From Zancudomyces culisetae HAW-14-8 (lineage: Eukaryota; Fungi; Kickxellomycota): 64,000 nt of DNA. The position numbers were made by a program, and so were the translations under genes. The stretch spans positions 1,116,001 to 1,180,000 of the forward strand of contig JBNJNM010000012.1 in NCBI GenBank assembly GCA_052426225.1, written 5' to 3'. The first letter of the stretch is position 1, and each line of letters opens with the position of its first letter. The notes beneath the pieces were generated by a model. That model saw only the letters and a list, made by a program, of their open reading frames with translations. It did no database searches and was not told where the DNA came from. Positions 1 through 64,000 of the stretch are shown here, piece by piece.

Positions 1-500
1 TCAGATGCGAAGAAATGAACATCTCAGGTTCTTTCTTTAGAAACAAGATTAAGTTCAACGGATACCTACGTAAACGATGCATTGTCAACCCATCACGTGG
101 ACCATTCCATTTCAGAGCACCATCAAAGATGTTCTACAGGGCAATTAGAGGAATGATCCCACACAAGACATCCCGCGGAGCTGCCGCATTGGACCGACTC
201 AAGGTATTCGAGGGAATTCCACCACCATACGACAAGCAGAAGAGAATGGTTATCCCACAAGCCTTGAGAGTTTTGAGATTGAAACCAGGAAGAAAATTCA
301 CAACTTTGGGAAGATTGTCTGTAGAATTTGGATGGAAATACAACAGTGTTGTCCAGAACCTGGAAGCCAAGAGGAAGGTCAAATCACGTGCATTCTACTT
401 GCGTAAGAAGGCTTTGGCCAACCTTAACACCAAGGCAATCACTGCCTGCTCTGAGCAACTTGCTCCAATCAGAGCTGAGCTTTCTGCATTGGGTCACTAG
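1..500 (+). CDS. RPL16: 60S ribosomal protein uL13 (L13a/L16), 5'-truncated by the window edge
   Basis: Reads (V)[15 protein letters not shown]...[28 protein letters not shown]...GIPPPYDK...LRLKPGRK, the eukaryotic uL13 signature; the frame is open to the window start. Confidence 0.97.
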
Positions 501-645
501 TTAGTTTAGCGCAAAAAAGATAGTTAATATTTTTTTATTTGCTTATTTTGCCAAATAAAAGTGTTTAGTTTTATATACTATAAAAGTCTGTACGCCTAGA
601 GGTATATCTTGTCTCCTCTTATTTTGTTTTTGCTGCTTTGTGATT

Positions 646-2218
646 TTACTCTTGTTTTATCTCGATACCACTCATATTAGTGATCTCATGTCTCTCAAAT
701 GTAGTATTCAGTGGTATCTCTGCACCTGTCTCTTGTAACCTCAACACGGGCCGCGTCTCTTGAACCGAGTTAACAGCCCCAACTCCAATTCCAATTCCAA
801 TTCCACTACTTTTGCCTTTTCCAATTCTAAAAAGTTCGGTCCATTCGTCAAGTGCTCCTCCTATCATCGCCTTTTTTGATACAAATATGTACTCACTTCT
901 ATCCCCCCATGTCACTTTTAGGTAGAGCCTGCTTTCCTCTGGTATCTTGGAATCTCCCTTGGCACGTTTTTTTACAAAAAATATATTTTCCTTGAGCCCA
1001 GGAGTACTCTTCTTTGTGAAACTTGCACTTTTCGCCCCTTGAGCCCTTATCAACTCGAGCCTTTTCTTCATTTCCTTACTAATTTCCTTTTTCTGTTGCA
1101 CTTTTGTGATGTCACTACTAGGTTCCCTTTCTCGTTTGATTTTTTCACTGTTCAGAAAGTTCATTTATTATTTTACTTTAACCATATAATTATTATATTT
1201 TAATGTGCCAGATAAACATAAAAAATCACTCTAGCAGTAAAGATGATTCTAACATGTGCTTTAGCAAATATTTCTCCCAATTCTACTTACAATATTGATC
1301 CAACACTACCCTCGTCCTCATTGTTTCGCTCACTCTAAATTATTTGTATCATTAATCATCGATAATATACCAGTTTCGAATGATCAACTCAATCTCTCAA
1401 GTTTTTTACTTTATCCATACATAAGCAGAATATCATTGATCCAAGCCCATATACCTCCTCCCCCCAAGATTATGAAAATGAGTGTGCTTGAATCATGGCT
1501 ATTAGTCAAGTTCGCTGTAATTGTTATATAAAAATTATGGCTACCTTGATCTTATCATTTGGTCCTCTAATAAGTTTATATTTATGGATTATTGAATGTA
1601 TGCTCTATTCGAAGCTAGTTAATGCTGAAATTTTCTATGCAAACTTACAATTCTATCCCCAGGCATTCGTGGTTCTCTGGTCGAATATGAGATGCGCTAT
1701 TTATTTTGTCGTTATGTTTGCATCTATCAACTCTGTATACTTTCCGCTTTTTTGTACTTGTATTATACATATAGACTAAATGAAATCAATTAATCAAGGT
1801 AATAGTTTTTGAGCACTCGTCTCATGTAATACAGCTTATATTTATTCTTGTAAGTTCAAAACAAAAACTAAATACCCCAAGTTGCAGCGTTTTGTCTGCA
1901 AATTCAGCAAAAAGTTTATCAATCAAACAACCATTTGAATGATTTCAGGCGGCTGAATCGTAAACCACTTTAAGTCAATTTGCATGCATATATACATATA
2001 TGTATGTGTATGTGTAGATATGAATGTTGCATATTTACCAAAACAATAGACCACATTTTGTACATTTTATTGGCAAGAAGTCTAGAAATAACAGAATATT
2101 GAGTAAGTTTGTTCCGACTTGGTATACGAATTGTAGTGATTCTTAGTATGGTGTTACACCTACCATATTTTTTACACCCGTCGTTACTGCAGTTTTCACC
2201 TAGATTAGGAAACTCCAT
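646..2218 (-). CDS. AN1-type zinc finger protein (ZFAND1/Cuz1-like), multi-exon
   Basis: Exons 2218-2164, 2081-2039 and 1696-1649 splice (GT-AG) to MEFPNLGENCSNDGCKKYDFLPIKCTKCGLLFCASHIRPENHEC, a complete AN1 finger. The last exon, 1147-646, carries K.RAKGD.KIPEE.RLYL.V and a ubiquitin-like tail as in ZFAND1. Possible micro-exons at 1566-1545 and 1334-1291 total 66 nt and keep the frame. Confidence 0.8.
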
Positions 2219-3738
2219 TTTTATTATTATTATTGCTTAGTATTTTATCACTTACTCTTTTTTTACTTTTTGCAAATTAATGCTTCAACTGCCACTTGTG
2301 TGTTCGTATATTTTAATTCCACACCTGTCCAATTTTTAGTCCACAAAAGTAGTGATAGAAATGGCCAATGGTAGGCGAAACCTCAATTCAGCCAATTCAA
2401 TTTGCTTATCGAGTTCATTATATTTCTGGATGCACTGCGACTGTGGAAAAGGCAGACCATATCAAAGCAAGTTTTCGATATCACGAATGCATTCGTCTTG
2501 GACCCTATGTCAAGGCTCTATGGATCATAGGTGAAAACATTAACCTTTTTATAAATAGCAATAGTATTAATAAATGAATAAGTGCGAATCGAACCAAAGC
2601 GACGAACAATCATAATAGTTTCATTGAGGTTCTACAAGGCCTCTACAAAGCTGTCATCCGCAAAAAACAAACGGGTATTTTCATATCGAGTTGCACTCCT
2701 TGGCGCTGTGTCTTGTGATTTTTAGATTTTTCTTTTGACCTGATATTTACTCCCAACTAACAGATGTTGGTAAAGTATGAATGAGTAGCTAACGGAACGA
2801 GTAAAAAATATAATAAACCTCTCCAGAACTTTGAACTGGTTCAATCGAGAAAACGGATAATAATAGAAACATAACTAAGGTTCAAACAGTGCACGTCAAT
2901 GCTCGTGATTTGTAAGTAGTGTGGTTCATTGTTACCTAACTCGATTCCTAATCGCATAAATGGTATGTAATGGGTATGTAATCCAAAAAGTCACGCTGAC
3001 TTATTTTAAGATTACCATCGCCAATAAACGGTATTTTTTTCCCAACTTTCACATATAAAGAGAAGGCATGGAAATAGCCCATTATTTAGCCAAAAGGCAT
3101 TATCTAATCGTCTTCAAGGACTCAATGGCGTGGAGAAATACGAAAAATGAAGTGTAAACAGATTTTATATGGTGACTTTTATCAGAGATAATTTTGCTTT
3201 CGCAGTAAAGCTCAGTAAATGAAATAAAGACAACATTAAATTGGATGGTGAAAAATTACTTAATACCAAAATGGATTTGGCAAAAAATATGGTGATGTTT
3301 GCTCCAATAAGGAATTTAACTATCTTTTTTTCCTTAGGTCCAGTCTGGCCAATATAATTCCTACAAATATATACACTTCTTTGTGCATTTGTTTCGAGCA
3401 AATTGATAGAGAAAGGTGGAAAACCTTTTTATTGTTTATGCTTTATAGACAGCAAATTAAATTAAGACATTACAAAAAAATTTGTAAAGTCGTAGTTAAA
3501 AATAAATCCGTTAAAAAGCCCAGTTTGCTTAAAGAAATAAAAGAAAAAAAGAAAAAAAAACAGGTATATAAACACAACCCAAGTTTGAGGTAGTAATCTT
3601 TGGAAACAACGTTCTGCATTTGTATCGCATCTGTTAGCTTTTTCTAAATTTTTTAAACTAGTATTTACTTACGGGTAACAGCGGAAGCATCAGTACCAAC
3701 TGCTTATTATTTGGTTGCATATACACTTAGGAGATAAA

Positions 3739-5051
3739 ATGAAAGCACTTATTTTGGTTGGAGGTAAGTAGCAGCTTTTTTCAAAAAGCTACTATATATA
3801 GGCGCTGTTGACCGCCAGAAAATCTTCGTTTATTCGATCAAATAGGAAATAACTAATTAATACTTGAAAATAGGATTTGGAACAAGACTTAGACCCCTCA
3901 CTCTATCTAAGCCTAAGCCCCTTGTAGAATTCGCCAACAAGTCGATTATTTTACATCAAATAGAGGCACTAATTAAGGTATAGCTTCTTTCTTATAAAAC
4001 ACTCTGCTTTTCATGTTCTTTTTTTTTTTGCTTAAATACAGCAACCAAGCAACAAAGTATGACAAAATAATACTCGTATACAAAATAGGTTGGGGTGAAG
4101 GATGTAGTTTTGGCGGTAAACTATCGACCAGAAGTGATGGTGTCAGTTCTCAAAAAGTATGAAGAGGAATACGGAATAACCATAACTTTTTCCGTGGAAA
4201 ATGAACCTCTCGGAACAGCCGGTCCTCTTGCACTGGCACGTGAGGTTCTTGGAAAAGATGACTCGCCGTTCTTTGTTCTCAACTCGGATGTGACCTGCGA
4301 GTATCCATTCAACGAGATGGTTGAATTCCACAAAGCACATGGCGGTGAGGGTACTATTTTGGCCACAAAGGTTGAAGAGCCATCTAAATATGGTGTAATT
4401 GTCACAAAACCCAACAGCACAATGATAGACAGATTTGTCGAGAAGCCAGTTGAATTTGTTGGTAACCGCATCAATGCCGGAATTTACATTTTCAACCCAG
4501 CCATCCTCGACAGGATTGAAGTCAAACCCACTAGTATAGAACAAGAAGTATTTCCGGCCATGGCTCGTGACAATCAACTCCACAAATTGGATCTTGAGGG
4601 CTTCTGGATGGATATTGGCCAGCCTAAGGATTTCTTGACTGGAACTTGTCTTTATCTGTCATACCTTGCTAAAAAGACACCCGAGCTTTTAGTATCTCCA
4701 AGTGAAAACTATGTTCATGGTGGAAATGTCCTGATTCATCCAACCGCCAAGATTGGTTTTGGATGTAAGATTGGCCCAAATGTAACTATAGGCCCCAACG
4801 TGGTAGTTGGTGATGGTGTCAGGTTGCAACGATGCGTAATAATGGAAGGCGTTCATCTAAAGAGCCATGCTTGTGTCAAAAACTCTATTGTTGGCTGGCA
4901 CTCATCCGTTGGCTCATGGTCCCGCCTCGATGGTGTCACTGTTTTGGGTGATGATGTGCATGTTGCGGATGAGGTTTATGTGAATGGTGCCTTTGTACTT
5001 CCACACAAATCCATTAGCTCAAACATCCCTGAGCCAAAAGTAGTTATGTAG
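3739..5051 (+). CDS. PSA1: Mannose-1-phosphate guanylyltransferase (GDP-mannose pyrophosphorylase)
   Basis: Exons 3739-3763, 3874-3977 and 4089-5051 give [31 protein letters not shown]...[12 protein letters not shown]...FVEKP...[11 protein letters not shown] followed by a hexapeptide beta-helix. Confidence 0.97.
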
Positions 5052-5439
5052 TTATTATCGCTTTTATTTAGATATTATTTACCCTTGCCTTGATTCATGT
5101 TTTTCTCCGTTCACATCTCCCTTTTATCATTTCAGTTTGCAAATAAGAAAAGTTCATATATCTACTTGCCCCTGCGTTTTTTCCCATTTATCAGCATAGT
5201 CAGTTTGGAAAAAAATATTTTTTTCCGGAAAACCCACCTTGGTAATCGGTGAAATACATCCAAAATTAACACCAAACCAAAGCTTTTCAATACTTTGAGT
5301 GCGTAGTACTTTTTACTCTAACTCAAAAGTTATGGGATACAACTACATTGTAATGTGGAGAGAGTATGGTAAATGATGTAGCATTATCTACTAACCAGTA
5401 CACATGATTTATTGCTACAGCCAGTATCGACGCTACCAA

Positions 5440-6620
5440 TCATAAATTTATAACAAGCAGCACCCGGGTATTAATGAATGCGACTGGGAAATAACATAGG
5501 ACCAAATAAGAGGTGTGTTAAAAGACACCCTGAACAACAAGGTGGCTGGGATCGACAGTATATCAAACGAACTTTGGAAACTGGCGCAGGGTGAGCAAGA
5601 ACCGACTTCGCCGTCCGCGATAGCAATATTCAAGAATGTAAAACGAACATTCGAGTCAAGAGAGGTACCTGAGTGGCGAAGCACTAATATTGTGGTACCA
5701 GTATCAAAGAAAGGTTGTTGCACAGACCCTCCCTCATAAATTACAGAGGTGTTTCTCTGATCCCAGCTCATAGTTAAATTAGTAACCAGGATAGTTTCTA
5801 TAAATTTGAATAATGAGGATAAAAGGGCTAGACTGTTAGACAAAGAACAACCAGGATTATAAGTCGTGAAGAGTGTTTTGCATAAGCTGAAACCCTTTAT
5901 GAAACCATAAGAAGACTAAGGCTGGGAAATCAAGAAACTTGGATCGCGTTTATTGACTTTGCAAAAACTTATGATAAAGTGCCTCAAGAGGCACTGCTAA
6001 TCAAATTAAAAACAACTGGAATAAGAGAAAAAATAACTTTAAACCTATAAAAGAAATATACAAAGCACCTAAAATGTGCGTTCGAGTCGGAGAGGAATTA
6101 TCCCATGTCGTAAATTATAACTGTGGTGTTGGATAAGGGTGTCCAATGTCGCTGTTTCTATTTTATGTATGTATTAACGATATATTTAGTGAGATAAAAG
6201 GAGTAACAGTACCTGGCTTACCTAACGTGAAACCTTTAGTACCAACTAGAATACTGGGTTTGCTTTTTGAAGACGACTTGATAGTTTTTCTGAAACGCCT
6301 GAAGAAATGAAAATATCTTTAAATATTATTAGCAACTGGGCTAAAAAGTTTGCAATGTCAGTAAACGCCGGAAGATGCGGAACAATTGGCAACTATCACA
6401 GAAAATACTATTCAATTCAAAATACAACATATAATATCCTGGTCGTTGAGATATATACCTAACTTGGGGTTAATCTTCAATTATAAATGAGAATCTTCAG
6501 AGACGATCAGTATTAAGTAAAAATAAAGCTGAAAAAGCTTTTTTTGGGACTTATTAATTTTAAAAAAAATAATAGTACACCGATTGCCATAAGATGCAGG
6601 TTTATACAGCAGGTTTTGAT
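5440..6620 (+). mobile_element. Degenerate non-LTR (LINE-type) retrotransposon reverse transcriptase remnant
   Basis: RT motifs occur in order across stops and frameshifts: K.AGIDSI..ELWK, VPEW...VVPV.KKG..TDP, NYRGVSLI, LLDKEQPG, WIAFIDFAKTYDKVPQEALLIKL, GV.*GCPMS..LF...INDI, GLLFEDDL (decayed FADD). Confidence 0.88.
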
Positions 6621-9600
6621 ACTGATAGGGGAGTCACCAGGACTGTTACGCGACAGATAAAGTACAAATACTGATATGATGTTCCTGACTGAACTATAGA
6701 ATAGTGACACTTTTAGAGTTTATCGAACCAAAATAGCCATCTGAGATTAACACAGAGCAGAAACGATTCACTTGAACCAACACCCAGTAGGTGTAGAGTT
6801 TCTAGATTAGTGGAGAGAAATTTTATAGGTATTATGTGTTATTTATTTAATAAATTCAGCGTGTAAAACTGAATATACACTCCGTAGAGCTCTTTAACGA
6901 GTAGTTAGTAAAATATGATGAAAAAATTATCTTCTACTACATGCTTACCCCCTTATACTTCATTCCTCCCTTCCTTTTTTTTTGGAGAGAAGGGCGGCAA
7001 TATTATAATCTCACTACTTTAGAATATGATCAAAGTCTCAAAATGTCAAAACTAATTTCATACTCGTATAGCTAACATATTTTTTTCAGTATGAAGCACT
7101 GGTACGTACTAGTATAAACTCAGAAAGGAAACTGTCTCATTTCACAAGGAAATACATACACAACTATCATATAATTTATAGGAACATCGCTTTCTTTAAA
7201 GTAGGTGTTGCAAAGAAATAAAAAAACAAAAAAACAAAAAAAGAGCTCCCGCTAACCAGTATTTAACTCGGTTACTGATGTAATAGGTGGCGTAAGTCAA
7301 ACTAACCTCGCTTACTTTTGAAAAGATAAGCATTTTAAGCCCCCTGGGCAAATAAAATTCTATAAATACCAGTTTCCAGTATTAATAGTTTTTTTTTTTA
7401 GAAAGAATAAAAGTCGATTAGGGCATCTGTTTTTACACAACCTTTGCGCAACCTTTATCATTATTTCTGTTGGTACACACAGCTCTATTGAAGTTTCCCA
7501 CAAATTAGGTTGCAATTAAGAATAATATTAGTTTATAAATCATTTATTTACATCCCCATCCGTGAAATACATGTGAATATCAAAGCGTTTGACGGGAAAG
7601 AACTTTCTGTGTGATGCAACAGGTATTTATCACTATTTCTTATGTTTATTCTTAGCACAGTAATCTTGAAATATTAGCCTGCCCCTATTTCATATACCAG
7701 AATAAGAAAATCATTAGTGGAGTATAAATCAGGTATGGGTTTCAACATGTCTTTGTAGCACAAATGAATTATCTTTTTTTTTGAGTGAATATATAAAGGG
7801 AAGGATTTTTCATCTCCTCTCCCCCCTCTGTCCAAAAAAACTCAAAAACGGCATTAGATACCCAAAAATAAAATCATATATTTTCAAAAATTGAAATCCA
7901 GTATCATTTCAGTTAACCAAGGTTGGGGTTTGTTAGTTCTTAAAATACATTATATTAAACATTCCATAATTTAATTAAATTATCTAAAATTTACTTGAAG
8001 TTGGCTTGCATATCCAAGATAAAGTACGATAATATGTTTTGTCGGGAATCGTTTATGTAAATATGTACTCATACTTTACGACATCACCCAAATTTACTTG
8101 CGCTTTAAAAATTCTTATACCAAAACAAAGTGGATTAAAAATAAAAACATAACAGGCTCACAATTCATGTGCCATCATCAATAATTCGCAGAAGGTTAAC
8201 TTTATTCCCACTTAAGGTCTATCTCGAATTAAGTTGTTCATATGTCTACCACAAAGCGAAATATTTTATAAACGTCAAATCAGTATGTGATGTGTTTACC
8301 AAAATACGAGCACTTAGTATAAAATTACATATGCCAGACTAGTTCGATCTTAATATTACTTACTGCATCTCGTTTTAAGACTCTCTTACCATTTTGAACA
8401 TTTCACTGCAATATCATAAGAGATCCCTTCAGGATATTAGATTACACTCATATTGTTACCCTTATCTCCTTTTAGATACTGACTGCCCCCCCCCCCCCCC
8501 ATGCTGGCTAATATAAGATGGTGGGAAGTTGTGAGATAAATATAGTCATTAACTTAGGAAGTGGAGCGTAGCAAAGCTGATTTTATTAACGCACTTTCGG
8601 AAATAGTACTAGGTTTGTGTCAGACAACTTTGAATTTTATATCTGCTATTTATAGCTTTTTATTATACAACAAATCATAAAGGCAGTTATTGTTATTGTT
8701 TTTCACGTGTTTCTCTACTTTAGATCAATGCATTGTTCAAATTGGTAAATGTAGAATAAAGAAATGGGATTAATATTAAGCTACCACTCTAATGGTGTTA
8801 TCAATACTGGAGCCATTTTCAAAAATAGCAAAAATAAAAAAAGGTTGGTATTTTACGAGCTGGATATTAGTACTGGCTTTTATTACTGGTGGATTGGTAA
8901 TTATGTTATTAAAAAGATCGAAAAGTGAAATAATATGATCCATTTATAATTTTTTTCCGTCTGGGAGGTTTTTGTATACAATCCAATAACTTTTATGCAT
9001 GTATTTCCAACTTGGCACATTTTAACTAAAACGGCCAACAAATTGCACTACATACTAATAATGGGAAATGGAGCAGGTATGAGATGCGCTTGATTTAAAC
9101 TACCAGTATTTTGTACTAAAAAAATGCTAGTGGTGTAGCCAGAAGTTATCCTAATGCCTGCTCAATTTTCACACATATTCCATATTAATTACAAGTCGAC
9201 ACAATTGTTATCTAATACTTTTCATAAGTCTACATACTGCAACTTTAATTCCGCGTTAACAGAAATAGTTAGGCACTTCAACAATGCTTTATTTTTACTA
9301 CTAATTTCGATGAGTAAATAAACTAAGGTTTATCAGGCAAAATTAACGTCTAGAGGTAAAACTCAAAAGTAGTAGCTATTTGGAAATATAAGCCCAGAAA
9401 ACTTTTTACAAAAATGTAATACACTAATAATTGTTGGATGTAGTGGGCTATATGTTTATTATAAGCAGCATTCAGTGTTACAATTGCATTAGAATTAATA
9501 TAAAATTTCTATAAATGGATAGAAATGTTTTGGTAATTTCTAAAATTTCCGACCTTCCCTCTAGATTTATTAGAAATTTTGTCTATTTCAATTTATTATC

Positions 9601-10022
9601 GATATCCACTTTGTCATCAATTCGCATCATTTGTCAAGCATTATAAAATGATGTTTTAAGAAAAAATAGATCACTTAAAGCAACAGGTTATAACATTTTG
9701 CTTCTAAAAATACTCTTTACATAATTTACATAGTAATTTTTGAAGGCGGGAATAAATGACTGGTAATCTAAATATATATTTTATAAAACGGAAAAAAACC
9801 TATACAATGAAATTGTAGAAAATCGGGAAGACTAAAGCTACTTTTATTCCAATACAGGATGTTGAAAAAATTCATAGATAAACATATATATATAGTCATG
9901 TTTGTATCTAGATAATTCATATTCATCATAAGCAAAAAAAAAAGACATTCACATTATTTTGATTCATTTAATTTTAGGCATCAATACTAGAAAGCAAAAA
10001 GCATTTTCATTTTCATAGAAAT

Positions 10023-13000
10023 ATGAGGAAAAACACATTGGTAGCAGGATTAAGCCTGCTGGCCTCCTCCATTGCACCAGTATTTGCTCAAGAAATTGGA
10101 GTAAACTTAATGCGAAGAGCATCAGGCGGAAACCAGAATAGCAGAAGTGTCCAGGACAGAATAATTGGTGGTTCAAGCGCTTCGTTTGATAATTATCAAT
10201 ACATAGCCTATTTTGCCATTTCAGGGAATTCAACATATAGATGTACGGCTGAATTGATAACACCTAACGTGTTGGTCACAGCGGCTCATTGTATACACGA
10301 GACATATACAGTTGAGCGCACAGAATGGAGCAAGATTGAGATCGGATTAGGAAGTATACAACCTATACCAGCAAATACAAACATATACAGAGTAAAGGAT
10401 GTGATTCTACATCCAAAATATGTTCACCAGGCACCATATCGTGATGATGTTGCACTTTTGGTTCTTGACCAGTGCGTGAGCGTTGAGATAGCCGTACCAG
10501 TTGAAGTTGATACAACTCCTCTCGATACAAGCAAAGTATACACAGTAGCTGGATTTGGATACACCGAAAACGACAATAGCGCACAATCAGCTCTAAAAGA
10601 ACTAAGTGTTATTCAAGGAAGACAAGATTATTGTGACAAGTTTTTGGCGAGTGACAGCGCAGAAGGTAAAGTTTTTTGTGTTGGAGTAACATCCGGAAGT
10701 ACTGTGTGTCTTGGTGACTCAGGAGGTCCTTTAACAGGAGCCGACCACAGGACACTTAAAGGTGTATCAAGTTCGTTGGTTACAGTAGGTGCTAATGCAT
10801 GTAACTCTCAAAATACGGTGGCAGTGTATATGCTGATGTCATACTACTGGGATGAGTTTATCTCTAAGCATGTGAACTGCTCAGGACCATTCTGTGAAGT
10901 TGAAGAATGTGGATCCAATGTTAGCACAACTAGTTCTACACCACCAACTGGCCCAACAAGCCCAACTGGTCCAACATCACCAACTGGTCCAACATCACCA
11001 ACTGGTCCAACATCACCAACTGGTCCAACATCACCAACTGGCCCAACATCACCAACTGGTCCAACATCACCAACTGGCCCAACATCTCCAACTGGTCCAA
11101 CATCACCAACTGGTCCAACATCTCCAACTGGTCCAACATCACCAACTGGTCCAACATCACCAACTGGTCCAACATCACCAACTGGTCCAACATCACCAAC
11201 TGGTCCAACATCACCAACTGGTCCAACATCACCAACTGGTCCAACATCACCAACTGGTCCAACATCACCAACTGGTCCAACATCACCAACTGGTCCAACA
11301 TCACCAACTGGTCCAACATCACCAACTGGTCCAACATCACCAACTGGTCCAACATCACCAACTGGTCCAACATCACCAACTGGTCCAACATCACCAACTG
11401 GTCCAACATCACCAACTGGTCCTACTTCACCAACTGGCCCAACAAGCCCAACTGGTCCTACATCTCCAACTGGTCCAACAAGCCCAACTGGCCCAACATC
11501 TCCAACATCACCAACTGGCCCAACAAGCCCAACCGGCCCAACATCTCCAACTGGTCCTACTTCACCAACCGGTCCTACTTCAACCGGCCCAACATCTCCA
11601 ACTGGCCCAACATCACCAACTGGTCCAACTTCACCAACTGGTCCAACATCACCAACCGGTCCAACATCACCAACTAGCCCAACCGGTCCAACCTCACCAA
11701 CTGGCCCAACAAGCCCAACTGGCCCAACAAGCCCAACTGGCCCAACATCTCCAACTGGTCCTACTTCACCAACTGGCCCAACAAGCCCAACTGGCCCAAC
11801 ATCTCCAACTGGTCCAACATCTCCAACTGGCCCAACATCTCCAACTGGTCCAACATCTCCAACTGGTCCAACATCTCCAACTGGTCCAACCTCACCAACT
11901 AGCCCAACCGGTCCAACATCTCCAACTGGCCCAACATCACCAACTGGCCCAACATCACCAACCGGTCCAACATCACCAACTGGTCCAACAAGCCCAACTG
12001 GTCCTACTTCACCAACTGGCCCAACAAGCCCAACTGGTCCTACATCTCCAACTGGTCCTACTTCAACTGGTCCAACAAGCCCAACTGGCCCAACTTCACC
12101 AACTGGTCCTACTTCAACCGGCCCAACATCTCCAACCGGTCCAACCTCACCAACCGGTCCAACAAGCCCAACTGGTCCAACATCACCAACCGGTCCAACC
12201 TCACCAACTGGTCCAACATCTCCAACTGGCCCAACATCTCCAACCGGTCCAACTTCAACTGGCCCAACATCTCCAACTGGTCCAACATCACCAACTAGCC
12301 CAACCGGTCCTACTTCACCAACTGGTCCTACTTCACCAACTGGTCCTACATCACCAACTGGTCCAACATCACCAACTGGTCCAACATCTCCAACTGGCCC
12401 AACATCTCCAACCGGTCCAACATCACCAACTAGCCCAACCGGTCCTACTTCACCAACTGGTCCAACATCACCAACCGGCCCAACATCTCCAACTGGTCCT
12501 ACTTCACCAACCGGTCCTACTTCACCAACCGGTCCTACTTCACCAACCGGTCCTACTTCAACCGGCCCAACATCTCCAACTGGCCCAACATCTCCAACCG
12601 GTCCAACCTCTCCAACTGGCCCAACAAGCCCAACTGGCCCAACATCACCAACTGGCCCAACATCTCCAACTGGCCCAACATCACCAACTGGCCCAACATC
12701 TCCAACCGGTCCAACATCACCAACTAGCCCAACCGGTCCAACATCACCAACTGGTCCAACATCACCAACTGGCCCAACATCTCCAACTGGCCCAACATCA
12801 CCAACTGGTCCAACAAGCCCAACTGGTCCTACTTCACCAACTGGTCCAACATCTCCAACTGGTCCTACTTCACCAACTGGTCCAACAAGCCCAACATCTC
12901 CAACTGGCCCAACATCTCCAACTGGCCCAACATCTCCAACTGGCCCAACATCTCCAACTGGCCCAACTTCACCAACTGGTCCAACCTCACCAACTGGTCC

Positions 13001-16000
13001 AACCTCACCAACTGGTCCTACATCACCAACTGGCCCAACATCTTCAACTGGTCCTACTTCACCAACCGGTCCAACCTCTCCAACCGGCCCAACAAGCCCA
13101 ACTGGTCCAACATCATCAACTAGCTCTGAGAGTGTTAACTGTTCTGACTCTATCAGCATTATTCCAATTTCCCAAGGATCTGGTGATAGCCCAGTCATCA
13201 GTTACAGCTGGGACAGTGCTATTGACGTTACTTGTCCAGCACAGGATTTCCTCGTTACATTTGACATTGATCAAACTTCAGATATATACTTTGCGATTAG
13301 TACTCAAAAGACACTGTTTACTGACAGCGAGGTCATTGAAGGTGTAATCGGTGTAAACACTGGTTCATGGTATATTGGATCTTCAGTTTACTCCAAGGAC
13401 CAAAATGTCATGTCAGGAGCAGCAAATGCTGAAAAAGTATATATCCGAGTTAACAGTTCAGGAATTAGCATTGGATTGGTAGGAGCCAGTACACCTATTT
13501 TGACTCTTTCAACAAGCGACTACGATGTTAGCTCATTCGAAAACTCACCAAGTGCATGGCTTGCATTTGGAGCCGAAAAGGACTCAACATCAATTGAAAA
13601 TGTAGAGTACAACTGTAATGACGCCAGCTGTGTAAATCCAACATCAAGCTCAACTGGCCCAACATCACCAACTGGTCCAACCTCACCAACTGGTCCAACA
13701 TCGCCAACTGGTCCAACATCGCCAACCGGTCCAACAAGCCCAACTGGCCCAACCTCACCAACCGGTCCAACAAGCCCAACTGGTCCAACATCACCAACTG
13801 GTCCTACATCACCAACTGGCCCAACAAGCCCAACTGGCCCAACATCTCCAACCGGTCCAACTTCAACTGGCCCAACATCTCCAACTGGTCCTACTTCACC
13901 AACTGGTCCTACTTCACCAACTGGTCCTACTTCACCAACTGGTCCTACTTCACCAACTGGTCCAACAAGCCCAACTGGTCCAACATCACCAACTGGTCCA
14001 ACATCACCAACTGGTCCAACATCACCAACTGGTCCAACATCACCAACTGGTCCAACATCACCAACTGGTCCTACATCACCAACTGGCCCAACAAGCCCAA
14101 CTGGCCCAACATCTCCAACTGGCCCAACATCACCAACTGGCCCAACATCACCAACTGGTCCAACATCACCAACCGGTCCTACTTCACCAACTGGTCCAAC
14201 CTCACCAACTGGCCCAACAAGCCCAACTGGCCCAACTGGTCCTACATCACCAACTGGTCCTACATCACCAACTGGTCCTACATCACCAACTGGTCCTACA
14301 TCACCAACTGGTCCTACATCACCAACTGGTCCTACTTCAACTGGCCCAACTGGTCCAACATCTCCAACTGGTCCAACTTCACCAACCGGCCCAACAAGCC
14401 CAACTGGTCCAACATCTCCAACTGGTCCTACTTCACCAACCGGTCCAACCTCTCCAACTGGTCCAACTTCACCAACCGGCCCAACAAGCCCAACTGGTCC
14501 AACATCATCAACTAGCTCTGAGAGTGTTAACTGTTCTGACTCTATCAGCATTATTCCAATTTCCCAAGGATCTGGTGATAGCCCAGTCATCAGTTACAGC
14601 TGGGACAGTGCTATTGACGTTACTTGTCCAGCACAGGATTTCCTCGTTACATTTGACATTGATCAAACTTCAGATATATACTTTGCGATTAGTACTCAAA
14701 AGACGTTGTCCACAGGTGCTGAGGTTATTGAAGGTGTAATCGGTGTAAACACAGGAACATGGTATATTGGATCTTCAGTTTACTCTATGGAGGAAGATGT
14801 CATGTCAGGAGCAGCAAATGCTGAAAAAGTATATATCCGAGTTAACAGTTCAGGAATTAGCATTGGATTGGTAGGAGCCAGTACACCTGTTTTGACTCTT
14901 TCAACACGTGATTATGATGTAACTCAATTCATTAAATCACCAAGTGCATGGCTTGCATTTGGAGCCGAAAAGGACTCAACATCAATTGAAAATGTAGAGT
15001 ACAACTGTAATGACGCCAGCTGTGTAAATCCAACATCAAGCTCAACTGGTCCAACAAGCCCAACTGGTCCAACCTCACCAACCGGTCCAACATCACCAAC
15101 CGGTCCAACCTCACCAACTGGTCCTACATCACCAACTGGCCCAACAAGCCCAACTGGCCCAACATCACCAACTGGTCCAACTTCACCAACCGGTCCAACC
15201 TCACCAACTGGCCCAACAAGCCCAACTGGTCCTACATCACCAACTGGCCCAACAAGCCCAACTGGTCCAACAAGCCCAACTGGCCCAACATCACCAACTG
15301 GTCCAACCTCACCAACCGGTCCAACATCACCAACTGGTCCAACATCACCAACTGGTCCTACTTCACCAACTGGTCCAACCTCACCAACCGGTCCAACATC
15401 ACCAACTGGTCCTACTTCACCAACTGGTCCAACAAGCCCAACTGGTCCAACCTCACCAACTGGTCCAACCTCACCAACTGGTCCTACATCACCAACTGGC
15501 CCAACAAGCCCAACCGGTCCTACATCACCAACTGGTCCTACATCACCAACCGGCCCAACAAGCCCAACCGGTCCAACCTCACCAACTGGCCCAACAAGCC
15601 CAACTGGCCCAACATCACCAACTGGTCCAACTTCACCAACTGGTCCTACATCACCAACCGGTCCAACATCACCAACTGGTCCTACTTCACCAACTGGTCC
15701 TACATCACCAACCGGTCCTACATCACCAACCGGTCCAACCTCACCAACTGGTCCTACATCACCAACTGGTCCAACCTCACCAACCGGTCCAACCTCACCA
15801 ACTGGTCCAACCTCACCAACTGGTCCAACCTCACCAACTGGTCCTACTTCACCAACTGGTCCAACAAGCCCAACCGGCCCAACAAGCCCAACTGGTCCTA
15901 CTTCACCAACTGGTCCAACCTCACCAACAAGCCCAACTGGCCCAACATCACCAACTGGTCCTACATCACCAACCGGCCCAACAAGCCCAACCGGTCCAAC

Positions 16001-17201
16001 CTCACCAACTGGCCCAACAAGCCCAACTGGCCCAACATCACCAACTGGTCCAACTTCACCAACTGGTCCTACATCACCAACAAGCCCAACTGGCCCAACA
16101 TCACCAACTGGTCCTACATCACCAACCGGCCCAACAAGCCCAACCGGTCCAACCTCACCAACTGGCCCAACAAGCCCAACTGGCCCAACATCACCAACTG
16201 GTCCAACTTCACCAACTGGTCCTACATCACCAACAAGCCCAACTGGCCCAACATCTCCAACTGGTCCAACCTCACCAACTGGTCCTACATCACCAACTGG
16301 CCCAACAAGCCCAACCGGTCCTACATCACCAACTGGTCCTACATCACCAACCGGCCCAACAAGCCCAACCGGTCCAACCTCACCAACTGGCCCAACAAGC
16401 CCAACTGGCCCAACATCACCAACTGGTCCAACTTCACCAACTGGTCCTACATCACCAACAAGCCCAACTGGCCCAACATCTCCAACTGGTCCAACCTCAC
16501 CAACTGGCCCAACATCTCCAACCGGTCCAACCTCACCAACTGGTCCAACAAGCCCAACTGGTCCAACTTCACCAACTGGTCCAACATCTCCAACCTCACC
16601 AACCGGCCCAACTTCAACAACTGGCTCAACTTCAACAACTGGTCCAACAAGCCCAACCAGCTCCACTTCATCAAGCTCAAGCTCAACAACATGTGATTCG
16701 ACCTCTGTTGGTCCTAACCTTGTCATCTCCTCCAATAAAAAGAACAAAGACTACGACTTCGCGCACGCTCTTGCAATCCCATGTGATACAAGTGACTTTG
16801 AGTTCACCGCCGGAATCTCTGCTAGCGCTGACTTCTTTATTGCTCTTATGGACAGTGAAGGTTACTATAGTTCAAATGGTGTAGTAGAAGCTCAATTTGG
16901 TTTGTCATCTGGTATCAGCTCCATCAAGAAGGGCAAATACGCTTTGGTTAAACGAAGCAACATTCATACAAGAGCTGACTTGCAAAACATTAAGATTGTT
17001 TACAAGGATTCTCAACTCCAACTCTTTATCAATGATTCACTCAAGACTACATACAAGATTTCCAACTTTAGCATGACATCTTTAGCTATGGCACCATTTA
17101 AGGGTATTGCTGGAGTCTTCAACCCTACTTTCTCATGTGAAAGTATTTCTAACTGTGACGTCGATGAAGAATCCATCACGATCATTCCAGTATCAGCCTA
17201 G
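10023..17201 (+). CDS. Secreted S1 (chymotrypsin-fold) serine protease with three Pro/Thr/Ser/Gly repeat stalks and repeated beta-rich domains, 2392 aa
   Basis: Signal peptide, R|IIGG activation site (nt 10161), and triad motifs TAAHC, DDVALL and GDSGGP. These are followed by (TGPTSP)n blocks, two near-identical ~175-aa domains and a diverged C-terminal domain. One uninterrupted ORF. Confidence 0.92.
10941..13120 (+). repeat. Coding tandem repeat block 1, 18-bp unit (ccaactggtccaacatca; PTGPTS)
   Basis: Directly visible; nearly perfect over ~10960-11420, with synonymous variants and occasional 3-bp or 9-bp register shifts after that. Confidence 0.98.
13121..13650 (+). repeat. Internal domain copy A (~175 aa)
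   Basis: Near-identical to 14513-15042, offset 1392 nt. Confidence 0.95.
13651..14512 (+). repeat. Coding tandem repeat block 2 (PTGPTS)n
   Basis: Directly visible 18-bp repeat. Confidence 0.97.
14513..15042 (+). repeat. Internal domain copy B (~175 aa)
   Basis: Near-identical to 13121-13650. Confidence 0.95.
15043..16660 (+). repeat. Coding tandem repeat block 3 (PTGPTS)n
   Basis: Directly visible 18-bp repeat, with higher-order duplications near 15930-16460. Confidence 0.97.
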
Positions 17202-17558
17202 TTTTATTTCTTCTTTTGCTTTAGTCAAAAAATTTCGGATATTTCCGTGTTTTTGCATTTCTTTCGTTTCATTTGCAAACATTAAATTTTGATTTAACTT
17301 ATTTTTTAATTAAAGGCCCTATCGCACAAAGTATGTTTTCTAGTCAAAACTCTGCAATATCGTTTCACTTTTTCTTTATCAAAATACATGTAAACCAGGT
17401 GTATAACCGATGTTCTCAAATTGCTGGTTGTTAATCAAAACTCAAATCTTCTAAAGTAATGCCAAAATTTATTTGATTTTATTAAACATAAAACTACAAT
17501 GAAGATATTCATAAAACAAATTAAAAGTCTAGAAAAGGTGTTATACTAGTGATGTGTG

Positions 17559-18126
17559 CTATTGCCAAGAGCTCTCCACTGTCTCGCGCACGCGGCGAAC
17601 GTACTCCCTACGGTTTTCTCGATATAGCGTTGCAGCCTCAGCATTTGCCGGACTATTTGGATTTGGATCATGAAGTAGACTTTGAATAGATGTTAATATT
17701 GCGGCAACATCGTATGTGGGAGACCAGCGATTCTGTAAAATATCTAAACATAATTCGCCATTTGCATATACATTAGGATGAAACATCTTTGAAATAAATC
17801 GGACTGTTGGCGGTTTGTTAGGGTATGTCTCATCGAAGGTCATTAACAATTTAAATGTACCATCCTCAAATGGTGTATCAACTATCAAGAAAAATTGAGT
17901 ATTGAGTACTTAGTTTCTTTTTATTAGCTTCAAATAATGGATACAAAGGGTCAATGTGTGTTATATATTCATATTTTTATCTCAAAAATAGCTTACCTGG
18001 ACCAAAAATCACTGCATTCCAAACCATTATGTTATCCGATTGCGGTGCTCCTGATATTCCTCCAGGTGGATCATTCTGCAGGCGTTTAAAATCACGCATT
18101 AATCTTCTTCGCGTTGGTGTTGACAT
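17559..18126 (-). CDS. RAD6: Ubiquitin-conjugating enzyme E2 Rad6/Ubc2
   Basis: Exon 18126-17997 ([41 protein letters not shown]) joins exon 17881-17559 ([11 protein letters not shown]...[26 protein letters not shown]). Confidence 0.97.
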
Positions 18127-19707
18127 TATATTATTAACGAAATGTTTGATAATTTCTTAAACCACGTGTTGGCGCTTTCTGGAAATTTTGCTATATCCGA
18201 TTGTAAATTAAATAATGAAGCCTACAAATGCAAACATACAATTTGAGAGGAAATCAGGGGATTGGTATCTTATTAATAAACCTTAATAAAGTCGGTATTA
18301 CAGTTTACTGTTCTGCTTTTTTACTTTTTTGCTGTTTTGTTGTTTTGCTTTTTCTATGGATTTGTTTCTTTGGTGTTTATTTAAAAAAAATTTTCATTTT
18401 ACAAGGGCAGAAAAGGTTGGGATAAAAGAAAAAAAAGAAATAAGGCTGGCGAAAAAACCTCCTTGTGCGCTCTGCTTTGCTTTTTTGCTTTTTGCTTTTT
18501 ACTTTTTGCTTGCCATATTTCAATTTTAATAAACCCTCCCCCCCACCAAATTATTGGTTACAATAAACTCATTACCCTATTTCAAATAAATTTGTAAACA
18601 ATAGAAATGAGAGAATTTTAAAAAGAACGAATACAATTATGTAACGATTTTGCAAACATAAAGAACTTGTACTAGATGAACTGGCACAGGTTCTAGTAGA
18701 TTGGGTATGTTCTTAGTGACGCCATTTTCTCTTTGTTTCGATTTTTTTTTCTCAACTTTCATGGAACACAATATAATGCACTTCACAATCTTTTTCTGGA
18801 ATTTGTCAATTTATACCACACTATTCGCCTGTTATTTCTTTTTCTTGTATAACGCTGACACATCAAATAGAAAAAAATGGGGAAAATATTTTTGGAACTA
18901 GGCGATCATGGGTATAGTTCAGCATAATACTAGTGAAGAACCCATCCATCCATGATCTTTACAAAAAGGAGTATTTTTAGACTCCAACATACAGCTCAAA
19001 CATGCAGAAGTGTATCGAATATACATTATGTATGAACCTATCAATGCTCGTAGTGATGGACAATATCTATTGCCTTTTGTTTTTGTACTTGTTCTTTTAT
19101 CCTGATTTACGCGCTTTTGGAGTGCGGTAGACGCTGCTCATTCATCCAGTATATCAAACACAAAAGGTTCAATAAATCTCCCCCATCCAATGCCCTTTCA
19201 TAGTTCACTATTTGGTTTTCACTTTAAACAACAGTACATTGTGAGGAAAATGCCACAAAACGCTTGTGTGATCCGGTCAGATTCATGTATTTTGAATATT
19301 GGACTTTGTAGTGAACATGGCGCCCGATGCTAAGAAAGACGAATGCCACGCATAATCAAGGCAAAATAACCAAAGTTTCGTTATTAGTATTTTTGATAGC
19401 AATCTTAGCAAATGATATTAACCATGGGCTAATCCAGTACAGATACAAGTGTTATCATTATCTCCAGAATACCTAGGGTACACCGCGAGCAAATTTTCAG
19501 ACAGGTACTCAATTTTAGAAATGTTACAACGAAGCTATAGCAACTCTAAATACACAAGAAAGTACAACTTTCCTGGCAAGATCATGAGTTTAAATTCGGT
19601 CCCCGGTCCCCTTGAAATTGAATTTATTTAAAGATCTAATTTGTACTAGCTTACATGGGAATGAATAAAAAAATCCAACACTGGTTTATAAATCTACAAT
19701 AAAGTTT

Positions 19708-20380
19708 TCATTCGCTTTTCTTGTGATTAAGATCCAAGAATTCCTCTGGTGTCGGCATAGGACTGCTGATTTTGGGCGTTCTGTGAGAAACGTAGGGTTT
19801 AAGCTATAAAAACAAAATAAAATGTGATAAATAAAGACAATGAATTGGATATGTGGCAATTTAAACGACAGTTCCGCAAAAAAAAAAACATTACATGCGC
19901 AAAGTACTTTAAAATTAATCAAAAATGCAAATAAGCAATATTATAGTGGCTTGCCTTAAATCCTGTCATGTCTGGCATCACATATGTCCTAACCTTAGAC
20001 CAGTCAATAACATAGCTTCCTAAAAGTATGTTATGGTTGTTTAGTATAAAGATGAGTAGGTTGAAATGCAATCACAGTATAAATCGGTTACTTACCATGC
20101 TTGGTATGTCTACCCATAGAACCAGATCGGTTACCTAAATGAAAATGTAAATAATCAAGGCGTGGTTAAGTTGCAGTGTCAAAAAAATATACGATGGATA
20201 CATCAATTGTCAACATGGCATACGCTCAAATATAATAATTGAGAACAACTTGTAAAGTGTTTTTTTTGTTAAAAAACTAAAAATCGAGCTATTACCTTTG
20301 TAAAAGTTCCGGCCTTGCTTAGAGGTTAAAACGCCACGCTTTGCTCCGCGGCACACGCCTGTGACTATATCTTTGATCAT
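19708..20380 (-). CDS. MRPL27: Mitochondrial ribosomal protein mL41 (yeast MrpL27), 4 exons
   Basis: Exons 20380-20296, 20134-20096, 20019-19955 and 19803-19708 give ...[63 protein letters not shown]. Intron 3 has a GC donor. Confidence 0.92.
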
Positions 20381-22162
20381 TTCTTCTAAATTGAGCCTTT
20401 TACCGTTTGTCCGCAACTTTTTCTGGTTTTTCAACAATTTGATGATTTTTATTGTTTGATAAGTACACCTGTTAAAAAAAATTTTACCAAGTGAAAAATC
20501 GAACAAGTTAAAAGAAATTGTGGCAGGTCATATTACAGGCCAAAAGAAGATGAAGGATCCAAATGACCACAATTCTTATCAGCAGCATTTTTTTTTCTTT
20601 GCAAAAAAAAAAAAGGTTTACTGCAAAACGAAAAAAGGTAAACGAAAACACAGTTTTAATGGTAAAAACGATAGAGGCGATAGAGTCATAGTCATTGATC
20701 CCGCTTTGGTGTGCGACTTCCCATCAACCTCGAGTATATAGCGATAAAGCTATACAACCACACATCCAATTAATGGAGATGCTTATTGTAAAATCCACTA
20801 CCAATACAGTGGTTTGTGTGATTGGGATTTTTGCATGCGTCTAAAAGTTGAGTTTTTGACAATTATATGGCCATGAGTTTAGAGTAGCTGCGTATCCCAA
20901 GATAACTAAATTTGTTTTTCAGTGTGATTTTTAATGTTGCAGAGCCGTTATGGAAAAAAAAAAACAACACTTTTACCAACTCAGATAGCTACTCTACTCC
21001 ATATAATCAACTCGCCTGCTAATAAGCTGCGAACTTCCATCTAAAGACTATATATTATAGCAGTAATGTGGTTATTGGCATGTTATCCATCCCATCTTAT
21101 CGTGTTTTTTAGTTATTTGTTTGAAAGTGGTTTATATTGCGTGGCATGTGCGCCGAATCTTGATTGTTTAAAAAATGCGTGTCAAGGTGTCATGTGGGTA
21201 TTGCATTTTGGAAATGCCAGTTGCAACTTCTGAATATACAATTATAATTGCGCTTTTTTGTAAAAAATAAAAAAATAATATAAAGTAAAAAAGCAAAGTG
21301 GAGTAATGAATAAACATTGGATTTACCAACCATTTTCGGTTCAAACAATACACCCAGTTGTCCTTTATTTTTTGAAAACAAGAGTGAAGAACCACTCTAG
21401 TATTTGTAGTCAAAAATACTCAAGAAGTACTATACATAACCAATTACCCGTCTTTGTATAAACGCAATTAATTAGAAAAACCCGCAAAAAGTAGGTGAGC
21501 ATAGTACATGTGTTATTACACATTGTTGGATAAACCATGGTTTGGATAACCAAGCGATATTTTGTAAACTATAATAATTATATCCCATTGGGCTGAGTAT
21601 ATTAAACTCAAATCTTTTATTAAATCCTAACGGTTATATGTGGAGAAAAGTATAAACGCCCCAACCCATTTTGCCTTTATAATTTCGATTGTTTTTTGTT
21701 TTTTTTTTTGGAGTATCCCGCCTAATTTTTCTAAAAATAAAATTCTTCCAATATCAAATGTCAAAAAGTACGATGAATACGGTTTCTATATTATATTGCA
21801 CCCTTTCTGCTCAATGAAAATACTCGAAAGGCACGGCAACACTTGTTTAATTATTGATACATGGGTTTTCTATTTTTAAAGTGGTGGGCATACAAATTAT
21901 AGGTAAATTAAATCCATGAATTAGTGGTGCTTCCCTCCCCATAATTAGTGATAAAGTACAGCTATGGTTGATGCACTTGAACTTTGTTGTTGTCCATACA
22001 AGCTGTGTATCTGCCTTTGCTAAAAAAATATAAATACGAAGCGGAGTTCGCAAGATAAAACATCATTAACAGAATCTTGTAGTCTTTAACACCTTTATAA
22101 ACGATTAACTTACCCTTGACACCAACAAAACAAAAGATACAGAAATACCCACAAACGCAAAA

Positions 22163-22591
22163 ATGAAATTCGTAGTTTTATCCGCTTTTGTAGCTTCAAC
22201 CTATGCTCTTACCTCATCACAGCAAGCGTGCTTTCTGGGTACATGCGCTGGAAACCCTACAAACTATTCTTGTATAGAAAACTGCTTGGGAATTTCTGCA
22301 GTCAGTCAGGAAACAAAGAATGCTGCAGAGGCATGCTACAAGGGATGTGTCTCTAGTAACGATGTAGCCTCTGGGAGCTACGGAACATGTGTTGTTAACT
22401 GTATTGACAAGTATATTGCTGGTGGCCAATCACAAACAACAGTTAGATCAGCAGAGAGTATTGTTCCAACCTCATCAACGAGTACTTCAAGCACATCAAC
22501 TTCAAGTGCAAATAAAAATACAGGAAAAATAGCATTGGTCGGATTGACTGTGGTTTCTCTGGTTTCGTTTGGTACACTTGGACTCTTTTAA
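22163..22591 (+). CDS. Small secreted Cys-rich, probably GPI-anchored surface protein
   Basis: Signal peptide MKFVVLSAFVASTYA, four CxxxC pairs, a Ser/Thr stalk, an SSA omega-like site and a hydrophobic C-terminus. Confidence 0.8.
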   Translation: MKFVVLSAFVASTYALTSSQQACFLGTCAGNPTNYSCIENCLGISAVSQETKNAAEACYKGCVSSNDVASGSYGTCVVNCIDKYIAGGQSQTTVRSAESIVPTSSTSTSSTSTSSANKNTGKIALVGLTVVSLVSFGTLGLF

Positions 22592-24313
22592 GAGAATAGG
22601 CTGTCTTTTGTCTGTATATATTCCATAATTTCTAATTAGTTTCAAAATGTTATTGACATTGGCTCTTAATAAACTTTATGCTGTTAAGTCTATTTTCATA
22701 AAAGTTGTGATGTGCTGATAGAATAGTAAAATAATGGCATGGTAATCTAGGCATCCAGATAGCTCATGTATACTAGCAATATCGCAAAAAGTGAGCTCAC
22801 ACCAATGTTACTATTTTTTACTTTATTTTCCGCATTTTTTGAAAAAATATGGCATTAGTGGGACATAATGTGGACTTAATGGTTATTAGGGGAAGTATAG
22901 TCTTTCCAACTTTTGTGGTAGTGGATTCTAGTTTAGCATGCTTTATATATGCAAAAAAAAAAACGGCATTATAAGTATAATCACATGTTTATTTTTTTAC
23001 AAGGGGGGGAGGGGTTATATGTGGTCGTCTCTAGTCTGCAAAATGAAGGTGAGAGTTGTTACTTTTTGAGCTTAAAATGAGCTTGTTATTACAACCAAAA
23101 ATTCTTATAACAGTGATAAGGACTTTTGTTATATGGTACAAGTAGGCATCTATTTAATAGACTGGCAAAATAAAATAAAAAGCATAAACAAATAAAATCA
23201 AACATTGGCACAAACCTGATATACTGATTTCATTTACCTTAGCTGCAAAAAGCCAATGGGTGAAGGAAAAAAAATATCTGGTACATTCAGTGAAAGAGCA
23301 GTTTTAATTTAAAAAGTCAAGGGACTGGGTAAATTTCCTGAAAAAAAATACATATATATCGACATTTTAAGCTTAAAGCCTTCAAGAGAAGGTATATTTT
23401 GCGTATTGTTTGTTTATGGATTCGGCAAAGAGGTGCCAACTAAATCTAAATCTGCATTTATATTTACGATTATCATCCATGTTCTTGTACATGCTTGTAT
23501 TTATGCATTTCAAAAGATATCGCAAAGAAAATAAAAGCGCTAAAAAGCGGACTAGAACAAATATTGCAAGAGCCAATGGTATGCAGGAATTAGTGTGTCA
23601 TTAATCGATGAAAATCTAATTATCTGAGATTATTAATATTAGCTTTATATCCAATTATCATTAGGTTTTACTTGTTTGATTGCGGTAAAATTGAATATTA
23701 ATAATATGCAGATAACGGATGAGATAATAAAACGCCCATTTGCTACAAGGCTTTGGTTTGGAAAGTGCAAACAATACACCTACAAAATCAGTTTAAGTGG
23801 AAATCAAAAGAAAATCTAAACTTCAAAACAAAACAAAAGCATTTATTTGATTTCTATTTTTTGGGGAGGAGAAGGAGGAGGAGAAAAACATGTATTAGAT
23901 ATTTGTTCATGGGTTGACTTTTTTAATGGAAGCAGATAGTGGCAATTCAACAGAAATGTCTATGCCCAGTATAAAATGTATCAGAGTGGAAGGGTCCAGG
24001 CAGATAGGTATTGCAAAACCGCTATTGATTTAATTATGTAAAAAAAACTTCAAAAAAATTTGCATACGCAAAAAAAAAAACGCTGCAAAATGAGTAATTA
24101 ACGGGCATCAAAAATAAAACAATAGCTGATCCTAACCACAAAAAATAATATTTTGTCTAAGGCCAAGTCTGAAAAAAAAAATAAGCCAGAGAATATAAAT
24201 ACTTGCTGACAGTACGCCTACTTATCTAATTATTATAATCAAGTGAAGATAAAAAAAAGTTTTTTGGTTCAAAAAAAAAACTAAAACACAGTAAAAGATA
24301 TATCGAGGTAACG

Positions 24314-25540
24314 ATGAGCAAAGGAAAGGTATTGTTGGCATACTCAGGAGGACTTGATACCTCCTGTATTTTAAAATGGCTACTTGAGGAGGGATATGAA
24401 GTTATGGCATACATAGCCGACTTGGGACAGGAAGAAGACTTTGAAGCAGCCAGAGAAAAGGCAATACAAATAGGGGCAAGCAAGGTATTTGTAGAAGATC
24501 TCCGTAAAGAAATCGTAGAGGAGGTTATCTTCCCCACAGTGCAGGCCAATGCCATATATGAAAACGTATACTTGCTTGGAACATCAATAGCAAGACCAGT
24601 GATTGCACGCAAGCAAATAGAGATAGCCAAAAGAGAAGGCTGCCAATTTGTGTCACACGGATGTACTGGAAAGGGAAATGACCAGGTCAGATTTGAGTTG
24701 GCGTATAGAACACTCATGCCAACAATTGAGGTAATCGCACCATGGAGAGAGCCACGATTCTACCAACGCTTTGCCGGAAGAGCCGATTTGCTCAAGTATG
24801 CCGCGGAAAACGGAATCCCCGTGAGCCAGACACCAAGCAAGCCATGGAGCACAGATGAAAACATCTATCACATTTCATATGAGGCAGGAATTCTTGAAGA
24901 TCCAAATGTTACTCCACCTAAGGATATGTGGAAGTTGATAGTAGATCCAGAGCTTGCTCCAAACACACCAGAGCTTATCACAATTACTTTCAAGGAGGGG
25001 GTTCCAGTTAGAGTTGTTAATGAGGGAGACAAAACCGAAGTTACAGAGCCACTAGAACTATTTATGTATCTAAATACAGTTGCACGCAGAAACGGTATAG
25101 GAAGAATTGATATAGTAGAAAACCGATTTATCGGAATAAAATCGCGAGGATGCTACGAGACACCAGGAGGAACAATCCTCCGCAAAGCACACATGGATCT
25201 TGAAGGACTAACTATGGACAGGGAAGTCAGAGCATACAGAGACGAACATGTATCGCTGCAGTTTGGTAAGCAGCTTTACAATGGGCTCTACTTCTCTCCT
25301 GAATGCCAACTGGTCCGTTCTATCATTCCACTGACACAGACCACTGTAAACGGCGTTGTAAGACTCAAGTTATACAAAGGAAACGTCGATGTTTTGGGAA
25401 GATACAGTGACACCGAGAAACTATATGACATGGATGAGAGTTCTATGGATGTACAAGGTGGGTTCGAACCCGTTGATTCCGAGGGATTCATTAGAATCCA
25501 AAGCATCCGTCTTAAAAAATGGGGTGCAGGATTGAACTAA
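24314..25540 (+). CDS. ARG1: Argininosuccinate synthase
   Basis: Motifs LAYSGGLDTS, YLLGTSIARP, SHGCTGKGNDQVRFE and GRIDIVENRFIGIKSRGCYETPG. Confidence 0.98.
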   Translation: MSKGKVLLAYSGGLDTSCILKWLLEEGYEVMAYIADLGQEEDFEAAREKAIQIGASKVFVEDLRKEIVEEVIFPTVQANAIYENVYLLGTSIARPVIARKQIEIAKREGCQFVSHGCTGKGNDQVRFELAYRTLMPTIEVIAPWREPRFYQRFAGRADLLKYAAENGIPVSQTPSKPWSTDENIYHISYEAGILEDPNVTPPKDMWKLIVDPELAPNTPELITITFKEGVPVRVVNEGDKTEVTEPLELFMYLNTVARRNGIGRIDIVENRFIGIKSRGCYETPGGTILRKAHMDLEGLTMDREVRAYRDEHVSLQFGKQLYNGLYFSPECQLVRSIIPLTQTTVNGVVRLKLYKGNVDVLGRYSDTEKLYDMDESSMDVQGGFEPVDSEGFIRIQSIRLKKWGAGLN

Positions 25541-25810
25541 ACAGTTCTACTTTAACTTTTCCTTTTTCTTTTTCGCACTTTATTCCTTGCTGTTTTAAGT
25601 TTATTCAAATTGATATACTAATTTTGTACCAATTCTTTTTTTTTTTAAAGAAAAAGAAATAAATACCAAGTCACTAAACACAACGATACTCTTGATAAAA
25701 CATGTCCCAAAGTATGTGTCTCGGGCAGGGGGGGGGGGGGGAGACCCTCTTTCATCATTTCACCAACCGTGCCACTCCCATTGCGTTCACTCTTGTTTCA
25801 TTAAAAGTTC

Positions 25811-27706
25811 CTACTTGGATAAAGATCTAAACTCTAAAATTTTGCTAACCCAAGAATAATCCTCATCATCACTCTCATTTACAGCTGGGTGCGCGTCTAG
25901 CATACGGATGTGCTCAAAAAAGCTGGGAACCATTACTTTGTCGACAAAAAGCTCGGAGATATGAGTACAAGAACAGGAAAGTAGTGTCGATGATACTTCA
26001 AGCTTTTGCCCACTGTATTTGCCCAATGACACAGGGTCAGGTATGTGACCATCACCTTTATTGTCGAACTCCAAGGATCCTGTTGGTAAGCTGCTTGATC
26101 GAACTAGTGGTGCCAATGTTTTTTTGTTTTCAATGCTGAATGTGGATTGTGAACTTGGATCCCGGTTCTTTTGATTATCAAAGTCGGTAAAACTTGATTT
26201 GTTTTGCTGGTAAAAATCCTTACTCCGACTATACTTTGTATCTTTATTTTTCATGCGGTTCAGTCTCTTGACTGAGACGCTCCACAGCTTTGGAGGAGTC
26301 TTGTAATCGTCCCTAATAAGTAGGCTGAAAAATTCGTACAACTTGAATGTTAGATTCCCCGCACTGTTGAGTTGTTCTAGAACCATCCACTCGCTTCGTT
26401 TTCCTCTAAAAAACTTTTCAAACCTCAGCCGGTCGTTAAAAGACAGCATCTCTGTGTTCAGTAGCTGTTGGTATTCAATTATGCTATGAATATAGTCCAG
26501 TTTGTGTTTGTATTCCCTGTATTTCTGCTTTATCTTCTCCTTAATCCTAAATATTAAATTTAGTTGATAGCTTAGGTACAAATAGTCCTTTTTTGTGTTA
26601 AATGCAACACAGCGTTTCTACCTGCGAGAATATATCAACTACATGTAAACTTACAAACACGATAGTACTGAAAACCCCAAAATATAAAGAGAACTTGTTT
26701 CATACTTACACTGCAATTCTTTTTTCGCTGTATTTCGGCTCTACTATTTCGCCTAAAGTACACTCGCTAAATCCCTTTTCGTAAACTGTATACATTTTAT
26801 CCCTGGATATCGTTGATCTAGATCCATCGCAAAACAGCACCTTGTATCTTTTATCTCGCACTTTCTGCAGTACTTTTCCAGGGTAGTAGAATTTTGTGTG
26901 GTATGCTAAAACCAGTTCACCTGGGACCTTGATATTGCTATATTGTATTTAACTTCCTAAATTAATGCGTTTCATATGATTATCTCCTCGTTTAAGAAAC
27001 TGGATAAAAAGAGACAATATAAACAAAAAAAGAGACATTTCTGTATTACTTGTAAACCTCTTCATCGCTGCTCTTTCCCGAATCGTTATTTACAAGTGCA
27101 GGTAACGCCTTTATTTTGCCTATAATTGCGATTTCTTTTTCTAACGCTAGGTTTGGTATTGCAGTATTCAAATGTTATCAATTTTCATCCTTATTTGTGA
27201 GCTGGTAACCTTTTTTCTAATCTTATTAAAAAATATACATAATAAAACGAGCGTGAACAATCAAAAAAACAAAGAACTGTCAGCTCTAACTTGAAATTCT
27301 TACAGTATTCGGTTTCCTCGTGAGTGCCAGAATTTTCTGAACTCTTATCAGTTCGACACATTTTCATCGTATTATCACGAGTTTTATCAGTAGAGTTTGT
27401 AAGATTTTGATTCACCATCCGTTTGATACCAGTGTATATAGATTGTTTGCGTTCGGCAACATTCCTACGAGCAAGCTTTTTTGTTGTCTCCCCCTTATTA
27501 TTAATCAAGGTTTCTTTGTGTTCTGTTTTGCTGAAGATGTCTGATCTCCGTTTTTTTCTACAGCCGTCGTTATTATCTATACCTGTTGAGCCGTGTGGCT
27601 TTGTTTGCGTCCTGCATTTAGTCGAAACAGTCTTTATGGTGGGTTGGATGATATCTAGTGTTTTCCTCCTGATCCTAAGACTTCGCCTTAGACCATTTTC
27701 ATCCAT
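25811..27706 (-). CDS. Uncharacterised nuclear-type protein with a Tudor/PWWP-like domain, multi-exon
   Basis: Proposed exons 27706-27304, 27146-27050, 26937-26710 and 26546-25811 splice in frame. Basic N-terminus (LRRSLRIRRK); the middle exon reads PGELVLAYHTKFYYPGKVLQKVRDKRYKVLFCDGSRSTISRDKM, a Royal-family beta-barrel pattern. Confidence 0.6.
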
Positions 27707-28738
27707 TTCAATTTATTTACAAGTTGAAGGAGTTGTGCTCGTGGTGTTTTATTATATCATTATCAATGTTGTATTTTACAAAGGGCGTTTATTGTTCATA
27801 TAAAAACCTGCTACCATTCCTTAATTCCTACTATATTATTGTTTATTGTTGGAAAACAATTACACAAAAAGCAAACATATAATTCAATACAAAATAGACC
27901 AGCGAAAAAAAAACAAACTTCTCTCCATTGCCCTTCCAGAATGAAAAGCATAAACTAACAGGAAACATTTCAAGGTTTAAACAATTCTTTTTGAAGAAAA
28001 ATTCATACTATCATAGTAACGAATATTCTCCTACAGGCATGATAATATTAAAGGCCAGGTTGGAAGGTTATCTATGAACCCTATGAACCTAAACAATTTT
28101 TACCACCACCACACATCCCATTTACTCGCCCCGATGGTATGACACAGGGAAAAGATACACGGAAGAAAAGCTCGCTTCACCTTAGCGCTTGCTATGACAC
28201 AACAATAGTGGAGAATGTACCATCACATCTCCCCTAGTGTCATATTTTTCAATGTAAAATGGTATTTCAAAAAACGCTAGTATCAATCAGAGGTTTTTCA
28301 GTAAGAGAACTCGCCTTATAAGCCTTGGAATGGTTCATAGATGGTGGTTTTTGTGTTTCAAGCATCATTTCTTCGCTGTTCATGTATTTGTCTAGTTATT
28401 CTTTTTGGATAATTAAACAAAGTTCGAGTAAAAAAAATTGCGGAAATAAATCAAGGAATATCAACACAAGGATTTTTTTTGGAGCTGCTCTAGAACACAC
28501 CAATGATGTGGTAGTAAATCGGCCTAGTGCGTAATTCAGCTTTTTTTTCGAATCTAAAATTTTATTTGGTGGAAAAAAGAAATCTAATTTGCAGATAACC
28601 AAAAGGAAAAAAAAATGAAAAAAATGAACTTGTTACTTTTCTTTTTTATATACAAAATAGAAACTATTGTATAAAAAGTTTGTTTTTCGTCCGGACATAA
28701 CGAGCCTCATAAGAACAAAGGAAACAAAAGTATATAAA

Positions 28739-29668
28739 ATGACACAACCAGTTAGGTAAGTACACAACTGTTGAATTATAACATGAATTGTACAAGTACA
28801 TGTATTGCGTACTTGGTCTTTAGTCTGTGCGAATTCACTTTAGCGGCTACAAAATCGGATTCGAACGTTCAAACCAAGTGATGCTTTAAATTGAATCTGT
28901 TTTTATTGGATCTATCGAGCCTCACCTAAGGTGATATATCGGTAACAACTCGTTTTTGTTTTCAAGAATCGAAATGGATCCAGAAAGTAAAAAAAGGGAT
29001 ATTAGGGGGGTTTGTGTACAAAAAAGCACAATATCCTTTGCATTACATGTGCGTTGGTGTACAGCTTGAACTCGTATCTTAGCATACGTACTGTCAAGCT
29101 TTTTTTGTTTGGAACCTGATCTTTGATGAACGGCTGTGGTGAAAGATGTTGTGGTTTCTTACTTTAAATACCACACATTACAAATCAAGATCGAGTTATT
29201 TGCGCTTCGTTTGTTTTTTAAAGCGCGTATATTGTGAATTTTTTATTCGAAGAGGGATGGAAAAATAAATATATATTTTATTTGTGTGTCGTAAGCTGCT
29301 GGAAAGAGTTCAATGTTTTGATAGTGTCGGAAAACTAAATGAATTTATACCTAACCTGTAGACTATACTCCAAAGGCCGTTTCCTCGGTTACCAACGCGG
29401 TAAGAGAATGCAAGATGTTAACAACGCACTCGTCAAAATCGAAGGTGTGAACACAAAGAAAGACACTGAATTCTACATGGGAAAGCGTGTTGCCTACATC
29501 TACCGTGCCAAAAGAGAAATAAACGGAACCAAGATTAGAGCCATCTGGGGTCGTGTCACACGCCCTCACGGTAACACCGGTACCGTCCGTGCTAAATTCA
29601 GAACCAACTTGCCACCACGTGCTATGGGTGCATCTCTGCGCATTATGCTTTACCCATCCCGTGTTTAA
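28739..29668 (+). CDS. RPL33: 60S ribosomal protein eL33 (L35a/L33)
   Basis: Exon 28739-28755 (MTQPV-R) joins exon 29362-29668 (LYSKGRFLGYQRGKR...IWGRVTRPHGNTG.VRAKFR.NLPP...RIMLYPSRV) across a 606-nt intron with a CTAAC branch point. Confidence 0.97.
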
Positions 29669-30124
29669 ATTCGTTTACAGTAGTTTCTAAAGTATGTTTT
29701 ATTTGTCTGTTTTAAATAAAATTTATGTTGCTTATCATTCTTACTCTTTTTTTTGATATGTCTTGGCAACAACATTTTGCCAGCATTTCATGGGTATTAA
29801 CATTTTACAGATGGAAAGGCGGTGGTATGCCGTTGTAGTAATACTTTGCAAACAAAGGTGCATCGTATAGTGATGCCATGTCTTTCAAGAACTGTCTTCA
29901 CATAGCCTCTGGGCTATTTTCTCAAATGTCTTTATCTTTATTTGTGAAGCTTGGTGTGCTAAAAATAAGAGTTCCACCTCAATGACTACAAAAAAGTACT
30001 GCATAGGGACAGTTGATGCTACATTGAAGAGAAAAAAACCTACAAAAAAAAAGCAATAAAAGTACAGATAAAACAGCGGTCAGATCTAAGCAAAATAAAA
30101 CTACTCGTACGTCAACGAAATTTC

Positions 30125-30661
30125 TCAGCTCTTTCGCGAACACAACATTTCATACAACAGTAGCTGAAGCTGTATTTCTGTTGATAGTGATTCTATAACG
30201 CAGAATTGATTTTCGAATGCTTTTCTTGAGTTGAAACTACGCATCGACGCATCGGAGGGTTTATTTTTGACCGTATTTATTGATCTACACGAGTAGTTGA
30301 AGCTGGTACTCATAAAAGGTATCTCATCATCGAAACTTTCAGGAGGTTCGTTAATAACTACTTGTTCGCATAGCCCGTTTAACCTTTGCATAATCGTACA
30401 GCTCTCAGAGTTACATTCAGAATTATGATCAGAACAGTTTAACTGCATCAAATTGGTGTATGATGGAGGTGGCGACTCATAAAGTGGTAGTGGTGTGTTT
30501 GGAATGTCTGGAGAACTTCTACCTGGCGGCACAAATAGTTCTAGTATTTCTGATAGTGTGTTATTGTTTGAAAACAATGGCTCTGCGGATAGATAGGTGA
30601 AAAAGTCCATAGTTTCCTGTGTAGCTTCTATCCGGCTAACACTCACTTCGTCGTTCTTCAT
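30125..30661 (-). CDS. Hypothetical protein with PPxY-like motifs
   Basis: 178-aa ORF with protein-like composition (PLPLYESPPPSY); no family recognised, and upstream exons are possible. Confidence 0.5.
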   Translation of the reverse strand: MKNDEVSVSRIEATQETMDFFTYLSAEPLFSNNNTLSEILELFVPPGRSSPDIPNTPLPLYESPPPSYTNLMQLNCSDHNSECNSESCTIMQRLNGLCEQVVINEPPESFDDEIPFMSTSFNYSCRSINTVKNKPSDASMRSFNSRKAFENQFCVIESLSTEIQLQLLLYEMLCSRKS

Positions 30662-33057
30662 TTCTGTGTTGCTACTTTTTCTTTTCTTTATTTTTTTTCA
30701 CGTAGTTTCTCGAGGTAAGTCAAATACTGGCGTTATTCACGTATAGTGGATTATAATAATACGTTACTCATCAATTCTAAATATCATATGTCAAGGCAAA
30801 TGTCTGCACTGCCTTTTACCTGGAATCTTATTTTGATTCTTTGATTGTTGCTTTATTAGCGGTTTTCCTTTTCGATTTGACCTATTTTTAGGCTTACATG
30901 TATCACTGCTCCTATAAACCTCACTTTCATTTAATTCTTGCTACTTTAACACATTTATTACCCACAACCCTTTTTCCGTATCTGGAATGTATAAACTTAT
31001 ATGTATTGTTGTTTTTCCCACTTCATATACGCTTGTCTCTTTTAGCAAAATGTGAATATATATATATTTTATACGCAAACTGCAAAAATGGCACTATTAA
31101 ATAGGACTTTCTCTTCTTTTTTTCCTTTATTTTGTGCTGCACTCCCTTGATTAAGAAACAAAAAAAAGTCGCTGTATGTGTTTATAGTGCGTCTAGTATG
31201 TTATATTTGTTTGCCTTTATAGATATCTCTGCTCTATGTTTGGTGCATCTCGCTTTGTTTTATTCATTTGCAAATTAAAAATCGAGTTTTATAGTGTAGC
31301 TTGTTGCCATCACAATGTCCAATCATGTGCATCCGTCCTTTAAACTCATTGGCTAGATATTCATTTGATGATTAATCATGGTTATATTTAATGGCATAAT
31401 TTTTTTTCCAATATAATTCAGTTGATACTTTAGTTAGCTACAAATCACGTTTATATAATGGAGGGTTTTTTTGCTTTGCTTCCCAATGGCTAATTTAAAT
31501 GTAGCATTTGATACTCACAATTTTAATTTAAATAGCAGGATAATTATAGTGAAGCTTTGGGGTTTGGGGTTATAGGTTTTTTGTTTGGTGTATTTTAGAT
31601 AAATGGTACATGACATTCCAGCTTACAATTTCCTCTCCTTTTAGAGAGAGAGAAAGGGAAGGGGGAATGGTAAAACCGATAAAACCGGTAAAAAAATCTT
31701 CACATCTACGTTTTACCACCTAACTTCAACCTCAGCATTTTTTGGAAGGCACCTGAATATATTTTATGGGTGCTTTAAACATCACCCCTCCAAGGAAAAA
31801 ACCCCGTGATCATCGTATGTCTCAAATGTTTGATGTATGCATGTGTATACCCTTCAAGGTATAACTTGGCTGCTCGTGTTTTCCCACGTACCAAACCCAA
31901 TATGATAAAACTATTTACTTTAGTGATTTAAAGCATTATGATTTTCAGACCCGGTAAAATTTTACATATGATGGACGTAATTCCTGGCTGTTGATGCCAG
32001 CAGAGTGCACTAGAGTAATGAAAACTGGGTTGCATATACAATGCTATCTCTTCCCACCCCCCCTTTTTTTTCACCTGTTGTAGATTCTAGAGGCTGACAT
32101 TCTTTGCCCTGGTTTTTTGCTTTTTTTTTTTGAGAGGAGAGTAACAAGAATTATGCCCAAAGCAAACAAGAAAAGTGAAAACTATCCCATGTCAAACACT
32201 ACTGATATTAGGAGTGTTGAGGGAATCATGATAATTGAGTGTATAATTATTATACATAACAGAGCAAATAAGCGGGTAAGTTAGCAAATGAATGCGAAAT
32301 GCGGTTGTCATGCAAGGGATTTAAGTTTGGCTTTTGCTGCATTTCAGTCCAACTATTTGACACTCAAAATATAATTAGCTGGACCATTCATTTCAGTGTA
32401 ATTTGCGGAGCACTCCAATAAAAACTGTTTTTATCGAAGTACATGGCAGTTTGTTTACCAGCTGTTTACTAGGTTTCAAGCCCTTTTAAAAAAGACAATA
32501 TCATCATGGTATTTTATAGTTCTGCAAGACGAATAGGTGAATTCAAGCCAAGAAAAGAAGGGGATGAGGGGAGAGGGGAGGATTTGTTAGCTAAAGAATG
32601 TGAAGTGATATTCAATTTCCACAATCACGGAGACTTGTGTTCTGTTATAAAAACTTGTAAGAAAAATGTTGATATCCCTCCCCCTTCACCACTCGCATGC
32701 AAATATAAACAAATGAATATTTTTAATTGTAAAAGATGGTACATTGTCTGATAAAAAATACAGACGTGTGCGACGTTTCGACAGCTAAAAATCCTTGATC
32801 TATAATATAAGCTCTTTATTGTACGTTTTGTTCTATAAGGTGTTGTTGTTTATGATAAGAACTTAACAAAAAAGCAAGCAAGCCAAAAAAAAAAGCTTTT
32901 GTTAAAGTCTCGTAAATTATACATAGCCTAGTGTCTAGGCGGAAATGAAAAACGCATTAACCAACTAGAAAAAGTAAAATGATGCGGATCAGGTGTAGCT
33001 TCGAAACACGACCGTCGATTGCTACCACTGGTTATGGTTGCGTTTTAACACATCAAA

Positions 33058-33303
33058 CTAGAGTGAATATGTGTTGGCCTTCATTTTCTCCTTTGCAATC
33101 TTTGTTGCGAGTTCTTTGTGTTTAGGATATACCATCATACCAGAGACCGACAGCGTTAAAATAAATATAAACGTTACAATCGACAGTAATGCCTCCATAA
33201 AGGTCATTGGTAGCACGGGTTCAAAATCCACCTTGCCTATGAGCTCTGCTACAGGTTTGATTGTTCCGAGGGCATCATATATATCGAAAGTTGTGGAATC
33301 CAT
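33058..33303 (-). CDS. Small single-pass membrane protein, possibly serine palmitoyltransferase small subunit (Tsc3/SPTSS-like)
   Basis: 81 aa with an A/C-rich leader before the ATG. The pattern MTxxE-(hydrophobic helix)-G-x3-YPKH resembles the ssSPT pattern (M/L)xPxE...(Y/F)(L/M)PxH, from memory. Confidence 0.5.
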   Translation of the reverse strand: MDSTTFDIYDALGTIKPVAELIGKVDFEPVLPMTFMEALLSIVTFIFILTLSVSGMMVYPKHKELATKIAKEKMKANTYSL

Positions 33304-35355
33304 CGCTGTATTTACGTTGCGTTTGGTTTTGTTGTAGTATGTGTTATTGTACTTAACACCAAGTTTTTATTTAAATTTCAGGTTTGAACGCTTGGGCTAT
33401 GTGGGAGGGGGGGGATCATTGACTATTTATTCTATTCTGCTTTATTTTATCTTCAGAGAATGTTATTTCAATTTAAACGAGAACGGGGATTATGTTTCTA
33501 TATTGCACAAGAAATGAGCTTATACCATGATAGGCACACAATGTTCAATTAGAATTTTATTTAGACGATCTAATAATAAGCGAGCAACATACTATTTTTA
33601 GATTATTTTGTGAAACCAATGAGTGTGTTAGTGAATATATTTATCTAACATATGTTAAATATTCACTGAGATCATAAAGCCTGTTTTCCCCTCTAGTTGC
33701 ACACCACAATGTTAAAAGCCAGCGCAATTCAGTGAAAGCTTGTGAAAAAAAAATAGTTTAGCATGTTAAAGCAAGGCAAAACAATTTTAATAGTGCTGAA
33801 GAACCATATCACCCTTTCTATAGCTATCGTCCTTGCTATTGAACTGTTAGCTAATTCTTATAAATATGTTCATTTAATACCCAGTTGGATGATGGTTAAC
33901 TGGAAAAATACCGAGGGAAATTTACTGGAGTTGCACCGCTAATTTAAGCTAATAGAAACGATTTTGTGGGTACAAAGTTTATTTTTAGCTCTAATAACGG
34001 ATGGGAATAAAATTTACATAAGAGATATGCAAACATGAGGTAAGTGAAGCTCTTCATTTTGGAGGCAATTGTTAAATGCCACAAATACCATTAGATTGCT
34101 TTTTTTATAGTGCCTATAAGAAGGAGGATGATCGTGATGGATGCATATTACACAGTTTATGAGCGTTTGAGATGTAATCAACTTGCGTGGTTATGCGTGC
34201 AGAAAGTTGTAGATTGGCAAAGCGAATGCATATTATGCTTAACTGTGGGTATTGAAATCAGCTTCGGAAATCCACAGAACGCAATAAGTGAACTACATAT
34301 ATACCAGTGGTAAGCTGTACCAACATGGAGAAATAAGTATGATCTTGTTGTATGATAATAAACACCAACCATGGAGACCAATGTTTGCTAATTCCCTCAT
34401 GTTAGTGTGTATTTAGTTGATTTTGGGATGCGCAATTCGATTATGCAACATTCTGGAAATGATAGTGTAGCTTATCCATAATTGCACCGTCGGTGTTATT
34501 ATACGCTGCACATTTGTGAGCTACCACATTACCAGATAGTATGATGCCCTTTTTCTTATTACATACATTTAATTCCCGTATAGTTGACGAATAGCGCTTA
34601 GTATTGGCTGCTTATCAACAATTTCCAATATCATCCATTTTCTATTTCCTCGAAATTTTGTGGGCTTTGAATTTTTGCCAACTGATTTTTCGAACAGAAT
34701 TAACCTTAGAGACAGGTTCATCAAAAACGAACTATTCTTTAGGATTCATGCAGATCACGATTCTGAAATACATGAAATACATGAAAGACGAATTTCGTTA
34801 ATTCGAAGTGTGGCTCTAAGGCCTTTGAACGTGAATTTTTTGTGGGGGAATGGGTTAAGACTGGATTGTTTATTTCAACACACAATCAACATTACATTAT
34901 GGGGCAGGGGAATACTGAGCAAAAAAAGTTGTCTAATGAAGAATGATGGGAAGAGCAAAAAAAGCGCAAAAGACTTGAACCATACCAACAAAAAATCAGC
35001 TTTTTTTTCCCGTTTTTGCTTGATTAGCAAAAATCAGCTCCAAAAAAATTGGGTTAAACAATAAGCGGGATATAGAAGAGCTACTGAGCTTATCCATTAT
35101 GTAATCGTAATTTTTCTAGCATTTCATTGTGTAAAATATCAAGCCTCACTAAGAATGATAAAAGGGAAAGACAGGGAAAACCACCTATAAAGATAACAAA
35201 CCCATTCCTTCAGATTTGATGACTGTATAGAAAGAACCTGACAAGGAGAAAATTAAAGTAAAATATATTGATATTATTTTTTTTTCTTACCGAAAGCAGC
35301 CTGTGCATAAATTTTTATACAGTCCATACCATCGAAAAAAAACGTGAGTATACAA

Positions 35356-36546
35356 ATGTACGGAGTGGTTTTTTGGCTGACATTGGTTACATATTTCTTT
35401 GGGTGCCGGGAATTAAGCAAGGGTTTAGACAAGCAGATTAAAAGCAAAAGACCTATAGCTAGCATTGCCAGAGGTAGTGCCTTTGATACTCGAAAAGAAT
35501 ATATCTTGGTTACTGGCGGGACAGGGTATATTGGGTCACACATAGTACTTAAGCTAATCGAAGAGGGTTATGATGTTGTAGTACTGGACAATCTTTCAAA
35601 CAGTGTAGTCGAGCCACTACGACGGATCGAAAGAATCTTGGGCTTGAAAAACCAAATACCCTTTTATGAAGCTGATTTGCTCAACTATGATGATATTAAT
35701 GCCGTTTTTAAGAAATATAGAGTGAGTTGTGTGATTCACTTTGCTGCATTAAAGGCAGTCGAAGAGTCTACGCGCGAGCCTTTAAGGTATTACGATAACA
35801 ATTTTGGAGGAACGGTAAATCTGCTTAAGGCTATGCAAGAAAACAGTGTTAAAAATATTGTGTTTTCTAGTTCCGCAACGGTATATGAATATTCAGGAAA
35901 GGATAGCTATACAGAAGACTCTAAACTTGCATGTACAAATCCATATGGACGAACAAAGTTGTTTATGGAATCTGTTATTGAAGATATCTATAACACGGCA
36001 GCAGGAACGGATAAACAAATGAATGCAGTGATACTAAGATATTTTAATCCATTTGGAGCCCATCCTTCGGGGCTCATGGGAGAAGACGCAGGTCAACTCC
36101 CAAACAACCTTATGCCTTATATCGCACAAGTCGCAGTTGGCGAGCTTGATAAAGTACACGTATTTGGTGCGGACTATAATACAAAAGATGGCACAGGTGT
36201 CAGAGACTTTATTCATATAATGGACTTGGCAAGGGCCCACGTCTATTCGGTAAAAAAAACCTCTGAGAACTGTGGGCTAAAAGTATATAATGTAGGGAGT
36301 GGGTCTGGATATTCAGTACTCGAAATGATTGAGGCAATGAAAGAGGCGTGTAATTGCCAGATCCCATTTGTAATTGATGGCAGAAGATCTGGTGATGTCG
36401 ACAAGGTTGTATGTGATCCAACCAAGGCAGAGAGGGAGCTAGGGTTTAAGGTTGAATACACACTCAAAGATATGTGCAGGGATTTGTGGAGGTGGCAGCA
36501 GGCAAATCCACACGGCTATAGGACAAAGGCCGAGAAGTCAAATTGA
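35356..36546 (+). CDS. GALE: UDP-glucose 4-epimerase (GalE family) with an N-terminal hydrophobic extension
   Basis: Motifs ILVTGGTGYIGSH, HFAALKAVEES, FSSSATVY, NPYGRTK (YxxxK), LRYFNPFGAHPSG and DGTGVRDFIHIMDLA. First ATG at 35356; an upstream exon is possible (acceptor ...atacag near 35322). Confidence 0.93.
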   Translation: MYGVVFWLTLVTYFFGCRELSKGLDKQIKSKRPIASIARGSAFDTRKEYILVTGGTGYIGSHIVLKLIEEGYDVVVLDNLSNSVVEPLRRIERILGLKNQIPFYEADLLNYDDINAVFKKYRVSCVIHFAALKAVEESTREPLRYYDNNFGGTVNLLKAMQENSVKNIVFSSSATVYEYSGKDSYTEDSKLACTNPYGRTKLFMESVIEDIYNTAAGTDKQMNAVILRYFNPFGAHPSGLMGEDAGQLPNNLMPYIAQVAVGELDKVHVFGADYNTKDGTGVRDFIHIMDLARAHVYSVKKTSENCGLKVYNVGSGSGYSVLEMIEAMKEACNCQIPFVIDGRRSGDVDKVVCDPTKAERELGFKVEYTLKDMCRDLWRWQQANPHGYRTKAEKSN

Positions 36547-37152
36547 AAGATATTTAGAAAATATTATAGATGTTTGACTTTTAAGATTCTTTGATGTTTC
36601 CATAGATATAGATTTCGTCTATGTAATGAATACATCTAAGTTTCAATTTATCCCATGTGCTCTCCATTTTATAACAGTGCGATGTCACCAAAAATCAAAA
36701 AGTGAGAGAAATAGCAGTGGTACTAATACACTTTGTTAGCCTTTTTTTTTTTGGTGATAATTAACGGTATAAGTTCACATTTATTCAGAAAAGTGAGTAG
36801 ATATTCGTCATTTTTAAGTAGCTCCAAAACTTTTATTTGAAAAAGAGGTGAGGACAGCCCGTATTAGCATGTTTTATAAGGTATGCTCATTAAATGCAAT
36901 TAAGGGGTATATATGTTGGAAGGTAAATGTGCATCAAACTTTTTTTATTTCATTTTACCAAATGCTAAAGTATCCCGTTTAGTGGTGGTTTAGGTAAATA
37001 AAAAAATTTTTTTTCAACGAAATGCGAAAGGATGATGAATAATAATTAGGCGCAATTTACTGTTACTATAACATCAACCTTTTCAAAAAGAAAAAAAATA
37101 AAAAGAAGCAAAGGAAGACGAAAGGGCAACAAAACGAATTACTAGAAACAAA

Positions 37153-37590
37153 ATGGAGAATCCTGGAATGACCATATACGATAGTTCTGCTCAACAGGTA
37201 AATGTTGTTATGACCTATCTCTGTGCTGGTAAGCTTTTTTTTCTTCATTTCTTCCACAATATATCTTTTGCAGAAATACCGTCATGATCTGCCTAAGATT
37301 TTTATACTTTTTTTTATTTGTTTTCCCTTCTAAGGGCGTAGCTTAATTGAAGAAATAAAATTTAATAAGAAAATAATATGTAATCCAGATTGTGGTGCAG
37401 AAAATGAGATAAAGCCAAGAGAGCCCATAAGATGTCGCGAATGTGGATACCGCATTCTTTACAAGAAGCGCACCAAGAGAAGTATGTATTTTTCTAAGTT
37501 TCTGTTCACGTATATTTGTATATATGTATGTGTTGATTTACATTTATCTTTACGATTAACCAAATAGTGGTACAATTCGAGGCTCGGTAA
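37153..37590 (+). CDS. RPC10: RNA polymerase I/II/III shared subunit Rpb12 (RPABC4), 3 exons
   Basis: Exons 37153-37228, 37389-37481 and 37568-37590 give ...[43 protein letters not shown]. Absent from the ORF track. Confidence 0.96.
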
Positions 37591-38125
37591 ACAGCGGAAA
37601 AAAAGGAGAAACAGTTTAAATTCTTTTTAGAGCTAATTTGGGAATGCAACATTTTACTTTTTAAAAAGTATCTTATCAGGGGGTTTTGTGTAAATAAAAT
37701 CAACATTGTAATCTAAACTTGTGTATATTGAAGAGAAAAGCGGTAAAAGCCTAATTCCACAACAACTTTTTCTGTGCAACAACCCTGGACTTTTTTCAGT
37801 GTTTGTTGAAATATTGTTGGCAGTATAATTATGACGACTGGCTAATTCTAGGTATAGTTGCTATCCGTTCCGTGATCTATTTGAATACTATAAAAAATAG
37901 GCTTGACACACAATAATAGCGAAGGTATTGCCTGAGTATGTATAGGTGTAGCTTCTTTTAAGTGATAATATTTTATTACCGCAAAAAGAATGCCAAATAT
38001 AAACGATATCAGCGAAAGTATGTATCAGAGCATTAGGTGGTTGTGTCAACCAAACCAGGAATCTGGTGTGGTCAACTTAATATATGTTTGTAGGCTGGGT
38101 GGGTAGTCTTTCAGTAGATCTACAA

Positions 38126-38587
38126 ATGTTGGTATTGCAAGCGATTGAGTCCCACTTTTTTTGCAGAGAAATCTAGCGGTCAAGATTCCGTTCACATTTT
38201 ATTAATTGCTACCACTTTTACGTATACCTGCAAACCAAAAGTATAATATACTTGTTTATTGTTCAGCATAACGGTAAATTTCGTCATAAAAGAGGTTAAC
38301 GCCGACAATGTCGGTGTGAATGGTCTCTTGCACTTAAAGCTTGTTTCAGAAATAGTTTCACTTTACAAGTTGTGGAGTGATTGTTGCTTATTTTTAGTCT
38401 CACGAGTTTTTTATTTCGCAGGCTGTATGGAGATTCCACCTTGTGGCTCCTCTCCCCGGGGACTCTACCTTCTAACAGGTAATATTCCAGTTTAGTAAAA
38501 AAAAATCGGAAAAGCTTTCCATGGTCAAGTAAAGCCTTTTGTCTCCAAAGTCAAAACCTCTAGACGCAGCTCTGCTCAACACCACAT
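38126..38587 (-). ncRNA. Probable RNase MRP RNA
   Basis: On the minus strand, CR-I-like GGUAGAGUCCCC (38470-38458) pairs with CR-V-like CAAAAAAAGUGGGACUCA (38163-38146) as the 7-bp P4 (GAGUCCC/GGGACUC). Also present in canonical order: terminal P1 (GGUGUUG/CAAUACC), P2 (GCUGC/GUAGC), a P3 closing just before CR-I (UCUAGAGGU/ACCUGUUAGA) and a P19-like hairpin (GAAUCU...AGAUUU). Confidence 0.72.
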
Positions 38588-38918
38588 ATATTCGTTTTCC
38601 TGGGGCTTAAGTACAAACACTAATCTATATCTGAAAAAAAACCCCCCATCATTTTGCATTTTGACTAGGAAATCAAGGTTCTGGACATACCTTCATGATT
38701 AGCGGTGGAATTGTGACCAATAGTACCCATTCCCAATATCACGCTACTTTAGGGTTTTGTTTTTTGTCTTTTGTTTTTTTTGGTTTTGAGGATTTGATCT
38801 AACATAATGCTTTATTTAGTTATACTTTATTTTATTTGATAAAGAGAACAATAATTTTAAAGACATTCTAAATCCGAAAATACACAAATTTTAACAAAAA
38901 AAATAGAATATTCTAAAG

Positions 38919-39950
38919 ATGCTTAAGGCTGCACAGATAGCGAAAACTGTTATTAAAAAATCTGCAATGCCGCTGGCAGTTTTGAGTTTGGGAAAGGGTA
39001 TAATTTCTAGTGTACAGAAATTTAAAAGACCCGATGGAGGTACTTATTATAGATTTCATATTTATATTATGATTTACAATGTAAAAATCGTGACGAGACT
39101 ATATTGAAATATTTTCAATAAAAACTATAGTTTACGGTAGTGAGAGCCGACCAGTATTGAAATACGATTCCCATGTCCCTACTACAACACTACAAAAGGC
39201 GACTATATTTTGTGCCTCTTCGGTCCTTGCGATCGCCGAGCCTACCACTGGAGGTATGTTTGATTTTTAGTATGATGTCACTTAAAACTTTGAGAGTAAA
39301 TTTACTTTGGATAAATGCAACCCTATGAAATATTTATTTTTTCAATGTTTTGTTCATTTTATGTAGAATACCTGGCGGCCGTGGGTGATATCAGCTCAAT
39401 TCCGTTTCTCAGAAAATTATCTGATCGGATGAAAATGGATAAGGAGGGAAGACAGATTCTGAAAGAAAGGCCCAATGTGTGGTTTACTGATTCTGAATTC
39501 GAGGGGCTTGGAAAACTCCCCAAAGATACATTCGGGTATCATTACTATACTTATATGAATAATAACAAAATAACTTTTAAAACAAGAACACCAGTAAAAT
39601 TTGTGGACGACGAAGAGCTAGCATATGTAATGTTGAGACATCGCCATATACATGACTTTTATCACACATTGTTGGGAATGGATATTTCGCTTTTACAGGA
39701 GCTTGCGGTAAAATATTTTGAATTTATTCAAACAGGGTTGCCTGTTGGTCTGTTTGCCACCATGTTTGCACCTGTAAGGCTAGACGCTCACGAGAAAGAA
39801 GAGTTTTACACGCTTTATCTTCCATGGATAAGAAGTGTTGCTGAGAATAGTAAGCTATTGTTAAATGTTTACTGGGAAAAGCATTGGGATACGCCCATAG
39901 ATCAGCTAAGAAAGGACTTGGGCGTGTTTCTCTTGGATCAACGGGCATAG
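38919..39950 (+). CDS. COQ4: Ubiquinone biosynthesis protein Coq4, mitochondrial
   Basis: Exons 38919-39039, 39131-39253 and 39367-39950; motifs Y.SHVPT..LQK, GRQILKERP, LPKDTFG, HDFYH-x11-E, KYFEFIQTGLP and NVYWEKHW. Confidence 0.95.
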
Positions 39951-40312
39951 CTTTGTGTACTAGCTTCCACACTCTAGTGTCGAATAGAACATATACTTTT
40001 TCTTTCTTGGCATATTTGAGTTAAAATCTGATACTAAGAAGGGTTACAAGGGGTACACAGGGGCTTGGAAAAACCACCACAGCTCTGAGTAGCTGTTTAC
40101 TGGTCCTTTCCATAAGGCATCGAGGTAATAACCATCATTACAAAGAGAAACAAATATTTTGACAGTAGCGAGGGAGTACAGGTTGGTACACACAACTTGG
40201 TCTTGTAGGAGTATGTATCTTTTACTTTTGCGGCTTTATTAAAGTTATATATAACTGGTTTAGAAATGTGAAATAAAGTGGTGATATCTGATGGAGGGAA
40301 TTTTCGAAAGGG

Positions 40313-41467
40313 CTAAGGGCTGTTGGAGCGGGTTAAATATTCTAATTCCAAGCCATCTGCCGCACTCTTACTAATATTTACACCTTTTTTTAGTGGGATA
40401 TCAAGGTTGGTAGTATCTTTAACCTTAAGAAAGTTCCTAGCGTGAGTGTGATCCTCAATGGTTCTGGCTGCACGGCTCTGGGGTGCAATTATCTTACACA
40501 TAACAAACATATACAGTACTGCGCACCATGAATCATGATATGCTAGAGAGTCATAGAATTCGCTTGCAACTTCTTTTATTATGGGTAGACGAGTCCACGG
40601 AACATTGTGGAAGTCGTGGTGCTCATTGTGATAGCCAATATTCAAGTATAAAAGGTTTCCTGAGCCATAGTACCCATACGTCTCCTGGCCATCGACGAAC
40701 GTGTAATGCTCCTGAATGAAGTGCGCTGCACCTGGGTGTGGCCCATATCCCATTAAAATTGAGCATACAAGATACACTATCCCAATTGGGCCTACTGTGT
40801 AGTATAGCACAATGTCACAAAATATTGTCCACAACACATTATATTTTTCCCATCTTGTCATCTGTTTTTGCATCGCCAACCCTCTTCCTATATACATTAT
40901 ACCATATATGGCCAGCCAAAAGAACTTTTTTATTTTGCTATTTCCCACGTATTTCACTTCCCAATCTAAGGGTAGATCTGGGTCATGCCCTTTAACGCCC
41001 TGGTAAGTATGGTGCTCGAGGTGATACCTTCTAAAAGATTGGGCAATGGGAACCAGCATAGGGATATTAGCTATCATACCTATCCATCTGTTTTGCAGAC
41101 TGGTTCTTGCAGCCAAGTTATGGCAGACTTCGTGAAAAATAACCCCATACAATGTCGACAATGTTCCGCCAACAAAGTATGCTGTTAGTAGGAATACAAG
41201 TGTAGATCCAGTAAACACTCTTCCAAAGTAATATGCTAGTGCGACTTGTGCCGAAACAGACCCAAGAGTTACATAGAGGGTCTTGATATCATATCCCATC
41301 AATTCTTGTATCTCGGGATATTTTTTAAGTATCGCAAGCTTTCTTTTAATGTGTGGCTCATCATACTCCGTTTTTGCAAAAGCCTCTTCTTTGGCAGGAA
41401 CCGACTTTTTCCACTCTCCATTAAATAGTGGGAATCTCGGGTCGAATTCAAACAGAGTCTTGGTCAT
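40313..41467 (-). CDS. DES1: Sphingolipid delta-4 desaturase (DEGS/Des1)
   Basis: EPH..R...IL.KYPEI..LMG N-terminal motif, His boxes HEVCH, HLEHH and HNEHH, plus HP.AAHFIQEH and ETY.YYG. Confidence 0.93.
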   Translation of the reverse strand: MTKTLFEFDPRFPLFNGEWKKSVPAKEEAFAKTEYDEPHIKRKLAILKKYPEIQELMGYDIKTLYVTLGSVSAQVALAYYFGRVFTGSTLVFLLTAYFVGGTLSTLYGVIFHEVCHNLAARTSLQNRWIGMIANIPMLVPIAQSFRRYHLEHHTYQGVKGHDPDLPLDWEVKYVGNSKIKKFFWLAIYGIMYIGRGLAMQKQMTRWEKYNVLWTIFCDIVLYYTVGPIGIVYLVCSILMGYGPHPGAAHFIQEHYTFVDGQETYGYYGSGNLLYLNIGYHNEHHDFHNVPWTRLPIIKEVASEFYDSLAYHDSWCAVLYMFVMCKIIAPQSRAARTIEDHTHARNFLKVKDTTNLDIPLKKGVNISKSAADGLELEYLTRSNSP

Positions 41468-42260
41468 TACAAATTGGTTTGTTGGATTCTAAGGTCTATT
41501 TCTCTATGATGTTTTCTATTTCAGGATATTATCTTAAAGCGTATTTGGTGTGAAGGTTGAAAAAAATAGAAACCTGCGGTTTTATATTAGGATTAAGGAC
41601 AAATAGTAAGAAAGGAGCAAATTTTTTCTTAAAAGGATAGGAGAGGAAAAGAAGGGGTGGATTTTCAGAAGTGAAAATAGCCTTTTAACCTTAAAAGGCC
41701 ATCGCTTGGCTTTACTTGTAATTTCTTATTGCATACGCTTTTTCCGTGCGCTTTGTAATCTAAGATCTGGCAAATCACTTGGATATTATTGACTTGTGGG
41801 GTTTTTAATCTTAAAGCGTTTTTCAATGTCCAACAGAAAACTAACTTCACGTATTGGGGGGGGGGGGGGGGTTTGCACAGTAACCAGAAATATTCAAAGG
41901 GTACCTGATAATTGCTTACTAATGGGAATCTAGCAATGTAGGTGGATTTAGCATGAAAAACCTCGTACTTATAGCCAAGAAAATGGTAAAAAAGCACGCT
42001 TTGTATGATACGTGGATAAATTCGCTTTTTTCCTTTTCTTTTTTTTTATAATTTTTTAATTAAAAGCTGTTTACGCTATTGGCTTTTCCAACAACCCAAC
42101 CAAGCTCAGTACATAAACTTACGTAAAAGTACATCTATGCCGAATTAGCTCTTCAAATGAAAAAAGAGTAGATTTAAACCAGATAAAACAACTGAAAAAA
42201 CCTTGTAATATGGAGAGAGAGGGGGGGAAGAGAAAAAAAAAGATGTCTGGGCCGAGCGGG

Positions 42261-43598
42261 CTAGTAGTCATAAAATCCTTTCCCAACTTTTTTGCCTAAC
42301 CATCCAGCATTTACGTAGTTCTGTAGCAAAACTGCAGGTCGGTACTTGCTGTCACCTAGCTGAGTATGAAGGACCTTCATTATAGCCAAGCATGTGTCCA
42401 ATCCAATAAAGTCAGCCAAAGTCAAAGGACCCATAGGAACGTTGGTTCCTAGTTTCATAGTGGTATCGATATCTTCTCTTGTTGCAATACCCTAGTTTGT
42501 AGCATAAATGAACTCGGTACTGTTAAAATGATGTATAACGAGGCAAATTTGAATAAAAACAAAAAACAAAAAACAAAAAGTAAAAAAACGAAGAGCAAAA
42601 TAATGGAACCTTACCTCTTGTAATGCAATTATAGCTTCATTTATGTATGGCATAAGTAGGCGATTTGCTATAAACCCAGGAACATCCTTAGACACTGTTG
42701 TCGTCTTTCCCATCAATCTTGCAAGTTCAAGAGTCGTGGTTATAGTTTCCTGACTTGTTTGCAGCCCAGGAATGACTTCAACTAGCTTCATTACGGGCAC
42801 CGGGTTCATAAAATGCATCCCAATCACATTATGGGGGTGCTTTACAGCTGATGCGATTTTTGTAATGCTGATAGAAGAGGTATTTGATGCAAGGATACAG
42901 TCCGGCGAGACTACATCCGAAAGATCGCTAAATATCTTGTTCTTAAGCTCTGGATTCTCAGTCGCAGCCTCAATAACAAAGTCAGGATTCCCAACAACAT
43001 TAAGGTTCGAGCTCATTTTGATTCGTGTGAATATCTCCTCACTCTCTTCCTTAGATAACTTTCCCTTGGTTACCTCCTTCCCAAGAAGAACCTCTATTTT
43101 TAAAGCAGAGACATGTTTTATGTTGGGTATGCGAAACGCGATATATAGTTGCTTAAAGTGATTGCATAAAGAAGAGTTAAAAAATAATTACGGATGAAAC
43201 TCTTGGCTTTCTCTAGCTGCTCTGTGTTAGGGTCAATAAACTGAACGTTCAAGTTGGCCACCTTGGCAGCTACAAAGCCTATTCCGACGCCCATCTGTCC
43301 GGCACCAACAATGCACATTTCTTTAACTTTCTATTTCATTGAAGTTAAATTATAGTTTTTTCCATGCATTTCTATTTTTTAGATATTTTCGTACCCCCCC
43401 CCCCCCTACTCCATCTCTACATATTTCGAACCTGGTAGAACATAGCTGCTTATTACCTTAAAACCTTCGGCTCTTGTGTAAATACTCATCTATTTTTAAA
43501 TCAAAATTGAAATGTTTTTAAAGTGCGATTTAGGAATATTATAAGAGCAAGTGTACCTTTGAAACTCGAAGTACTTTTGGAAGTGAATGTCGAAGCAT
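42261..43598 (-). CDS. 3-hydroxyacyl(butyryl)-CoA dehydrogenase, mitochondrial, 5 exons
   Basis: Exons 43598-43557, 43489-43457, 43330-43192, 43093-42615 and 42491-42261; motifs [51 protein letters not shown] and [13 protein letters not shown]; presequence [14 protein letters not shown]. Confidence 0.92.
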
Positions 43599-44137
43599 TT
43601 TCTGAAAATGTTCTCGGCTTGTTTGAAATCAATCTTGAGAGGTTAGTAATTTTATCTCAAAAATAGGTCCTTGCTTTTTTTTCGCAAGAGATAATGTAAA
43701 CCCAAAAAAGTATTGGTACTACCAGGCTTTTGCTACCTAGGATTTTTTTCAAAACATTTTGATATCAATTTGGTTATTCCAAGTCATTTAAGTCATAGTA
43801 CTCCTTAATTGGGGATCTACACTTAAAGCGCAGAAATCTTCGTTAATATTCGAATTATGTATTGCTGAGGCTTTAATCTTGGTTTGGCAGAGGATATTTG
43901 CTCAGTTGCCAAGAACTTGGAGCATAAACTTTTTTTTCATGACTGCATAATCTTACTGCTTCAATATACAAACAATAGAGAACTAACTTACACACATGAC
44001 GGCTTTATAGTAGAATATATGCTGAATAATAAGTCATATTTATTATATCAACCCAATCTCAACTCTTCAGCTAATATCTACAACGTTTATATAGAAGTTT
44101 TTTATTTAAAGGATCTACCTGGAAAGGCAAAAGATGT

Positions 44138-46396
44138 TTACATGAGGCTACATAGTGAAACTCTGTCTTTGGATTTGTGACCATTTGAAGCAGCTCTAGT
44201 TAGCGTTTTTGCTGCACCACGCTTAGAGAGGAGGTTTCTATTTTGAGATTCTTTGGAATGGCGAGCCGCTGAAAATCTATCAGCGTGCATTCGGGAAATG
44301 TTGAAACCTCCCTTTTTTGCGATCTTGTAGCATTCCAATGCCTTTTCTGGATGCTGCTCTACGCCAATTCCTGCTTCGTAAAAATATCCAAGTAGGACGT
44401 ATGCCCGTGTACACCCATTTTCAGCAGCCTTTTTACAATAGTAAAACGAAAGGTCGTCACACTGGTCTATCACCTCGGGATGACCCGTTAGATGCCACTC
44501 GGCTAAAGCTAGTTGTGCCTCCGGAAAATCATTTTCCACTGCCATACTATAATATATCACACTGTTTAATGGATCGAAAGCTTGCTGATGCTCTCCAAAT
44601 TCGTAGATTTGGCCAAGCCGATGCTGTGCCTTGCTCATGTTCAGTTCGGATGCTGCTTCCAGTAAATTTAGCCCTTCGTCATAGTTGACAATAATGCTGT
44701 TATATATCTGCTTATCGGGATACTCACCCAAGTAAATTATTCCTAGCAAGTATGCACCGTCTGGACATTCTTTATTAGCCCCGTTTGCTGCTCGTTTCAA
44801 ATAGTTCAAAGCAAGCTTTATGTTTTTTTTGACGTCCAATTCTCCACTTAGGTACGCTACTGCTAACCTATACAATGATTTTATTTCATTTTGGGAGGCC
44901 GCTACCGTGTAATGTGCTACCGCAGAGAGAAAATGCCTTTTGGCCTCATTATAAGTTGCAATTTTATGACTGGCTTCAGGGTGATGAGACTTTGATGCGA
45001 TAGTGAACAAGGCAGTCGCTTTCTCTTTGTCTTTTTTGTTTCCAAATTTCCCTTCACTGTACCAACAAGCCAACATATACGCGGCTTCAGGGACTCCCTT
45101 TTTGTATAGATGCCTAACTAAAAAATTAAGCTCGTTTGTAAGAACAGCTTTTGAGCTGGAAATAGTGGTTACACTTTCGTCGGAAATCAAAGTCGACTTA
45201 TTTGACAGTGTGTACGTTGGACTGGAGCTTCCTAGCATTTTCATATTACTTTTGTACAGTTGGTATGCATAGCAGCAGTACTCGTACTCGATCTCCTGTT
45301 TGCCGTCACTCTCTTCAGCTTCAGCGTCAATTGTATGAATCTCTTCTAGAACCGATATCATGTTTTTTGCAAACAAAACTTGGTTCATGGTGCTAGATCT
45401 GAGAATTGCCTTTCTAATTCTTTTAGCACCGCTTCCACCTGACGATAAAATTGCACAAATTTCGGCCACGTTCTTGAAATATCCACTGATATTATTGTCT
45501 CTAGGCTTTTTTCTTTTGAAAATTGACCGCCTTGAAAATATATCAGGATTGTTACATTCAGCCATTCTGTCCAGATTGCTGTTATAACTACAATTGTCGA
45601 ATTTAAAAAGACTGTTTGTGCTTCCCATGTAAGAATTGTACCTTGTATCGTTAAAATCATCAAAAGACATATATGAATAGTCTATTGAGATATTGTTGCT
45701 ATCGAAGCTTGTTCGGTCAGCCCTTCTGCGTGGAGAAAACCCAGCTATATTATCTTCATTTATATTAGCATAGCTACTATCTCTACTGAGCTGATTGGCA
45801 CTTGTAAAGGTATTTATCGGCACAGATGCACTTGTTTCATTTTCATCATACACGTACAGTGGCTCGTTGCCGTTGCTGTTTTCGTTCTCGTTCTCGTTTT
45901 TGTTTTTGTTTTCGTTTTTGTTTTCGTTGTAGTTGTCGGGTTGAGTGTTATATGTATCTGATCTTTCAATATCTTGTTTTGAAGAATACAAGGAAACATA
46001 ACTAGAGTGGTTTACATACTCAACTTTTATACTGCGTGTATCGTGTTGGTTCATTACTGGGTGAGTTCTATATTTGCTATTATCTAATCCTATTGCGTTC
46101 TTATTTTTGGGTAGTGTAGTGTTTTGATCGATCCTATAAACGTCAGTTCCATAAACGCCTGAATCAAATCTCTCTCTAAGAGCCCTAATTGGATTTACTC
46201 TAAGTTTTGAGTTTAAAAAACTCGTTTTTCGCTTGCTCAGTAGATGAGTATCCTTAAGCGTGCTATCTAAACTTTCTAAATTAAATGATGCGTGTGTTTC
46301 TAGCTGCATATCCAGACTAATCTCTTTAAGTGTATTTTTACGCTCAATACCAGCTATCGAACTCGCTTTTTCGTTTGCCATTTTTTGCCAATTCAT
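44138..46396 (-). CDS. Sel1-repeat protein, chitin synthase regulator (Chs4/Skt5-like)
   Basis: Low-complexity N-terminal half, then about 7 Sel1-like repeats (EAAYMLACWYSEG, AQHRLGQIYEFG, EAQLALAEWHLTG, LGYFYEAGIGV) and a C-terminal CaaX box (CSLM), as in Chs4. Confidence 0.85.
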   Translation of the reverse strand: MNWQKMANEKASSIAGIERKNTLKEISLDMQLETHASFNLESLDSTLKDTHLLSKRKTSFLNSKLRVNPIRALRERFDSGVYGTDVYRIDQNTTLPKNKNAIGLDNSKYRTHPVMNQHDTRSIKVEYVNHSSYVSLYSSKQDIERSDTYNTQPDNYNENKNENKNKNENENENSNGNEPLYVYDENETSASVPINTFTSANQLSRDSSYANINEDNIAGFSPRRRADRTSFDSNNISIDYSYMSFDDFNDTRYNSYMGSTNSLFKFDNCSYNSNLDRMAECNNPDIFSRRSIFKRKKPRDNNISGYFKNVAEICAILSSGGSGAKRIRKAILRSSTMNQVLFAKNMISVLEEIHTIDAEAEESDGKQEIEYEYCCYAYQLYKSNMKMLGSSSPTYTLSNKSTLISDESVTTISSSKAVLTNELNFLVRHLYKKGVPEAAYMLACWYSEGKFGNKKDKEKATALFTIASKSHHPEASHKIATYNEAKRHFLSAVAHYTVAASQNEIKSLYRLAVAYLSGELDVKKNIKLALNYLKRAANGANKECPDGAYLLGIIYLGEYPDKQIYNSIIVNYDEGLNLLEAASELNMSKAQHRLGQIYEFGEHQQAFDPLNSVIYYSMAVENDFPEAQLALAEWHLTGHPEVIDQCDDLSFYYCKKAAENGCTRAYVLLGYFYEAGIGVEQHPEKALECYKIAKKGGFNISRMHADRFSAARHSKESQNRNLLSKRGAAKTLTRAASNGHKSKDRVSLCSLM

Positions 46397-47617
46397 TGAG
46401 GTTTTGATTGAACAGTCTACGCTTGGTTCAATTAGTACATTGTTAGCAAGAAAGTGGTGTGTAATTTACGTGATATACGCTAAAATAATATCCAAATCTA
46501 TTGTGATGATAGTAAATATTTATGTTTTCACAAACACGTATATTGCTGTCAATATAGTTTTCAAGTCGATATCAGCCAGAATTGTGTTGACTTTAATTAA
46601 TTCTCTAGTTACCCTGTTTTGGTTCAATCTATACAAAAAAGCACTGTTTAGCTATTAATATGTATAAGTCTTCTTTTGACTGGGTTAGTATTTCTATAAT
46701 ATATAATTTTTAGCTTGGATCTATTTGAAACCATATATTAATTAACTTTTTTTATTTAAATAGAAAAGCCTTGAAAATATTAGTGGTAATATAAGATTAA
46801 TATGTTGGGCCAGTTATTGTTATTGTTGTTTTTATTTTTGTTGTTGTTATTGATGGGGGGAAGGGAGTGGGGCTAGGAAAAGTAAAGGTCAAGAGGTAAG
46901 AACCACTTTTATTTACAGCAGTAAAACTTTGTAGTGCTATACATAGGTTATAGTTGGTCGATTTAGTTTGACTAAATATAGTCTAATATAAATACAGGTT
47001 GCCTGTCAGATAGATAATAGGCAAGTGCTTGTTACTGTTGGTGTAGGAAAATTGGATGCCAACTGACCTGGACTTGGAGAAAAAGAAAATGGAGAGATGA
47101 AGTCAAAAAGAGAGATGTGTAGTATAGCCTTTTTTTTATACCAATTGTCCAATAGCTTCAGAGAAAATTGACATGAACAGGTTCAATCGTTTTAGCATTC
47201 ATTTCCCACTTTCAAGTGGGGAAGGTGCCTAAATAAAGGGGAGGTAAAAGGTGGAATTAAAATTAGCGCAAGAATAGTTTGCTGAAAATTCTTATTTTTA
47301 GATGTATGGTTTAAAAGTGCACACTGGAAGGAAATTTTATTTCTAATATTATTTTTGGACTTTAGGTTTTCAAATATTAATTATTAAAATTGAAAGGTTA
47401 GTCATCTGGGTATCATTGAGGTATACGCTGATACGAATTTAACACTCTGTTGCCTTGTAGCTAAAAATAAACATTATTTCTCAGCCCTATTGCTTGAGAT
47501 ATGTTGTTTGTTTTTATCAACTTTCTATTTGCACATACACATTCACATTCACATGAAAGCGTAAATGCATAAGAAAAATAATAATAAAAGGGGAGAATTA
47601 GTAATGATAAAAAGTAT

Positions 47618-49774
47618 TTATGAATGGAAAAACGAGTCGGCTTCTGATCTACGTTGAACATCTGTGGCAATTTCTCTCAGCGAGTTGGAGTTGTAAATAG
47701 AATATACCAGTCTCTTCAAACCCGAGGGATTCGATGCTGCAAAAGCGTCGCCAAGATACAAATCCAAAATATAAACAGTGAGCCTAGTCGGGGAACTAAA
47801 GCCTAGACCTTTAACTAGAGGAAAGAGCTTTGCTCCAAGTTTCTGCTTTTTATCACTCGGAGATAGGGAGCTTAGGGTATCTATGTATTTTTCAGCATCA
47901 ATGTTGTAAGAACCTAATGATGAATCATGCTCGTGTTTACGCTTGTGCTCAAAAACAGAGGCAGCTGAGTCCTTCTTTGTTGGTTTGTGCGAGTCAGAGG
48001 AAGTATAAAATCCTGGAGTTGATGCAGGACTATTATTAGAACAATTACCAGTTGGCGAGCAGTTGAGCAACTGCTCTGAGGCTGCATGGGGTTTGAGATT
48101 TCGTAGACAGGAATCACGAACAACTTGCAAAATTGTGTGTTCAGGCTGGTTTTCACCAAGTATATCTCTAGCTTTGGCCCATTCGTGCGGGAAAAGAGCA
48201 TTTGAATCAAGAATCGCTATTACATGGTCAAGTGGTAGCGATATGAGCGTTGTAATTATTTCTGGTGCATCACTGGTGATATACTGGGTGTTATTGTTTA
48301 GTTCTGAAATTATTTTTTGAGTCAGAAGCTCGCTTCGGGCTAAAACACTAAGACTTCCTATAATTGAAGCATCCAAGCCTGGTGGTGTAGATGGGTTTTC
48401 CGAGAAAGAGCAGCTTGGGTTTGGTTCCAAAGAAAAAGAGGATATTTCTTGCTGGATCCCAGCTCGTTTTGACGCCAAATTGTCGTATTCGCTACTGCGG
48501 GTACCATCCACAGAATCACAAGCAAAAAACTCAGTAGAGACCCTATCTCTTTGTGGGATATGTTCATGTTGTTCCTTTTCAGATAAGTGCTCATACCTGT
48601 GAATCGCTACCTGCTTACCCTTCAACATTACACCACTGAGTGCTTGAAGTGCGTTTGTGGCATGTTCAGGTGTTCCCATTTGAACAATCCCATAGCCATT
48701 GGATTTTCCTGTGCTTTGATCAATACTAACACGTGCTGAATGTACATAACCATATGTCTTAAACATTCGAAACAGCTCCACATGTGAAACGGTTGGGTGT
48801 AGGTTTGTAACGTACAGTTTTCCCGGAACCACTACAACACTCGAGTCTGCTGCATCCCCTGGCTTTGCGTGATCAGCCGCATTGGTTATACAGTTACTAT
48901 TAATCATTGTTGGTATATCTTTATTATTTTTAACTCCACTAAGCTGTCTATCCTTTACCACTTTGAGACTGACAAGTGTGTCTTTATATGTACCAAAATT
49001 TAGCTCCTGGAAAGCCATATCACCGCTTTCATTTGTAAAATACTTCACATAGCCTACACCAGTACACACTCCATCCAAATTTCTTGCGATTTTTAGCTCA
49101 TATATGGGTCCCGATACTCGCATAAAATCGTACAGTGTACTGTAATCTACGTCTTCTGGTAAAGGGCATATCCTGAGCCTATCCTTCATGCATGAGTTTA
49201 GTTTTTGCCGTTTTATAGGTGATACAGTTAAAAAACCACATTCTTTGCTCAGTTTATAGCTTGGTATTAGTACAAATGCTTTCTCTGTTGATGCTCTATC
49301 CTTAAAAAGTATTGTTCCTGAAAACTCCCTTCCATCACTAGGGTCAACGTTTAGTTTTTTTGCTTTTACCTCCTTTAAAATTTTTGGAAACTCTTCAATA
49401 CCTATTGATGAGAGTCCCCAAAAGTATAAAATATTGTTACTAAAACTCTTGAGTTTTTCTTGGATATCGTATTCACAACTATCCTGTTGTTTTGTAGTAT
49501 TGGTGGTATCTTCACCTAGTTTATTGCCTTTACATATACGCTCACTAAAAACAGGTGGTCCGTTTTTAGTTTTTTGACATTTTCGTTCAAAGCTCGCAGC
49601 CCCTACCTCTATCAGGCGGTTCCCTTTTATACTTCTCGCGGGTTCAGTACTAATTGTACCGAAAGACTCATTCAATCCATTTCTAACTGCTTCAAGGCTC
49701 ATTTCTGCCATATTTTGCGAAAAGACGGTCTCATTCTCTATACCTTGATATATTGAGTCTGGAACATTGATCAT
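47618..49774 (-). CDS. Multi-RRM RNA-binding protein with PABC/MLLE-like domain(s); divergent PABP-like
   Basis: Two clear RRMs (CTGVGYVKY; KLYVTNL...SNGYGIVQM) plus one degenerate RRM. The C-terminal LSSLSPSDKKQKLGAKLFPLVK...RLTVYILD resembles MLLE. Confidence 0.78.
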   Translation of the reverse strand: MINVPDSIYQGIENETVFSQNMAEMSLEAVRNGLNESFGTISTEPARSIKGNRLIEVGAASFERKCQKTKNGPPVFSERICKGNKLGEDTTNTTKQQDSCEYDIQEKLKSFSNNILYFWGLSSIGIEEFPKILKEVKAKKLNVDPSDGREFSGTILFKDRASTEKAFVLIPSYKLSKECGFLTVSPIKRQKLNSCMKDRLRICPLPEDVDYSTLYDFMRVSGPIYELKIARNLDGVCTGVGYVKYFTNESGDMAFQELNFGTYKDTLVSLKVVKDRQLSGVKNNKDIPTMINSNCITNAADHAKPGDAADSSVVVVPGKLYVTNLHPTVSHVELFRMFKTYGYVHSARVSIDQSTGKSNGYGIVQMGTPEHATNALQALSGVMLKGKQVAIHRYEHLSEKEQHEHIPQRDRVSTEFFACDSVDGTRSSEYDNLASKRAGIQQEISSFSLEPNPSCSFSENPSTPPGLDASIIGSLSVLARSELLTQKIISELNNNTQYITSDAPEIITTLISLPLDHVIAILDSNALFPHEWAKARDILGENQPEHTILQVVRDSCLRNLKPHAASEQLLNCSPTGNCSNNSPASTPGFYTSSDSHKPTKKDSAASVFEHKRKHEHDSSLGSYNIDAEKYIDTLSSLSPSDKKQKLGAKLFPLVKGLGFSSPTRLTVYILDLYLGDAFAASNPSGLKRLVYSIYNSNSLREIATDVQRRSEADSFFHS

Positions 49775-51509
49775 TTTGTTTTAAACTTTGAATAGTAAGT
49801 TGTAGACCGCGGTAGTGCTTATACTCAGTTACTTTGATGATGTTTTAAAAAGTGTTATAGTAACATTTTAATTCTTTTTGGCATTTTTTTTTTTAATTTT
49901 CCTAAAGAGCAAAAAATGCAATCATGACCAGCACATGGTACTTGGTGGCACATTAGCCAAATTATAGCGGTTTAATCAAAGTTATTCGCACTTTATTGGG
50001 GAGCGGAAAGAGAGGGGAGGGGGATAGAGTATGCTGATTTATTTTATAAATTAGCAATTGAACTGCTTATAAGGAATCATGTATTTGCAAAAGCATGCTA
50101 AGTAATGGAAAGCATAATCGACAGCAAGGCTATGGACACTTAAGTTATAATGTTGTTTTAAAACGAAGCACCAGTTTTATTCTTTTCGGGTTGAGAAAAT
50201 TTTAGGTAGTTGAGTCAGCCTATCCTACTCTATGCATAAACATCATGAATCCTCTTGAATTTCGATAGTAAAGCGCTTTGGAGAAAAAAATATGTTTCAA
50301 ACTCATGTTGCGGTGGTTAAGTAGGAAATATGATGGATTATTTAATACTCCCCATTATTTATCATAACCACCTAAAGAACGTCAAATGGTAATAAATGTG
50401 GCAGCGGGTTTGTGCTTATCATAAAAAAAAGAACTCCCCACCCCGATTTGTTCCCTTTTTAACCTTTTTTGTTTGTCTCAAACAGCCTTTAGGAACTCAA
50501 CTGCAGTACTAGCAGTTACTGAAAAAAGTTATCTCTAAGAATAAAAGATATATTATAAGCTGATACTAGTAATGCCCCTATGTTAATAAATTAATATAAT
50601 TTTTTTTTCAACATCACTTATTTTTTTGACAACCTTATTACCACTACTAAATAACAAATAATGACACTAGCTAGGAAATATGACATGAAACCTTTTAAAA
50701 AAGTACATCATATATTAAAACTATAAAATTTATAAATTTGAACCAAGTTGGAGTATTCTTGTTTGGTTAGAGTAATGGGTTTTATAAAGCCATCGATACT
50801 TCTAGAAACTACATATTCCTGTCACATTCTTAGTTGAAACCGCTTATAAAAATAAAAAGCTTTTTTGGTCAGTTTCAATGAAAAACACCAAAAGAAAATA
50901 AAGAAGCACTCATCAAAATATTGTATTCATTTCACGTTGAATGGTCTTGGATACTTCTTTAAACATATACTTTAATTTATGTACCAAAAAAACTTTTGCA
51001 AATATCGAGTCAAATTGATATTAAGGAGTCTCTATATAGATAAAGGTTGTTGCTTATTCATATCAAGCAATACATTGTTATCCCGTAATCGATAGTTGCA
51101 TCTGATAATCAAAAAGCGATTTTATAACTCAAATTTTTGAGGTAGTAAGCAACGCCCGGTGCCTAACTAACCTTTAACTTTTTTTTCTATATGCACTTTA
51201 TAAGAGTATACATGTATATTAATATATTTATATGGCGAATATTAATTAAACAGAAATGCTCAAAACAATCCACATAGAATGAAATTTGTTCTAAAAGGTT
51301 TGAATCAATCTATTAAGCTCCCTGGTTTAACCCTTAATATAGTTACGTTTTTAAAATAAACAATAATATATAACTAATATATTTACTAGTACCCATTCAG
51401 CACTTTGACCTCTATGTTATAACCACCACTTCCAAACCAATCAAACTGTAAATATTCAGTAAAAATTTTAAAACTTTTATATTTTTTTAAAAACTTTACA
51501 GAAAAAGTT

Positions 51510-51582
51510 GCCTTCTTGGCTCAGTTGGCAGAGCGTCTGCCTAGTAAGCAGAAGGTCGTCGGTTCGATTCCGACAGAAGGCA
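51510..51582 (+). tRNA. tRNA-Thr(AGT)
   Basis: Acceptor stem GCCTTCT/AGAAGGC, D-arm GCTC/GAGC, anticodon arm TCTGC-CTAGTAA-GCAGA, T-arm GTCGG-TTCGATT-CCGAC. Confidence 0.96.
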
Positions 51583-51588
51583 CTGTTT

Positions 51589-51660
51589 GCCTGATTAGCT
51601 CAGTGGTAGAGCGTTGGTCTTGTAAACCAAAGGTCGGGTGTTCGATCCACCCATTAGGCA
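51589..51660 (+). tRNA. tRNA-Thr(TGT)
   Basis: Acceptor stem GCCTGAT/ATTAGGC, anticodon arm TTGGT-CTTGTAA-ACCAA, T-arm GGGTG-TTCGATC-CACCC; T-runs downstream from 51667. Confidence 0.96.
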
Positions 51661-53990
51661 TTCAACTTTTGCGTTTTTTAAGCTTATTATTGTTTATTTT
51701 TACTTTGATATCATTGGGTTTTATGCATTTCTTTGCCTGAAGTTGAGTTTACCAGATACATTATTTCAAATATACTTTTCGACATGTACTAATAATATAT
51801 AATGATACTCGTTACACTTGGACTATTAATCTCATTCACTACTAATAGAGATACATGAAGGAATTGGTGGGCATGTTTGCATTTATCTTGCTGTCTAACT
51901 TGATACTGAGAAATATTTTGAAACAGCTCTTGCAAAATATTGCACTAAAAGAAAAGTCATCCAAGACATTGATAAGTTGATAAAAATTCTATTAATTTGA
52001 TCTATATTAAATACCAACTCATATCGCCTCAGTATATTTATTACCATTAGTGTTCATAATATCTATTCTTATTTACTGTAATGTACTGTGCTGTACTGCA
52101 TTGCAATAACTAATTATGAAGTACTATACAATATCGAGGTTATTTATTTGCTGATGCACGAAGTAATGTATATAATGGTACTACTTTTAAAACAATATCA
52201 CTACTTTAGAGTATATTATGACATTCTAATATTTTACGTTATGTACAATATTCTACACTGCCCTGGGCAGCCTCAGATACGCTTGTTTTAGTTTACTATA
52301 TTTGACATGTATTTTTTAATTATTGAATGGAATGAGTAAAAAGTTTATATTGCTATCTAGCTAGTAGAAAACAAAGTGTTCTCACCTAGTACAAACTAAT
52401 CAAAGAGCTACATTCTCTTAGTAGAATAGTAATGTCGTGAAACATAAGAATTTATTAATTCTGTTTAAATGTTTAAGTTTACTAGAAGTATAAGTTTAAT
52501 GGCGGGTAAATACTAAGCATATCAATCACCAGTGGAGTCGGAAACAAGTTATTCTTATTTAAAACTACGCATTAACTAATTTAATAAAACACGAAAACAG
52601 TCTCCAAACTGGTAACTAAAAAGAGAACACATCCCAACTAACTTCCCCATTTGCCTTTTTTCACACTTTACATAGTCATCTTTTCTAGCAATATGTATAT
52701 AAAAGTCATTCAGCATTTGTATGGGCGAATTCTGGGCCAAATGTAGAGGAATTAGTATGATAAGAGAAAAAAATGTGGGGGCAAACTATGCAAATTGGTG
52801 CTCAAAGCAAACAACCAAAAATACAGATTAAAAAAATGAGAGGAGGCAGTAAAGGGTTCTCTTTCAACTGTTTATAAAAGACCTTATAGAATTGTGAAAT
52901 GAACATGGAAATAAATATATACCAATTATTCTAGAGTTTTCACCTTATATAAACGAGCACAAAGATTTTTATCACAATACCAACACCAGTCAAAGAAATT
53001 CAAAGAAATGCTCATCACCTCTCCAAAATATCACACTATTTGCAATCCGGTTATCAAACAGGAAACCCTTGATCCACAACTATCAGAGCCAATTGATACA
53101 AAAAAGAATATAACATCCGAATATTCCAAGTATTTCTGAGAGGTTGATAGCAGAATATGATAAAGTCAGCTGAAGATGCAGTATGAGTTTTTATTTGAGG
53201 GTTTAGAAAATATTTCTAGTGTTACAACAATGGTAAACACATTTAAAAAGTAAAAAAAAAAACAAATACACATTTATACATAAAGTATTGTACAAGGATA
53301 ATGAAATACAGTGTTTATGATGGTATTTTTTGTTAATTAGTATGTTGTGCCTGTGGTGGGAGGGAATGAAGAGAGAGGAAAAGACAGAGAAAGAATAAGT
53401 TGTTATAACTGGATATTACTTTGCTTATTTGCTGTGAAAACCACCAGTGTTGTCTTGGTATATTTTGGTTGTACCAATTTCAATTCGTATAAAGCAAGTA
53501 CGCAGAAAATGCATTAAACATCTTACTTTGATAAAGTTTATTATAGGTATATTCATTTAATTATTTTTTAGGTTTGATTTGGCATATATATATTATCGAT
53601 AATTTTTTTATTTAGTGCTGACTTGCCAGTTTTGTTGGCAGAGTTTTGGAATTCAGATATTTTAATCTACTACATAAATGAGAAAAAAATTTTATTATTA
53701 GCAAATTACTAGCACATTTTCATTAGATTTTTTTTTTTGAGGGAAGAGTCGATTTATCAAATGATAAAAAAGGGCTTGAAAAATAAATCAAAATCACATC
53801 CCCCACCACCTCCATCTCCCGCCCACCTAAACATAAAAAAAATTCATAAAATCAATAAAATCAATATTAATAGATAAAATAGATTTCGATTCCAATTCCA
53901 ATTTCGATTAAGGAGGATTAGTACTTGGAATCTTGATAAAAACAAATAGCACAAAGAAAGACAAATAAATAAAAGGGGAATATAGACAAC

Positions 53991-54623
53991 ATGCATGCCA
54001 AAATCCTGACAGCGGGTATACTAAGATCGGCGGGAGGGAGACTTGTAACACAATCCAGAAGTACTGGTGCAGCGATCCGATTGGCGACCAGACCACTATC
54101 GATTCTGAGTAGCAAGCCACGATTCGGATCCCCATGTGGTACATTTTCACTAACAATTCTGGGGATGAAAACCAATCCGCTCAGCACACGCTATCAACAA
54201 CAACAACAACGACAACAACAGCAATATCAAAAAGAGCAGAGGTGCAACATGGCAACATTCAATCAAGTGATCCGGGGATGTCGCAAGCCAAAGCCCAAGA
54301 AGACTCGGTCGCCAGCACTAGATAAGTGTCCACAAAAACGTGGGGTGTGTACAAAAGTATACACAATGAAGCCCAAGAAACCCAATTCAGCCGTACGTAA
54401 GGTTGCGCGTGTACGGTTGAGCAACGGAAAGAACATTATTGCTTACATTCCAGGTGAGGGCCATAACTTGCAAGAGCACAGTGTGGTGTTGGTCCGCGGA
54501 GGGCGAGTACCAGATTTGCCAGGTGTGATGTACCACGTTGTTAGAGGAGCACTGGATTGCCAAGGTGTACAAGGACGTACTGCTAGCAGAAGTAAATACG
54601 GAGCCAAGAAACCAAAGAAATAG
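53991..54623 (+). CDS. MRPS12: Mitochondrial ribosomal protein uS12m
   Basis: Arg/Ser-rich presequence and poly-Q, then MATFNQ...CPQKRGVC...[20 protein letters not shown]...[27 protein letters not shown]. Confidence 0.95.
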
Positions 54624-54923
54624 AGTAGAGAACGGATATTGAATTGATCGTTTTTTTTTCTATTTTCTATTTTCTATTTTGTGTTCTTGTTTTTTGTCAT
54701 TAATCAATAGTACCAATATATATAAATTATTATTATTACTAATATTATTATTTCTACATTTTCTTTTCTATTCTTCTCACTTTTTTTCTCTTCCGTTCTT
54801 TATTTTCATACAAAGTAGTTTAAAGTAAATGACCCCAATACGAAAAGTTGCTAATAAAACAAAAGTAGATAATGTAAACAATGGAAAAGAAAGGGGAAGG
54901 GGAAGGGGACACGTTCATATTAA

Positions 54924-56234
54924 TCAGGACTTGTACAGTATTCCGGCGGCATAACTAACAGAACTATCTTTTACAGACAAGCACTTTGAAGACTGTGAAT
55001 AATCCACAAAATCAACGCGAAATGATGAGTCTTTAGTTGAAGGGAGACTCTTTTTTCGGGTGGAGGTATATGCAACGGCCTCCAAAAGAACCATTATGGG
55101 ATGGCGTCCACAAATGGTGTTCTCAGTTGTATCCAGGTACGATGCAAACTGGGCGGGATCAAGAGATTTGATGGCGGCAATGGCTTCGTAATCGAGATTT
55201 TTGATGCTGGTATGGATTGGTACAGTCTTGAGGTGTTTTTGGTAGTTCACTAGTTCATCCCGCGAAGTAATTCTTGGATCCAAAAAAGTAAAATCGCTGG
55301 ACGGATTTTCGGTTTCAGAGGGTGAGTAGAATGTGTATTGGAACCTCGTACCCCAGTGGCAAAAATCAGATGATATGGCAAATAGTGTCCTGGATGGTTC
55401 GCCGCCACTACTATCTTCATCATTCAGGTATTCAGATAACACTTTACCATAGTAAGCCTCGGCTTCCCGGTCAAGATTTCCAACGATTATTGGAATGACC
55501 TTTAGTTTGTTTTCCAGAAGATAGTTGGACGAGTTTTTTGCAGCAGATTTGGCAGCAGACGAATAAGCTTTGTTTGTAAGAAGACCGTTGGTAGAATCAA
55601 GGGTGGTACCATGCTCGCCCTGGCTCTGGGCACCATCACGAACATTGTTTCCAGAGCTATCGCTTGGATGGTTTGTTTTCAAATGTGTTGTATTTTCCTT
55701 TGCAGCACCAAACACATAGTGCAAAAACGGCATAAGCATCTCTAAACTATGCTCATCTTCTTCCTGTTTCACACGTAGAGTCGAAAAGCGGGCACGGCGT
55801 TTAAGCCGGGCAATTTCGTCAACATCGACGGCCAATTTGCCAAAGGGCGTTTCCAAACTACCGCAACCACTAATTGCGCAATCGTCAAGGTAAACGTGGT
55901 GGCTTGGGCCTAGTAGAATTATTCGGGAGTATTTGGAGATATCGAGTGCCTTGTAGCTGTACGCTGCGGTGCGGCCGCAGTAGGTATATCCAGCATGTGG
56001 GACGATTATAGCGTGAATGTGGCTATCTCCCTTGTCATTTTCCTCTGTTTGAAGTTTATCTTTGGCTTCGTATTGTTGTTCTTGGTCTGGTTGTTCAGTT
56101 AAAATATCGGAAACTTGGTCAGGAACCGAATCGAGCCAGGACTGCAGTTCCTTGCCCAAAACCCGGGGATTCGCTGTGTACCAACTACCGGCATGGGTAG
56201 CCCTTCTTGTTGGTAAAGTGTTTTTTGCTGACAT
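54924..56234 (-). CDS. MHO1: MEMO1/Mho1 family protein
   Basis: Motifs RRATHAGSWY, IVPHAGYTYCG, LGPSHH, EHSLEM, ISSDFCHWG.RF.Y, NTICGRHPI and YSQSS...DSSVSYAAG; several low-complexity insertions. Confidence 0.94.
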   Translation of the reverse strand: MSAKNTLPTRRATHAGSWYTANPRVLGKELQSWLDSVPDQVSDILTEQPDQEQQYEAKDKLQTEENDKGDSHIHAIIVPHAGYTYCGRTAAYSYKALDISKYSRIILLGPSHHVYLDDCAISGCGSLETPFGKLAVDVDEIARLKRRARFSTLRVKQEEDEHSLEMLMPFLHYVFGAAKENTTHLKTNHPSDSSGNNVRDGAQSQGEHGTTLDSTNGLLTNKAYSSAAKSAAKNSSNYLLENKLKVIPIIVGNLDREAEAYYGKVLSEYLNDEDSSGGEPSRTLFAISSDFCHWGTRFQYTFYSPSETENPSSDFTFLDPRITSRDELVNYQKHLKTVPIHTSIKNLDYEAIAAIKSLDPAQFASYLDTTENTICGRHPIMVLLEAVAYTSTRKKSLPSTKDSSFRVDFVDYSQSSKCLSVKDSSVSYAAGILYKS

Positions 56235-56482
56235 GTAGATTCTAGTGCCGTGGAAGGAAAAAACAAAGAAAGAAAGAAAGAAAAAGCGAGATGAAGTTAA
56301 AGCGAAAGAGTAAAGTAATATGTATAGATTATCTTTTTTTTTTCTCTCTCTTTATAAAAAGTAATGATAATTTATAATGAAAAATAATGTTAACAAACAG
56401 GAAAGAGGAGGTAAAAGAAGAAAAGAAACGAAAAGAGTAGGTTAGAAAGAACAACAAAGGAAGGAAAGAAAAGGTTCAGGAA

Positions 56483-59400
56483 TTATTCATCCTCAGCACT
56501 ACTCAGCCAATCATAAAACGAACGCAAAGCCAGCAAATGAGAAGGAAGAGAAGAGGTAGATTTTTCAGACTTGGAATTGTACCAGGAAATAAACGAATCT
56601 TCGTCAAAGACATCCGCAAGATAAGAGATTTTCAAAATGTTGTTGATGGAGGAGGACCAAGCAGAAATATCGGGAGAAGTTAGAAGCAGAGTTTCTACAG
56701 CATAAAAGTAGGAATTGGGATCAATAGAGATGACAGACTTTTTGATAAGAGAGATGCGATCTTCAACAAACGAACGAACAAGTTTGCCAGAAGTTGGGAG
56801 GAAAATGCCACAAAACAGGCCAGTTAGTAGAGATTTTTTAGAAAGAGAAGAACGCAGTTCGGTGTGAGAAATAAACTTGATTTCCTCGGCTAGAGGACGG
56901 GAAATAAGGTTTGCAGAGGAAGTGGAGTTGTAAAAATAGAGAGAGTAGGTGTTGGCTAGGTGTAGTTCGGCAAGATGAATTTTGGATTTTGCGGAGGACT
57001 GGTCGGCAGAATGGTCGGCAGATACGGGTGAAGCTCCAGCGGGGGCAGCAAGAGGGTGGGGAATACTCTGGGGGGTACGTAGGCTGGGGTTTCTATCTAT
57101 ATAGACAACTTTTCTAGATTTATCATCGGTAGAGGTATGTTTATCAGAATCAGAGACCAAATACTCAGCAAAGCGTTTAGGCTGATCAAAGAAAGAACGG
57201 GAAGAAGTAGAAGAGGAAGGAAGGGGAGGAGGAGGAGGAGGGGTTGAAACTTGAGAAGGTTTCGATTGAGAAATTTGAGGTTGTTGTTGTTGTTTTTTAG
57301 ATTCAGGAGAGAGAGAATCTTTGGGATGAGGGGTTGGAGTAATGTCAGAAGGAGGAATTGAAGGAGTAGTGGAGAGAATGGGAGAACGAGGAGTAGATTT
57401 AGAATCAGGAGGAGGGTTGTGAGAGGGAGAAGGAGAGGAAGGACGGTGATGATGGTGGTGATGGTGATAATCATTGTGATTGGAATCAGAATCAGGATGA
57501 TTGTTAAAAGAAAGCTGGCGGTCGAAATGATGATCAAGATCAGGAGATGAAGGTTGGTTGAAATGGGATTGGCGAGACGAAGAGTATGAAGAAGAGGAGT
57601 AGGGTCTGGAGGAATTTCTGGAAAAGGAGGAAGGGCGAGTAGTAGGAGAAAGAGCAGCAGCAGGAGCAGCAGCAGGGCGATCGCGGAGTTCGTCAGAGGA
57701 GTGGGCGTAGTTGCAGCGGGAGCCATGTGGACAGCCACCAGGCATATTCAGTTTGGTACACATGACGGTTTTATACAAAGGATTTGGACCAAAGGCACGA
57801 GAGTGGTCAGCAGAATCGCGAGGAGGTCTTGAATCGCGAAGTTTGCGCAGTTCTTCTTCGCCGTGAGCAAAGACACAGCGAGTTGAGTATGGACACTCGC
57901 CAGTTTCCAGAAACTTTTCACACATTTTGGTTTTGTACAACATTGAGGTTGTGATTTGGCTGGCATGAGGAGGGCCACGAGAACTGTCGTCGTATTCGCG
58001 TCGTTGGAAGGGTCTGGATGGCCGGTAGTCTTTGTCGTATCTACGGAATTCGGGAGGAGGATGGTCGCGCTGGGAAGAACGAGAAGATGGATATCTGTTG
58101 TTATTGTAACTGCTGTTGTAACTGTTGTTGTAGCCGCTGTTGTAGTTGTTATTGTAGCTGTTATTGTATCCATAGCTTTGTTGGTCTCTTCTAGCAAAAT
58201 CAGGCCTTACATCAATCACCCTTTCTCCTTCTACCTCTCTTTCTACTCTTTCTCTCTTGTACATTCCTCGTTGTTCCTCTTCTGTGTTCAGTTGTCTCTC
58301 TTCTTCTTCTTCCTCTTCTCCTTCTTTTTGCTGTTGTCGCAACCCTGCCTTTTCCTGCTCTCTTTCCTCAAAGTACGACTGGTCTTCATCTGCCCAGTCC
58401 CCTTCGTATATCTTTTGTCTCCAATCACTTGTACTACTCGCCGTCATTACTGGTGCATTCATTGCCGGTTTTTTCGCTTGCTCTTCGTAAGTTCTTGTTC
58501 CCGGCTGCTCAACCACTGTTCGCTTCTTGTATTCTTCGTTTTTGCGCAAAATCCTATATCTAGGGTCTGCTCCACCATCTCCACCGTCTCCTCCTCTCTC
58601 CTCCCTCCCTCTATCTCTATCTCTATCTCTCTCTCCCCTATCTCTCTCCCCTCTCTCTTCTCCTCCATATCTTCGCTCTCTATACGTCCCTCCTCCTGGC
58701 CCTGAATTGTAGTTGCTGTTATTGTTGTGCATGTTTGAATATCTTCCCTCTCCTCGTGGTCCCCTATTATAATTGCCATAATTATTGTACCCTTGCTGCC
58801 TGACCATCGGTGCCTTGACCCACTCACTGCGTCGTCCCTCTACATATTCCTCTGCAATATTGAGTATATCCTGCATATTTTTGTACATCACTTTTTCTAG
58901 CGCCTTTTCTAGCGTGTACCATCCAAACACTATCCCACCGCAATCTACTACGGCCTTTACCGAATTCGCTATATCTACCACTCGTCCCAGATAAAATATT
59001 GCCCTCTTGACCTCATTATTGCTTAGGTACTGTATTTTGGCTCGAAATTCTGTTTCTACCACTATGCTTTTCGCTGCTATTCCAGTAAGCTCTACTGTTC
59101 CCCTCAAAGCACTCCTATTTTTTTTTTTAATCAAGTTTTCTATAAATCGTTGTACTCCTCGCCGTCCTACCTCCACTGCTCAATTCTATCTTTTTTTTTT
59201 TTAAAAAAAATCAATTTATCTTTCTTTTTCTTTTGTGAGGGGAAGAGAGAAAAGTCTGAGCTGGTGAAAAAAATAAAGAAAATATAACATTAAGGCTACG
59301 AGACAATCACAAACAAAACTCCGAGAATCTGGTGTTGTTAATACTGAAATGTCAAGTTTATTTCAATTGTCCTCCATAACTGGGTCTATCCTTTCCTCTT

Positions 59401-59651
59401 CCCCTCTTTTTATGTAATTTATAGGTTGTATACAGCATACAAAATCAAAATAAAATTGCAAAAGCTTCATTTCAATCCAATAATAATAATAAAATGCATT
59501 ACTTGGCTTCATCTTCGTTTCCAAGTCGTTTTGCTTTGGGTGGAGACCAATGCCGCTGGTTAGAAAATGTATCGTTAAACAACAAGTACTCTACCGGTTT
59601 GTTGTGAGATATTCTAAACACAACCAACCCTGTAGTGTTTGTTGAATCCAT
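56483..59651 (-). CDS. Pseudo-Nudix (NUDT2-like) + tandem CCCH zinc finger + W2 domain protein, 926 aa, 2 exons
   Basis: Exon 1 (59651-59503) and exon 2 (59114-56483) join in frame across a GT-AG intron (2781 nt = 927 codons). NUDT2-like N-terminus, two YKTxxC-x8-C-x5-C-x3-H fingers at about 57943-57682, and W2 AA-boxes at the C-terminus. Confidence 0.88.
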
Positions 59652-60884
59652 TTTATCTCTTTTTTTCTCTTAATGCTTTTTTTTTTATGAAAAAAAAAAC
59701 AAACACAAAAACAAAAACATAAACAAAATGGAAATTATAATAAAAAGTACTGTATTGATACCAGAAGATTTATTTTTTTTATATCTGGTAAAGTGCTGTA
59801 TACTTTTTTTTTTATTCTCATTCTCATTTTATTTTTAATTCTTTATTTTAGTTTTTGGTACATGAGAGGTTGTTAAAAAGAACAACTAAAATAAAATAAA
59901 ATAAGATAAAATAATATAAAATATTACTAGATGTTTGGCAAGTTGTTCTGGTAGGTTTCGGTTGTGATGATGTTAGTGGGAGCGGAGAGATTGAAAAGTT
60001 GAGGAAATGTGAGAGTATGTGAAAAAACTGAAAAAACAAAAAACAAAAAACAAAAAACTGAAAAAAAAAAATTTGTACTGATAAAGCTCTTTGAATTTTT
60101 TTTTCTGTCCTTTCTCCTCTCTCTCCCTCCCCCACCAAACCCGTTTGTGAATAACTTTTGAAAATTGGTTTATTTTACTTTATTTTATTTTTTTTTGTTA
60201 GGTGAAATGAAGATTTGAGTGGAGGGGGGAGATGGGAGGAAGGTTGGGTATATGGGAAAAAGTGTCAGAAAGCTTGTGGTATCAATAAGTGGGGGGGTGG
60301 AGCTGGAGCTGGAGCTGAAGCAGGAGCAGGAGGAGGAGGATGGATGGATGGATGGTTTGTGAATGGTGTTGTGGTTGGGTATGGTTGGGTGAATTGGTAA
60401 GGTTGGGGATAAGTGAAATAAAAGCAATTTCATGCTCCTATATTTTTGTTTCTATTTTTATTTTCTTTTATTTACTTTTATTCGTAATTTTTAAACTATC
60501 GAGAAAGAAAAAAAAAAGATTAGGGAGTTTCGGAATAATCTTGTGGGTATTTAATTATCCAAGACTTGTCACCTTTTTTTTTTCTAGTTTTTACAAAACA
60601 GTTGCCATCTTTTCTTGGCTTTCATTTTCTATTGCCAATATATAACTCTATTATCTCTTATTTCTACATTGGTTTTTTTTTGGGTATCAAGATATTTATG
60701 GACAATCAATGTGGTTTTGCACTAGACATATTAACATTTACTTGTAGTACAAACGTCTCTTGAATTAATTATTCAACATGGTAAATAAATAGACATAAGT
60801 GTCCAGCTTGTTTCATGAAACTTTTTCGGTATAACAATACCATTACTCTACTCCCCCCCTTCTCTTACACCCCTTCCCTCTCCA

Positions 60885-61020
60885 TTCACCCATTCACCAA
60901 TTCACCAATTCACCAATTCACCAATTCACCAATTCACCAATTCACCAATTCACCAATTCACCAATTCACCAATTCACCAATTCACCAATTCACCCATTCA
61001 CCCATTCACCCATTCACCCA
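60885..61020. repeat. Octanucleotide tandem repeat (TTCACCAA)12 flanked by TTCACCCA variants
   Basis: 17 contiguous 8-bp units (1+12+4) are directly visible. Confidence 0.95.
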
Positions 61021-62035
61021 TTAATTCATTCACCCATTTACTTCTTCCTTTTACCTCTTACTCTTCCCGTTCTTGTTATTTTGTTACTACATTCTTGGCT
61101 ACACATACATTATCTACATCGTATACCACAATTAGAATATCGACAAAGGAAATCATTCTTACATGTATATCCAACCCCATCACTAAACAATCAATTAGTT
61201 TTTTTTTGTTTTTTTTTGGTAGGTTTGGGGGAGAAATGGAGACAAAGATTCTACAGAAAATGGGAAGCTAGGAAAGAAAGTTTTGGATGATTTAACAATA
61301 CACTTTCGTATTATACTTGTGATCTTCCAACATAATCAATATTTGTTATCCTCTAACCTCTTTCTCTGCCCCCTCCATCCTCTCAAATAACTTTTCCTTT
61401 TTGTTCTTTATTTGGTTTGGGTTGGTCTAGTTAAGTGTTATAACCAGTAATATAAACCATTATTATCCAGAATCAATTATATCATGATATTCAAACAATA
61501 CCACATCATACCCAACTCTCTGTTTTTCATAATTTCTTTTTCTTTTCAAAATATAAATAAATAAACAACCAAATTAACAAACAAACAAATAAAACATGTT
61601 GAGTGTCGGAATGTTTATACTTTTCCCCATTATCAATGATGAAAGAGGAAATACAAAGTTGGAATACCTAAATGATTCATATTAATACATTACATACTTT
61701 ATTCGCTAATACGAAAAGAAAAAGAATAAGAAAAAAAAAAGTATAATAGTACGGAAATTATTCATGTAAATTGATGGTCATAGTTAAAAGAAAACCCTCC
61801 AATGTGATGGGGTTTATCCAAACTTCATGTACAAATTGTCAGTACATATAGATATACATTATACATTATACATATATGTTTGTAAAAGTTAATAAATGTA
61901 GAGTGTGTAACATGATTAATATTTTCAATGATGAAGAAAAAAAAAATAAAAACAAAAAAGAAATCTAAAGGAACTGGTTGAATAAAACCTAATAAATATT
62001 TCTAACAAATGAAAAAAAGAAAATAAAGAGATCAA

Positions 62036-64000
62036 TTAGGCATCAATATGGTTGTAGTATCTGGGAAACAAGATAACGTCACGAATGCTACGCATTCCAG
62101 TTATAAATTGGATGTACCGGTCAAATCCGATACCATATCCACCATGAGGGGTTGAGGAGAATCTGGCTAGGTCTAGGTACCAGTCCAGCGGTCGGTTAGG
62201 AGTGCTTTTGACTGCATCGTTGGTTGTACCATTTCCACTAGCACTTTCACCATCTAGTGGAGGTGGTAGCTGTGAATATAATTCGTTCAACCGAGTTTCT
62301 AAAACCACGGGATCGTCCTCACGCAAACTACCACCAGCCAGTTCACAAATATTTGGAACCAGCAAATCAAAGCACGAGGCAACCCTCTTAACATTATCAC
62401 TATCATGGCTAGTAGTAGTAGTAGTTGTTGTTGTAGATGGTTCGGAGGTAATAGATGAAGAACCCAATTTCATATAAAAGGGTTTAATTTCGTACGGATA
62501 GTCGTAGACAAAGACCGGACCCTTAAAGTACTCATTTGCCAAAAACGCTTCATGTTCTGTTTGTAGTGAATTTCCCCATTCCAACTTTGAACCTCCATAT
62601 ACAAACTTGGTGCTGCGATTACCTTGGCTAGCATCGCGATCAGCACGCCGTAGAATTTCGAGTGCTTCGGCATAGGAGATTCGGGCAAAAGGTTTATCCA
62701 AATGTTGGAATACATCGTAATCAAAATCAAATTCAGAACCAGAACTAGAACCAGAACTAGAGTCAGAGTCATTTGATAATAAAATATCCTTGTCCTTGTT
62801 CTTGTTTTTTTCATCACCACTTCGACTGGTTTTGATTTTGTTTTTTACTTTATTTTTATTACTGATCCTATCGCTTCTGATTTTACGTAAAAATTCAAGT
62901 TCAGCAGCACAAGTAGTTGCAATTTGCCTAGTAGTTTCAACAATAGCACGTTCTACAACATCCATTAGTTGAGAAATAGAGAATACAAACATTTGTTCAG
63001 CCTCCAACATCCAGAATTCAGCCAGGTGTCGACTGGTGACGCCTGTTTCTGCACGAAAGGCCGGGTTGAGTGTGTACACACGAGAATGGGCATGGGCCGC
63101 TGCTTCGAGATGTAGTTGACCGGAAACTGTTAGACTCGCACGTTTTGGACCAAAGAATTCTAGTTCGTTTGTTGATACTACTGGTTTTTCTAAACTGGAA
63201 GAAGAACGTTCAGGTTCAGGTTCAGGTTCAGGTGGTGATGTAGTAATGGAAAAGACTCCACCGCCTCCTTCACAATCATTTGTGGTTAGTAATGGAGTGT
63301 GTATTCGAATATACCCACTGCGAGCATAATGGGCGTGGAAGGCCTGTTCGGCAGCGCTACGAATATTCATTATAGAAGAATGGGTGGTTAATCGAGGACG
63401 AAGATGGGGAAACTGACGGGTATATTCAGCAGTCATGTATTTCTTTTGAAATGGATATCCCTAAAATTAAAAAAAATTAAAAAAAAAAAGTTACAATAAA
63501 TTATAATATTTTTAAATAGGATTTATAAAAAGACGAGTATTAATATGCTAATTTATTACAGTTGAATAGTTAGTTATTTTACCTCGGAATCAATTGCGTT
63601 TAATACAGATATTTCTTGAGCCATTAGTTCATAATTTTGTCCTTTACTTGGAGACTCTTGCAACTTGCCAGAAATACAAACAGCAACACCAGGGCGTAAA
63701 CTAAAAATTAGATATATATATATAGATATAGATAAATAAAAAGAGAGATAAAGATATATATATATATATGTACATATAAATATAAATATAAATATAAATA
63801 TAAATTTACTTTGGGTTTTCGACGAGAAGAATGGGATTATCAACAACAACTTGAAGACCTTCAAAGAGGGTTCCATCAATGACGTTGATAAAGGCTATAG
63901 CCTTTTGTTTGCGAAGGGATTTGACCCACCCATAAACATGAACAGTTGTGAGGTTTGTTTTAGTATCAATTTGGTTTTCAGGATTGAGAATTTGTCGAAT
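62036..64000 (-). CDS. SLM5: Mitochondrial asparaginyl-tRNA synthetase, 5'-truncated by the window edge
   Basis: Exons 64000-63810, 63700-63583 and 63460-62036; OB-fold motifs GWVKSLRKQK..AFI...DG and YPFQKK, then TPLLT.NDCEGGG, LTVSGQLHLE, FRAE....RHLAEFWMLEAE and PHGGYGIGFDR. Confidence 0.93.

Follow-up and report, generated by a model that had tools for sequence, protein, structure and literature searches.

A fungal NUDIX subfamily A protein of Zancudomyces culisetae with a probably inactive Nudix domain, two CCCH zinc fingers and an eIF5-like W2 domain

Gene Structure and Location

The window analysed here, a stretch of 64,000 nucleotides of the Zancudomyces culisetae HAW-14-8 genome (contig JBNJNM010000012.1), was found to possess a gene of two exons at positions 59651–56483 on the minus strand, with a spliced model of 926 amino acids (Table 1). 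This length results from exon 1 providing 49 codons and two bases, with the third base of the split codon coming from exon 2. The ATG lies at 59651, with a GT donor past 59503 and an AG acceptor ahead of 59114. The donor is the only GT(A/G) ahead of a stop when the reading frame is scanned from nucleotide 100 onward, and the acceptor is the only in-frame one yielding the gap-free spacing of the homologues. Other acceptors were rejected, those at 59255, 59219 and 59189 as each reads into a stop and that at 59066 as it would remove most of the Nudix-box helix.

Table 1. Predicted features of the Z. culisetae gene (window positions).
Feature	Position	Strand	Description
Exon 1 (149 nt)	59503..59651	-	Carries the start codon and the N-terminal third of the NUDT2-like domain; first residue coincides with that of the homologues
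Exon 1 content	59503..59651	-	HWxPPK motif (H34, W35, K39); first half of the Nudix box (E46)
Phase-2 GT-AG intron (388 nt)	59115..59502	-	Inside the Nudix box; conserved position
Exon 2 through TAA stop	56483..59114	-	876 full codons past the split codon
Rest of Nudix domain	58823..59114	-	G55, L59 and G109 at the NUDT2 metal-ligand positions E58, E62 and E110
Low-complexity linker 1	57959..58813	-	N/Y/G-rich, R/G/E/D-rich, acidic and S/N/Y-rich blocks; sequence not conserved
CCCH finger 1	57857..57937	-	C-x8-C-x5-C-x3-H; both base-stacking aromatics present
CCCH finger 2	57698..57775	-	34 residues past finger 1; His in the C-x5 loop where the family has Tyr/Phe
Low-complexity linker 2	57014..57688	-	S/P-rich, with poly-His and poly-Pro runs
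W2/HEAT3 domain, complete	56486..56989	-	Both AA boxes (1 and 2) and the two invariant tryptophans present

When the exons were searched separately, exon 1 matched Ap4A hydrolases only, weakly (E 0.11–0.8) and over chain residues 5–55, and exon 2 matched human NUDT2 starting at residue 55 (E 6e-5); in annotated homologues the exon 2 match starts at residue 51–52. An intron at the same codon and in phase 2 was identified in five relatives, namely Furculomyces, Smittium culicis, Basidiobolus, the chytrid Cladochytrium and the aphelid Amoeboaphelidium. On the basis of the separate exon matches and the shared intron position, the predicted 59503/59114 junction is very likely real and ancient. The original prediction had joined the upstream exon in frame to 59114 and regarded the GTG at which the listed open reading frame starts as spurious. 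The splice signals, the spacing and the shared intron agree with the former, and this GTG, at 59176, lies within the intron and was rejected as a start.

The gene is single-copy in the Z. culisetae genome, and the NCBI Z. culisetae protein OMH83478 matches the C-terminal part of exon 2 with 100% identity. Two NCBI models, OMH83478 (659 aa) and OMH82802 (799 aa), are both named 'ZFP36L1'. The starts of the two models, at residues 76 and 218, fall inside exon 2, so that a Nudix domain is missing from both. The 926-aa model corrects these two truncated gene models.

The gene is flanked by a Memo-like gene (window 53991–56234) and a gene for an S12-family ribosomal protein. The same flanks occur in Furculomyces (locus L002), there head-to-head with the family gene, and in the aphelid a Memo gene (L018:10055-10490) is found some 4.5 kb beyond the annotated fragment of the orthologue, which may reflect deep linkage or chance. 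Upstream on the same strand is a class II (D/K/N) aminoacyl-tRNA synthetase gene (window 62036–63436). Class II aminoacyl-tRNA synthetases can make Ap4A. This gene does not adjoin the family orthologues in the loci examined.

Nudix Domain

With the Pfam NUDIX profile no match was obtained to exon 1 or exon 2 taken alone, and homology was established via the PDB and profiles of the family. With the Nudix part as sole query, a word-index search also gave no match, whereas a full HMMER scan did find matches. A profile made from the Nudix domains of 37 relatives matched human NUDT2, the asymmetrical Ap4A hydrolase, with an E of 1e-28. The fold was predicted on the Furculomyces orthologue (P0017), rather than on the Z. 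culisetae protein, and the best superposition of this AlphaFold model (pLDDT 88.8) was with NUDT2 (TM 0.83), with which the family also shares the HWxPPKG motif.

Residues at the metal-ligand positions were counted with NUDT2 numbering taken from the alignment of the profile with NUDT2. The last Nudix-box glutamate (the E62-equivalent) is Glu in none of the 126 family members, which are related sequences and not independent events; I, L, T, A, V, Q, N, S or M is found instead, whereas standalone NUDT2-like matches retain the glutamate. This residue (E56 in Caenorhabditis elegans) we take to be the most critical one of Ap4A hydrolase. E58 is retained in 85 of 126 members and E110 in 87 of 131, and no member has all three glutamates together. 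As 60 of the 126 keep both E58 and E110, weak residual activity is possible elsewhere in the family. The Z. culisetae protein retains none of the three (Gly, Leu and Gly), and does not show the intact box GX5EX7REUXEEXGU with its metal-ligand glutamates. The E58, E62 and E110 positions are metal ligands in DHNTPase, Ap4A hydrolase and RppH (PMC5526541), and the E58A substitution alone abolishes the RNA 5'-phosphatase activity of NUDT2 on ppp-RNA (PMC8616924). Even divergent GDP-sugar hydrolases still retain the last Nudix-box Glu (PMC5389931). From these substitutions, the Z. culisetae Nudix domain is very probably catalytically inactive, and the original prediction of a pseudo-hydrolase derived from NUDT2 is well supported by the profile match, the orthologue superposition and the three missing glutamates.

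The nucleotide pocket is preserved. In NUDT2 numbering, K42 is found in 122 of 123 members, Y82 in 128 of 128, K89 in 129 of 129, F/Y128 in 131 of 132 and H37 in 105 of 122; identity is thus 99–100% at K42, Y82, K89 and F/Y128, compared with a median column identity of 0.64 for the family Nudix alignment. K42, Y82, K89 and F128 have roles in phosphate binding or base stacking (PMC4734340). Pocket residues kept in the Z. culisetae protein are F73, Y79, K86, W115 and Y127. The pocket is also flanked by two further basic positions, ahead of the HW motif, which are K/R in 88–98% of members. The adenine-contacting E130 of NUDT2 is replaced by S, T or N in the family and the ligand therefore may not be adenine-based. 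The loss of the glutamates alongside a near-invariant pocket is the pattern expected of a ligand-binding pseudoenzyme, and binding of some ligand by this pocket is likely.

CCCH Zinc Fingers and Low-Complexity Linkers

Two PF00642 zf-CCCH fingers were detected in exon 2 by Pfam (E 1.6e-12), as had been predicted. The description of these fingers as TTP-type is not supported. The C-x8-C-x5-C-x3-H pattern, the YKT lead-in and the stacking aromatics, the last conserved across the family, are those of TTP/ZFP36, Cth2 and Zfs1. However, TTP proteins are defined by an 18-residue finger spacing and (R/K)YKTEL lead-ins (PMC12710939), whereas the linker has 34 aa in Z. culisetae (26–119, median 41, in 128 relatives), the family lead-in consensus is LYKTRL, with Arg/Lys in place of the lead-in Glu, and the family proteins carry extra domains. 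The fingers can be expected with good confidence to bind RNA; AU-rich specificity is putative, and binding is probably not with strict TTP geometry. No conserved eIF4E-, GYF- or PAM2-binding motif was found in the low-complexity linkers.

W2 Domain

The C-terminal domain scores above the Pfam PF02020 cut-off when cut out (32.8 bits compared with 30), and an AlphaFold model of the last 168 residues gave a full W2 fold (pLDDT 94.8). Together with both AA boxes, this agrees with the prediction of a true W2 domain. The closest structural matches of the model were nearly tied between eIF2B-epsilon (1PAQ, Z 13.8) and eIF5 (Z 12.5); Foldseek again placed these two at the top, but with an E of about 0.01. 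By sequence, the domain is closest to the eIF5 C-terminal domain (E 2e-18 compared with 2e-12 for eIF2B-epsilon), and HHalign against the eIF5 of the Z. culisetae genome itself gave 98.8%. Both W2 tryptophans are present in 123 of 123 members, and the AA-box residues are kept in the family and in Z. culisetae. The fold, both AA boxes and both tryptophans are shared with the eIF5 C-terminal domain and with 5MP/BZW. No GAP, MA3, pyrophosphorylase-like or MIF4G domain was found in the Pfam scan of exon 2 and no eIF4A site was detected; the GAP domain is likewise absent from 5MP. Unlike eIF5, 5MP and BZW, the family has no MA3 domain, brings its own RNA-binding fingers and has family-specific first two W2 helices, and it is not among the five W2 protein classes of a 2022 review (PMC9177959).

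A K-E-x-T-x-x-E motif in W2 helix 2 has its Glu in 118 of 126 members, with Phe at this position in Z. culisetae. The Glu would fall on E569 of yeast eIF2B-epsilon, a residue whose role has been described (PMC3877758), if the match of 20-154 with 558-706 is gap-free there. A profile of the N-terminal helices gave no eIF2B-epsilon match and hence no support for deriving the first W2 helices from eIF2B-epsilon. A second family motif, K-x-W-M-x-V-V-E-L-S, is found 30–40 residues ahead of W2 in about half of the members and is degenerate in Harpellales (window about 57090–57120 in Z. culisetae); equivalence of its W-M-x-V-V-E part to the eIF5 DWEAR linker was rejected, as no match was found.

AA boxes dock the lysine boxes of eIF2-beta in eIF5, eIF2B-epsilon and DAP5, and MNK in eIF4G (PMC9177959). 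Since AA boxes are present in the eIF4G W2 too, which docks MNK and not eIF2-beta, the fold alone does not fix the W2 partner. Binding of eIF2-beta by the W2 domain described here is nevertheless judged moderately probable.

Distribution and Earlier Description of the Family

Searches identified more than 100 proteins with all three domains. Members occur in Harpellales, Kickxellales, Dimargaritales, Basidiobolus, Mucorales, Umbelopsis, Mortierellales, Glomeromycotina, Olpidium, chytrids and Piromyces. In the aphelid Amoeboaphelidium occidentale the orthologue (L018:5001-6400) is annotated as a 151-aa partial protein, and the frame runs on through two CCCH fingers and a W2 domain. As judged from these predicted proteins, the range of the family is from aphelids through chytrids, Olpidium and Zoopagomycota to Mucoromycota. 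No Dikarya member was present among the 120 matches listed, and one matching cluster of 79 was found in the ESM Atlas. A chance fusion or mis-assembly was rejected in view of these relatives and of an older Z. culisetae assembly, to which the region is 99.2% identical. All three predicted domains having been found by profile or structure, with the Nudix fold on the Furculomyces orthologue, the Nudix-2xCCCH-W2 architecture is almost certainly real.

The original prediction knew of no described protein with this three-part architecture. This claim of novelty fails because the architecture was catalogued in 2025 as NUDIX subfamily A, comprising 84 NUDT2-related proteins with Nudix, two PF00642 and PF02020 domains (Pasterny et al., 2025; PMC12210691). 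Subfamily A occurs in early-diverging fungi and, from docking, was considered probably an Ap4A hydrolase with a preserved box. On sequence grounds the Z. culisetae gene is a member of this subfamily. The best matches of exon 2 are OMJ24274, PVU97352 and OLY80654 (E 4e-27 to 5e-21), which share one column in the accessible part of the protein list of that study; the Z. culisetae gene is not among the entries of that part. The subfamily A residues W38, P41, Y82, K89 and the Phe ten residues past the box are present in Z. culisetae, with Ala at G43, which is Gly in 119 of 123 relatives. No functional study of, or experiment on, any family member was found in the literature. The architecture of the family is accordingly already known; new here are the case against the published assignment as an enzyme, the eIF5-like nature of the W2 domain, the aphelid member and the ancient intron.

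Three further observations concern related sequences. A second fungal Nudix group, subfamily B, is fused to an eIF2B-subunit (IF-2B) domain, a further case in which Nudix domains are tied to eIF2 control (PMC12210691). A Coemansia model (P0004) has a quinone-oxidoreductase-like gene joined on ahead of the family protein, which is probably an annotation fusion. A sequence from Logan SRR26194948 (L019) has an intronless Nudix part with an insertion ahead of the box, then one finger and then a stop.

Related Genes in the Genome

The Z. culisetae genome was found to possess separate eIF5, BZW-like, eIF2B-epsilon-like (L017), TTP-like and Ap4A-phosphorylase-like genes; the TTP-like gene, on contig C9, has the 18-residue finger spacing. 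As eIF5, BZW-like and eIF2B-epsilon-like genes are all present, the W2 domain of the family protein may be regarded as an additional copy that is free to act in an mRNA-specific way. Searches of the genome gave no standalone NUDT2. Equal-scoring pairs of matches were seen in the assembly for Dcp2-like (L006/L007) and BZW-like (L014/L015) sequences and for one CCCH gene (L027/L028), which represent haplotype duplicates or segmental duplications.

Proposed Function

The loss of the catalytic residues makes regulation of the translation of chosen mRNAs more likely than action as an enzyme. Our best reading, which is put forward tentatively, is an mRNA-tethered eIF5 mimic in which the ligand of the dead Nudix pocket is a polyphosphate nucleotide or an RNA 5' end. 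The CCCH fingers would bind single-stranded elements in a subset of mRNAs, and the eIF5-like W2 domain would dock the eIF2-beta lysine boxes. Without the eIF5 GAP domain, the W2 would be a 5MP/BZW-type eIF5 mimic held on selected mRNAs, where it would most likely damp or re-tune initiation; 5MP, which has a W2 but no GAP domain, is an eIF5 mimic and competitor and a translation repressor (PMC3201852). The Nudix domain would not hydrolyze its ligand, whether Ap4A, an ATP-like nucleotide or an RNA 5' end, and when occupied may serve as an anchor or switch. A functional analogy is CFIm25 (NUDT21), an inactive Nudix protein which binds Ap4A and RNA (PMC7705103), although it is of a different Nudix lineage, acts in nuclear 3'-end processing and has no CCCH or W2 domain. 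Everything beyond the domain anatomy is inferred, and repression and activation cannot be told apart from sequence; the predicted mRNA-specific regulator engaging eIF2 is in this respect plausible, with ligand sensing and eIF2 binding as its conjectural parts.

Four other explanations were weighed against this reading. The protein may be an adaptor of mRNA decay or storage, similar to TTP or granule proteins, in which the fingers select messages, factors of decay or of granules are brought in by the disordered linkers, the W2 engages a basic peptide of a partner other than eIF2 and the dead Nudix domain holds the 5' end. The conserved finger aromatics, the long low-complexity linkers, the MNK docking of the eIF4G W2 (PMC9177959) and the fact that RNA 5' ends are NUDT2 substrates (PMC8616924) are consistent with this; however, the W2 is far nearer to eIF5 than to eIF4G by sequence, the linkers are without conserved GYF-, PAM2- or 4E-type motifs and the genome has its own 18-spaced TTP-like gene, so that such an adaptor is considered unlikely. 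A single-chain initiation factor resembling DAP5 would use the Nudix domain to bind a cap or non-canonical 5' end and the fingers to bind the message, with the W2 recruiting the eIF2 ternary complex and promoting translation, for example during stress or spore germination. Although the DAP5 W2 does bind eIF2-beta (PMC9177959) and the retained pocket is of the NUDT2 type, NUDT2 itself acting in vitro on caps and ppp-RNA, an activator of this kind appears rather unlikely, given that neither a MIF4G domain nor an eIF4A site was detected and that isolated eIF5-like W2 mimics are repressors (PMC3201852).

The published suggestion of an active Ap4A hydrolase keeping Ap4A low (PMC12210691) is favoured by the NUDT2 fold and pocket, by the docking result and by the failure to find a standalone NUDT2 in the genome. 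It conflicts with the loss of metal ligands (all three in Z. culisetae and, in 126 of 126 members, the last box Glu, a residue that even divergent GDP-sugar hydrolases hold; PMC5389931), docking probes binding and not catalysis, and an Ap4A-phosphorylase-like gene is present; this activity is therefore improbable. Least probable is an mRNA-localised mini exchange factor for eIF2, with the W2 acting as the catalytic domain of eIF2B-epsilon. It would account for 1PAQ being the top structural match, near-tied with eIF5, and for the helix-2 Glu, which falls on E569 only if the match is gap-free there, but Z. culisetae has Phe at this position, the N-terminal-helix profile and the closer sequence similarity to eIF5 point elsewhere, and a separate eIF2B-epsilon-like gene exists.

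Significance

Compared with NUDT2, the family always lacks E62, often lacks E58 and E110 and is fused to RNA-binding and W2 domains. Should the mRNA-tethered eIF5 mimic indeed be a ligand-binding pseudoenzyme joined to an eIF5-like W2, it would offer a direct test for a dedicated reader of Ap4A or unusual caps in eukaryotic translation, a long-open question, and members are found in tractable fungi (Mucor, Rhizopus, Mortierella and Spizellomyces) and in mycorrhizal fungi. A bolder and doubtful proposal is that these proteins form a sixth class of W2 translation regulator and the first to combine mRNA selection with a nucleotide sensor in one chain. Engagement of eIF2 on CCCH-selected mRNAs would then be gated by the ligand of the dead NUDT2 pocket, either Ap4A or a 5' end that is capped or Np4-capped. 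If true, the family would represent a dedicated receptor for Ap4A or a non-canonical cap in translation, one retained from the common ancestor of aphelids and fungi, with an apparent loss in Dikarya.
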